Below, in pieces: positions 1 through 64,000 of a DNA stretch of 64,000 nt. The stretch lies in assembly GCA_017999675.1 (NCBI GenBank), contig JAGNLL010000001.1:120415-184414 (forward strand). The letters run 5' to 3'. Source of the DNA: Rickettsiales bacterium (GTDB lineage: Bacteria > Pseudomonadota > Alphaproteobacteria > Rickettsiales > UBA1997). Positions within the stretch are counted from its first letter, which is position 1; each line of letters starts with the position of its first letter. The notes under the pieces were generated by a model. The model saw only the letters and a list, made by a program, of their open reading frames with translations, had not been told where the DNA came from and made no database searches. A program made the position numbers and the translations under genes.

Positions 1-308
1 AGCTAAAAGAAGAAACTGGAATTGATCAAATAGACGTAAAAGTACTTAAAAAAAGCTTAGGACACCACTACTACAACCTACCCTACAAACTGCAAAAAAA
101 ATTCTGGGGCGGCAAATATTTGGGGCAAAAACAACGCTGGTATTTGGCTGAATTTATTGGTGATGACGCGGCGATAAATATTGCAACTGAGCATCCTGAA
201 TTTTCCGATTGGAAATGGATTGCGGGAGATGAAATTATCAGCGCCATTGTTGGCTTTAAGCGTGAGCTTTATGAGGATGTTTTGAGAGAGTTTAAGGGGT
301 TTTTGTAA
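1..308 (+). CDS. rppH: RNA pyrophosphohydrolase RppH/NudH (Nudix), 5' end cut by window edge
   Basis: Frame is open from nt 3. Translation LKEETGIDQ...GQKQRWYLAEF...EFSDWKWI matches the end of a Nudix box plus the RppH C-terminal region. Stop at 306-308. Confidence 0.8.
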   Translation, partial: LKEETGIDQIDVKVLKKSLGHHYYNLPYKLQKKFWGGKYLGQKQRWYLAEFIGDDAAINIATEHPEFSDWKWIAGDEIISAIVGFKRELYEDVLREFKGFL

Positions 309-314
309 TTTTCT

Positions 315-1217
315 TTAAACCGCCGGAGCGTTTTTCGATTTAAAAAAATTCTGTTTCGAGAGATTTAAAATAAATTTCATACTCACCAAAATCATCAAGC
401 AGCCCACAACTTTACTGGCTGTGACCACCTCACCCAAAAACATCGCCCCAAAAATTGTACCAAAAACCGGAATTAACAAAACCACACTCACCGCTGTTCT
501 AGGCCCCTCTTCAGCTATTAGTTTAAAAAACAAAACGTAGGCAACACCGGTGCAAAGCAGGCCTAAACCAAGTAACGAACCTGCCACTTTTTTATCAATC
601 ACGCTAAAATCGGTGAAAAATACGCTAGGCGAAAGTAGCAGCGCCGCAAACAAAACGCTGCCAGTTGCCATTGTGATTGATTCAATATGTTTGCACTTGG
701 CGTTGAGATAAAGTGAGGCGCCAGCGTAAGAAGCAGTTGCAACCAAAATTGCCAACACCGCCAAGCTGTAAGACCAAGTAATTTCTAGCGCAAAGCCGCC
801 ACCAAAATAAGTGACCACCACCCCAACAATTCCAAAAACTATTCCCCAAATTGCACTTTTATCGACAAAACGTTTGAGCACAAAAATTGAAATCAACACC
901 TCAAACATCGGCACGCAGCCATCCAAAATTGCGGCAATGCTGCTGTCAACTTCGCGCGACGAAATGGCAAATAAAGTGAAAGGCAAAGCAGAATTAAAAA
1001 ACCCAACAATCGCGTAATGCTTAAAATTTTTAACGACAAAAACTTTTTTGCGTTTGATTAATGCAAGGCCGTAAAGCAGCGCCCCACCTAGCACCAAGCG
1101 AGAAAATGTGACAAAAAACGGCAACAAATTTTCTGCCGAAACTTTGGTAAAAGCAGCAAAGCTCGACCAGATAATTCCAAGTAAAATTAGGATGAAGAGG
1201 TTGCTGTTTTTGTGCAT
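315..1217 (-). CDS. EamA/DMT-family permease
   Basis: 300-aa ORF that is hydrophobic throughout, with about 10 TM-like segments in two similar halves, typical of EamA (RhaT) transporters. Confidence 0.85.
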   Translation of the reverse strand: MHKNSNLFILILLGIIWSSFAAFTKVSAENLLPFFVTFSRLVLGGALLYGLALIKRKKVFVVKNFKHYAIVGFFNSALPFTLFAISSREVDSSIAAILDGCVPMFEVLISIFVLKRFVDKSAIWGIVFGIVGVVVTYFGGGFALEITWSYSLAVLAILVATASYAGASLYLNAKCKHIESITMATGSVLFAALLLSPSVFFTDFSVIDKKVAGSLLGLGLLCTGVAYVLFFKLIAEEGPRTAVSVVLLIPVFGTIFGAMFLGEVVTASKVVGCLMILVSMKFILNLSKQNFFKSKNAPAV

Positions 1218-1237
1218 TTTTGCCTGATTATTTTTTT

Positions 1238-1273
1238 AATAAAAAACCTCGGCTCTGAATTTCAGAACCGAGG
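1238..1273 (-). terminator. Hairpin plus U-run downstream of groEL (A/T runs on both sides, possibly bidirectional)
   Basis: cctcggctctg/cagaaccgagg stem with 1 mismatch at 1247-1273. An A-run at 1241-1246 reads as a T-run on the minus strand, 32 nt after the groEL stop. Confidence 0.6.
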
Positions 1274-1304
1274 TTTTTAGTTTTACTGGTGACCCGAAAG
1301 GATC

Positions 1305-2978
<1,674 letters not shown>

Positions 2979-3269
2979 TTATGATTCGATTACTGCTAGA
3001 ATATCTGATTCCTTCATGATGATAAGCTCTTTACCATCAACTTTAACTTCGGTGCCGCCCCATTTTGCGAACAAAACGCGGTCACCTTTTTTAACATCTA
3101 GTGCAACTCTTTTTCCGTTGTCGTCGCGAAGTCCTTCTCCAACAGAAACAACTTTGCCTTCAGCTGGTTTTTCTTTTGCAGTGTCTGGAATAATAATGCC
3201 GCCAGAAGTTTTGCTTTCGGCCTCAATGCGCTCAACAAGAACGCGGTCGTGTAAAGGTCTAACTTTCAT
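2979..3269 (-). CDS. groES: Co-chaperonin GroES
   Basis: [29 protein letters not shown]... is 96 aa from the internal ATG at 3267-3269. The longer track ORF (to 3392) is an unsupported 5' extension. Confidence 0.97.
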
Positions 3270-3357
3270 GTTTAGTTTTGATTTTAGGGTTAAAGAAAAA
3301 AGGACACCTAACCTAGTAAAAATTTGAAGCCTTACAAGGGGGGAGAAAGAAAAAAAC

Positions 3358-3609
3358 CTAAGCCAACAATTCATCAAGTTTGCCCGCGGCATCTAGTGCA
3401 TAAAGATCGTCACAACCACCAACATGCTTATCATCGATAAAAATTTGTGGCACAGTCATGCGGCCACCAGATTTTTTCATCATTTCGTTTCTTACTTCGT
3501 CGTCCGTAATTTTAATTTCGGTAAAAGCGACTCCCTTTCTTTGCAATAAAGCTTTGGCACGAGTGCAGTAAGGGCAAACTGTTGTTGTGTAAATTAAAAC
3601 TTTTTTCAT
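3358..3609 (-). CDS. grxC: Glutaredoxin 3
   Basis: 83 aa with a CPYC active site and the TVPQIFI...GGCDDL motif. Confidence 0.93.
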
Positions 3610-3612
3610 GTG

Positions 3613-4029
3613 TTAAAATGTGTTGCCAGCTCCAGACGACTGGAACTGATTTTTTTGAGGTAATGTTTCCACGTTATTATAATAAGTCGGCGGCACGTAA
3701 TATTGGTCGGCGTCGTAATTAGGATATTGGGTCGAAGGTGGAATGGCGTAAGGGTTTGAGTAATATCTCGAACCACCTTGCTGCGAATAAGGTGTAGCAG
3801 GCGGATAATAAGATGGCTGCTGCGGCGGATAATAATAAGGAGATGGCTGCTGATAGGGACGCTGATATTGAGGCTGTCCGTAATAATATTGGCTTGAATT
3901 TTGTACCGGAGTTGGAATTGGGCTTTGCGCTGGAGTGCTGTAGTCTTCGTAGCGCTCACTAGAGCAAGAATTAGCCATCACTAAAAAGCAAAGTGTATAA
4001 AAATATTTGACTAAACTTTGGGGCAACAT
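3613..4029 (-). CDS. Gln/Pro/Tyr-rich putative lipoprotein, paralog 1
   Basis: Internal ATG at 4027-4029 gives MLPQSLVKYFYTLCFLVMANSC (leader ending in Cys), then a QPY-rich low-complexity region and a conserved SRYYSNPYAIPP...YDADQYYVPPTY..NVE tail. Stop lies 3 nt before the grxC start. Confidence 0.7.
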   Translation of the reverse strand: MLPQSLVKYFYTLCFLVMANSCSSERYEDYSTPAQSPIPTPVQNSSQYYYGQPQYQRPYQQPSPYYYPPQQPSYYPPATPYSQQGGSRYYSNPYAIPPSTQYPNYDADQYYVPPTYYNNVETLPQKNQFQSSGAGNTF

Positions 4030-4106
4030 TTTTTTAAATTTGAAAGAGGTCTTAAAAAGCAAATAGAACAATAGATGGCGCTGATATAGAAACCGTTTTC
4101 TCAGAT

Positions 4107-4682
4107 TCAATAAGTGACTGCTCTATTATTTTGAATTGGCTGCACAGGCTCAACATTAGTTTGATAAGTTGGCGGCACGTAAAATTGGTCAGCATCATAG
4201 CGATTAGCTTGTGGGGCCTGTGGTGCTGGCGGAATGGCGTAAGGATTGGAATAAAAACGCGAGCCAGTATCAACCTGCTGTGGCCGATAATAAACTTGGC
4301 TTTGTTGTTGGTAATAAGGCTGTACCTGCTGATAAGGCTGCGGCGCGTAAGGCGATTGCTGATAGGCTTGTGGCATTTGCTGCTGTTGCGGCGTATAATT
4401 TTGCACCTGCGGATATGAAGGTTGGCGGTAATAATAATCTGGCGCAACTCTAGAAATTGGTGAATTTGCCCCTGCAGTTTGCGGAATTTTACCAGCCTCA
4501 AAACCAACCTTGTCATAAAGCTCGGGGCTTTTCTCATCAGGTATTAAATCGTATCTATCCACACAAGAAAAACTTAAAAACAGCGCAGCAAAAAGAGGTA
4601 AGGTTTTAAAATTTATTGCTTGATTCAGAATTATTCTGCTCAACGTTTCTATACTGTGTTGTAGGTACGTAATAACTATCAA
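4107..4682 (-). CDS. Gln/Pro/Tyr-rich putative lipoprotein, paralog 2 (start uncertain, probably downstream of 4682)
   Basis: Leader KTLPLFAALFLSFSC, a QPY-rich core and the same C-terminal block (SRFYSNPYAIPP...YDADQFYVPPTY). The maximal ORF starts at a TTG and overlaps paralog 3 by 77 nt. Confidence 0.65.
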   Translation of the reverse strand: MIVITYLQHSIETLSRIILNQAINFKTLPLFAALFLSFSCVDRYDLIPDEKSPELYDKVGFEAGKIPQTAGANSPISRVAPDYYYRQPSYPQVQNYTPQQQQMPQAYQQSPYAPQPYQQVQPYYQQQSQVYYRPQQVDTGSRFYSNPYAIPPAPQAPQANRYDADQFYVPPTYQTNVEPVQPIQNNRAVTY

Positions 4683-4914
4683 AGTCGTAATAAGGACTAT
4701 AATTTCTTGGCGGAAAATTGTAAGGAACGTTGTAAATTCTAGAGCTGGGTCTGTAGTAAGGTCGGTAGGTTTTTGGATAGTGATCGTAAGAATTTGAAAC
4801 CGCCGGAGCGCTACTCACATAAGTGACTTTTGGCGCGCAGGAGAAAAATAAAAACATTCCGAAAGCAAGAATGATCAATCTAAACTTGTGTGATTTTTCT
4901 TTGGTCATTTCCAT
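4606..4914 (-). CDS. Tyr/Pro-rich putative lipoprotein, paralog 3
   Basis: MEMTKEKSHKFRLIILAFGMFLFFSC leader with a lipobox-like LFFSC. The tail SRIYNVPYNFPP...YDFDSYYVPTTQYRNVE aligns with paralogs 1 and 2. Confidence 0.65.
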   Translation of the reverse strand: MEMTKEKSHKFRLIILAFGMFLFFSCAPKVTYVSSAPAVSNSYDHYPKTYRPYYRPSSRIYNVPYNFPPRNYSPYYDFDSYYVPTTQYRNVEQNNSESSNKF

Positions 4915-5030
4915 TTAATTACAGCGCATTTATCAAATTCGTGCGTGTTAAATATTAACCAATCAAACAAAAGCAAGCTTGGCGACCACCAAAAAAATCG
5001 CACCCCTTCTTTCGTATTAAAACGACATTC

Positions 5031-6113
5031 ATGACTCAAAATTCTGACCAAAAATTTATCGCCTACGCCTTAAATTTAGCCAAACAAAACCTTGGACTAA
5101 CCGCGCCAAATCCGGTTGTGGGCTGCGTTATTGTTAAAAATGGCGAAATTATTTCTAGCGGCGTCACGGCAAAAAACGGCCGGCCGCACGCCGAAAAAAT
5201 TGCCATTGAGAAAGTTGCCAATAAAGAAATTTTACGCGGAGCCACACTTTACGTCACGCTTGAACCCTGCTCTCACTTTGGTCAAACGCCTCCTTGCGTG
5301 GACGAAATAATCAAATGCGGTTTTAAAAAAGTTGTAATCGCAACCCAAGACCCCGACCAAAGAGTAAACGGCTCTGGTATTAAAAAACTGCAAGAAGCTG
5401 CAATTGACGTGGTTGTAGGCGTTTTAGAAAAAGAGGCGCGCGAAATTAATCGCGCATTTTTTAAAGCCCGCCAAAGCGGCCTGCCCTTTGTCACACTAAA
5501 ACTTGCAACCAGTTTGGATGGAAAAATCGCCACCAAAAATTTTGACAGCAAGTGGATTACCTCGCAAAAATCTCGCCTTTTTGCACATCATTTACGCGCC
5601 ACCAACGACGCAATTTTGGTTGGTGCCAACACCATTAAAAAAGACAATCCCAGCCTTGATTGCCGCATCTTGGGGCTAGAAGATTTTTCACCAAAAAGAT
5701 TCGTTATTTCCAACTCACTTGATTTTGATTTGAGTGCTAAAGTTTTTCAAAATTGCGAAAAAATTTCGACAACCATTTTGAGCAGCAAGAGTTCTGACAA
5801 ATTTCAAAATCTAATTTTGTGCGACGAAAAAAACGGACAGGTTGATTTGCGAAATGCACTAGAAAAACTCTGCCAAAGCGGCGTTAATTCTGTGTTGGTT
5901 GAGGGTGGCCAAAATATTGCCACACAGTTTTTGAGGGGAAATTTAGTTGACGAGTTGGTGTGGATTAGAAGCTCAAAAATTATCGGAGATGACGCAATTG
6001 CTGCGATTGGAGATTTAGGTTTTGTAAATCTTTCGGAAGTTTTGAACGGTTTTACAAATACTGAAACCAGAATTTCAGAAGATGATTTAATCGAAATTTA
6101 TCGTAAAAAATAA
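5031..6113 (+). CDS. ribD: Bifunctional riboflavin biosynthesis deaminase/reductase RibD
   Basis: 360 aa. N-terminal CMP/dCMP deaminase motifs (HAE...PCxxC: TLEPCSHFGQTPPC) plus a C-terminal RibD reductase domain. Confidence 0.95.
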   Translation: MTQNSDQKFIAYALNLAKQNLGLTAPNPVVGCVIVKNGEIISSGVTAKNGRPHAEKIAIEKVANKEILRGATLYVTLEPCSHFGQTPPCVDEIIKCGFKKVVIATQDPDQRVNGSGIKKLQEAAIDVVVGVLEKEAREINRAFFKARQSGLPFVTLKLATSLDGKIATKNFDSKWITSQKSRLFAHHLRATNDAILVGANTIKKDNPSLDCRILGLEDFSPKRFVISNSLDFDLSAKVFQNCEKISTTILSSKSSDKFQNLILCDEKNGQVDLRNALEKLCQSGVNSVLVEGGQNIATQFLRGNLVDELVWIRSSKIIGDDAIAAIGDLGFVNLSEVLNGFTNTETRISEDDLIEIYRKK

Positions 6114-6119
6114 CACAAA

Positions 6120-6223
6120 AAAAACCGTCGGTTGAGCGGAGTCGAAACCAGCGGAAGGTTCCTGCTTCAATATCTAAGCAGGAACCTTCCGCTGGTTTCG
6201 ACTCCGCTCAACCGACGGTTTTT
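6120..6223. repeat. Perfect long palindrome (48-nt arms, 8-nt loop) between convergent ribD and the glycosyltransferase
   Basis: Arm 6120-6167 is the exact reverse complement of 6176-6223. Loop is caatatct. The element is GC-rich relative to its flanks. Confidence 0.9.
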
Positions 6224-6232
6224 GGAAAACCC

Positions 6233-7417
6233 CTAAACCACCCGCCTTAAAACTTCTCTGTAAACCTTAATTGTCTCACCACACATCTTCTCATTTGAGA
6301 AATTCTCTTCGACATTTTTGCGCCCCGCTGCACCCATTTGGTCAGCCTCTTCCTTCGACATTTCCAAAGCCTTGTCGATTAACTCAGCAAATTTTTCGAC
6401 ATCATTTACCTCAACTAAAAACCCAGTTTTGCCATCAATTACCGTTTCAAGCGAACCGCCAATTTTTGTTGAAATAATAATTCTGCTCGAGGCCTGCGCT
6501 TCAATGGCAATGCGGCCAAAAGCTTCAGCGCGAACGCTTGGGCACACAACTAAATGCGACACCGCGTAAGCTGCTGGCATATCTTTACAAAGCCCGCAAA
6601 GTTGAACTTTTCCAGCCAAACCTCTTTCAACAATTCTGCTTTCGATTTTTTTTCTGAATTGTTTGTGACCGTGATCTGAACCAATCATCACGCAAAAAAA
6701 GTCGTGTTTAACTTGTGCTAATGCTTCAATTAAAAACTCGTGACCCTTCCAAGACGTGAATCGCGCTGGCATTAAAATAATTTTTTTGTCATCCGGCAAA
6801 TGCCATTTTTTGCTTAGATCGATGATGCGGTTTTTTGAAACTTTGTCGTAATCAAAATATCCAAGCTCAGCGCCGCGTTGAATTGTGACGATTTTTTCTT
6901 CCAGAGAAGTTGGGTAATTTTGCTGATAATTTTGAATCAAGTAATCTTTGATGAAGCCAGACACCGCAATCACTTCGTCGGCTCTTAGCATCAAAGCATT
7001 GTAGATTTTTTTGAGAGGAAAAACCTGCCAGTTCAAAAAGTTTAACGAGTAAGTGCCGTGCACCGTTGCAACGATTTTTACGTGCAGTTTTTTGCAAGCA
7101 AAATAGGCGCTCCACATTGGCGCTCTTGATCTCACGTGAACAATGTCAACGCTGTGCTCAACTAAAAGTTTTTCGAGTTTTTTGTTGTTAAAATAAATCG
7201 TCAGCGGGTTTTTGCTGTGAACCGGAAGCGTGATGTGAGTAATGCCGGCCTCGCGCAATTGATAAACCAGCACGCCACCTTTTGAAACCACAATTGGCTC
7301 AAAACCATCTTTTTTAAGCGCCTTGGCAATATCAATAACGCCACGCTCAACGCCGCCACTTTCAAGACCGGGTAGAATTTGCATTACTACCGGTTTTCTG
7401 CTGTGAGATCTTTCCAT
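6233..7417 (-). CDS. Glycosyltransferase, family 4 (GT-B, RfaG-like)
   Basis: 394 aa with N-terminal MQILPGLESGGVERGV and a C-terminal EAFGRIAIEAQA (E-x7-E-like) motif. Start lies 1 nt after the purA stop. Confidence 0.85.
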   Translation of the reverse strand: MERSHSRKPVVMQILPGLESGGVERGVIDIAKALKKDGFEPIVVSKGGVLVYQLREAGITHITLPVHSKNPLTIYFNNKKLEKLLVEHSVDIVHVRSRAPMWSAYFACKKLHVKIVATVHGTYSLNFLNWQVFPLKKIYNALMLRADEVIAVSGFIKDYLIQNYQQNYPTSLEEKIVTIQRGAELGYFDYDKVSKNRIIDLSKKWHLPDDKKIILMPARFTSWKGHEFLIEALAQVKHDFFCVMIGSDHGHKQFRKKIESRIVERGLAGKVQLCGLCKDMPAAYAVSHLVVCPSVRAEAFGRIAIEAQASSRIIISTKIGGSLETVIDGKTGFLVEVNDVEKFAELIDKALEMSKEEADQMGAAGRKNVEENFSNEKMCGETIKVYREVLRRVV

Positions 7418-7418
7418 T

Positions 7419-8690
7419 TTAATTAACGATGATTGTTTCTTCGCGCTTAGGGCCAGTTGAAATTATTGAGGCCTTAATTGCGCATAATTCTTCAATTCTT
7501 TTAATGTAGTTTAGTGCTTTTTGTGGCAAGTCGCTCAAAGATTTTGAACCGACCGTGCTTTGCTGCCAGCCTTCCATTTCTTCGTAGATTGGCTCAATTT
7601 GATTCCACAAATGATTGGCTTGAGGCAAGTAGTCGTAGGTTTTGCCGCCAATTTTGTAGCCAACGCAAATTTTGATTTTTTCTAATTTGTCGAGCACGTC
7701 GAGCTTGGTTAGCGCCACTTCTTTTACTGAAGAAAGTTGGATTGCTTGACGCACCAAAACCGCATCAAACCAACCGCAGCGTCTATCGCGACCAGTGACG
7801 GTGCCAACTTCTTTGCCTTCAATGCGTAAGAAGTTGCCAATTTCACATTCAAGTTCAGTTGGGAAAGGACCAGATCCAACACGAGTTGTGTAAGCTTTCA
7901 AAATGCCAATTGTTTTGTGCAAATCAGCAACACCCAAGCAAGACCCAAGAGCAATTTGCCCCGCCATTGTGTTGCTTGAAGTGACGAATGGGAATGTGCC
8001 GTAAGTCACGTCCAACAAGGCTCCTTGCGCCCCTTCAAACATTACCGCTTTGAAAGCAGAAAGTTTTTTAGCAATTTCAAAAGCTGGCTTGGCGTGAGTT
8101 AAAAGGCGCTCGCGAACTGGTGCTAGTTCAGCAATAATTTGCGCGCTCGTCACAATTTCAGCACCCAAGCTTTTGCGCAAAAGATTGTGGTAAAAAAGCA
8201 AATTTTCTACGCGCTCAGCCAAAACTTTTTCGTCGATTAAATCGCAAATTCTAACAGCTCTGCGCCCTGCTCTGTCTTCGTAAGCTGGGCCAATTCCGCG
8301 GCCGGTGGTGCCAATTTTATTTTCGCCTTTTTTGCCTTCTAAAAGTTGGTCAAGTTCGCGGTGAATTGACAAAATCAAACAAGCATTTTCGGCAATCGCC
8401 AAATTTTCTGCGACGATTTTAATGCCCGCTTCTTCAATTTTTTGAATCTCGGCAAAAAGCGCGATTGGATCAACCACCACGCCACTTCCAATCACCGAAA
8501 ATTTGCCACGAATGATCCCTGAAGGTAGCAAGCTAAGTTTGTAAGTTTTGTCACCAACTTTAATGGTGTGGCCAGCGTTGTGACCGCCTTGAAAGCGCAC
8601 TACGGCGTCGAATTTATCGGCTAAAAAATCAACGATTTTACCTTTTCCTTCATCGCCCCATTGTAGGCCGATTATTGCTGTGTTGGTCAT
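7419..8690 (-). CDS. purA: Adenylosuccinate synthase
   Basis: 423 aa with the QWGDEGKGK P-loop, GGHNAGHT and TTGRGIGP motifs. Confidence 0.98.
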   Translation of the reverse strand: MTNTAIIGLQWGDEGKGKIVDFLADKFDAVVRFQGGHNAGHTIKVGDKTYKLSLLPSGIIRGKFSVIGSGVVVDPIALFAEIQKIEEAGIKIVAENLAIAENACLILSIHRELDQLLEGKKGENKIGTTGRGIGPAYEDRAGRRAVRICDLIDEKVLAERVENLLFYHNLLRKSLGAEIVTSAQIIAELAPVRERLLTHAKPAFEIAKKLSAFKAVMFEGAQGALLDVTYGTFPFVTSSNTMAGQIALGSCLGVADLHKTIGILKAYTTRVGSGPFPTELECEIGNFLRIEGKEVGTVTGRDRRCGWFDAVLVRQAIQLSSVKEVALTKLDVLDKLEKIKICVGYKIGGKTYDYLPQANHLWNQIEPIYEEMEGWQQSTVGSKSLSDLPQKALNYIKRIEELCAIKASIISTGPKREETIIVN

Positions 8691-8691
8691 T

Positions 8692-8919
8692 TTAATTTTC
8701 TTCCTTCATTTGATTTTTTAGGCCTAAGATCACCGAATTATTTCCAGTCTTTTTTTCAATCGTGAAAAATTTGCTGCAGTAAGGACAAGTCACCGAGTCT
8801 TTATTTCCCATGTTCAAGTAAACTAGTGGATGAGTGCCAGCCCCGTCGCAAGAAACTTTTTTTGAATCAACGTGCAGCGTTTCAAGCGGACTATTTTTAG
8901 AATTAATTTGAGGATTCAT
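8692..8919 (-). CDS. Small zinc-finger (zf-CHCC-like) protein
   Basis: 75 aa. SCDGAG..HPLVYLNM...CPYCSKFF resembles the NDUFS6-type CHCC zinc-finger domain common in alphaproteobacteria. Confidence 0.7.
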   Translation of the reverse strand: MNPQINSKNSPLETLHVDSKKVSCDGAGTHPLVYLNMGNKDSVTCPYCSKFFTIEKKTGNNSVILGLKNQMKEEN

Positions 8920-9019
8920 TTTTAAAAATTGAGAGATTAGAAATTGCGGCCTTGGCAGATGTGACGGCAGCGCAAGTTATTTTCCACATTCGAGTTTTTC
9001 AATCTAAGTTTTCAACAAA

Positions 9020-10816
9020 ATGAAAAAGATTTTCACCGCAATTTTTGTCGCGCTTTTTTTAAATTTTAGCAGCGCTTTTGCCGCCAGTAGCGACTGGCAC
9101 GAAAATCAAAACAAGGCCGCCAAAACAAAATTGCTCGCCAGTTTTTACGAAGACTCTGAAGGAAACAAAAAACTAATCGCTGGCCTTCACTTTCAATTAG
9201 AAGATGGCTGGAAAATTTACGGCAATGATGCCGGCGGAATTGGCATGCCACCAAGCCTTGATTTTAATGGTTCAACAAACTTTAGCAAAAACGAAATTAT
9301 CTGGCCAAAAGCCGAAAAAGGCGAAGAAGATTTGGGCGAAGAAGTAATCAACTACACCTTCTACAAACACGAAGTTGTGCTGCCCGTTAAAATTGAATTA
9401 CAAAATTTAGAAAACGCGTCTGAGCTTACACTAAAGCTAGATTACGGCCTTTGCAAAGATGTGTGCATTCCGGTTAGCGAAAGTTTTTCACTTAAAATTT
9501 CTGACACAATTGATGAAGAAGCCTTGGCAACAATTCAAAAATTTTTAGAAGAAAAAATTAGCTCTGGCGAAAAAAATATCGCCCCAGAAAAAAAGATGGA
9601 TCTTACAACCACGCTACTTTCAGCAATTTTGTTAGCCATTTTTGGCGGTGCAATTTTAAACATCATGCCCTGCGTTTTGCCGGTTTTATCAATCAAACTT
9701 TTGTCGATAATCAAACACTCTGACGCGCCAATTTCGCGAATTCGTTTTGCTTTTTTATCAACAATCTTTGGCATTTTAATCTGCTTTTTGGTCTTCGCTA
9801 TTCTTACCGCTGCAATCAAACTAACCGGCAATTCTCTAGGCTGGGGACTACAATTTCAAAACCCATATTTCTTAATTTCACTAATCGTAATTTTGGTGTT
9901 GTTTTTGGGAAATATGCTTGGGGTTTTTGAAATTAATTTTGATCAAATTTTGACCTCAATTTTAAACAAAAAAATTACCGACAGCGAAGGCAAAAAAAAC
10001 ATCTTCATCCCCAATTTTCTTTCCGGAGTTTTGGCGGTATTACTTGCCACACCTTGCTCGGCACCATTTTTGGGTTCGGCAATTTCTTTTGCCCTCACCC
10101 AAAATTTTTCAACCATTTTTCTAATTTCAATTAGCATCGGCATTGGATTTTCACTGCCCTACATCATCCTTTTAGTCTCGCCAAAATTGGTTTATTTGCT
10201 GCCAAAACCTGGCAATTGGATGCTGCAAATTAAGCAAGTTCTCGCCGGACTATTGGCCGCTACAATCATGTGGTTAATCTACGTTCTCTCGCAAAATCTT
10301 GGCGCCCTGCCAGCGTTTTTGGCTGGTGCTTTGGCAATTTCAATTTTGGCCTGCGTTAAAATTAAATCAGATTTGTTAAAATATGTTTCAATTGCGCTGA
10401 TCGCCTCTTGCACCTTTGCTTTGCCAGCGGGGCTAAAAAATCACCAAGCCGAAAAAAAAGAAATTTACGAAAGTTTTTGGCTCAATTTTGACGAAGCCGA
10501 AATTTACCAACATGTTGCTAAAGGCCGAGTTGTGGTAATTGACGTGACTGCCGATTGGTGCCTAAGCTGCAAATTCAACAAGCTGCGCATTTTGCAAGAT
10601 GACGAGGTGATGACCAAATTAAAAAGCGGCAACATCATTGCCATGCGCGGCGACATTACAAAACCCAATGAAGAAATTATGAAATATCTTCACAAAAATA
10701 ATCGCTTCGCAATTCCCTTTAATGCGGTTTATGGCCCCAATGCTCCAAAGGGTTTATTGACTAGCGAACTTCTTACCAAAAAAGAGCTTTTTGAACTAAT
10801 CGAAAAAGCAAAATAA
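9020..10816 (+). CDS. DsbD/ScsB-family thiol:disulfide interchange (protein-disulfide reductase) membrane protein
   Basis: 598 aa with a signal peptide, a periplasmic N-domain, a multi-TM core with conserved Cys ([16 protein letters not shown]) and a C-terminal thioredoxin fold (DWCLSCK). Confidence 0.85.
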
Positions 10817-10829
10817 TTTTATCAAAACC

Positions 10830-12293
10830 ATGTCAGAACTTACAAAACTAACCATTCGCCAAACTCTTGAAGGCTTAAAATCTAAAAAATTTTCAAGCGT
10901 TGATGTCACTTCAGCTTACATCAAAAACATCGAGCAAAACCGCAATTTAAATGCCTTCATCACTGAATCTTTTGACGTAGCTTTAACTCAGGCAAAAGAA
11001 TCTGACGCAAAAATTGCCGCCGGAAAAATGGGTGACCTCGAAGGCATTCCTCTCGGCATTAAAGATCTTTTCTGCACCAAAAATATCCGCACCACTTCTG
11101 GCTCAAAAATGTTAGAAAATTTTGTGCCAACTTACGAATCAACAGTTTCGCAAAAGCTTTTAGACGCCGGATCAGTCACACTCGGCAAACTAAACATGGA
11201 CGAATTCGCCATGGGTTCTGCAACAACTAACAGCTATTTTGGACCAGTAATTAACCCTTACAAAAAGAAAGGATCTGACGAAAATTTAGTGCCCGGTGGC
11301 AGCTCTGGTGGCTCTTCTGCAGCGGTTGCAGCAAATTTATGTTTGGGTGCAACAGGCTCCGACACGGGTGGATCAATCAGACAGCCCGCCTCTTTTACCA
11401 ACACTGTCGGCATTAAACCAACCTACGGCCGCTGCTCACGCTACGGCATGATTGCCTTTGCTAGCTCGCTTGACCAAGCCGGAATTTTTGCCAAAGACGT
11501 TTTTGATGCCGCACTTTTACAGCGCGTGATTTCTGGTTTTGACGCTAAAGATTCAACCTCGGTAAACATTGCCGTGCCACAATTTGAAGCGCTTTTAAAC
11601 TCAAACATCTGCGGCAAAAAAATTGGCATTCCTAAAGAATATTTCGCTGATGGCATGTCGGAAGAAATCGTGCAACTGTGGAATCGCGGTAAAGAAATGT
11701 TGCAAAAACGTGGCGCCGAAATTGTCGAAATTTCTTTGCCTCACACCAAATATGCTGCCGCCGTTTACTACGTTTTGGCTTCTGCCGAATGCTCGTCAAA
11801 CCTTGCCAGATTTGACGGCGTGCGCTACGGATTTAGAGCTGAAGGCAATAATTTATCTCTCGAAGAAATGTACGAAAAAACCCGCGCCCAAGGTTTTGGC
11901 GCTGAGGTAAAACGTAGAATTCTAACTGGAACCTACGTGCTTTCTGCCGGCTATTTTGACGCCTACTACAAAAAAGCCCAAAGAGTGCGCAACCTTGTGT
12001 TGCAAGACTTCACTGAGGCTTTCAAAAAAGTTGACGTAATTCTAACCCCAACAACTCCAAGCGCGGCATTTTCAATTGATGAATCGAAAAAAATTGGCAG
12101 TTCTGATCCGGTAAAAATGTACTTAAACGACATCTTCACAATTCCGGTGAACTTGGCGGGATTACCTGCAATGTCGGTTCCAGCAGGCTTTGACAAGGAT
12201 GGCTTACCTTTGGGACTACAACTAATTTCAAACCACTTCAACGAACAAGCCATACTAGACGTGGCTTTGGCGATTGAGGAAGATTCAAAATAG
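10830..12293 (+). CDS. gatA: Glu-tRNA(Gln)/Asp-tRNA(Asn) amidotransferase subunit A
   Basis: 487 aa with the amidase signature [12 protein letters not shown]...[12 protein letters not shown]. Confidence 0.97.
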
Positions 12294-12323
12294 ATCTCGT
12301 GCAGCACTAGCGCTGCACCTAGC

Positions 12324-12385
12324 GCTGGACTGGGCTTGCAACCCAGTCCACATGTTCATTTTCTCAACTGAAATTTTTAGTGAGT
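12324..12385 (-). repeat. Partial, inverted copy of the twin-hairpin repeat (hairpin B half)
   Basis: gctggactgggcttgcaacccagtccacatgttcatt matches the reverse complement of the 3' half of the 53556-53647 element. Lies between convergent gatA and argB. Confidence 0.6.
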
Positions 12386-12395
12386 GTAATTAACC

Positions 12396-13364
12396 CTACA
12401 GAATCATCGTTCCCGCACCGCTTTCGGTGAAGATTTCCATCAGCAAAATATTTTCAACGCCGCCGTTTAAAATGTGGGCGTAGGCCACGTTTGTTTCTAG
12501 GGCGTGAATGCAGGTTTCAATTTTTGGAATCATGCCGCCGGTGATTACGCCGTTTTGAATCATTTGCTTGGCAGTGGCAATGTTTAGGTGGCTCACTAGC
12601 TCACCATTTTGCAGCATCACACCATCAACATCTGATAAAATAATTAGCTTTGAAGCATGTAGCGCTGACGCAATTGCACCCGCCGCAGTGTCAGCATTAA
12701 TGTTAAAAGTTTCGCCATTATCGCCAATGCCAATTGGGGCAATTACAGGGATAATGTCGGTGTCTTCAAACATGGTGAGAATTTCGGGGTCAATCATGTA
12801 AGGCTCGCCGACGAAGCCTAAGTTTAGAATTTTTTCAATGTTTGAATCAGGATCTTTTTTGGTGCGCGAAATTTTTTTGGCGCGAATTAAATTGCCATCT
12901 TTACCGCAAATACCAACGGCCTTACCAGCTGCGGCGTTGATTTCTTTAACAATCATTTTGTTAATTGAACCAGCCAAAACCATTTCAACCACATCAACCG
13001 TGTCAGAGTCGGTGACGCGCAAACCGTCAACAAAAGACGATTTAATATTTAACTTGGTAAGCATTTGACCAATTTGCGGGCCACCGCCGTGAACCACGAT
13101 TGGATTGATGCCAACCTGTTTTAGTAAAACGATATTTTTGGCAAAATTTTTCAAATTATCTTTGCCACCCATTGCCGAACCACCGAATTTAATCACAAAA
13201 GTTTCGCCGGCAAATTTGCGCATGTAAGGCAAAGCTTCACACAAAACTTCGGCTTTATGGGCCCAGTCTTGGCGGTCTTTATCTTTTTGTAGCAAGATGT
13301 TTTCAGTTGGCGTGACGGTGCCAGCTTCTTTTTTGTGATCGTCGAAATTGATGATGTTGGTCAT
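12396..13364 (-). CDS. argB: Acetylglutamate kinase
   Basis: Start taken at the ATG at 13362-13364 (MTNIINF...). Carries the VIKFGGSAMG and VVHGGGPQI motifs. Confidence 0.95.
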   Translation of the reverse strand: MTNIINFDDHKKEAGTVTPTENILLQKDKDRQDWAHKAEVLCEALPYMRKFAGETFVIKFGGSAMGGKDNLKNFAKNIVLLKQVGINPIVVHGGGPQIGQMLTKLNIKSSFVDGLRVTDSDTVDVVEMVLAGSINKMIVKEINAAAGKAVGICGKDGNLIRAKKISRTKKDPDSNIEKILNLGFVGEPYMIDPEILTMFEDTDIIPVIAPIGIGDNGETFNINADTAAGAIASALHASKLIILSDVDGVMLQNGELVSHLNIATAKQMIQNGVITGGMIPKIETCIHALETNVAYAHILNGGVENILLMEIFTESGAGTMIL

Positions 13365-13426
13365 GATTTTTGTTTTTAGTTTTAGTGGGTTTGGAAGGGC
13401 GGGCAATATGCATTAGGAGGGTTTTT

Positions 13427-14053
13427 TTAATCAAGAAAGTTTTTAAAAAAATCCCGCATTACGACTGTGTCAATTCCAGTAAAATTTTTTAGAGTTGTAA
13501 TAAGCTCATTCGGCGATTTTGCGGCCACTGGCAGCTCGTCATTTAAAATTATTTTTTCAACCACAACCCCCCTCGCCTTCAAAGCCTCAACAGCGCAAAG
13601 TGTGTGGCTAATTGCACCCAAATAATTTGCGCTAACCAACAGCACCGAAATTTTTAACTCTGCTGCTAAATCTAAAAAAGTTTTTTCGTAATTAATTGGC
13701 GTCATCACGCCACCCGCAGCTTCGACGAATAAAATTTTGCCGAGGCTTTTCGCTTCAGAAATTTTTTTCTGACAAAAATCAATAACTTCGTCAAAATTAA
13801 TTTTGCCGGCAAAATGCGGTGAAACTGCTGGCTCAAAGCGCCAAGGCGTGATTGAATTTAAATTTTGCGGAGAATTTTTTAAAGAAAGCGCGCTTAAAAT
13901 TTTTGCCGAATCGCTGTTTTCATCGCCCTCGCTAAAGCCACTGGCAATTGGCTTAATCGCCATTGCGTTTGGCAAAATGCGGCAAAGATTTTCGACCAAA
14001 AATGTTTTGCCAATGTCGGTGCCAATTGCTGCAACGAAGTAAGCTTTTTGCAT
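13427..14053 (-). CDS. bioD: ATP-dependent dethiobiotin synthetase
   Basis: MQKAYFVAAIGTDIGKT P-loop plus KPIASG, SPH and VEAAGG motifs. The ATG at 14051-14053 overlaps the upstream stop (TAATG). Confidence 0.85.
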   Translation of the reverse strand: MQKAYFVAAIGTDIGKTFLVENLCRILPNAMAIKPIASGFSEGDENSDSAKILSALSLKNSPQNLNSITPWRFEPAVSPHFAGKINFDEVIDFCQKKISEAKSLGKILFVEAAGGVMTPINYEKTFLDLAAELKISVLLVSANYLGAISHTLCAVEALKARGVVVEKIILNDELPVAAKSPNELITTLKNFTGIDTVVMRDFFKNFLD

Positions 14054-15249
14054 TAGTTCATTTTTGAAAAGCTGCCGTAGATCGGGCCAAACACCGCAAT
14101 TGTAATCCACGCGATCATGCCACCCATCACGATGGTGAGGGTTGGCTGAATCATGCCAACTAGCCTGTCGATTGAGTCATTAATTTCGCGGTCGTAGAAA
14201 AATTTAATGTTTTGTAGTGAGGCTTCCATGTTACCACTTTCCTCACCAATCTTAAACATGCGAACCACAAGGTTTGGAAAATATCCGGTGAGCGCCAAAG
14301 ATTTTGCCAGCGATTGACCGTCCGACACCTGCTGCTTCACCACAATAATACTGCGGCGAATTGCCTTATTTTTTACAACACCGCCCGACGCTTCCAAACA
14401 TTCAATTACGCCCAGACCACTTTTGAAAGTCATGGCAAAGAATTGACAAAATTTTGCCGAGTCAATTTTGCTGATGATGGGGCCAAAAATTGGCAGTTTT
14501 AATTTGATGTCGTCAATTTGCACCGCAAGCTCGGGCGATTGCGACAAAAGCTTAATCACCACCCACATGAACGGCACTGAGAAAATAATTAGGTACCAAT
14601 TATTTTTCACAAAGTCGGAAAAGGCGATTAGTGAAATTGTCATCATTGGCAAAGTTAAACCTTGCGACACGATGAAACCCGTCACTTTTGGCACAACGAT
14701 TGAGGTCATAATGCCAATTACAATGAACATCATGATGATACCAAACAGCGGGCCGGTGATGGCTTTGCGGGTTTTTCTTTTGATGTCCATCGACCATTTT
14801 AAATCTTCAATAATGCTGGCAAAGGAGTTGGTCAAATTACCAGTTTTTTCACCCATTCCAATCAGCCCAATGTGCACCGAGTTGAAAACGTCGGGGCGTT
14901 TGGCCAAAGCTTCAGAAAACAAACTACCGTTTTTAATCGACTCGTGAACCTCGTGCATCAGGTTTTTCACGCGGTTGTATTCTGCGGTGTCTTTAAGGTC
15001 GGCAACCGAATCTACAATTGAAACACCGGCGCGCTCTAACTGCTCAAGATGCACAAAAATGCCGATTAAATCTTTGTTGTTAACTTTGTCTAAAAAGCTT
15101 CCCGAGCTTTGTTTTTCTTCTTTAAATGTGACCAACTCAAAACCACTTGAGCGCAAAATTGTCGCCAAATCTGAAGGGTTTTCTGCCGCCATTTTTCCGG
15201 TGATGTAGCGGCCGTTGTCGTTAATTACTTTGTAGCGGTAATGTTTCAT
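14053..15249 (-). CDS. Type II secretion / type IV pilus platform protein (GspF/PilC family)
   Basis: 398 aa with two GspF-type repeats, each followed by TM segments. Start overlaps the def stop by 4 nt. Confidence 0.85.
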   Translation of the reverse strand: MKHYRYKVINDNGRYITGKMAAENPSDLATILRSSGFELVTFKEEKQSSGSFLDKVNNKDLIGIFVHLEQLERAGVSIVDSVADLKDTAEYNRVKNLMHEVHESIKNGSLFSEALAKRPDVFNSVHIGLIGMGEKTGNLTNSFASIIEDLKWSMDIKRKTRKAITGPLFGIIMMFIVIGIMTSIVVPKVTGFIVSQGLTLPMMTISLIAFSDFVKNNWYLIIFSVPFMWVVIKLLSQSPELAVQIDDIKLKLPIFGPIISKIDSAKFCQFFAMTFKSGLGVIECLEASGGVVKNKAIRRSIIVVKQQVSDGQSLAKSLALTGYFPNLVVRMFKIGEESGNMEASLQNIKFFYDREINDSIDRLVGMIQPTLTIVMGGMIAWITIAVFGPIYGSFSKMN

Positions 15250-15806
15250 TTTCTGTGCAGTTTTTTCATTTTATTTAAGATCACTTCGCGCTTTAGCTTT
15301 GAAATGTGATCAACAAAAACAATTCCGTTTAAATGGTCAATTTCGTGCTGAATGCAGATGGCAAGCAGCCCCGTCATTTCTTCAATTTGTTCGTTTCCGT
15401 CAAAATCTAAATATTTCACTTTCACTTTTTGCGGACGAGTTACGTCTGAACGCATGTCAGGAAAAGACAAACAACCTTCGTTGTAAGGCTTAGATTCTTT
15501 TGAAAATTCGATAATTTCTGGATTTACAAAAAAACGCGGATTGGTGTTTTTAACGTGAACCCCGCCGCATCCGTGATGGTCGTGGTGGTGATGGTCGTGA
15601 TCCTCAACTTCGTAATCAACATCAATCACCAAAACTCTTTTTAAAATTCCAACTTGTACCGCAGCCAGACCAACACCGTGCTCGGCATACATTGTATTTA
15701 CCATGTTTTTCATGGTTTGGCGCAAGGCTTCGTCAATTTTTTCGACGGGTTTTGAGATTTGTTTTAGTAGTGGGTCGGGTGCTAGAATTAGGGGAAGAGT
15801 TTTCAT
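15246..15806 (-). CDS. def: Peptide deformylase with a His-rich insertion
   Basis: Start taken at the ATG at 15804-15806 (MKTLPLILAPDP...). Carries GVGLAAVQ, EGCLSFP and QHEIDH motifs. The track ORF extension to 15899 runs into a palindromic repeat. Confidence 0.95.
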   Translation of the reverse strand: MKTLPLILAPDPLLKQISKPVEKIDEALRQTMKNMVNTMYAEHGVGLAAVQVGILKRVLVIDVDYEVEDHDHHHHDHHGCGGVHVKNTNPRFFVNPEIIEFSKESKPYNEGCLSFPDMRSDVTRPQKVKVKYLDFDGNEQIEEMTGLLAICIQHEIDHLNGIVFVDHISKLKREVILNKMKKLHRK

Positions 15807-15835
15807 AAATTTTCTTTTTTCAAATTTTTGCGCGT

Positions 15836-15934
15836 TCTGGATTGCCGCGCTGCGCTCGCAATGACGGAGGTTGGAGGAAGGACGGAGAACTTCCTCCAAC
15901 CTCCGTCATTGCGAGCGCAGCGCGGCAATCCAGA
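15836..15934. repeat. Perfect long palindrome (45-nt arms, 9-nt loop) between purN and def
   Basis: tctggattgccgcgctgcgctcgcaatgacggaggttggaggaag / gacggagaa / exact reverse complement. GC-rich. Confidence 0.9.
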
Positions 15935-15953
15935 CTACACTCAACAAACACTT

Positions 15954-16535
15954 TCAAACCATTCTCTCACAAACAATTTTCAAAGCCTGCGGATAAACCC
16001 GATGCTCCTCTTTCAAAATTTTTGCCGCAAGAATTTCTTTCGTGTCGCTTGGTAAAACCTCAACTTCGGCCTGCAAAATAATCGGCCCCGAGTCCATTTC
16101 TTCACGCACAAAATGCACCGTGCATCCAGATTTTTTTACCCCCGCTTTAATTGCGTCTCCAACCGCATCAGCCCCTTTAAATTCAGGCAAAAGCGACGGG
16201 TGAATATTAATTAAACAATCAAACCACCTTTCAACAAACCAGCCCGAAAGCAAGCGCATAAAGCCCGCAAGGCACACAATTTGCGCACCAGATTTTTCAA
16301 TTTCTTCACTAACTTTTTTGTCAAAATCTTGGCGCGAAGCAAACTCGCGGTGATTTACAAACGCCGTTTTAATGCCTTTGCTTGCAGCAAATTTCAACCC
16401 TTCAGCGTCAATTTTATTTGCCAAAACTAGCACCACTTGCGCCGGAAAATCGCTAGCCTCACAAGCCTGCACAATGGCCTGCATGTTGCTGCCACGCCCC
16501 GAAATTAAAATTGCCGTTTTGATTTTTTGAGTCAT
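15954..16535 (-). CDS. purN: Phosphoribosylglycinamide formyltransferase
   Basis: 193 aa with ILISGRGSNMQAI and NIHPSLLP motifs. Confidence 0.95.
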   Translation of the reverse strand: MTQKIKTAILISGRGSNMQAIVQACEASDFPAQVVLVLANKIDAEGLKFAASKGIKTAFVNHREFASRQDFDKKVSEEIEKSGAQIVCLAGFMRLLSGWFVERWFDCLINIHPSLLPEFKGADAVGDAIKAGVKKSGCTVHFVREEMDSGPIILQAEVEVLPSDTKEILAAKILKEEHRVYPQALKIVCERMV

Positions 16536-16677
16536 TTTTTCTTTGCCAATTAACTAATTTTCACCCAACAGATGCTTTTTAGTGTCATTTATTTTTTCTT
16601 TAAAGTCAGCAAACAATCCCTCGTTGTAGATCTAGCGAATTTTAACTTTCTTCACTAAAAAATATTGGTAAAAAAAC

Positions 16678-16703
16678 AAAAATTGTACGTACGTACAATT
16701 TTT
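16678..16703. promoter_or_regulatory. Perfect 26-bp AT-rich palindrome, candidate operator upstream of the nuclease gene
   Basis: aaaaattgtacgt|acgtacaattttt lies 46 nt upstream of the ATG at 16749, which has an aaaggaga Shine-Dalgarno sequence at 16733-16740. Confidence 0.45.
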
Positions 16704-16748
16704 TTTCAAAACCCTCTAAACCCAACAGCGCCAAAGGAGAATAGCCAA

Positions 16749-17759
16749 ATGGAAATTGCACTTAAAAATTACACAAAGCTACTGCAAGCAATCCAAAAAA
16801 TAGTAGCAAAAACTGAACAAAATATTGTTCAAAATGTTAACCGCGAAAAAGTTGTAATGAGTTGGCAAATTGGCCAATTAGTCGACGAATATTTGCTTGA
16901 AAATGACCAAGAACAGTACCGAAAAAAGCTGCTAGAAGAGCTCGAAAAAGACACCGCAATCACTACGCGCGCCTTGTACCAGATGCGCAGCTTTTACAAA
17001 GCTTACCCAACTTTGCCTGCACAAGAAAGCGACTTGAGTTGGAGCCACTACCGCAGCCTTTCTTCAGTGGCAAATGTTGAAACTCGCAAGCGTCTTGAAG
17101 ATTTAACTGTTAGCGACGGACTTGGCGCCGACAAGCTGCAAAGCGAAATTTCAAAAATAAAATCGAAGGCAAAAAAGCGGCGCGAGAAAAATGTTTCTAA
17201 AAAAATCACCAAACTTTCGGTGAAACGTGGCCAGCTTTTTACTTACAAAATAGTGGTCTCGCCCCACACCAACAAAACTTTAATCGACTGCGGCTTCAAC
17301 ATTTTTACCGAAATAAAAACTTCGCTAAAAGCTGACGGCGCAGTGGTAAAATCTGTCAAAAAAGGCACCGCTTTTAGCCTAAAAAAATCTGCCGCAAAAC
17401 CGCAACAGCTGCACACCTACAAAGCTTATTTGGACAAGGTGGTTGACGGCGACACGCTGCACGTGACACTCGATCTGGGCTTTAAAATTGAACACAAAGA
17501 AATCTTGCGCCTTGCCAAAATTAACGCACCCGAAGCAAAAGAAATTGCCGGCAAAAAAAGCACCGCCGCCCTGCAAGAAATTTTAAAAGATGCGAAGTTT
17601 CTAATTGTAAAAACCAACAAAACCGACATTTACGGCCGCTACGTGGCCGATGTTTTTTTTGATGAAAGCGGAAAAGAAACCAACCCACAAAAAGTTGCCG
17701 ACAGCGGAATTTACTTAAACCAACTGCTGCTTGATCGCGGCTTGGTTGAGGCTTTTTAA
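16749..17759 (+). CDS. Fusion protein: DUF1016 N-terminal (YhcG-like) domain plus C-terminal staphylococcal-nuclease (SNase/thermonuclease) domain
   Basis: N-terminus has NREKVVMSWQIGQLV...MRSFYKAY...LSWSHYRSL, the DUF1016_N pattern. C-terminus has VVDGDTLHV...LRLAKINAPE...DIYGRYVADV, the SNase pattern. A Lys-rich linker joins them. Confidence 0.75.
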   Translation: MEIALKNYTKLLQAIQKIVAKTEQNIVQNVNREKVVMSWQIGQLVDEYLLENDQEQYRKKLLEELEKDTAITTRALYQMRSFYKAYPTLPAQESDLSWSHYRSLSSVANVETRKRLEDLTVSDGLGADKLQSEISKIKSKAKKRREKNVSKKITKLSVKRGQLFTYKIVVSPHTNKTLIDCGFNIFTEIKTSLKADGAVVKSVKKGTAFSLKKSAAKPQQLHTYKAYLDKVVDGDTLHVTLDLGFKIEHKEILRLAKINAPEAKEIAGKKSTAALQEILKDAKFLIVKTNKTDIYGRYVADVFFDESGKETNPQKVADSGIYLNQLLLDRGLVEAF

Positions 17760-17789
17760 GAGACTGTCGCCGAAACGCCGCGTCAAACC

Positions 17790-19598
17790 TTAAGAGGTCA
17801 AGCCCTTCTCGCCCACAGCTTGGCTTTGTAGTGTTGAAGTTGCTACTGGCTCGGACACTGATGCACTAGGATCTTCTGTGCGCGCAACCCGATCAAACAA
17901 AGCACTTAACACCTCAGCCACCTCCTGCCTACCAACCTCTCCGTGTATTTCTAACATGTAGCGAGCAGTCTCGTCTTGGAATATTTTGATAAACTCTGTA
18001 AGCTTTTGACGATCAAGAGTTCTGTGTACCACGTCTTGCGGCAATGCTTGATCGTAAATAAAATTCTTTTCAATCCGACCAAGATCAACTATATCCAGAT
18101 TATTAATTTTCTTATACCCAAGTTGCATCTCAGAGATATTTTTTACAATTTCCTTCAAAGAATTCTTTCCGTCGCCTTCTGGAATTTGGCTTAACTCATT
18201 ATTTAAATATTCCGTAATTGCCTCAACGGTCTCAAAAGAAGAAATTTGGGTAAATATTTGAGCAGCTTCTGTCGTATTTAATGTGAGTAATCCGGCCTTT
18301 TCTTCTGGCAACAAAGATTCAACACCAATCAAAGAATCCACCATGTTTCTAGCAAGGCCCTTAATGGCATTTTCAGCTTCTATTTGGGGGCGAAACCTGA
18401 GTGGGGGAAGGTCTCGCTCTCTATTTTGCATATTTTTCCCAATGGCATAAAGCAAGGCAGCGGCCAACACTCCTGAAGCCAAAACTTTGGTGAAAAATTC
18501 TTTAGCATTATCGCGAAGCATTTCGTTAGCCTCCTTAAAAGAAAAATCTTCCCTAACTTTCAGCTCAATTATTTTTTTACACTCCGCCAAATATTCTTCG
18601 TATTTGCCCTCTGCGCGGTAAATTTTGGCCATTTCAAGATGAGTTCTAGATCGCACTTTCGCCTCAGTCTCTACTGCTAGCGAGTAGGAAAAATCTTCTT
18701 TCGCACCTGCAACATCTCCTAAATAATTCCGATACCGCCCTCTGTCAAAATAAAACCACTTTCCGTTTGGATTTAGTACGATTGCGTGATTGATCATTTC
18801 GAAAGCCTTTTGTGCTCTTCCCCCTTTGTCTGAGCCAGATTCTGCAAAAAGCAAATTTGCATCTCTCTTCAAATCAACAGCTAAATCTTGATCAGATTTT
18901 GTCGCGCCTGACTTAGAATAACCTGCGTAAAAATTTCTCACTTCAAGCTTGCGCGCCTCTACTACCCGCTCTTGTTTAATTATTTCAATATTTCTGGCAT
19001 TGCGAGAAATTAGAATTTCAGCATCCCCAAAAGAATGATCTCCCTCAACTTTCAGCTCGATTATTTTTTGACACTCCGCCGAAGATTCTTCGTATTTGCC
19101 CTCTGCGCGGTAAATTTTAGCTATTTCAAGACGAGTTCTAGATAGCGCTAGTGGGTCATTCTCAACCTCTGATGAGTGAGAAAAATCCTTTTTTGCACCG
19201 TCAACATCTCCCAGAAACTTCCGATACATCCCTCTGTCAAAATAAAACCACGTTCCATTTGGATTTAGTACGATTGCGTGATTGATCATTTCTAAGGCCT
19301 TTTGCGTTCTTTCTTTTTGATCTGAGCCAGATTTTGCAAAAAGCAAATCTGCATCTCTCTTCAAACGCAAAGCTAAATCTTGATCAGATTTTATCTCTGA
19401 TTGCGGAAAATTTTCTGCGTAAAAATTTCTCGCTTCAACTTTAGGATCAGGAAAAAGATCGAGGCCAATTCCTTCAATCTCAAGATCACCACCAACATCC
19501 TGCAAAGCATTGCGTGGTTTATTAAAATTTTGATCAACCGCCCCACCGCGGTTTAACAAGGCTGCGGTCACAGCAAAAAATTTTAGAATTGGTTTCAT
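17790..19598 (-). CDS. TPR-repeat protein with an internal 164-aa tandem duplication, a mid-protein TM segment and an unknown C-terminal domain
   Basis: 602 aa with an N-terminal hydrophobic leader. Repeat units at 18951-19442 and 18525-18950 have a 492-nt period. TM segment FFTKVLASGVLAAALLYAIG. Confidence 0.7.
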   Translation of the reverse strand: MKPILKFFAVTAALLNRGGAVDQNFNKPRNALQDVGGDLEIEGIGLDLFPDPKVEARNFYAENFPQSEIKSDQDLALRLKRDADLLFAKSGSDQKERTQKALEMINHAIVLNPNGTWFYFDRGMYRKFLGDVDGAKKDFSHSSEVENDPLALSRTRLEIAKIYRAEGKYEESSAECQKIIELKVEGDHSFGDAEILISRNARNIEIIKQERVVEARKLEVRNFYAGYSKSGATKSDQDLAVDLKRDANLLFAESGSDKGGRAQKAFEMINHAIVLNPNGKWFYFDRGRYRNYLGDVAGAKEDFSYSLAVETEAKVRSRTHLEMAKIYRAEGKYEEYLAECKKIIELKVREDFSFKEANEMLRDNAKEFFTKVLASGVLAAALLYAIGKNMQNRERDLPPLRFRPQIEAENAIKGLARNMVDSLIGVESLLPEEKAGLLTLNTTEAAQIFTQISSFETVEAITEYLNNELSQIPEGDGKNSLKEIVKNISEMQLGYKKINNLDIVDLGRIEKNFIYDQALPQDVVHRTLDRQKLTEFIKIFQDETARYMLEIHGEVGRQEVAEVLSALFDRVARTEDPSASVSEPVATSTLQSQAVGEKGLTS

Positions 19599-19697
19599 TT
19601 TGTTCAGTTTTTAATTAAGAATTATTTTGCCAAACCGATTGCCCCAATGGCTTAAAAAAGCTAGTCGATTGTCGAAATTTGACACCCTTTTGTCTTT

Positions 19698-20318
19698 CTA
19701 TTTTTCGCGAAAATCTGATTTTTCTGCCAATATTTTAGATGCTGTTGCTGTTGCTGTTGTTGGGGACGGCGATGCTTGTGGTTTATATTTTATCTTTGCT
19801 GGAGAACTTTCTGAAAGCTCATCTTGAGAAAATGGAGTTTCTAAAAGTTCATCTTCGCGAAATGCCGGCGGTGGTGGCAAAATAGGCCCGCTTTTTTTCG
19901 CAAATTCTGCGTGTTGCTTTAACTTGTTTAATACAGCTTCCTCTAAGTCTTTATGAAGCTCTGACTCTGCCGCTTTTGCCTTTTTTATTTCTTCCTCTAT
20001 TTCGCCTTCTAGCCTTCTCTTATAAGATTCAGATTCTTCAACATCTAACCCTTGGGCGCTGCCCTCCTCGATATATGCATTCACTCTTTCATACATCTTA
20101 ACTGCGCCTATATCATAGTATGCTCTTTTTACCAAAACTGCCGTATTAAATTCGCGCGCCTCTTCTGGAATTTCTGGGTCAGATGTTAGCGCGTGCCACT
20201 CTTCTGAAAATTTCCTTTTACGTTTCAAAGCCTCTAGGCGATTGGAAATTTCACGATCTTCTGTAATGGTGCTGGATTTATGATATTCACGCTCTCTATC
20301 CCTATCTCGACGTTTCAT
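19698..20318 (-). CDS. Hypothetical highly charged protein (RD/RE N-terminus, KRKRK cluster, PPPP, S/T/A tail)
   Basis: 206-aa ORF with no recognisable domain. It is the only long ORF in this interval. Confidence 0.55.
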   Translation of the reverse strand: MKRRDRDREREYHKSSTITEDREISNRLEALKRKRKFSEEWHALTSDPEIPEEAREFNTAVLVKRAYYDIGAVKMYERVNAYIEEGSAQGLDVEESESYKRRLEGEIEEEIKKAKAAESELHKDLEEAVLNKLKQHAEFAKKSGPILPPPPAFREDELLETPFSQDELSESSPAKIKYKPQASPSPTTATATASKILAEKSDFREK

Positions 20319-20367
20319 ATTAGTTTCTTTTTTGTTTTTTAGTCACTCATTAAACCACTCATCACCA

Positions 20368-20444
20368 CAACCCAGTCCACATTTTCATTTTCTGACTTGA
20401 AATTTGAACTAAACGTGAGAACGGGATTGCAAATCCCGTCCTGC
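20368..20444 (-). repeat. Degenerate inverted copy of the twin-hairpin repeat
   Basis: caacccagtccacattttcatttt...gagaacgggattgcaaatcccgtcctgc aligns with the reverse complement of the 53556-53647 element. Confidence 0.55.
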
Positions 20445-20492
20445 GAGGGGTAAATAAAATTTCGAATCTACCCAATCTAAACTAATTAAAAA

Positions 20493-21392
20493 TTGCCAGT
20501 GCCAAAAAAAACAAATTCCCATTCTGAGATTTCTCGCAGCTCTCGCATTGTGCATCGCGATGGCAAGATGCTTCGTGTCAAGCGCCACGGGATCAAAAGA
20601 ATTTCGCGCAACGATCTTTACATCAATTCTTTAAGCTCTTCGTGGTTAAGACTTATTTTTGCCATCATTTTATTTTACGTCACCATCAACGCCATTTTCG
20701 CCGCGCTTTATTTGATTGAAGACGGCGGCATTGAAAATGCTAGAGCTGGATCATTTCAAGATGCTTTCTTTTTTAGCGTGCAAACTTTGGCAACAATTGG
20801 TTACGGAAAAATGGCTCCCGCCACAAGTTTTACAAATATTTTAGTGACGATTGAAGCATTGGTGGGATTGTCGGGACTGGCTGTTGCAACTGGTGTAATT
20901 TTTTCAAAAATTTCGCGACCAAGTACCAGAATTTTATTTGGAAATTTTGCGCTGATTTCTCTCTACAAAAACACCGATTGTTTTATTTTTCGTTTGGGAA
21001 ATTTGCGCACCAGTCACATTGCTGACCCGCTGGTTAAAGCAGTTTTTATCTGCGATGAATTGTCGCCAGAAGGGTCAATAAGAAGAGCTTTTCACGATCT
21101 AAAATTGATGCGCAATAACGTGCCACTCCTTATGCCAAGCTGGACGCTGCGCCACAAGATTGACAAAGATAGCCCGTTATTTGGAATGAAAAAAGAAGAT
21201 TTAGAGAGAAAAAATATCGAAATTATCGTGTCACTATCTGGCTTTGACGAAACTCTTTCGCAAACCGTTCACACCCACCACTCATACATCGCCAGCGAAA
21301 TTAAATTTGGCGGACGCTTTGTCGACATCATGAGTTGGGATAAGCTTGGCCACGCCAATGTTGATTATAAAAGGTTTCACGAGGTTGAGTAA
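20493..21392 (+). CDS. Inward-rectifier-type potassium channel (KirBac family)
   Basis: 299 aa with two TM helices flanking a pore loop carrying the selectivity filter TIGYG (VQTLATIGYGKMAP), plus a C-terminal Kir-type cytoplasmic domain. TTG start. Confidence 0.85.
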   Translation: MPVPKKTNSHSEISRSSRIVHRDGKMLRVKRHGIKRISRNDLYINSLSSSWLRLIFAIILFYVTINAIFAALYLIEDGGIENARAGSFQDAFFFSVQTLATIGYGKMAPATSFTNILVTIEALVGLSGLAVATGVIFSKISRPSTRILFGNFALISLYKNTDCFIFRLGNLRTSHIADPLVKAVFICDELSPEGSIRRAFHDLKLMRNNVPLLMPSWTLRHKIDKDSPLFGMKKEDLERKNIEIIVSLSGFDETLSQTVHTHHSYIASEIKFGGRFVDIMSWDKLGHANVDYKRFHEVE

Positions 21393-21440
21393 ATAATTCT
21401 TCACACAACAACATTTTCAAAAAATGAACTGAAATAATGT

Positions 21441-21510
21441 GGACAATGTGCCAATTAAATATTATCTCAGATTTTGTTGAGGATTAATTAGTATACTGTC
21501 CCCAGATTTC
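21441..21510 (+). repeat. 70-nt direct repeat, copy A (partner at 25761-25830)
   Basis: The 40-nt core attttgttgaggattaattagtatactgtccccagatttc differs at 2 positions from 25791-25830. Similarity extends about 30 nt further 5'. Confidence 0.75.
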
Positions 21511-21539
21511 ATTTAACTTTAATTTTTTACTACAAAATC

Positions 21540-23333
21540 ATGAGCAAAAAAAGTCCTGAAGAAACCATTGTTGAAAATCCAGCCGAGGCTCAAATAAAAG
21601 AATTTGCCGCCTTAAAGCGCAGCAAAGTAGATCTTAATGCCGTCAACTCCGCTACTGGCGAAACAATCGTGATGCAGGCCGTCAGAGAGGGGAAGCTAAC
21701 TCTGCTTGACATTTTAATAACTAACGACGCCGACCTCAAAATCAAAAACGCCCAAAACCAAAACGCTCTAGAGATAGCTGCAGCAACTGAAAACTCTGAG
21801 GCAATTAATAAAATAATCACCTGTCATCTGAAGAAAAATGGAACTTACGACGTCAAATCATTGCTAGATCTTTTAACCACAATTTATGGCAACGAAACTA
21901 TTAAAGATTCTTTAAACGATGAAAGCCTAAGAGAATTAAACAAAATAAGAAGAAATCCAAATTTAGAAATTGGAGACAGCCCAGAATTTCCAATGATAAA
22001 GCGCTTATTGGCAGAATTAATTTACGAAAATTATACGAGCTACAGAAAGGAAGACTTTAAATTCTCGCAACAAGATTTGTTGGATTCACTTAAGCTTGGA
22101 GGCGTAGTTTATGCAGATATCGGAGAATCTATAACAATAATTTCTGAAAAAGATAAAGATGTTCAAGTTGTTAAAAAAGTAGATCAAAATCTCGCTAGAT
22201 ACAAAAAAGGCCCAAGTTTTAGTCTAGATTCATCTATCGAGGACTTCAAAAAATTACTTACGCAAGGTGCCAAGGCTAATCTTCCAGACAAAGATGGAAT
22301 AACGCCGCTAATGATAGCTGCACAAAATAGCTCTATCAAATTTTTCTCAGCCCTCAAAGAACTTAATATAAAAGCCGATCTTAACGCCAAAGATTCAGAA
22401 GGAAAAACTGCACTAATTCATGCCGTATCAGCTTCAACTGATTATGATTATAGCGGAAGAGATCATCGAGCGCCAATTATGGCAATTTCACTGCCTACAA
22501 ACTACTACAAAATCACCGAATATCTTTTGAAAAACGGGGCCAATCCTAATGAAAAATATGGCGAAAATACTGCTTTAGAAATTGCGGTACGAGAAAACCA
22601 TCATCCAAGAATCATTTCGGCATTGATTAATGCTGGAGCCGAAATTTCAGAAAAGGCTGTTGAGATTGCCGAGCGCAATAGAAACTTCACAATACAAACC
22701 TTGTTAGAGGATTATCTGCAGCCTGCTAGCGAACAACCTAGCGAGTTCGAAATTGCAGTGCGCGATAACGATCTAGAAAACATTTTAAGATTAATTAAAG
22801 ACGGAGCCGAAATTTCAGAAAGAGCCATGAGAATTTCTAGAATGGACGATAACAAAGAAATTACTCCTCTACTAGAATACCTGCAAAATCTTACAAAACC
22901 TGCGCAGGAAAGATATATTCAAGAACTTGCACAAAGAGTACTAAACTTCGTCACAATAAAGTTTCATCCCACTAATCCTGATCATGATATCACCGACGGA
23001 ACAAGAGCCCTAGATGTAACTAGAATTTTTTCTGGTGGGTGGTCAGATGAAGATCAATCAAAATTAAAAAGAGAGGCTGCCACAAAGTTTTCTCCTTCAG
23101 AACTCCTTGTTTTATCAGCCCCTAATTTACCAGGTCATAAAATATGCCAAGAACATTTGGCCAAACTCATAGAAGGAGGCAAATCAGACGTTAACTCTTT
23201 GCAGTCAAGCGCTTTGGCTCGGGTTTATTTGAACCTTTTTTCAGATGATCTAGAGGCCCAACCAGATATAAAAGCATCTTCGGCTCAATCCTTAAAAGCA
23301 AAATGTCTTAACAGCGATCGCACACTTGGATAA
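21540..23333 (+). CDS. Ankyrin-repeat protein
   Basis: 597 aa with multiple ANK-like units (e.g. DKDGITPLMIAAQNSS, GKTALIHAV, ENTALEIAVRENH..IISALINAGAE). AT-rich codon usage. Confidence 0.85.
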   Translation: MSKKSPEETIVENPAEAQIKEFAALKRSKVDLNAVNSATGETIVMQAVREGKLTLLDILITNDADLKIKNAQNQNALEIAAATENSEAINKIITCHLKKNGTYDVKSLLDLLTTIYGNETIKDSLNDESLRELNKIRRNPNLEIGDSPEFPMIKRLLAELIYENYTSYRKEDFKFSQQDLLDSLKLGGVVYADIGESITIISEKDKDVQVVKKVDQNLARYKKGPSFSLDSSIEDFKKLLTQGAKANLPDKDGITPLMIAAQNSSIKFFSALKELNIKADLNAKDSEGKTALIHAVSASTDYDYSGRDHRAPIMAISLPTNYYKITEYLLKNGANPNEKYGENTALEIAVRENHHPRIISALINAGAEISEKAVEIAERNRNFTIQTLLEDYLQPASEQPSEFEIAVRDNDLENILRLIKDGAEISERAMRISRMDDNKEITPLLEYLQNLTKPAQERYIQELAQRVLNFVTIKFHPTNPDHDITDGTRALDVTRIFSGGWSDEDQSKLKREAATKFSPSELLVLSAPNLPGHKICQEHLAKLIEGGKSDVNSLQSSALARVYLNLFSDDLEAQPDIKASSAQSLKAKCLNSDRTLG

Positions 23334-23489
23334 AATCAGAAGAGATCTAAAAGCATTTTCAAGATCACAATATGGTTATCTAAATCTTGCTCGACCCTCG
23401 GATCTGCTTTGTAGCATTGCTTCTAACCGAGCAGCTTGGGATAACGCGTGTGGCGAAGTTGGATGCCGGCAGGATTGAAAAATTGCTAA

Positions 23490-24107
23490 TTACAAAAAAA
23501 CCACGCTGCAAATTCCGTAAGTTCCAAAAGATCCAATGATTACAGCGGCGGCGATTTTTATTGCCGCCATCATTTTTTGCGAAAGCTTGTGTCTCATCAC
23601 CGAAACAGTGCCGCACATTACAAAAGCCCATAAAACCGAGCCCATAAAAATGCCAAAAACTGTCACGGCCATTTCTTGATTAGAAAGCTGAATGCCTGTC
23701 ATTGTGGCAAAAACTCCGATGAATAACGCAATGGTCATTGGGCTGCCTAAAGTTAAAAATGCCGTGAAAACTGTGGTGTAAAAAAAGCCGCGTTCTTTAG
23801 TTTTGATGTTAGAAAAATTAAAATTTTTAGCAGTTTTAATTTCGTATGCAGCCAGCAAAATCAAGGCCGCGCCGCTAATAACTTTTACTTCTGAAACGTA
23901 GGTTGTGAGAAATTTTGAGATAAAAACCAAACTACCCGTCGCCACAAATCCATAAAAACCTTCGGTGATTGAAGCGCCAAAACTGGTGGCAAAACCAATT
24001 TTAAATCCGCGAGTTAAGCAATTTTTAATTGCGAGGGTCGAAATAGGCCCAATGGGCATTGCCACAGAAAGACCAATCAAAATTGATTTGAGAAAAAGCA
24101 GAAACAT
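23490..24107 (-). CDS. LysE/RhtB-family amino-acid exporter
   Basis: 205 aa with about 6 TM segments and N-terminal SILIGLSVAMPIGPI, typical of the LysE family. Confidence 0.85.
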   Translation of the reverse strand: MFLLFLKSILIGLSVAMPIGPISTLAIKNCLTRGFKIGFATSFGASITEGFYGFVATGSLVFISKFLTTYVSEVKVISGAALILLAAYEIKTAKNFNFSNIKTKERGFFYTTVFTAFLTLGSPMTIALFIGVFATMTGIQLSNQEMAVTVFGIFMGSVLWAFVMCGTVSVMRHKLSQKMMAAIKIAAAVIIGSFGTYGICSVVFL

Positions 24108-24161
24108 ATTTTTGAAAAGGATTTAGAACTGACTGAAATAAGTTATTAATTTTTCTTTAGA

Positions 24162-24563
24162 TCACCCCTCCAAAGTCTCAATTACAACCTCTGAAGTAAG
24201 CGTTTTGTGCACCGGACATTTGGCAGAAACTTCGTGTAATTTTTGGCGCTGCTCGCTGGTTAGTAAGTCGCCGTGGATTGTAATTTTTTTCGTAAAAAAA
24301 TCTGTTTTGCCGCGTTTTTCGTGAGTGAGAAAAACTTCCACTTTTTCAAGCGGCCAGTTTTGTTGTAGGGCAAACCATCTTAGTGTCATCGCAGTGCATT
24401 CGCCCAGTGCCGCCAACAAAAAATCGTAAGGCGCTGGGCCAATATTTTTGCTGCCGTAATCTTCTGGCTCGTCACCTTTTAATTGGTGGCCATTTACAGA
24501 AATGTTAACGCTGTAGAGGCTTTCTTTTGTTTCTTCAACGGTGGCACTAATTTGCTTTGTCAT
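24162..24563 (-). CDS. OsmC-family protein (peroxiredoxin-like)
   Basis: 133 aa with conserved Cys contexts LGECTAMT and AKCPVHKTL. Confidence 0.85.
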   Translation of the reverse strand: MTKQISATVEETKESLYSVNISVNGHQLKGDEPEDYGSKNIGPAPYDFLLAALGECTAMTLRWFALQQNWPLEKVEVFLTHEKRGKTDFFTKKITIHGDLLTSEQRQKLHEVSAKCPVHKTLTSEVVIETLEG

Positions 24564-24817
24564 GCTTTTGATTTAGTTAATTTTGAACAGCTTAGCTTCG
24601 GACAAAAAATTGTGACCAAAGGCAGCAAAACCCAAATTGATTCCAACACAATAAACGGAATAGCTCGCTCAACCACCGCGTAGTAAAGCAAGCAACTACC
24701 ACCAGATAAATTGAGTAATTTATATTTCACCGAATCACCAAAACCGCTTTTAAACAGCGTGATGGCCAGCGCGATAATGCACAAAATGCTGCCTGTAATT
24801 CCTACGTATAATTGCAT
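24560..24817 (-). CDS. Small hydrophobic membrane protein
   Basis: Start taken at the ATG at 24815-24817 (MQLYVGITGSILCIIALAI...). 85 aa with 3 hydrophobic segments. The end overlaps the OsmC start by 4 nt. The upstream track extension is unsupported. Confidence 0.5.
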   Translation of the reverse strand: MQLYVGITGSILCIIALAITLFKSGFGDSVKYKLLNLSGGSCLLYYAVVERAIPFIVLESIWVLLPLVTIFCPKLSCSKLTKSKA

Positions 24818-24898
24818 GTTTGGGGTGTGTTTTAGATTAAAATATTTGGCTAAAGCGCTCTTTTCAAAAAAGATGGCGGATGGCGGCGCAGCAGTCAA

Positions 24899-24926
24899 AG
24901 GAAGATTTAGAATTCTAAATCTTCCT
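24899..24926. promoter_or_regulatory. Perfect 28-bp palindrome in a divergent promoter region
   Basis: aggaagatttagaattctaaatcttcct is its own reverse complement. Lies between the minus-strand membrane/OsmC genes and the plus-strand phd-parE-like pair. Confidence 0.45.
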
Positions 24927-24973
24927 CAAAGATAAGAAGAATTAAAGAAGCGCTTGAAGTTTTAGTCCAGATT

Positions 24974-25006
24974 AAATTAATACTAAATTAATACTAAATT
25001 TAATCT
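24974..25006 (+). promoter_or_regulatory. Three tandem 11-nt repeats directly upstream of the antitoxin gene (candidate TA operator)
   Basis: aaattaatact, aaattaatact, aaatttaatct. The array ends 7 nt before the ATG at 25014. Confidence 0.5.
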
Positions 25007-25013
25007 TTAAATT

Positions 25014-25301
25014 ATGCTCAACATTCAAAACGGAATTCGCTCTTTAAGCGACTTCAAACAAAACTCTTCTGAAATTTTAAGATACATCAAAAAAACCCAC
25101 AGCCCCACTGTTTTAACCATAAATGGCAAGGCTGAAGCGGTGCTTGTAGATCCAAAATCTTACCAAGATTTAATCGACAAAATCACCCTACTTGAAAGCG
25201 CCAACAAAATTAAAGCGTCCTTGGTAGAAATGGAAAATAACGAAGGAATTTCAGCCAAAAAAGCCTTCAAAAAACTACGCAAAAAAATCACCAAAAAATA
25301 A
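25014..25301 (+). CDS. Type II antitoxin, Phd/YefM family
   Basis: 95 aa. SLSDFKQNSSEILRYIKKTHSPTVLTINGKAEAVLVDPKSYQDL matches the Phd/YefM N-terminal fold pattern. Confidence 0.85.
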   Translation: MLNIQNGIRSLSDFKQNSSEILRYIKKTHSPTVLTINGKAEAVLVDPKSYQDLIDKITLLESANKIKASLVEMENNEGISAKKAFKKLRKKITKK

Positions 25302-25319
25302 ACACCACCAAAACCCAAG

Positions 25320-25658
25320 ATGAAAAAACACCACGTCACGCTCAACCCATCTGTTTATCAAAAATTAGAAAAGATTTTTTCTTACATCGCGGCCGAGTCG
25401 CCACAGACGGCCATCGAGGTGCTTGACGAAATTGAACAGAAAATAATGTCACTAGAATCACTACCAAAAAGATTCGCCCTAGCCCCAGAAAACATCACCT
25501 ACAAAAACCACCAAGTCCGCCATTTCTTCTGCAAAAAATCTTTCCGCGTAATTTACGCGATCAACAAAAACGAAGTCCGCATCTTAGACGTAAGACACGC
25601 CGCCCAAAATCCGTTGTCAGCAAATGATGTTTTCTCCAATTCAAAATTGAGGAGCTAA
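25320..25658 (+). CDS. Type II toxin, ParE/RelE superfamily
   Basis: 112 aa. FRVIYAINKNEVRILDVRHAAQNP is typical of ParE-like toxins. Lies 18 nt downstream of the antitoxin. Confidence 0.85.
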   Translation: MKKHHVTLNPSVYQKLEKIFSYIAAESPQTAIEVLDEIEQKIMSLESLPKRFALAPENITYKNHQVRHFFCKKSFRVIYAINKNEVRILDVRHAAQNPLSANDVFSNSKLRS

Positions 25659-25760
25659 AGCCCTCTTTGAAAAAGAGGGTGGATGACTGCGCAGCAGTCA
25701 GACGGGTGATTTGTTGATGCAAGCTCGTAGTCATGCTGAGCACATGACCAAGGAACTATG

Positions 25761-25830
25761 GGGACATTATACCCATTAAATTTATCTCAAATTTTGTTGA
25801 GGATTGATTAGTATACTGTCCCCGGATTTC
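25761..25830 (+). repeat. 70-nt direct repeat, copy B (partner at 21441-21510)
   Basis: Same orientation as copy A. Ends 3 nt before the stop codon of the minus-strand GIY-YIG gene. Confidence 0.75.
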
Positions 25831-25833
25831 CAG

Positions 25834-26658
25834 TTATCTAAATTTCTCATCCAGATTACACCCCTCTTCATCACGCCAATCTGTCCATCCATTAGAATTC
25901 CTTCCCAAGCAAAATGTTGATGCCGATGAAGGGCTTTTGAAGGGAATATTTTTTTCCACCAAAAAATATTCCCCCACATCTTTGCAAAATTCGCGAAAGA
26001 AAAAATCACGATCAGATGATCCATATTTACGATAGGAAGAAACAGCTTCTTTGCATATTTTTGAGCCCGCCAGAACCGTAAATCCATTTTCATCGTAAAA
26101 TCCTTTGGAATCAGTGCCTTTGCTGTTCCTACAATAAAAAAGATGCTTTGTTTTTTCCTCAATCACCTCAAAAAGTTTATAACCAAGAAATGATGTCAAA
26201 AGCTTTACATCTTCAAAAAATTCATGGACGGAATCCCTTTGATGCTCCTGTAAATTTGGTGATTTTGGACTTTGTTTGTTTTCTTCAAGTTTAAATCTAT
26301 CAGCTTTTTTGATTTGGTTAATTGCCAAATATTCTAAATATTGAACATCGGCTTTAGTGAGGTAATTATCCTTTGCACTGAAAGCTATAGCCTCATTCCA
26401 AAACTCTTTTTTTGAATCGTGATCTTTAACACGATCAATAAAACTTTCCGTCTCTCCAACATAGGCTTTACCCTCCTCGCCAACCAGTAAGTAAAGAGAT
26501 GGTCGTTTCAACTCTTCTCTACCCCTCGCTTCATTTAACTTAGCCCTAGGCACAAAAAGTGCGTTGCAAACTTTGTTAGAAATAAAAACAGATCTTAGCC
26601 CAGTTGAACTGCCTTCAATCAAGTAGGTTGTGATTGTCTTGCCCATATTTAGATTCAT
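25834..26658 (-). CDS. GIY-YIG nuclease-family protein with a DUF4357-like C-terminal domain
   Basis: Start taken at the ATG at 26656-26658 (MNLNMGKTITTYLIEG). SLYLLVGEEGKAYVGETESF...RVKDH...FWNEAIAF fits GIY-YIG. The longer track ORF (to 26775) crosses a hairpin repeat and overlaps argG. Confidence 0.78.
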   Translation of the reverse strand: MNLNMGKTITTYLIEGSSTGLRSVFISNKVCNALFVPRAKLNEARGREELKRPSLYLLVGEEGKAYVGETESFIDRVKDHDSKKEFWNEAIAFSAKDNYLTKADVQYLEYLAINQIKKADRFKLEENKQSPKSPNLQEHQRDSVHEFFEDVKLLTSFLGYKLFEVIEEKTKHLFYCRNSKGTDSKGFYDENGFTVLAGSKICKEAVSSYRKYGSSDRDFFFREFCKDVGEYFLVEKNIPFKSPSSASTFCLGRNSNGWTDWRDEEGCNLDEKFR

Positions 26659-26669
26659 TGTTTTTAACA

Positions 26670-26710
26670 CCAGCCGCAGGACGGGATTGCAAATCCCGTC
26701 CTGCGGCTGG
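26670..26710. repeat. Extended hairpin-A repeat (19-bp perfect stem, 3-nt loop) downstream of argG
   Basis: ccagccgcaggacgggatt gca aatcccgtcctgcggctgg shares the aggacgggatt..aatcccgtcct core with the 53.5-kb and 54.6-kb repeats. No U-run follows. Confidence 0.6.
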
Positions 26711-26731
26711 GGGTGGCCTTGTGGCTGGAAA

Positions 26732-27997
26732 TTACTTTTTGCTTTTGGTGCTGGTTTTGGCGTTGGCTCTGGCACCGATTCTTAGGCGGAGGGCGTTTAG
26801 TTTGATGAAGCCTGCTGCGTCTTTTTGGTCGTAGACGGCGTCTTCTTCGAAGGTTACGTGGGCTTCAGAGTACAAGCTTTTTACAGATTTTCTTGAGACT
26901 ACTGTCGCGCTGCCTTTGTAGAGTTTTAGGGTTACACTTCCTTCAACATTTTCTTGAGATTTGTCGATCAAGGCTTGCAGCATTTCGCGTTCAGGAGAGA
27001 ACCAGAAACCGTTGTAAATTAAGCTCGCATATTTCGGCATTAGCTCGTCTTTCAAATGCGCGGCTTCGCGATCTAACGTGATTGACTCAATGGCGCGGTG
27101 GGCGACTAACAAAATTGTTCCACCTGGGGTTTCGTAAACGCCTCTCGATTTCATTCCAACGAAACGGTTTTCAACAAGATCCAATCTGCCAATTCCGTTT
27201 TTGCCGCCAAGCTCGTTTAGCTTAGTCAAGATTTGCGCCGGTGACATTTTTTTGCCGTTAATCGCAATTGGGTCACCTTTTTTAAATTCGATGTCAATCA
27301 ACGTAGCCTTATCTGGCGCAGCTTCAGGGCTTACTGTTCTTTGGTAAACATATTCCGGCGCCGCTTTTGACGGATCTTCCAAAACTTTTCCCTCGCTCGA
27401 AGTGTGCAACAAATTCGCATCAACCGAGTAAGGCGATTCACCGCGTTTGTCTTTGGCCACAGGAATGCCGTGCTTGTCGGCGTAAGCAATCAACTTAGTG
27501 CGCGAGTTTAAATCCCACTCTCTCCACGGTGCGATAATTTTGATGTCTGGCTTGTTAGCGTAGTAAGCAAGTTCAAAACGAACTTGGTCATTTCCTTTGC
27601 CAGTAGCGCCGTGGCACACGGCGTCAGCTCCCAATTTTTTCGCAATTTCAATTTGTTTTTTCGCAATCAACGGACGCGCAATTGAGGTGCCAAGCAAGTA
27701 AACACCTTCGTACAAAGTATTCGCACGAAACATTGGAAACACGTAATCACGCACAAATTCTTCGCGCAGATCTTCAATAAAAATTTGCTTCACACCCATT
27801 TTTTTGGCCTTCGCGCGAGCCGGTTCAAGCTCTTCGCCCTGCCCTAAATCTGCCGTGAAAGTTATCACTTCGCAGCCGTAATTTTCTTGCAGCCATTTTA
27901 AAATTACTGAGGTGTCAAGACCACCCGAATAAGCCAAAACAACTTTTTTAATTTTGCTTTTTGCAGCCTCTGGTTTTTTTGTTTTCGGAGTTTTCAT
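26732..27997 (-). CDS. argG: Argininosuccinate synthase
   Basis: Start taken at the ATG at 27995-27997. Carries AYSGGLDTS and the other ArgG motifs. Confidence 0.97.
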
Positions 27998-28102
27998 TTG
28001 AAATTTGAGATTGATTAATAAAGATGTTTTTAGAGTTTTTTTAAAACCCCGCAAAGCACGCCCACAGCGGTTTTGTGGGCAATATCAAAAGGTAAAATTA
28101 AA

Positions 28103-28537
28103 ATGCAAATAAAAGAGCTGCAAACCCGCGAAGAAATTTCTGCAAGCTTTGAAGTTTTGGTGCAAATTTACGAAGATTTAAACCGCGAAACCTACGTTGA
28201 AGACATCCTCAACATGATGCAACGCGGCTACAAAATGGCTGGCGTTTTTCAAGACCAAACTGTTGAAAACGGCCGCTGCGTTGGCGTTGTAGGCATTCGC
28301 GTAATCAGAAAATTACATTACGGCAAAGCCGTTGAAATTGAAGACTTCATGATCGACCGCGCCAAGCGTGGCATTGGTGTAGGCAAAATGTTAATGCGCT
28401 GGGTTGACTGGCAAGCCGCAAATTTTGGCTGCCAAAATATTGTCGGAAATCTCGAAACCAAAAGACTTGAATCGCAAAGAATTTTCTCACGTGAAAAGTT
28501 TAATTTAGACGGATTTTTCTTTAGGAAGAGTTTGTAA
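28103..28537 (+). CDS. GNAT-family N-acetyltransferase
   Basis: About 144 aa from the ATG at 28103. The acetyl-CoA motif region is DRAKRGIGVGKMLM. Confidence 0.75.
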   Translation: MQIKELQTREEISASFEVLVQIYEDLNRETYVEDILNMMQRGYKMAGVFQDQTVENGRCVGVVGIRVIRKLHYGKAVEIEDFMIDRAKRGIGVGKMLMRWVDWQAANFGCQNIVGNLETKRLESQRIFSREKFNLDGFFFRKSL

Positions 28538-28545
28538 GCTCTAAC

Positions 28546-28647
28546 TAGGTCCCCGAGCAAAGCACGCAGTGCGTCGTCGAGGGGTCCGAAGCGAGATTGG
28601 TCTTCGGGCCCCTCGACGACGCACTGCGTGCTTTGCTCGGGGACCTA
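28546..28647. repeat. Long palindrome (46-nt arms with one T:G position, 10-nt loop) between the GNAT gene and yihY
   Basis: taggtccccgagcaaagcacgcagtgcgtcgtcgaggggtccgaag / cgagattggt / reverse complement. Starts 9 nt after the GNAT stop. Confidence 0.9.
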
Positions 28648-28684
28648 TAAAATTCTCAAAAACTATTTCTTCTCCTGAAAAAAA

Positions 28685-29566
28685 ATGCCCCAACAAAAAC
28701 GCTCAAATCTTGAGTATAATTTCCACAAATACTGCATCCTACCTTTCAAAATCTTACGCCTTTCAATCGTCGACACCGTTAGGCAAGACGGCGTTGAGCA
28801 TGCCGGTTATTTGGCCTTTTTAAGCTTACTTTCGCTTTTTCCTTTTTTGATTTTTCTCATTTCAATAATCGGCTTTTTTGGCGCTTCTGAAATTGGCGCA
28901 AAATTTGTGCACACCATTTTAGCCTCCGCCCCAAAAGAAGTTGCCGACGCACTAAACCCGCGTATTGAAGAAATTATCTCAGGACCCCCACAAAGCTTTT
29001 TAACCCTCGCAATTTTTGGTGTAATTTGGACTGCGTCTTCATCGGTTGAAGGTTGCCGCACCATTTTAAATCGCGCCTACCGCGTGGCATTTCCACCGCC
29101 CTACTTGCTGCGCCGCTTCATCAGCATTTTAGAATTTTTTGTAATTATTTTTGCCGTGCTAATTGGAATTGTAGTTTTTGTGGTGGTACCAAGTTTTTTT
29201 GCAGAAATTGGCGGCAAGTTTTACTTCGATTTTAACTTTTTTTACCTGCGTTATTTGGCAATTTTTTTGCTACTTACCTGCACCACTTCGCTGCTTTATT
29301 TTGCTTTACCAAATGCCAAACAGCACATCACCCAAACCGTTCCCGGATCAATACTGGCAGTAGCTTTGTGGTTTTTTGTCGAAAATTTATTTTCTTTTTA
29401 CTTAAGCAATTTTCACCAGTTCAATTTGGTTTACGGATCGCTCGCCGGCATGATGATTTCGCTGATGTTTTTTTATTTAATCAGCCTGATTTTTATTTTA
29501 GGTGCCGAGTTCAACTATCATTTTCACCGTACATACAAAGTATTCTTGCGAGATAGCCACAGATGA
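28685..29566 (+). CDS. YihY/BrkB-family inner-membrane protein
   Basis: 293 aa with about 6 TM segments. GYLAFLSLLSLFPFLIFLISIIG is typical of the family. Confidence 0.85.
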   Translation: MPQQKRSNLEYNFHKYCILPFKILRLSIVDTVRQDGVEHAGYLAFLSLLSLFPFLIFLISIIGFFGASEIGAKFVHTILASAPKEVADALNPRIEEIISGPPQSFLTLAIFGVIWTASSSVEGCRTILNRAYRVAFPPPYLLRRFISILEFFVIIFAVLIGIVVFVVVPSFFAEIGGKFYFDFNFFYLRYLAIFLLLTCTTSLLYFALPNAKQHITQTVPGSILAVALWFFVENLFSFYLSNFHQFNLVYGSLAGMMISLMFFYLISLIFILGAEFNYHFHRTYKVFLRDSHR

Positions 29567-30948
29567 AATTTCCATTTTGGCCCGACCAAAAAGGCTACCG
29601 CGACATCGATTTGGGTTTGTCGCGCGTTTATCAATTGCTTGAAAGACTCGACAATCCGCACTTAAAACTTCCTCCCACAATTCACCTTGCAGGCACGAAC
29701 GGCAAGGGTTCAACTCTATCTTTTTTACGCAGCATTTTTGCAGAATCTGGCCTTTCAGTTCACACTTACACCTCGCCACATTTAGTAAATTTTAACGAAA
29801 GAATCACACTCGCAGGCGCTGAAATTTCTGACGATTTTTTAAATAAAGTTTTACGCGATTGCAAAAACGCCGCCGAAATTTCGCCAAAAATTGAGGTCAC
29901 TTATTTTGAAGGAATCACGGTTGCGGCATTTTTAGCATTTAGCCAAGTGAAGGCCGACGTGCTTTTGCTTGAGGTTGGAATGGGCGGCAGGCTTGATGCC
30001 ACCAATGTTTTGCCAAAAGTTTTGTGTTCAATAATCACGCCAATTGCTTTTGATCACACCGATTTTTTGGGCAACACTCTGGCAAAAATCGCTTTTGAAA
30101 AAGGCGGAATTATTAAAAAAAATTGTCCGACTTTGATTGGAAAACAAAAAGCTTCAGCGCTTAAAACCCTTGAAAATCAGGCTTGTACGGTGAACTCAGC
30201 ATTCAAAGTTTTTGACCGCGATTGGAAAATTAAAAAAGAAAAAAACGGATTTTTATTTGAAGGTTTTGGCAAAAAAATGTCGCTGCCATTACCTTCACTT
30301 TTGGGAGATCATCAACTTGAAAATGCCTCACTGGCAATTGCTGCGGCACTTTTGCAAAAGCAGTTTTTAATCAGCGAAAATCAGATAAAATCGGCCTTAC
30401 AAAAAACTTTTTGGGCAGCGCGTTTGCAAAAAATTGAGTCAGGAAAATTTGCAAAAATGCTACCAAAAAGCTGCAAACTTTACCTTGACGGCAGCCACAA
30501 TTTGCAAGGCGCTGCAACAATTTTGAGGTTTTTGAAAATTGAGAAATCCCGCAAAAAAGAGATCCTGAAACAAGTTCAGGATGACGACTCTCTAAACCGT
30601 CATCCTGAACTTGTTTCAGGATCTTTTGTGAAGCCTAAAAACAAAAAAATCTTCGTTATTTTTTCAATGCTCGAAGACAAAGATTGTGGCGGTTTTTTGA
30701 AAAAAATTGCGGCAGAAGTTGATCATTTATTTGCGCTAGCCATTCCAAACGAAACCAAGTCGCGCAAGGCCTTAGACATTAAACAAATTGCCGAGAAAAA
30801 CGGATTAAAAACAACAGCGGTAGAAAATTTTGACGAGGCTTTTGCAAAAATTTTGTCGCTTAGAAAAGCTGACGAGGAAGCTTTAATTTTAGTGTGTGGC
30901 TCACTTTATTTGGCGGGAAGTTTTCTTGCAGAAAACGCAACTATCTGA
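29563..30948 (+). CDS. folC: Folylpolyglutamate synthase / dihydrofolate synthase, carrying an in-frame palindromic insert
   Basis: 461 aa with the HLAGTNGKGS P-loop, LEVGMGGRLDATN, DGSHN and SMLEDKD motifs. ATGA overlap with yihY. Confidence 0.93.
   Translation: MKFPFWPDQKGYRDIDLGLSRVYQLLERLDNPHLKLPPTIHLAGTNGKGSTLSFLRSIFAESGLSVHTYTSPHLVNFNERITLAGAEISDDFLNKVLRDCKNAAEISPKIEVTYFEGITVAAFLAFSQVKADVLLLEVGMGGRLDATNVLPKVLCSIITPIAFDHTDFLGNTLAKIAFEKGGIIKKNCPTLIGKQKASALKTLENQACTVNSAFKVFDRDWKIKKEKNGFLFEGFGKKMSLPLPSLLGDHQLENASLAIAAALLQKQFLISENQIKSALQKTFWAARLQKIESGKFAKMLPKSCKLYLDGSHNLQGAATILRFLKIEKSRKKEILKQVQDDDSLNRHPELVSGSFVKPKNKKIFVIFSMLEDKDCGGFLKKIAAEVDHLFALAIPNETKSRKALDIKQIAEKNGLKTTAVENFDEAFAKILSLRKADEEALILVCGSLYLAGSFLAENATI
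30561..30623. repeat. 63-nt palindrome (26-nt perfect arms, 11-nt loop) inside the folC reading frame
   Basis: gatcctgaaacaagttcaggatgacg / actctctaaac / cgtcatcctgaacttgtttcaggatc is translated in frame as ILKQVQDDDSLNRHPELVSGS. Confidence 0.9.
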
Positions 30949-31357
30949 AGATGTAACTCATAAATTGAGTGATGCACAAAACATCAATCACCATTGTCAC
31001 CATCACAGGGTTCCACTCACCCACCGGCTCTTGCAGCAATAATTTTCTTAAGATTTTTTTGCCTAAATTTTTACGCGCTTCGCGTTTTAAAAATTGTTTT
31101 TCTTCTTTGCTAAGTTTTGGTTTTTTTGGTGAACATTTTCTTAAAACGTAAATGTGCCACACAAAATAAATTACGGCAAGCGACGACAGCACAACGTCAA
31201 AGACGCGATTATCCACCGACATTACGGCGCGGTCGATAATGAAAAAACTCACCAAAAACGCGATTATTCCCCACCATTTAATGAGGGTTGAGGTGGACTC
31301 TTCACCCTTCATTGCGGCTTTAAAAGAGGTTTCAATTTTGTTAAAAAGGCCGCTCAT
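30941..31357 (-). CDS. Hypothetical membrane protein
   Basis: 138 aa with 3-4 hydrophobic segments and a Lys-rich loop. No recognisable family. Confidence 0.5.
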   Translation of the reverse strand: MSGLFNKIETSFKAAMKGEESTSTLIKWWGIIAFLVSFFIIDRAVMSVDNRVFDVVLSSLAVIYFVWHIYVLRKCSPKKPKLSKEEKQFLKREARKNLGKKILRKLLLQEPVGEWNPVMVTMVIDVLCITQFMSYIFR

Positions 31358-31375
31358 AAATTTTTTTAAGTTTGT

Positions 31376-31969
31376 TTAGTTTTTATCTTTTGAAAGAGCG
31401 TATTGCGTGCCTTCCCAAGGCATTTCGAAATCGAAATTACGAAATTCTTGCATCAGTTTTACTGGTTCGTAGATGACCTTTTTTTGCTCTTCGCAGTAGC
31501 GAACTTCTTTGTAGCCAGTGAGTGGAAAATCTTTGCGAAGTGGGTGACCTTCAAAACCGTAGTCAGTTAAAATGCGGCGTAAATCTGGGTGACCACTAAA
31601 CACAATGCCGTACATGTCGAAAGCTTCGCGCTCAAACCAACCAGCAGCACTAAATGCTGGAATGGCGGTGGCAACTTCTTCACCTTCGTTAAGCGCAACT
31701 TTGATGGTGATGCGGTTATTTAGCTTAAAGCTTAAAAGATTGTAAATCACTTCAAAGCGCGGCTCTCTAATGCCCAGAAGATCGGCACCGAAAACATCGA
31801 GCAAAGTTTTGAAAGAAAGATTTTTGTCGTCGCGCAAAAATGTTAAAAATTCGACGATTTTTTTTGGCTCAATGTAAATGATCAGATTGTCATGCGCGAT
31901 TGGCTCAACCACGTTTGCGCCGGCAAAATTTTCTTTAATATAATTGGCTTGCTCTTGAAGGTTTTTCAT
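31376..31969 (-). CDS. nuoC: NADH-quinone oxidoreductase subunit C
   Basis: 197 aa with the ERE.FDM.GI.F.GHPDLRRIL pattern. Confidence 0.95.
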   Translation of the reverse strand: MKNLQEQANYIKENFAGANVVEPIAHDNLIIYIEPKKIVEFLTFLRDDKNLSFKTLLDVFGADLLGIREPRFEVIYNLLSFKLNNRITIKVALNEGEEVATAIPAFSAAGWFEREAFDMYGIVFSGHPDLRRILTDYGFEGHPLRKDFPLTGYKEVRYCEEQKKVIYEPVKLMQEFRNFDFEMPWEGTQYALSKDKN

Positions 31970-31972
31970 TTT

Positions 31973-32506
31973 TTAGCGTTTAAATTTTCCAGTTCTTTTG
32001 ATTTTTCTTTGTAGCAACAACACGCCGTAAAGCAGTGCTTCTGCGGTTGGTGGGCATCCCGGAACGTAAACATCAACCGGAACGATGCGGTCGCATCCTC
32101 TAACCACTGAGTAAGAATAGTGGTAGTAGCCGCCGCCATTGGCGCAGCTTCCCATTGAAATTACGTAGCGTGGTTCGGCCATTTGATCGTAAACTTTACG
32201 CAGTGCCGGCGCCATTTTATTGGTTAGGGTGCCGGCCACAATCATTACGTCTGATTGGCGTGGGCTGGGGCGAAAGATCACACCAAAACGGTCAAGATCG
32301 TAGCGACTTGCCGCCACTTGCATCATTTCAACGGCGCAACAGGCAAGACCAAAAGTCATTGGCCATAAAGAACCGGTGCGCGCCCAGTTGACAAGGTCGT
32401 CCACCTTCGCGGTGACGAAGCCGCGATTGTTCATTTCTTCGGTGGTTTGATTAAGAATAGCGTCTTGATTTAGCGGGCTAAGATTTTGCATTTTTTTTAT
32501 TTCCAT
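31973..32506 (-). CDS. nuoB: NADH-quinone oxidoreductase subunit B
   Basis: 177 aa with [20 protein letters not shown] and GCPP Fe-S ligand motifs. Confidence 0.97.
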
Positions 32507-32913
32507 TCAAGTGCGCCGCGCTTCCATTCGTAAATGAAGCCGACTGTTAAAAGTGTTAAGAAACTCATCATTGACCAAAAACCAAACACGCCAATTTTGC
32601 CCAAAGAAACTGCCCAAGGAAAAAGAAAGGCAACTTCTAAATCGAAAATAATAAACAAAATTGCCACCAAATAAAACTGCACGTCAAACTCGTTGCGCAC
32701 TTTGCCCTCACCCTCAAAACCGCATTCGTAGGGGGAGAGTTTTTCGCGATCTGATGTGTGTCTTTTGTTGAGTAAAAATGGAATCACCATGATGGCGCAT
32801 GACAGGCCAATTGCCACTGCCAAAAATAATAAAATTGGAAAATATTGAGACGACACAAGCTCAGGTGTTGCAACAACCTGCGCTACTTGCGTTAGTGTTT
32901 GAGAAGAGTCCAT
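32497..32913 (-). CDS. nuoA: NADH-quinone oxidoreductase subunit A
   Basis: Start taken at the ATG at 32911-32913. Carries the SPYECGF motif and 3 TM segments. Confidence 0.93.
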
Positions 32914-33000
32914 TTTGTTGATTGAAATTAAGGAATTGGCGGGAAATAGTTGTGGGCAGAAAATATTTCCCGCATGCAACAAAATCAATTTAAAAAACTT

Positions 33001-33870
33001 ATGATCGCAGAAACTTTCACGGCTTTGGTCACGCCTTTTAAAAATAACAAAATTGACGAAAAATCTTTAGAAAAATTAGTTGAGTTTCAAATTGCTGGTG
33101 GCGTTTCAGGAATTGTTCCTTGCGGCACAACTGGCGAGTCTCCAACCCTGTCACACGAAGAACATAATTTAGTGATTGAGCTTTGCGTAAAAATTGCAAA
33201 TGGCCGCGTAAAAATTATGGCAGGCACCGGTTCTAACTCAACTGACGAAGCGGTGACAATGACTGCTCACGCTAAAAAAGTTGGCGCTGACTCTTGTTTG
33301 ATTGTGGCTCCTTACTACAACAAACCAACCGCTGAAGGAATTTATCAGCACTACAAAGCCTTGAACGAATGCGGCATTCCGCTTTTTGTTTACAATGTTC
33401 CGGGACGCTCAGTTATTAATATTTCTGACCAAAATTTGGCACGCCTTGCCGAGTTAGAAAATGTTGTCGGCATTAAAGATGCCACGGGAGATCTTGCCAG
33501 ACTTGCCACCATGCGTTTGGTAATTAATAAAAAATTCTCTTACCTTTCTGGCGAAGACGTCACCGCAGTTGGCTACAATGCAATGGGCGGCAATGGTGTA
33601 ATTTCTGTGACATCAAACATCGCGCCAAAATTGGTCAGCGATTTGCAACGAGCTACCGAGAAAGGCGATTACGCAACTGCATTAAAAATTCAGGATCAAC
33701 TAACTGCACTGCACGACGTAATGTTTTGCGAAACCAACCCAATTCCAGTAAAATATGCTGCAAGTTTAATGGGTCTTTGCAGCGCCGAAACTCGCTTGCC
33801 GCTTGTGACGCCTTCTGATGGCGCTAAGGTTAAAATTGAAAATGAGATAAGAAAGTTAGGATTAATATAA
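33001..33870 (+). CDS. dapA: 4-hydroxy-tetrahydrodipicolinate synthase
   Basis: ALVTPF, GTTGES and YNVPGR motifs. Start at ATG 33001; an ATG at 32974 is also possible. Confidence 0.95.
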
Positions 33871-33875
33871 AAAAA

Positions 33876-33912
33876 GGCTCCACAAGCATTGCTTGTGGAG
33901 CCTTTTCTTTTT
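33876..33912 (+). terminator. Rho-independent terminator after dapA (A-run upstream, so possibly bidirectional for the convergent ankyrin gene)
   Basis: ggctccacaagc att gcttgtggagcc (12-bp perfect stem) followed by ttttcttttt. Confidence 0.75.
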
Positions 33913-33926
33913 GAAGAATCGAAAAA

Positions 33927-35051
33927 TTATCCAACCATCACACCCAATCTCTTCAAGGCACTCGCCAACTCTGCCGAGCCATTTTCATCAACAAAATCCA
34001 CCAATTTTTTCTCCACCTTTTTAAACAAACCAAAAGGCTGGGTAAGTGACAAAATTCCGTAGGCATTAAACGCAACACCATCTTCTAAAATAATTTCCAT
34101 CTCACCTAAATTGGTGGCATTAAATTGCTTCACACCAGCAATTAAACTAGATGTCTCCTTATCAAGACCAGCACCCGAAAAAAGACTAGCCTTAACTTTT
34201 TGATATTTTTTGATCTGCTTTACCACATCTTCACACTTATTTTCTTGCGCAATTTTTAGCGCATCATTCCATTTATCAGCACCGTAATTCATTAGCAGCA
34301 CAACCATTTCAGACAAATTATTTTTTGCCGCAAATTCAAGCGCTGTTAAGCCAAAATCCGCTTCTCTTTCTTTGTCAATTTTGGCGTTAAGCAAAGCAAT
34401 TGCCACGTCGACAAAATTACCAATTACAGCGTAGTGTAAAGCTGTCATTTTGTGATTTTCAGCGATGGTTTGAGCATTTTTATCAGCACCAAGTGAAAGC
34501 ATAAATTCTACAACTTTTACGTGACCAAATTCAGCACCAACAACAAGTGGTGTCAGGCCAAATCCAGTTTTGGCTTCTTTGCTAACTCCAGCTTTAATCA
34601 AAGCATCAATCACCTCAACGTGACCAAATTGCGCCGCGTAGTGAATTGGCGTCCATCTGCGTTTTTTTTCTGAGGCTTGCGCATTTACGTCGGCACCAGC
34701 CGCAATTAAAACTTGATCCACAGCAATACTTCCGTTTGTTGCAGCAAAATGTAGCGGCGTAAAACCATCGTCGTTTTTTACATTAACATATTGGTCATTT
34801 TTGGCTTCGTTTAAAATTTTCTTAACAACTAGCTCGTCACCAAATTTTGCCGCCAAATGCAAAACGCAATTTTGACTAGTGCCAAATCTTGCATCTAACG
34901 CTCTCGACTTTTCCTCTCCGCTTTGCATTGCAACAATTTCATCAACAAAATCAGAAATTAATTTTCTAGCCTCTGTAATTTCTTCAACAGAAATTCTTGC
35001 CAAAATTCTGTCAGAATTTCTATCCAAAAAGTTTTTTTGCTCTTGTTGCAT
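33927..35051 (-). CDS. Ankyrin-repeat protein
   Basis: 374 aa with at least 6 clear ANK units (e.g. DGFTPLHFAATNGSIAVDQVLIAAGADVNA, RWTPIHYAAQFGHVEVIDALIKAGV). Confidence 0.88.
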   Translation of the reverse strand: MQQEQKNFLDRNSDRILARISVEEITEARKLISDFVDEIVAMQSGEEKSRALDARFGTSQNCVLHLAAKFGDELVVKKILNEAKNDQYVNVKNDDGFTPLHFAATNGSIAVDQVLIAAGADVNAQASEKKRRWTPIHYAAQFGHVEVIDALIKAGVSKEAKTGFGLTPLVVGAEFGHVKVVEFMLSLGADKNAQTIAENHKMTALHYAVIGNFVDVAIALLNAKIDKEREADFGLTALEFAAKNNLSEMVVLLMNYGADKWNDALKIAQENKCEDVVKQIKKYQKVKASLFSGAGLDKETSSLIAGVKQFNATNLGEMEIILEDGVAFNAYGILSLTQPFGLFKKVEKKLVDFVDENGSAELASALKRLGVMVG

Positions 35052-35068
35052 TTTTTTATTTTGTTAAA

Positions 35069-35602
35069 TTAACGACCACGAGAATGTTGCCTTCCAGCCT
35101 CACGCTCTTTGGCTTCGATCATACTTGCCCAAAAACCTTTATCGCCACGCTTGTTTAAAACTTGAGCTGATTGAATTAAGTACGTCAATTTTTGACCCAA
35201 AATCATCGAAGTCCAAAAGCCAACTGGCTTCACGATATCAACAATGTTTATTTGGTTCATTTCTTGCTTGTCAAACTCTTGCTGGTTTGACGAAATTATC
35301 TCGTAGCTACCACTTTCTTTTTGACCACCTTTTGCCTGCAATTCGGCTTTTACAGCAGAATGTGCGCGCGGAATTTCTGCTTTTTTTCGCATTAATTCTT
35401 CGTCTTCTTTGTCGAATTTTTTCTTCTTCAAAAAAAGCAATTTTTTACTAGTTTTTTTGAGAGCTAAATAACGCTTGTAGGCCTGATTTAGAAGAAACGT
35501 CAGAACAATCCGCGTAATTACAATCAGCAAAAAAACCACTACAAAAATTGCCAATAAAATTGGCAAAGCGTTTTGCAGGTTTGTTAAAAATGCTGAATTC
35601 AC
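35069..35602 (-). CDS. Hypothetical membrane-anchored protein
   Basis: 177 aa with one N-terminal TM segment (LPILLAIFVVVFLLIVITRIVL) and a charged remainder. 4-nt overlap with the upstream IalB-like gene. Confidence 0.5.
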   Translation of the reverse strand: MNSAFLTNLQNALPILLAIFVVVFLLIVITRIVLTFLLNQAYKRYLALKKTSKKLLFLKKKKFDKEDEELMRKKAEIPRAHSAVKAELQAKGGQKESGSYEIISSNQQEFDKQEMNQINIVDIVKPVGFWTSMILGQKLTYLIQSAQVLNKRGDKGFWASMIEAKEREAGRQHSRGR

Positions 35603-36096
35603 TGGGCGTCCTCACAAACTTGTTTCATCTTGCCGTAAGCCTGCACAAAGCCAACTAGCGAGTAAGTGTCGGTAGAAATTTTACCGTCAAACGCAACGCC
35701 GCTAATAATCATGTCGTCGTGTTTTTGCATTTCTTTAATCACATCAATGTCGTCATTTTTATCATTGGCCCAAGCAATGGCTTTGTAAGGAAACAGGTAG
35801 AATTTTCGCGATCCAAACGAAACCTCTACGTTAGAGTTTTTGTTGTAAATAAAGCCTGAAGAAGCGCTGATTTCGTCGGCGTCATTTTCAATATTTGTCA
35901 CTAAAAAAAATGATTCGCCTCTTTTGTCGTAATTACCGTCGCGCTTGATGGGAGTAGAAGCCAAATAGCAAACTGTTCTGTCACCGCGTTCAGTTTTAAA
36001 AACATTCCAATCTTGAAACTTTCCTTGCAGCTCTTGCGCTGAGGCGCTGCCAACGCAAAAAATTGCAACCAGCATTAGATGTTTTGTGAATTTCAT
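35599..36096 (-). CDS. Invasion-associated locus B (IalB)-family periplasmic protein
   Basis: Start taken at the ATG at 36094-36096 with a signal peptide (MKFTKHLMLVAIFCVGSASA). QDWNVFK...RTVCYLAS resembles IalB-family proteins. Confidence 0.7.
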   Translation of the reverse strand: MKFTKHLMLVAIFCVGSASAQELQGKFQDWNVFKTERGDRTVCYLASTPIKRDGNYDKRGESFFLVTNIENDADEISASSGFIYNKNSNVEVSFGSRKFYLFPYKAIAWANDKNDDIDVIKEMQKHDDMIISGVAFDGKISTDTYSLVGFVQAYGKMKQVCEDAQ

Positions 36097-36238
36097 AACT
36101 TGACTTTTTGGACCCGAAAAATATTTTGCCCGTCTCTTTTGCAAAGCCTTGATAATAAAGCTTCCACGTGGGTTTTTAAGATTGCCTCAACACCCGCAAG
36201 ATCGCGAAGAATTTTTAAAAAATCCAACAAATTTTCCA

Positions 36239-36988
36239 ATGTCCGACCAGTCTCACGAAAAACACAATCCTTTGTCGCAATTTGAAGTGCACAAAATTTT
36301 TGATCTGCAAGTTGCCGGCTTCGACATTAGCTTCACCAACTCTGCACTTTACATGGTTTTGGCAACCGTTTTCGCAATTGCCTTCATGCTTTTTGCTACC
36401 AGAAAAAAATCGCTAATCCCTTCAAAAATTCAGATTGTTGCTGAATCTATTTACAGCTTCGTGCACGACATGGTTAAAGGTTCAGTTGGCGAAGAAGGCG
36501 AAAAATTCTTCCCTCTAGTTTTTTCACTTTTCACTTTCGTTTTGCTTTGCAACCTGTTGGGCCTTACTCCCTACAGCTTCACCTCAACTAGCCAAATCAT
36601 CGTCACTTTCACTTTGGCCTCAATTGCCTTTTTAATTGTCACCGCTTTTGCCATTTACAGAAATGGTCTTGGTGGCTTTCTTCACATGTTTTTGCCAAGC
36701 GGTGTGCCTTTAGCTATGGCTCCAGCAATTTTTGTAATTGAGCTTTTTTCATTTTTAATTCGCCCAGTCACATTGTCGGTTCGTCTTTTTGCCAACATGG
36801 TTGCAGGTCACGTTTTGCTTAAAGTTGTGGCTGGTTTCATCATTTCTTTGGGCGTTATTTTTGGCACTTTGCCTTTCGTTTTCAGCATCATCATGACTGG
36901 CTTTGAGCTTTTCGTTGCAGTGCTTCAGGCTTACATTTTTGCAATTTTGGTTTGCGCTTATTTGGGCGACGCCACTAAAGAACACTAA
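36239..36988 (+). CDS. atpB: F0F1 ATP synthase subunit a
   Basis: Start taken at ATG 36239. Carries the conserved LSVRLFANM..GH motif and 5-6 TM segments. Confidence 0.95.
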   Translation: MSDQSHEKHNPLSQFEVHKIFDLQVAGFDISFTNSALYMVLATVFAIAFMLFATRKKSLIPSKIQIVAESIYSFVHDMVKGSVGEEGEKFFPLVFSLFTFVLLCNLLGLTPYSFTSTSQIIVTFTLASIAFLIVTAFAIYRNGLGGFLHMFLPSGVPLAMAPAIFVIELFSFLIRPVTLSVRLFANMVAGHVLLKVVAGFIISLGVIFGTLPFVFSIIMTGFELFVAVLQAYIFAILVCAYLGDATKEH

Positions 36989-37073
36989 GAATTTGGCTAA
37001 AGTTCGCGGCTAAATGCACTACTCCCGATCAATGGGTTAGCGAACATTTCTTTAACTAAAAAATAGGTAAAAC

Positions 37074-37361
37074 ATGGTAGATCCAGTAGCAACAGTAGAA
37101 GTAGCAAAAGCAGCAGCAGACGTAGCAACAGCTGCAGTAAGTCAATTTGAAGCCTTCAAATACATCGGCGTTGGTCTTTGCTCTCTAGGCATGGCTGGTG
37201 CAGCTCTTGCAATTGGCAACATCTTCGGCGCTTTCTTTAACAGCATCGCAAGAAATCCATCTGCAGCTCCAAAACTTGAAAAATACATTTACATCGCTGC
37301 TGGTCTTGCAGAAGCAATGGGAATCTTCGCCGTACTTTTGGCGTTCTTGATCATGAACTAA
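37074..37361 (+). CDS. atpE: F0F1 ATP synthase subunit c (with about 20-aa N-terminal extension)
   Basis: GLCSLGMAGAALAIGNIFG...ARNPSAA...AGLAEAMGIF, with the essential Glu present. Confidence 0.93.
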   Translation: MVDPVATVEVAKAAADVATAAVSQFEAFKYIGVGLCSLGMAGAALAIGNIFGAFFNSIARNPSAAPKLEKYIYIAAGLAEAMGIFAVLLAFLIMN

Positions 37362-37433
37362 ACGAATAAAACAAATTGTCGGAGGCCTTAAAACCTCCGA
37401 CTTCTTTTTTGATAAAAAAATCTCTCTTCCAAC

Positions 37434-37865
37434 ATGCCTCAATTAGATACCACTCAATACAGCTCACAACTTTTCTGGTTTTTGCTTTGCTTCGCAGTGC
37501 TCTACATCTTCGCCAGCCGCATTATTTTGCCAAGAATTCGCAACATTTTAAGCGAGCGCAAAAACGTAATTGATGCTGATTTATCAAGCGCCGCAAACCT
37601 TGATGACAAACTTTACGCCCTTCAAAACAAAACTGACGCTTTAAGAAAAGACGCCAGCCAAAAATATCAAACCAAGCTTGAAGAAGTAGCCAAAGACGCC
37701 GCTTCTAAAAGAGAAAAGATGCTTTCTGAATTGAAGGAAAAAATTGAACAAATCACCGAAAAATCGCGCAGCGAACTAAAAGATTTTATCGCAAAATCTC
37801 GCGCTGAAAGCGACGTGGCAATCAAAAACCTGTCACAAAAAATCAAAGAAAAATTATTCAATTAA
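37434..37865 (+). CDS. F0F1 ATP synthase subunit b-prime
   Basis: 143 aa with an N-terminal TM segment then a long charged helix. Sits between atpE and atpF, as in alphaproteobacterial F0 operons. Confidence 0.8.
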   Translation: MPQLDTTQYSSQLFWFLLCFAVLYIFASRIILPRIRNILSERKNVIDADLSSAANLDDKLYALQNKTDALRKDASQKYQTKLEEVAKDAASKREKMLSELKEKIEQITEKSRSELKDFIAKSRAESDVAIKNLSQKIKEKLFN

Positions 37866-37879
37866 AAACGAGATTTCAC

Positions 37880-64000: not shown

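Follow-up and report, generated by a model that had tools for sequence, protein, structure and literature searches.

Three tandem genes upstream of grxC encode members of an undescribed family of predicted disordered lipoproteins in freshwater Rickettsiales-like bacteria

Three consecutive genes, A, B and C, occupy the minus strand next to grxC in a 64,000-nucleotide stretch of a Rickettsiales bacterium genome (the window). According to sequence comparisons, they diverged from each other long ago and belong to one undescribed protein family, which is limited to uncultivated freshwater Rickettsiales-like alphaproteobacteria and is under purifying selection. In the explanation that we tentatively prefer, their products would be lipid-anchored flexible tethers whose conserved short linear motifs engage a conserved partner of the cell envelope, with the proteins and the transcription unit arranged as in the mechanism proposed below.

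Organization of the locus

Inspection of the minus strand at 3613-4914 confirmed three ORFs at the coordinates given by the first-pass annotation, which had described leaders ending in Cys, a segment rich in Q, P, Y and S, and a C-terminal block common to all three. The leaders (...FLFFSC, ...FLSFSC and ...VMANSC) are present, the quoted Q/P/Y/S-rich string was located in ORF B, and the block aligns in A, B and C as SR[IFY]Y[NS][VN]PY..PP ... YD[FA]D[SQ][YF]YVP[TP]T..NVE. Features of the locus are listed in Table 1.

Table 1. Features of the lipoprotein array and its neighbourhood, in positions of the window
Feature	Position	Strand	Description	Basis
groEL	1305-2954	-	syntenic neighbour
groES	2979-3269	-	syntenic neighbour
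sigma32-like element	3307..3338	-	CTTGTAAG-N14-CTAGGTTAGG, in the grx-groES spacer
grxC	3358..3609	-	dithiol CPYC glutaredoxin, 83 aa	Pfam PF00462, E 3e-23
Paralog C	3613..4029	-	138 aa, predicted mature chain 117 aa; start ATG 4029
C leader	Cys codon 3966-3964	-	MLPQSLVKYFYTLCFLVMANS followed by Cys, residue 22
C C-terminal conserved block	3667..3771	-	S87-E121, SRYYSNPYAIPPSTQYPNYDADQYYVPPTYYNNVE	alignments
Paralog B	4107..4643	-	178 aa, predicted mature chain 152 aa
B predicted signal peptide	Cys codon 4565-4563	-	MSRIILNQAINFKTLPLFAALFLSFS followed by Cys, residue 27
B N-proximal motif	4491..4526	-	PELYDKVGFEAG	regex; kept in B orthologues
B second motif	4413..4451	-	RVAPDYYYRQPSY	kept in B orthologues
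B C-terminal conserved block	4149..4262	-	S128-E165, SRFYSNPYAIPPAPQAPQANRYDADQFYVPPTYQTNVE	alignments, BLASTP
Paralog A	4606..4908	-	100 aa, predicted mature chain 77 aa	ORF, sequence
A predicted signal peptide	Cys codon 4839-4837	-	MTKEKSHKFRLIILAFGMFLFFS followed by Cys, residue 24
A C-terminal conserved block	4639..4743	-	S56-E90, SRIYNVPYNFPPRNYSPYYDFDSYYVPTTQYRNVE	alignments
ribD-A spacer	4909..5030	.	122 nt, divergent intergenic
ribD	5031-6113	+	divergent upstream of A; so in nearly all loci

Paralog A, which matches the public protein P0001 (100 aa) exactly, represents a short, slightly basic type characterized by YDFDSYYVPTT and the C-terminal ...NKF. Its start is most likely the second ATG, at 4908 (MTKEKSH...), and not the upstream ATG at 4914, as judged from the match to P0001 and to orthologues, which begin with MTKEKS or MIKEKS. 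Paralog B is of a long type, distinguished by two additional motifs and a Gln-rich spacer. It has no ATG and starts with the TTG at 4643-4641, which sits inside the last codons (GTT GAG) of the A block, giving an overlap with the last 38 nt of A. An ATG-TTG at the equivalent of the B start, inside the K-N-V-E codons of A, is found in the orthologous loci L003, L005, L007 and L036.

Conservation among orthologous loci

Comparison of synteny and copy number, proposed in the first-pass annotation, covered 67 species-level MAG loci, where the family is arrayed on one strand in 1-4 copies and a divergent ribD lies upstream. These loci are the carriers among the species-representative genomes scanned, and all belong to one clade. 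Within orthologue groups, dN/dS ranges from 0.08 to 0.40 (A 0.08-0.40, B 0.16-0.32, C 0.10-0.34), including unsaturated pairs, for example L005 and L007 with dS of 0.22-0.30.

The low-complexity composition yields long alternative-frame ORFs (3606-3959 and 4052-4537), and several family members are truncated or over-extended by public gene callers, as could be expected of non-functional, decaying low-complexity ORFs or of a true gene residing in another frame or strand. This explanation is effectively refuted by the 67 species loci, every one of which retains the ORFs undamaged and in an unchanged frame, by dN/dS values well under 1, by profile matches to E 1e-30 and by conserved signal peptides. 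Frameshifts at orthologous loci, named in the first-pass annotation as the mark of decay, are thus not what the 67 species display. A, B and C are real genes, while the alternative-frame ORFs and the longer listed ORFs (165 and 191 aa) are over-extensions or by-products.

The triplication had been suggested to reflect selection for dosage or for diversification. The three paralogs are only ~40-50% identical to each other, and each has its own orthologues and its own extra motifs. The triplication is therefore of old date and its copies have diversified; dosage amplification was rejected on these grounds.

Family membership and database searches

BLASTP with compositional adjustment aligned A with C (E = 9e-9) and B with C (E = 7e-15) over the C-terminal block. 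Taken together with the profile matches, these values indicate that the likeness of A, B and C is not due to chance. A profile of the block, searched against 1.84 billion proteins, retrieved a real family of 276 representatives (at the 50% identity level). All of them are small and unnamed, every database member is annotated as “hypothetical”, and no homology to a characterised family emerged.

The first-pass annotation had not recognised the family, in agreement with all searches made here. When A, B and C were scanned against Pfam and NCBIfam (E up to 10), only noise far below the cut-off was returned (CbtA, TFIIA, DUF4106). Among 150 members scanned against Pfam, the matches at E ≤0.01 were isolated, in at most three of the 150 per family. 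These weak matches, to Extensin_1 (one member) and PROL5-SMR (three members), are compositional, and no homology is indicated by them. No match to a lipoprotein-attachment family was found in the Pfam scan of A, B, C and the 150 members, and no sequence similarity to known envelope lipoprotein families was detected. In the sequence profile search of the PDB, the best hit was an unrelated hyaluronidase (E 0.17). Searches of the literature on Tyr-rich disordered lipoproteins in Rickettsiales and on UBA1997 yielded no account of the family.

Leader sequences and predicted lipidation

All three leaders carry K/R followed by a hydrophobic run. Those of A and B satisfy in full the PROSITE lipobox rule PS51257, which places Cys at position 15-35 and K/R within the first seven residues. 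In this genome C fails the strict rule, with Asn at -2 (A-N-S-C) and its first K at position 8, but leaders of its orthologues end in MATAC, MVTAC or VVASC and their lipoboxes pass the pattern. Among 123 database members, 88 pass the strict pattern, and the rest are mostly sequences with an obvious xx[SAG]C lipobox or truncated gene calls. In the alignment of 150 sequences, conservation of the Cys column reaches at least 90%. The mature chain contains no further Cys in 83 of the 88 passing members, and none of the 88 has Asp at +2, a position to be read by a sorting rule derived from E. coli. Lipoprotein-type leaders, as originally described, are supported.

The deviating leader of C is also consistent with non-lipidated secreted or periplasmic peptides, at least for this paralog. 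Signal peptidase I would then cut between VMA and NSC, and the C-terminal Tyr or Phe would act as a ligand of a PDZ protease, a stress-signalling decoy resembling the C-termini of outer membrane proteins. An aromatic end, Y or F, is found in 139 of 216 members, and the placement beside heat-shock genes is conserved. However, about a third of the members end without an aromatic residue, Cys is conserved where the hydrophobic segment ends, canonical lipoboxes occur in C orthologues, and groESL has a separate promoter-like element. We regard this possibility as improbable.

Composition, disorder and motifs of the mature chains

Mature chains contain about 17% Tyr (13-19%), 15% Pro (13-18%) and 12% Gln, with Q+N of 13-22%; Met, Trp and further Cys are almost absent and Lys is scarce (0.9-3.9%). 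No repeats were revealed by Tandem Repeats Finder in the segment 3500-5000 at a score of at least 30, indicating that biased composition, and not slippage arrays, accounts for the low complexity. The likeness to prion-like or adhesive domains proposed in the first-pass annotation is one of composition. Prion-like domains are Q/N-rich segments of about 60 residues or more that are poor in Pro and in charge, and the high Pro content seen here would argue against amyloid.

Structure prediction, also proposed in the first-pass annotation, was performed for C with AlphaFold2 in two runs, with 15 and with 150 sequences. The only element predicted, and with confidence, is a single helix at residues 4-20, which corresponds to the signal peptide. 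Beyond it there is no secondary structure, and block-mean pLDDT is mostly 40-64, except in the block following the signal helix (64 and 70 in the 15- and 150-sequence runs, respectively) and in residues 91-100 (59 and 73). The latter peak of the deep alignment falls on the SRxYSNPY motif, again without secondary structure. With the signal helix as the only structured element, mature chains look disordered and devoid of a folded domain, low pLDDT being taken as a proxy for disorder. The low-complexity, non-globular character ascribed to them earlier is consistent with these models.

The consensus of the C-terminal block is SRxYSNPYAxPP...YDxDQYYVPPTxY. Its part YDxDQYYVPP is nearly invariant in the family, whereas the residues that follow vary (VPPTQ, VPPTN, VPPSS). 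For this reason, a WW-domain ligand (PPxY in VPPTY) was rejected as the conserved function. The N-proximal motif of B has the consensus [DE]P-Y-L-Y-D-[KR]-x-G-F-D-x-G, matched by regular expression in 64 of 216 members. It is usually located 6-8 residues past the Cys predicted to be lipidated, and 15 residues past it in the B studied here. APDYY of the second B motif occurs in 37 of 216 members, and this second motif was also seen in P0015, P0096, P0099, P0154 and P0179. Indels among orthologues fall in the Q/P-rich middle of the chain, while the motifs stay fixed.

Transcription unit and gene neighbourhood

Co-transcription with grxC, proposed in the first-pass annotation from a gap of 3 nt, is probable. 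The gap is exactly of this length (C stop codon 3615-3613, grx ATG 3609-3607), and at the 59 loci with grx the median distance between array and grx is 8 nt, with values from -1 to 30 nt in 51 of them. On the minus strand, neither the interval from A to grx nor the grx-groES spacer gave a terminator-like site in the terminator scan. From this sequence evidence, A, B, C and grx probably form one transcription unit with grxC as its last gene. The promoter of the unit is presumably located in the spacer between ribD and A; a sigma70 scan reported no consensus site or promoter there. In addition, an Rfam scan of positions 1-10000 gave nothing relevant to the locus, only hairpin artefacts.

The run had also been described as continuing into groESL, and this part is not sustained. 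The grx-groES spacer contains the element that we take to be a sigma32 site on the basis of the known alphaproteobacterial RpoH consensus, and it would probably be the heat-shock promoter of groESL itself. A related motif of the CTTGTAA[AG] type is present in 28 of 51 orthologous grx-groES spacers, in many of them followed by a second box of the CTA type. Because of this element and the separation of grx and groES by about 90-150 nt (median spacer ~130 nt), the functional unit is considered to end at grx. Functional coupling to groESL was rejected for the same reasons, and also because of unrelated genes inserted in some loci.

The syntenic block can be written as DsbD-zfCHCC-purA-GT4-ribD / lipoproteins-grx-groESL-EamA. 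Short intergenic distances are frequent in this compact genome; GT4, purA and zf-CHCC, which are unrelated, are separated by 1 nt. Membership in the operon therefore does not imply a functional link to glutaredoxin, and the association with grx may be only conserved gene order in a compact genome.

Tight adjacency to grx in 51 of 59 loci and the presence of DsbD in the same block, combined with mature chains rich in Tyr and almost free of Met, Trp and Cys, could otherwise be explained by a Tyr-based redox or cross-linking layer, in which the proteins would serve as an oxidant sink or a dityrosine envelope matrix linked to glutaredoxin and DsbD. Glutaredoxin is, however, cytoplasmic and does not repair oxidised Tyr, composition alone cannot account for near-invariant, ordered motifs, clearly unrelated genes are equally tightly spaced here, and neither a peroxidase nor a tyrosinase was noticed among the neighbouring genes. 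Such a layer is very improbable.

Proposed function

In the preferred explanation, A, B and C would be exported by Sec, lipidated at Cys 24, 27 and 22, respectively, and freed of the signal peptide by signal peptidase II. We infer lipidation from the leaders, an outer-membrane location from the lack of Asp at +2 (under the sorting rule derived from E. coli), and the tether-and-dock function from the arrangement of the motifs. Mature chains of 77, 152 and 117 aa would act as flexible tethers of differing reach. Their membrane-distal end would expose the near-invariant motif pair, SRxYSNPYAxPP and YDxDQYYVPP(T)xY, usually followed by the C-terminal Tyr/Phe, and this pair would dock onto a putative conserved partner in the cell envelope. 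B-type proteins may add docking motifs near the lipid anchor (PYLYD[KR]xGFDxG and VAPDYYYRQP), thus being bivalent linkers. A, B, C and grxC would be expressed as one compact unit, with B translationally coupled to A through the 38-nt overlap and groESL expressed from its own promoter.

A conserved partner in the cell of origin is favoured by the distal motif, which is almost invariant while GroEL identity to the window spans 76-97% within the clade. Occurrence in a single lineage speaks against the tethers, since a wider distribution could be anticipated for a core function of the envelope. Because of this restriction, a lifestyle-specific role such as attachment fits at least as well.

Attachment would be achieved if the chains were flipped outward as surface-exposed adhesins, with sticky Tyr/Pro/Gln-rich chains and the tip motif binding to cryptophyte algae or other protists. 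Disordered chains rich in Tyr and Pro are adhesive in other systems, copy number of the family is variable (1 to 4), and the window also encodes a 597-aa ankyrin-repeat protein, typical of host-associated lineages. All MAGs with the family are freshwater ones that bear the label Rickettsiales or Alphaproteobacteria, one of them named UBA1997, and cells of UBA1997 were localized by CARD-FISH on the surface of cryptophytes (bioRxiv 10.1101/2023.01.31.526412). On the other hand, conservation is highest in the putative binding tip, in proteins with dN/dS of 0.08-0.40, whereas adhesins in contact with a host usually diversify. The chains are also Lys-poor and lack tandem peptide repeats, unlike mussel-type adhesives, and surface export of lipoproteins is exceptional in Proteobacteria. 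Surface adhesins of these probably epibiotic bacteria are the main alternative to the tethers, although an unlikely one.

A more specific proposal, which we hold to be distinctly unlikely, is a lineage-defining attachment coat of epibiotic, UBA1997-like “transition-stage” Rickettsiales. The invariant YDxDQYYVPP tip would bind the algal or protist surface, or the chains would self-associate into a condensate-like adhesive layer. If true, no earlier case of an adhesin formed by an intrinsically disordered lipoprotein would be known, and the origin of host association in Rickettsiales would become accessible at the molecular level. 

The clade probably includes UBA1997 epibionts, placed between free-living and intracellular Rickettsiales. 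The family would thus represent either a novel adaptor within the envelope or a candidate for the attachment that initiates host association. Gene callers overlook these genes or shorten them, as in the case of B, whose TTG start overlaps A, and elsewhere extend them too far by way of alternative frames. Consequently, the lipoprotein nature of the family does not show in public annotations.

Comparison with known systems

Composition rich in Tyr, Pro and Gln is known from eukaryotic proteins, including mussel foot protein 1 (AKPSYPPTYK repeats), plant extensins, glutenins and salivary proline-rich proteins, and YVPPTYY resembles SYPPTYK. Membership among mussel foot proteins and extensins is defined by tandem units, Lys-rich or with Ser-Pro4. 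The family studied here comprises predicted bacterial lipoproteins with low Lys content and, as seen with TRF at a score of at least 30, without tandem repeats.

Closer in architecture is LpoB of E. coli, an outer-membrane lipoprotein that spans peptidoglycan with a disordered linker of ~50-60 residues and activates PBP1B. The N-terminal lipid anchor, the long Pro-rich flexible tether and the binding element at the far end, putative in our case, would be common to both, and tether length would set the periplasmic reach. LpoB differs in ending with a folded globular domain, while the tip here is a linear motif of 35-40 residues; neither sequence similarity nor a link to PBPs was found.

LptM (YifL), a lipoprotein that is small and for the most part disordered, associates with the LptD/E translocon and promotes the oxidative maturation of the latter. 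By analogy, the family may share with it the very small size, a short conserved peptide in a lipoprotein without a folded domain, and a redox-flavoured neighbourhood, represented here by grx and DsbD. In LptM, however, the motif (CGxKGPLY-type) occupies the very N-terminus, and Tyr and Gln are not enriched.

BamF and BamC are outer-membrane lipoprotein subunits of the BAM complex, in which a motif in a disordered stretch by the anchor docks BamD; BamF is specific to alphaproteobacteria and was reported in all of them (Anwari et al. 2012, PMC3359395). The proteins described here are similarly small predicted lipoproteins, and the N-proximal motif of B-type members, 6-8 residues past Cys, may be considered analogous in position. 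Differences are seen in BamF having a structured C-terminal part and an N-terminal motif, as opposed to a mature chain predicted to be disordered throughout and a C-terminal motif, and in the distribution of our family, found in one freshwater clade only. No Pfam-A or NCBIfam match pointing to BamF homology was obtained for A, B and C at E ≤0.01, in libraries that may lack a BamF model.

Bacterial lipoproteins in which the mature protein is, over its full length, a conserved disordered chain are rare and poorly understood. The few studied cases, such as the disordered segments of BamC/BamF, LpoB and LptM, are adaptors for essential envelope machines. Disordered tether-type lipoproteins are thus already known as a general kind, and the novelty presented here is the family itself.

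Gene models of the three probable lipoprotein ORFs

Listing and translation of ORFs reveal three consecutive ones on the minus strand at 4914-3613, here termed A, B and C. Each opens with a hydrophobic leader ended by Cys (FLFFSC, FLSFSC and VMANSC, one per ORF), continues with a tract rich in Tyr, Pro, Gln and Ser, and closes with a common C-terminal block, aligned as SRxYxxPYxxPP...YDxDxxYVPxT..NVE. Because BLASTP with compositional adjustment connects the blocks of A and C (E 9e-9) and of B and C (E 7e-15), their resemblance is not an artefact of composition. The first-pass annotation, which had described three tandem paralogs with such leaders and a shared block, is real and was correctly read in its essentials.

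The model of A follows the starts of its orthologues and the length of P0001, a public protein identical to A. In the window, B has no ATG start. In the closest relatives (L003, L005, L007 and L036), B starts at an ATG-TTG within the codons that specify K-N-V-E, the conserved end of the A motif, in the context AAA AAT GTT GAA; the window has AGA AAC GTT GAG, in which ATG is changed to ACG and the adjoining TTG alone is left, and B was modelled from this codon. The overlapping arrangement of A and B is kept among the four relatives. Since the start of B overlaps A, the signal peptide is often lost from public gene calls for the family, or the call runs on into an alternative frame of the gene before it. 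Two alternative-frame ORFs are by-products of Tyr/Pro/Gln codon composition, with no conservation support of their own.

Table. Coordinates of features in the window
Feature	Position	Strand	Description
Paralog A	4606-4908	minus	100 aa, as in P0001; orthologues begin MTKEKS/MIKEKS
Paralog B	4107-4643	minus	178 aa; TTG start 4643-4641; 38-nt overlap with A
Paralog C	3613-4029	minus	138 aa; stop 3615-3613
A/B overlap	4606-4643	minus	dual-coding; B start codon within the conserved ...K-N-V-E codons of A
Alternative-frame ORF	3606-3959	minus	117 aa; overlaps C; Ile/Leu/Arg-rich translation
Alternative-frame ORF	4052-4537	minus	161 aa; overlaps B; Ile/Leu/Arg-rich translation
Sigma32-like element	3307-3338	minus	conserved; CTTGTAAG-N~15-CTA(A/G)GTT; grx-groES spacer, upstream of groES; same spacer in 28/51 related loci
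Palindrome	6120-6223	plus	perfect; 48-bp stem, 8-nt loop
Ankyrin-repeat protein	21540-23333	plus	597 aa; Pfam Ank_2, E 3e-24
ORF	62381-63520	plus	379 aa; no Pfam match at E <= 1e-5

Family extent and sequence features

No Pfam-A or NCBIfam model matches A, B or C, and a PDB sequence search with the family was empty, in accordance with the initial failure to recognise it and with no sign of homology to a characterised family. A word-indexed search with a profile of the C-terminal block, as had been proposed, returned 13 small hypothetical proteins. Searching 1.84 billion cluster representatives with a 15-sequence profile gave 276 proteins at E <= 0.001 (148 at E <= 1e-10), the best 150 of which are 90-250 aa long, while a 150-sequence profile gave 305 clusters at 90% identity, none with a functional name or Pfam domain. 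Longer members owe their length to N-terminal over-extension and have no additional domains. Where a source is named, it is a metagenome-assembled genome (MAG) with the label Rickettsiales, Alphaproteobacteria or Pseudomonadota bacterium. When one genome for each GTDB species was scanned with a pattern, 67 loci were found, essentially all in lake or other freshwater MAGs, and one locus carries the label UBA1997.

Tyr makes up 13-19%, Pro 13-18% and Gln as much as 18% of the mature chains of A, B and C (77, 152 and 117 aa), which have no Trp and no Cys other than that of the lipobox; for the whole family the values are Tyr 17.4%, Pro 14.7%, Gln 12.4% and Asn 8.4%. In the 150-sequence alignment, conservation of the Cys column is 90% or more, and Asp at +2 occurs in none of the 88 members passing the lipobox pattern. 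A and B pass the PROSITE PS51257 rule; C fails it (Asn at -2), and its orthologues have MATAC, MVTAC or VVASC. The C-terminal residue is Tyr or Phe in 139 of 216 members. A reading of the proteins as SPase I substrates or PDZ ligands is less likely, and we regard a genuine lipoprotein-type family as very probable.

In AlphaFold2 runs with both the 15- and the 150-sequence alignment, the signal-peptide helix (residues 4-20) is the sole secondary structure. Block-mean pLDDT of the mature chain is low (40-64), except in the block directly following the helix (64 and 70 in the two runs) and in the SRxYSNPY motif, which rises to 73 in the deep-alignment run. Invariant or near-invariant positions in the 150-sequence alignment (C numbering) are S87, Y90, N92, P93, Y94, Y105, D106, D108, Y110, Y111 and P114; regex-anchored motif logos also show high conservation of R, Q, V and the first Pro of VPP. 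Among orthologues, indels alter the Q/P-rich middle and the motifs stay fixed. No DNA tandem repeats were found in the lipoprotein genes. The family is an undescribed, clade-restricted group of Tyr-rich probable lipoproteins predicted to be wholly disordered.

Copy number and selection

Copies are intact and on the same strand in every one of the 67 loci. Counted by HMM in 72 sequences (71 fetched loci and the window), they number one in 22, two in 29, three in 19 and four in 2. Each paralog has recognisable orthologues: the A type is short, with YDFD and the ending ...KF; the B type is long, with PYLYDKxGFDxG and VAPDYYYRQP close to the anchor; the C type is intermediate and ends ...GNTF. Orthologue pairs give dN/dS of 0.08-0.40, including pairs with unsaturated dS (0.22-0.9). 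Judged from these comparisons, the triplication is old and diversified, and the idea of decaying, frameshifted low-complexity ORFs is refuted; a non-gene reading is less likely.

Extra, more divergent copies occur apart from the main array in L010, L015, L018 and L019 (between grx and groES) and in L049, where the copy is elsewhere in the genome, between probable thrS and probable trpD (both by reading the translation), and carries PQNPYGYQQPYA-like repeats. In some genomes a copy is placed after grx, which is then embedded in the array.

Gene neighbourhood

The C stop is separated by 3 nt from the glutaredoxin ATG (3609-3607), as first noted. Glutaredoxin follows the array in 59 loci, with a median of 8 nt between the stop of the last paralog and the grx start; in 51 loci this distance is -1 to 30 nt. 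A minority (L017, L063, L065, L067-69) have no downstream grx/groESL. No fewer than 92 nt (median 131) separate grx from groES, and a few genomes have other genes or an extra paralog inserted there. A CTTGTAA[AG]-type motif is conserved in 28 of 51 of these spacers, in many with a CTA-type second box after it. The element is similar to RpoH/sigma32 heat-shock promoters, and from the alphaproteobacterial RpoH consensus we take it to be of RpoH type. No terminator-like sites were found on the minus strand from A to grx or in the grx-groES spacer. Together, these observations make A-B-C-grx the likely transcription unit, and groESL beside it is probably controlled on its own; the proposed co-transcription with grxC is retained in this form, without extension to groESL.

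Synteny of the block DsbD-zfCHCC-purA-GT4-ribD / lipoproteins-grx-groES-groEL-EamA extends to distant relatives. A shared block with an amidase ahead of DsbD spans window positions 1-12300 and is also present in L070 and L071. Several genes of the syntenic block, including unrelated ones, are 1 nt apart in the window, a sign that the genome is compact and stable in its synteny. Because the whole block is syntenic and unrelated genes are also tightly packed, co-transcription with grx does not by itself indicate a function shared with the lipoproteins; a redox-sink reading is less likely.

Between convergent ribD (stop 6113) and the GT4 glycosyltransferase gene (stop 6233) lies a palindrome, by eye GC-rich relative to its surroundings, with a predicted RNA fold of -98.3 kcal/mol (z = -20.9 against shuffles). 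Further copies were found neither elsewhere in the window nor in the 71 related loci, and weak Rfam microRNA-family matches are hairpin artefacts. A bidirectional terminator is one possibility, a recently gained palindromic element another.

Possible function

The proteins would have a lipid anchor followed by a disordered spacer that varies, and they carry invariant linear motifs at the distal end; the B type adds a second motif set beside the anchor. Such an architecture suggests a tether or adaptor. From general polymer scaling we estimate that a chain of 77-152 disordered residues would typically reach ~6-10 nm, its contour length being ~23-46 nm; these values run from the distance between outer membrane and peptidoglycan up to the whole periplasmic width. 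The distal motif is almost invariant across a clade in which GroEL identity to the window is 76-97%, which argues for a conserved partner, most simply a component of the bacterium's own envelope. The complete reading, a flexible anchored chain presenting short motifs to such a partner, is tentative, and we give it slightly less than an even chance.

Ankyrin-repeat proteins are typical of host-associated Rickettsiales, and the one encoded in the window would suit an epibiotic or host-linked way of life. The main rival, a surface adhesin, draws on the report of UBA1997-family Rickettsiales as freshwater-restricted cryptophyte epibionts (bioRxiv 10.1101/2023.01.31.526412), on the UBA1997 label of one locus, on the ankyrin-repeat protein and arginine-biosynthesis genes of the window, which agree with the description of that family, and on clade restriction, which a lifestyle-specific role would fit. 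However, the pattern of conservation counts against it, as do the poverty in Lys, the lack of repeats and the fact that surface lipoproteins are rare in Proteobacteria. The family would gain in interest should the proteins turn out to be the device by which epibiotic Rickettsiales attach.

Relation to known systems

In composition the paralogs are similar to mussel foot protein, extensins and proline-rich proteins, but the defining tandem repeats and the Lys or Ser-Pro4 motifs of mussel foot protein and extensins are missing. Membership in the BamC/BamF, LpoB or LptM families is unsupported, since sequence matches to curated families are absent. In function, the anchored-chain reading finds analogues in the LpoB linker and LptM, both disordered lipoprotein adaptors. 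The general kind, small envelope lipoproteins working through linear motifs, is already known, and the Tyr-rich family itself would be a new case of it, with the N-terminal motifs of BamC/BamF (PMC3359395), as disordered lipoprotein adaptors, also among its nearest functional analogues.

Follow-up and report, generated by a model that had tools for sequence, protein, structure and literature searches.

Rickettsia palindromic elements (RPEs) are palindromes that interrupt housekeeping genes without shifting the reading frame, at sites that the fold of the encoded protein can accommodate (Ogata et al. 2000, Science 290:347; 2002, Genome Res 12:808). CGTC-tagged REPs have been surveyed by Di Nocera, De Gregorio and Rocco (2013, BMC Genomics 14:522; PMC3733652), and that survey describes units with an unpaired terminal CGTC or TGTC tag (variant CCTC), an 8- to 9-bp stem starting with AT, a loop of 4 to 5 nt, and a tail of 3 nt, mostly CCA. 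An 8-bp stem and a 5-nt loop characterize the CGTC-2 family. Two units can form an inverted dimer, called TT when the tags lie inside (a type described as rare for CGTC repeats) and HH when they lie outside. According to the same survey, in-frame CGTC dimers encoding 20 to 30 amino acids are known in several phyla and are enriched in replication and repair genes, and no dedicated transposase is reported for these repeats. It also equates Rickettsia conorii RPE-6 with CGTC-1 and RPE-4 with CGTC-4, names uvrC, ccmF, and the tRNA-G-N7-methyltransferase gene as interrupted by CGTC units in R. conorii, the REP in UvrC (RC0864) lying at aa 438 to 446, and gives RHSELVSGS as the peptide encoded by a CGTC-2 unit in SUN_0512 of Sulfurovum sp. 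Two other systems are comparable. REPINs, which RAYT transposases mobilize (Bertels & Rainey 2011, PLoS Genet 7:e1002132; Nunvar et al. 2010), are inverted doublets of tagged hairpins that form one long hairpin, and Coxiella burnetii QMITE1/2 and other intragenic bacterial MITEs (Wachter et al. 2018, PMC5896051; PMC10969869) are small palindromes that fuse in frame with ORFs.

The palindrome analyzed here lies in folC (29563 to 30948, plus strand), within a 64-kb stretch of DNA, the window. The ORF is intact and encodes a bifunctional folylpolyglutamate/dihydrofolate synthase of 461 aa; a domain search identified Mur_ligase_M and Mur_ligase_C, and the best match to solved FolC/FPGS structures had an E value of 5.6e-52. 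The neighborhood is syntenic with that of orthologs, with a brkB-like gene upstream and nuoC/B/A downstream on the minus strand. As the initial annotation had described, a 63-nt palindrome at 30561 to 30623 carries perfect 26-nt arms (30561 to 30586, GATCCTGAAACAAGTTCAGGATGACG; 30598 to 30623, CGTCATCCTGAACTTGTTTCAGGATC; 11-nt spacer) and the frame continues unbroken through it (...EILKQVQDDDSLNRHPELVSGSF...). A repeat finder gave longer arms, of 30 nt with 97% complementarity (30557 to 30586 and 30598 to 30627), and the chance expectation of the 25-mer arm in the window was 0.00. The predicted RNA fold of the palindrome has an energy of −52.6 kcal/mol (z = −10.8), with 0/200 shuffles equally stable, and the DNA fold of the inserted segment one of −33.6 kcal/mol (z = −12.2). 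Alignment with FolC orthologs, whose nearest members (81 to 82% identity) are empty at this site, delimited that segment: DNA alignment and codon comparison with the empty sites of L002 and L003 place it at 30544 to 30636 (plus strand; 93 nt or 31 codons; residues 328 to 358, KSRKKEILKQVQDDDSLNRHPELVSGSFVKP), with an ambiguity of at most 3 A on either side. An earlier estimate of about 36 codons was therefore too long, the KNKK that follows the insert being native FolC sequence in the empty-site comparison.

Within the insert, two REP units face each other. The left unit (30559 to 30586, minus strand), translated on the plus strand as EILKQVQDD, comprises a CGTC tag (30583 to 30586), the stem ATCCTGAA/TTCAGGAT (30562 to 30569 and 30575 to 30582), a 5-nt loop (30570 to 30574), and a CTC tail (30559 to 30561). 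The right unit (30598 to 30625, plus strand), translated as RHPELVSGS, comprises a CGTC tag (30598 to 30601), a stem (30602 to 30609) with its return strand (30615 to 30622), the loop CTTGT (30610 to 30614), and a CTT tail (30623 to 30625). Between the inward-facing tags, which are able to pair with each other in the dimer, lies the spacer ACTCTCTAAAC (30587 to 30597, plus strand); its 11 nt are short against the usual 24 to 28 nt (counted outside the 25-nt arms). Outside the dimer, the left flank (30544 to 30558, plus strand, AAATCCCGCAAAAAA) pairs imperfectly with the right flank (30626 to 30636, plus strand, TTGTGAAGCCT) and bears a weak likeness to the GYGAATA outer stem of other family copies. 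Both arms have the order CGTC, ATCCTGAA, CTTGT, TTCAGGAT, and tail, and agree with CGTC-2 repeats in tag, 8-bp stem starting with AT, and 5-nt loop. A 3-nt tail position is present, but its sequences, CTT and CTC, are at variance with the published CCA consensus. The peptide RHPELVSGS compares with the RHSELVSGS of the Sulfurovum unit, a link to the CGTC-2 family. We conclude that the feature is very probably a TT homodimer of REP units of CGTC-2 geometry, that is, a small non-autonomous REPIN/RPE-like palindromic repeat that entered folC along with some 28 nt of element sequence on its flanks. The element is a new and clear example of an already published phenomenon rather than a new kind, and the palindrome, no longer anonymous, is now tied to a defined superfamily, the CGTC-tagged REPs.

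To place the repeat in a wider family, genomes were scanned for stretches in which both arms matched exactly. The scan returned 99 stretches, which together contain ~109 distinct copies; these come from a small number of related Rickettsiales/Alphaproteobacteria MAGs, drawn from independent ENA, JGI, and NCBI assemblies. The tags were CGTC or TGTC in 101/109 copies. At the tail, where the window reads CTT/CTC, L001 has CCA and most other copies CTA. Dimer types in 694 kb numbered 129 TT, 19 single, 2 HH, and 1 HT, a count that carries ascertainment bias, the loci having been chosen by a TT search. Since the window holds one copy of the unit pair and 42 kb from the two closest relatives hold none, multicopy status rests on the related MAGs, not on the window's genome. 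In-frame copies of the kind foreseen by the initial annotation occur in those MAGs as well, although the window has this one only: 11 of the 109 copies lie in frame in long ORFs, and all read ILKQVQDD…HPELVSGS. Their hosts are PriA, DnaG, UvrC, an AddA-like helicase, CcmF, TrmB, Acs, an acyl-CoA synthetase, a nuclease-like protein, and, twice, FolC. Spacer length was 1 mod 3 in every in-frame copy (11/11) versus 35/98 others (Fisher p = 3.5e-5). Matches at 88 to 97% identity were found by blastn in a Sulfurovum plasmid and several sphingomonad plasmids, the Sulfurovum mangrovi match (88.6% identity) lying inside a 4Fe-4S protein gene, and the exact 25-mer arm also occurs in viral or phage-like contigs of 28 to 71% GC. 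Literature searches with the DNA arm and with the encoded peptides returned no match, and a tandem artificial query of the encoded peptide gave only 11 weak, short matches.

How this family compares with the described systems depends on which is considered. As with RPEs, the insertion is in frame at a structurally tolerant position (31 codons, an intact ORF, a low-pLDDT segment, and ten further in-frame copies), and the initial reading of an RPE-like event is borne out by the empty sites, the multicopy family, and the structure model. That reading had also called the event analogous, with a different repeat in another lineage. The repeat does belong to another CGTC family than RPE-4 and RPE-6 (CGTC-2, with a different stem and loop, set apart by published family assignment), but because those two RPEs are themselves CGTC repeats, all three fall in one superfamily and the relation is not mere analogy. 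The host is not of the genus Rickettsia, yet it is hardly another lineage, because the MAG is entered at NCBI as "Rickettsiales bacterium." The classic RPE-1, at about 100 to 150 bp, is longer and encodes a different peptide. With the surveyed CGTC REPs, the family shares inverted dimers foldable into one long hairpin, an alphaproteobacterial bias, intragenic in-frame dimers of 20 to 30 aa, often in replication and repair genes, and, in the loci searched here, the lack of an associated transposase. It interrupts UvrC, CcmF, and TrmB, the genes matching those hit by CGTC units in R. conorii. In contrast to the surveyed repeats, it is of TT type with tails mostly CTA/CTT rather than CCA, its hosts are uncultured Rickettsiales-like MAGs outside the survey, and FolC is absent from the interrupted genes it lists. 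REPINs are likewise non-autonomous and present in tens to hundreds of copies. They carry a GTAG tag, are extragenic, and have a RAYT gene flanked by repeats, whereas the window element is a doublet tagged with CGTC, and ~10% of the family's copies are intragenic.

By analogy with the GTAG REP/REPIN-RAYT pairs, mobilization would most plausibly involve an enzyme acting in trans on a single-stranded hairpin. A tblastn search of 1.0 Mb (the window plus loci) with approximate IS200-like/RayT-like queries detected no Y1/RAYT transposase near copies at E values under 0.6, which is a weak negative, and no neighbor protein recurred in more than 4 of 22 viral loci. It is unlikely that the element is instead a classical MITE, a deleted IS moved via TIRs by a DDE transposase that makes target-site duplications. 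QMITE-type MITEs are TIR-bearing and IS-related, whereas the window element consists of tagged REP units with no defined TIR or target-site duplication, and the conserved module of the family is a REP-like tagged hairpin, not a terminal repeat. One observation does fit a MITE: in MAG MEMO01, the dimer is nested in a palindrome some 145 nt long, the ends of which (~35 nt, GGTTGTTATCAAAAATATTGTGTC...) are conserved. The AAA on both sides of the window insert might be read as a duplication, but this A-run is all that the two sides share at folC and is uninformative because the tract is A-rich. Around ~100 copies there was no consistent direct repeat, the palindromic extension varying from 0 to 10 nt, and no transposase was seen adjoining any copy.

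We consider it similarly improbable that the hairpin has taken on a cis-acting role in folC, as an RNA or DNA signal (a partial terminator, RNase target, translational pause, or gyrase site), and is kept for it. RNA-level roles of REPs have been proposed in the literature, and the predicted hairpin is highly stable. Each unit, together with the T-run behind it, also fits a simple terminator pattern, on both strands, but such matches were no more frequent than in shuffled sequence (2 observed versus 2.7 expected). Complete identity of the arms across genomes whose folC is 73.6% identical could be taken as a sign of selection; this conservation is family-wide, extending even to the viral contigs, and is not specific to folC. 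The patchy distribution of the insert also argues against a retained function, as the closest relatives are without it and a sister lineage has deleted it. In the window, Rfam at the gathering threshold left the palindrome unmatched and identified a tRNA and a DUF3800-IX RNA elsewhere; a permissive search of 30400 to 30800 yielded nothing but spurious hairpin matches of miRNA type, far short of the threshold.

The history of the insertion was traced in the 120 closest FolC homologs, 117 of which lack the segment, including the nearest relatives. The orthologous sites of L002 and L003 are cleanly empty at the DNA level, and the sisters of the window copy show the uninterrupted Q-KNKK of the family consensus, free of any remnant. 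The three homologs that carry the dimer (P0001, P0006, and P0062) carry it in the same loop and do not form a clade; each has an insert-less sister of 82 to 93% identity, and their spacers are wholly different (11 nt, 25 nt, and ~190 nt). In L128 and L129, different CGTC units with tags outward lie two codons from the window insertion site, and the FolC of L127 bears a deletion scar in which TTCAGAATCT remains of the right stem. Between the window and L001 the arms are 100% identical although folC is 73.6% identical, and folC DNA adjoining the insert shows no higher similarity than elsewhere in the gene. With flanks that have diverged as far as the remaining gene, recent transfer of a folC segment between lineages was rejected. 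Together, these sequence comparisons indicate that the CGTC-2 dimer was gained independently at the FolC loop in three non-sister lineages. Recurrent hits on the loop may reflect two factors acting together: a target rich in A, and selection under which insertions are tolerated at this position alone.

It is quite improbable that the three carriers instead inherited a single ancient insertion that was cleanly lost many times elsewhere. The window and L001 copies are alike beyond the arms (AAATC..CCGC.A.A.A on the left, AAKCCT on the right), but the outer stem common to the family, GCGA(A)TA, accounts for part of this likeness, and the adjoining gene sequence shows no corresponding excess of similarity. 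Deletion of the palindrome does occur, as in L127; that single documented loss left a scar, whereas the sisters of the window copy have none. Descent from one insertion is likewise hard to reconcile with carriers in three separate clades, each beside an insert-less sister, and with their unrelated spacers. Incidental palindromy, in a FolC loop native to this lineage or through an assembly artifact, would suit the single copy in the window and nothing more, and is refuted by empty orthologous sites, non-clade carriers, the failure of any shuffle to fold equally well, and the same arms ~109 times elsewhere in assemblies of independent origin.

These observations form a natural experiment in which a single FolC loop has been struck repeatedly by different superfamily members and in which empty sites as well as a deletion scar can be compared. 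The comparison bears on two questions raised in the 2013 survey (PMC3733652), namely, what mobilizes CGTC repeats and whether copies still arise. With at least three independent hits on the FolC loop by the CGTC-2 dimer, several further hits by other CGTC dimers, and an exact 25-mer shared with phage-like contigs, it is conceivable, if doubtful, that CGTC-2 TT dimers are still mobile in this uncultured Rickettsiales-like clade, with non-random target choice. If so, the clade would be a tractable system in which to seek the long-missing activity that mobilizes CGTC repeats, with phages as candidate vectors in the spread of these repeats. The family also extends "protein-coding palindromes" from cultured Rickettsia to environmental Rickettsiales-like MAGs, and FolC joins the essential enzymes that tolerate palindromic inserts.

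In the protein, the insert occupies the loop that leads from the first helix in the C-terminal domain, which follows DGSHN, to the IFVIFSM strand, with the insertion point in A-rich codons between Q and KNKK. The initial annotation had put only a few residues here in other FolC proteins, which agrees with the homologs above and with a structure match to Thermotoga maritima FolC, whose loop has 5 residues versus 35 in the window protein. Every invariant FolC residue is retained outside the insert. An AlphaFold model of the window FolC has a mean pLDDT of 90.4, and its sole internal segment below 50 is residues 332 to 358; the insert is thus the only internal low-confidence segment of a confident FolC fold. 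On this model, it is a predicted 31-residue hydrophilic excursion at a tolerant surface loop. The insertion would survive because exactly 31 codons are added, the left unit is read in its only stop-free frame (ILKQVQDD), and the spacer length would set the right unit in a hydrophilic open frame (HPELVSGS). The insert is probably translated and FolC probably still active; nothing in the data suggests a new function for the enzyme. Tryptic peptides are predicted across the insert junctions, for example, EILKQVQDDDSLNR and HPELVSGSFVKPK.

The initial annotation placed a palindrome inside folC without a break in the reading frame, and this description holds. The palindrome (30561-30623; 63 nt) has perfect arms of 26 nt, GATCCTGAAACAAGTTCAGGATGACG and CGTCATCCTGAACTTGTTTCAGGATC, around an 11-nt spacer, and with a repeat finder each arm reaches 30 nt (97% complementarity). 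It lies within an intact ORF on the forward strand (29563..30948; 461 aa) whose product carries the Mur_ligase_M and Mur_ligase_C domains and resembles FolC/FPGS proteins of solved structure (best E-value 5.6e-52). An identical database protein from a MAG is annotated [quoted passage not shown] The palindrome region is predicted to fold as RNA at -52.6 kcal/mol (z = -10.8; 0 of 200 shuffles as stable), and the whole 93-nt insert as DNA at -33.6 kcal/mol (z = -12.2).

To delimit the insert, we examined the 120 best FolC homologues (55 to 82% identity), of which only 3 carry the segment ..LKQVQDD...PELVSGS... At the DNA level, the window was compared with one carrier (locus L001) and two close relatives without the segment (L002 and L003). 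Synteny is kept in all four (argG, an acetyltransferase gene, a brkB-like gene, folC, a small ORF, and nuoC/B/A), and L002 and L003 align as clean empty sites with the junction ...ACTCAA/AAAAACAAAAAG.... Alignment against these sites fixes the insert at 30544-30636 (forward strand; 93 nt or 31 codons, residues 328-358), with a boundary ambiguity of at most 3 A. The earlier estimate of about 36 codons was too long, native KNKK having been counted in; that other FolC proteins have only a few residues at this place is borne out by T. maritima, where the connection is 5 residues versus 35 here. We also modelled the window FolC with AlphaFold2 for loop placement of the insert (83 homologues; mean pLDDT 90.4, pTM 0.88). 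The insert falls between the helix starting after DGSHN (309-313) and strand 362-367 (IFVIFS), and residues 332-358 within it form the sole internal segment with pLDDT < 50. All family-invariant columns are retained. Judged from the model and the sequence, the insert is probably surface exposed, translated, and harmless.

Each folC arm forms a small hairpin of its own (ATCCTGAA, a 5-nt loop, TTCAGGAT), with CGTC ahead of it and a short tail behind. This layout is that of the CGTC-tagged REPs, a class that Di Nocera, De Gregorio and Rocco defined in 2013 (PMC3733652): an unpaired CGTC (often TGTC) tag, an 8- to 9-bp stem with AT almost always at its start, a 4- to 5-nt loop, and a 3-nt tail; inverted dimers are frequent, intragenic units occur, no transposase is associated with them, and they predominate in Alphaproteobacteria, Wolbachia and Rickettsia included. 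Family CGTC-2 has an 8-bp stem and a 5-nt loop (PMC3733652), and a Sulfurovum CGTC-2 unit within a ferredoxin-like ORF encodes RHSELVSGS (PMC3733652, supplementary table), compared with RHPELVSGS in the window unit. Searches with blastn returned related units on plasmids of Sulfurovum (88.6% identity, within a 4Fe-4S protein gene), sphingomonads (92 to 97%), and Treponema. Dimers with tags outside are named HH and those with tags inside TT (PMC3733652); because its tags lie inside (GACG-spacer-CGTC), the folC element is a TT homodimer, an arrangement that is rare among CGTC repeats and has variable spacers (PMC3733652). R. conorii RPE-6 has been assigned to CGTC-1 and RPE-4 to CGTC-4 (PMC3733652), and the folC element is therefore related to some Rickettsia palindromic elements (RPEs) at the superfamily level. 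The proposal of an RPE-like in-frame insertion is supported, although "analogous" understates the relationship. The element belongs to a known kind, the intragenic CGTC-tagged REP dimers, in the superfamily of RPE-4 and RPE-6; an Rfam search found no family for it. What is new here is the host clade, the host gene, and an unusual, TT-dominated family.

Within the window, the only matches to the 25-mer arm (chance expectation, 0.00) are the two folC arms, even with 3 mismatches allowed. Further copies, in-frame ones included, emerged when a single genome of each GTDB species was scanned for the two exact arms at a distance of 4 to 30 nt. The 99 stretches recovered contain about 109 distinct copies, all of them in a few MAGs with the label Alphaproteobacteria or Rickettsiales (MEMO01, CANGQE01, CAIZZE01, JAZKII01, CANKYC01, and JAGWYT01). 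CGTC or TGTC tags are present in 101/109, spacers are mostly 24 to 28 nt and of several sequence types, and in most copies the palindrome runs on for a few bases into the flanks (GYGAATA / TATTCRC). In MEMO01 (L006, L015, L028, L033, and other loci), a longer palindromic element (~145 nt), present in many near-identical copies, has the CGTC-2 TT dimer at its centre and conserved outer arms (GGTTGTTATCAAAAATATTGTGTCTC.. / ..GGACACAAAATTTTAAGAACAA) around it. The fetched 694 kb hold 129 TT dimers, 19 singles, 2 HH, and 1 HT, a count biased toward TT by the choice of loci, which had been found by searching for TT dimers. The exact 25-mer GATCCTGAAACAAGTTCAGGATGAC also occurs in 22 IMG/VR viral contigs (L103-L124) with G+C from 0.28 to 0.71, mostly as single copies and often beside other (C/T)GTC-tagged hairpins, and the genes next to the motif in these contigs share no recurring protein family. 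It is unusual for a selfish repeat to be so well conserved between genomes this different, which suggests either horizontal spread, possibly via phages, or a widely conserved factor that recognises it.

Of the 109 copies, 11 fall within long ORFs, whose identities were assigned by eye from translations alone: PriA, DnaG, UvrC, an AddA/UvrD-like helicase, CcmF, TrmB, acetyl-CoA synthetase, acyl-CoA synthetase, a nuclease-like protein, and FolC (twice). The leaning toward replication and repair genes agrees with the 2013 survey, in which such genes were also favoured (PMC3733652). R. conorii CGTC-1 units interrupt uvrC (RC0864), ccmF (RC1080), and a tRNA-G-N7-methyltransferase gene (RC1314) (PMC3733652), the same genes as those hit here at L085 (UvrC), L023 (CcmF), and L073 (TrmB); the UvrC elements, at about aa 434 in L085 and aa 438-446 in RC0864, are close by residue number alone. 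All 11 in-ORF copies are translated as (Q/K/E)ILKQVQDD...(R/C)HPELVSGS. The left unit is open in one of three frames and the right unit in two, HPELVSGS and VILNLFQD, with a spacer length of 1 mod 3 giving the hydrophilic HPELVSGS reading. Spacers of this class occur in 11/11 intragenic versus 35/98 other copies (Fisher p = 3.5e-5). The uniform reading therefore reflects frame constraints, set by the open frames and the spacer length.

When the 120 FolC proteins are arranged in a neighbour-joining tree built without the insert columns, the three carriers fall into separate clades, each with an insert-less sister: the window protein P0001 with P0002 (82.5% identity), P0006 with P0017 (92.8%), and P0062 with P0072-P0078 (~87%). 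The window and L001 have arms that match at 100%, whereas their folC DNA is only 73.6% identical, and coding DNA beside the insert shows no higher similarity than that elsewhere in the gene. Spacer lengths are unrelated among carriers: 11 nt and 25 nt in two of them and, in P0062, an expanded, QDDG-rich stretch. In P0062, a 492-aa protein, ~50 residues of QDDG/RDDG-like repeats separate the units, which looks like tandem amplification of the unit's stem-plus-tag end. Losses occur as well: in L127 (379-1686), which encodes P0017 and whose folC DNA is 91.4% identical to that of L001, the gene is 84 nt shorter at the insertion site and still has 10 nt of the right REP stem, TTCAGAATCT. This site is an in-frame deletion scar of the palindrome. 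Other CGTC-tagged units, HH heterodimers with tags outside, lie two codons further, after KN, in L128 (encoding P0072) and L129 (P0099); P0083, P0079, and P0104 have similar peptides at the loop, and P0044 and P0060 have CGTC-like inserts elsewhere in FolC. These data are most simply explained by several independent insertions into a single A-rich, structurally tolerant loop. One ancient insertion followed by many scar-free losses is much less likely: deletion does happen, as in L127, but there it left a scar, and the sisters of the window copy show no remnant at the folC site. This repeatedly hit loop is the most useful new point, and could aid study of target choice and CGTC-repeat mobilisation.

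A REP-type tagged-hairpin dimer has entered folC and other genes repeatedly and can be deleted. No regular target-site duplication was found at folC or across copies. GTAG REPs/REPINs are reportedly linked to RAYTs (Bertels & Rainey 2011; Nunvar 2010). By analogy, the most plausible route, if still a doubtful one, would be a trans-acting enzyme that recognises the single-stranded hairpin and moves the element. A tblastn search of 1.0 Mb around copies with IS200-like and RayT-like queries, a weak test, returned no Y1/RAYT-like ORF, in agreement with the lack of a dedicated transposase for CGTC repeats in the literature (PMC3733652). A cis-regulatory role of the hairpin in folC is unlikely: each unit plus a T-run fits a simple terminator pattern on both strands, but such matches do not exceed shuffle expectation, and neither the patchy distribution nor the loss from a sister lineage lends it support.

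Palindromic repeats of several families are unusually abundant in the window. An intergenic palindrome with perfect 45-nt arms (15836-15934) has arms that contain CGTC-tagged units of another type (..GGATTGCCGCGCTGCGCTCGCAATGACGG / CCGTCATTGCGAGCG..), tags inward like those of the folC element. Some of its frames are open (LDCRAALAMTE), but it lies outside long ORFs. Another long family (AATAACCACCCCNACCCCTCCTT..AAGGAGGGG) has three copies, none in a long ORF (38403-38547, 56232-56378, and 59063-59192), and a similar motif adjoins the CGTC-2 25-mer in viral contig L103. Further palindromes occur at 6120-6223 (perfect 48-nt arms) and, between the acetyltransferase and brkB-like genes just upstream of folC, at 28523-28670 (69-nt arms, 84% complementarity). 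A GC-rich palindrome with perfect 19-nt arms (26670-26710) lies in a 315-aa ORF on the reverse strand (25837..26781), 23 codons from its upstream end. A DUF3800-IX RNA (RF02968) was detected on the reverse strand at 49110-49179 (64.2 bits versus a gathering threshold of 36.8; E = 1.1e-11).
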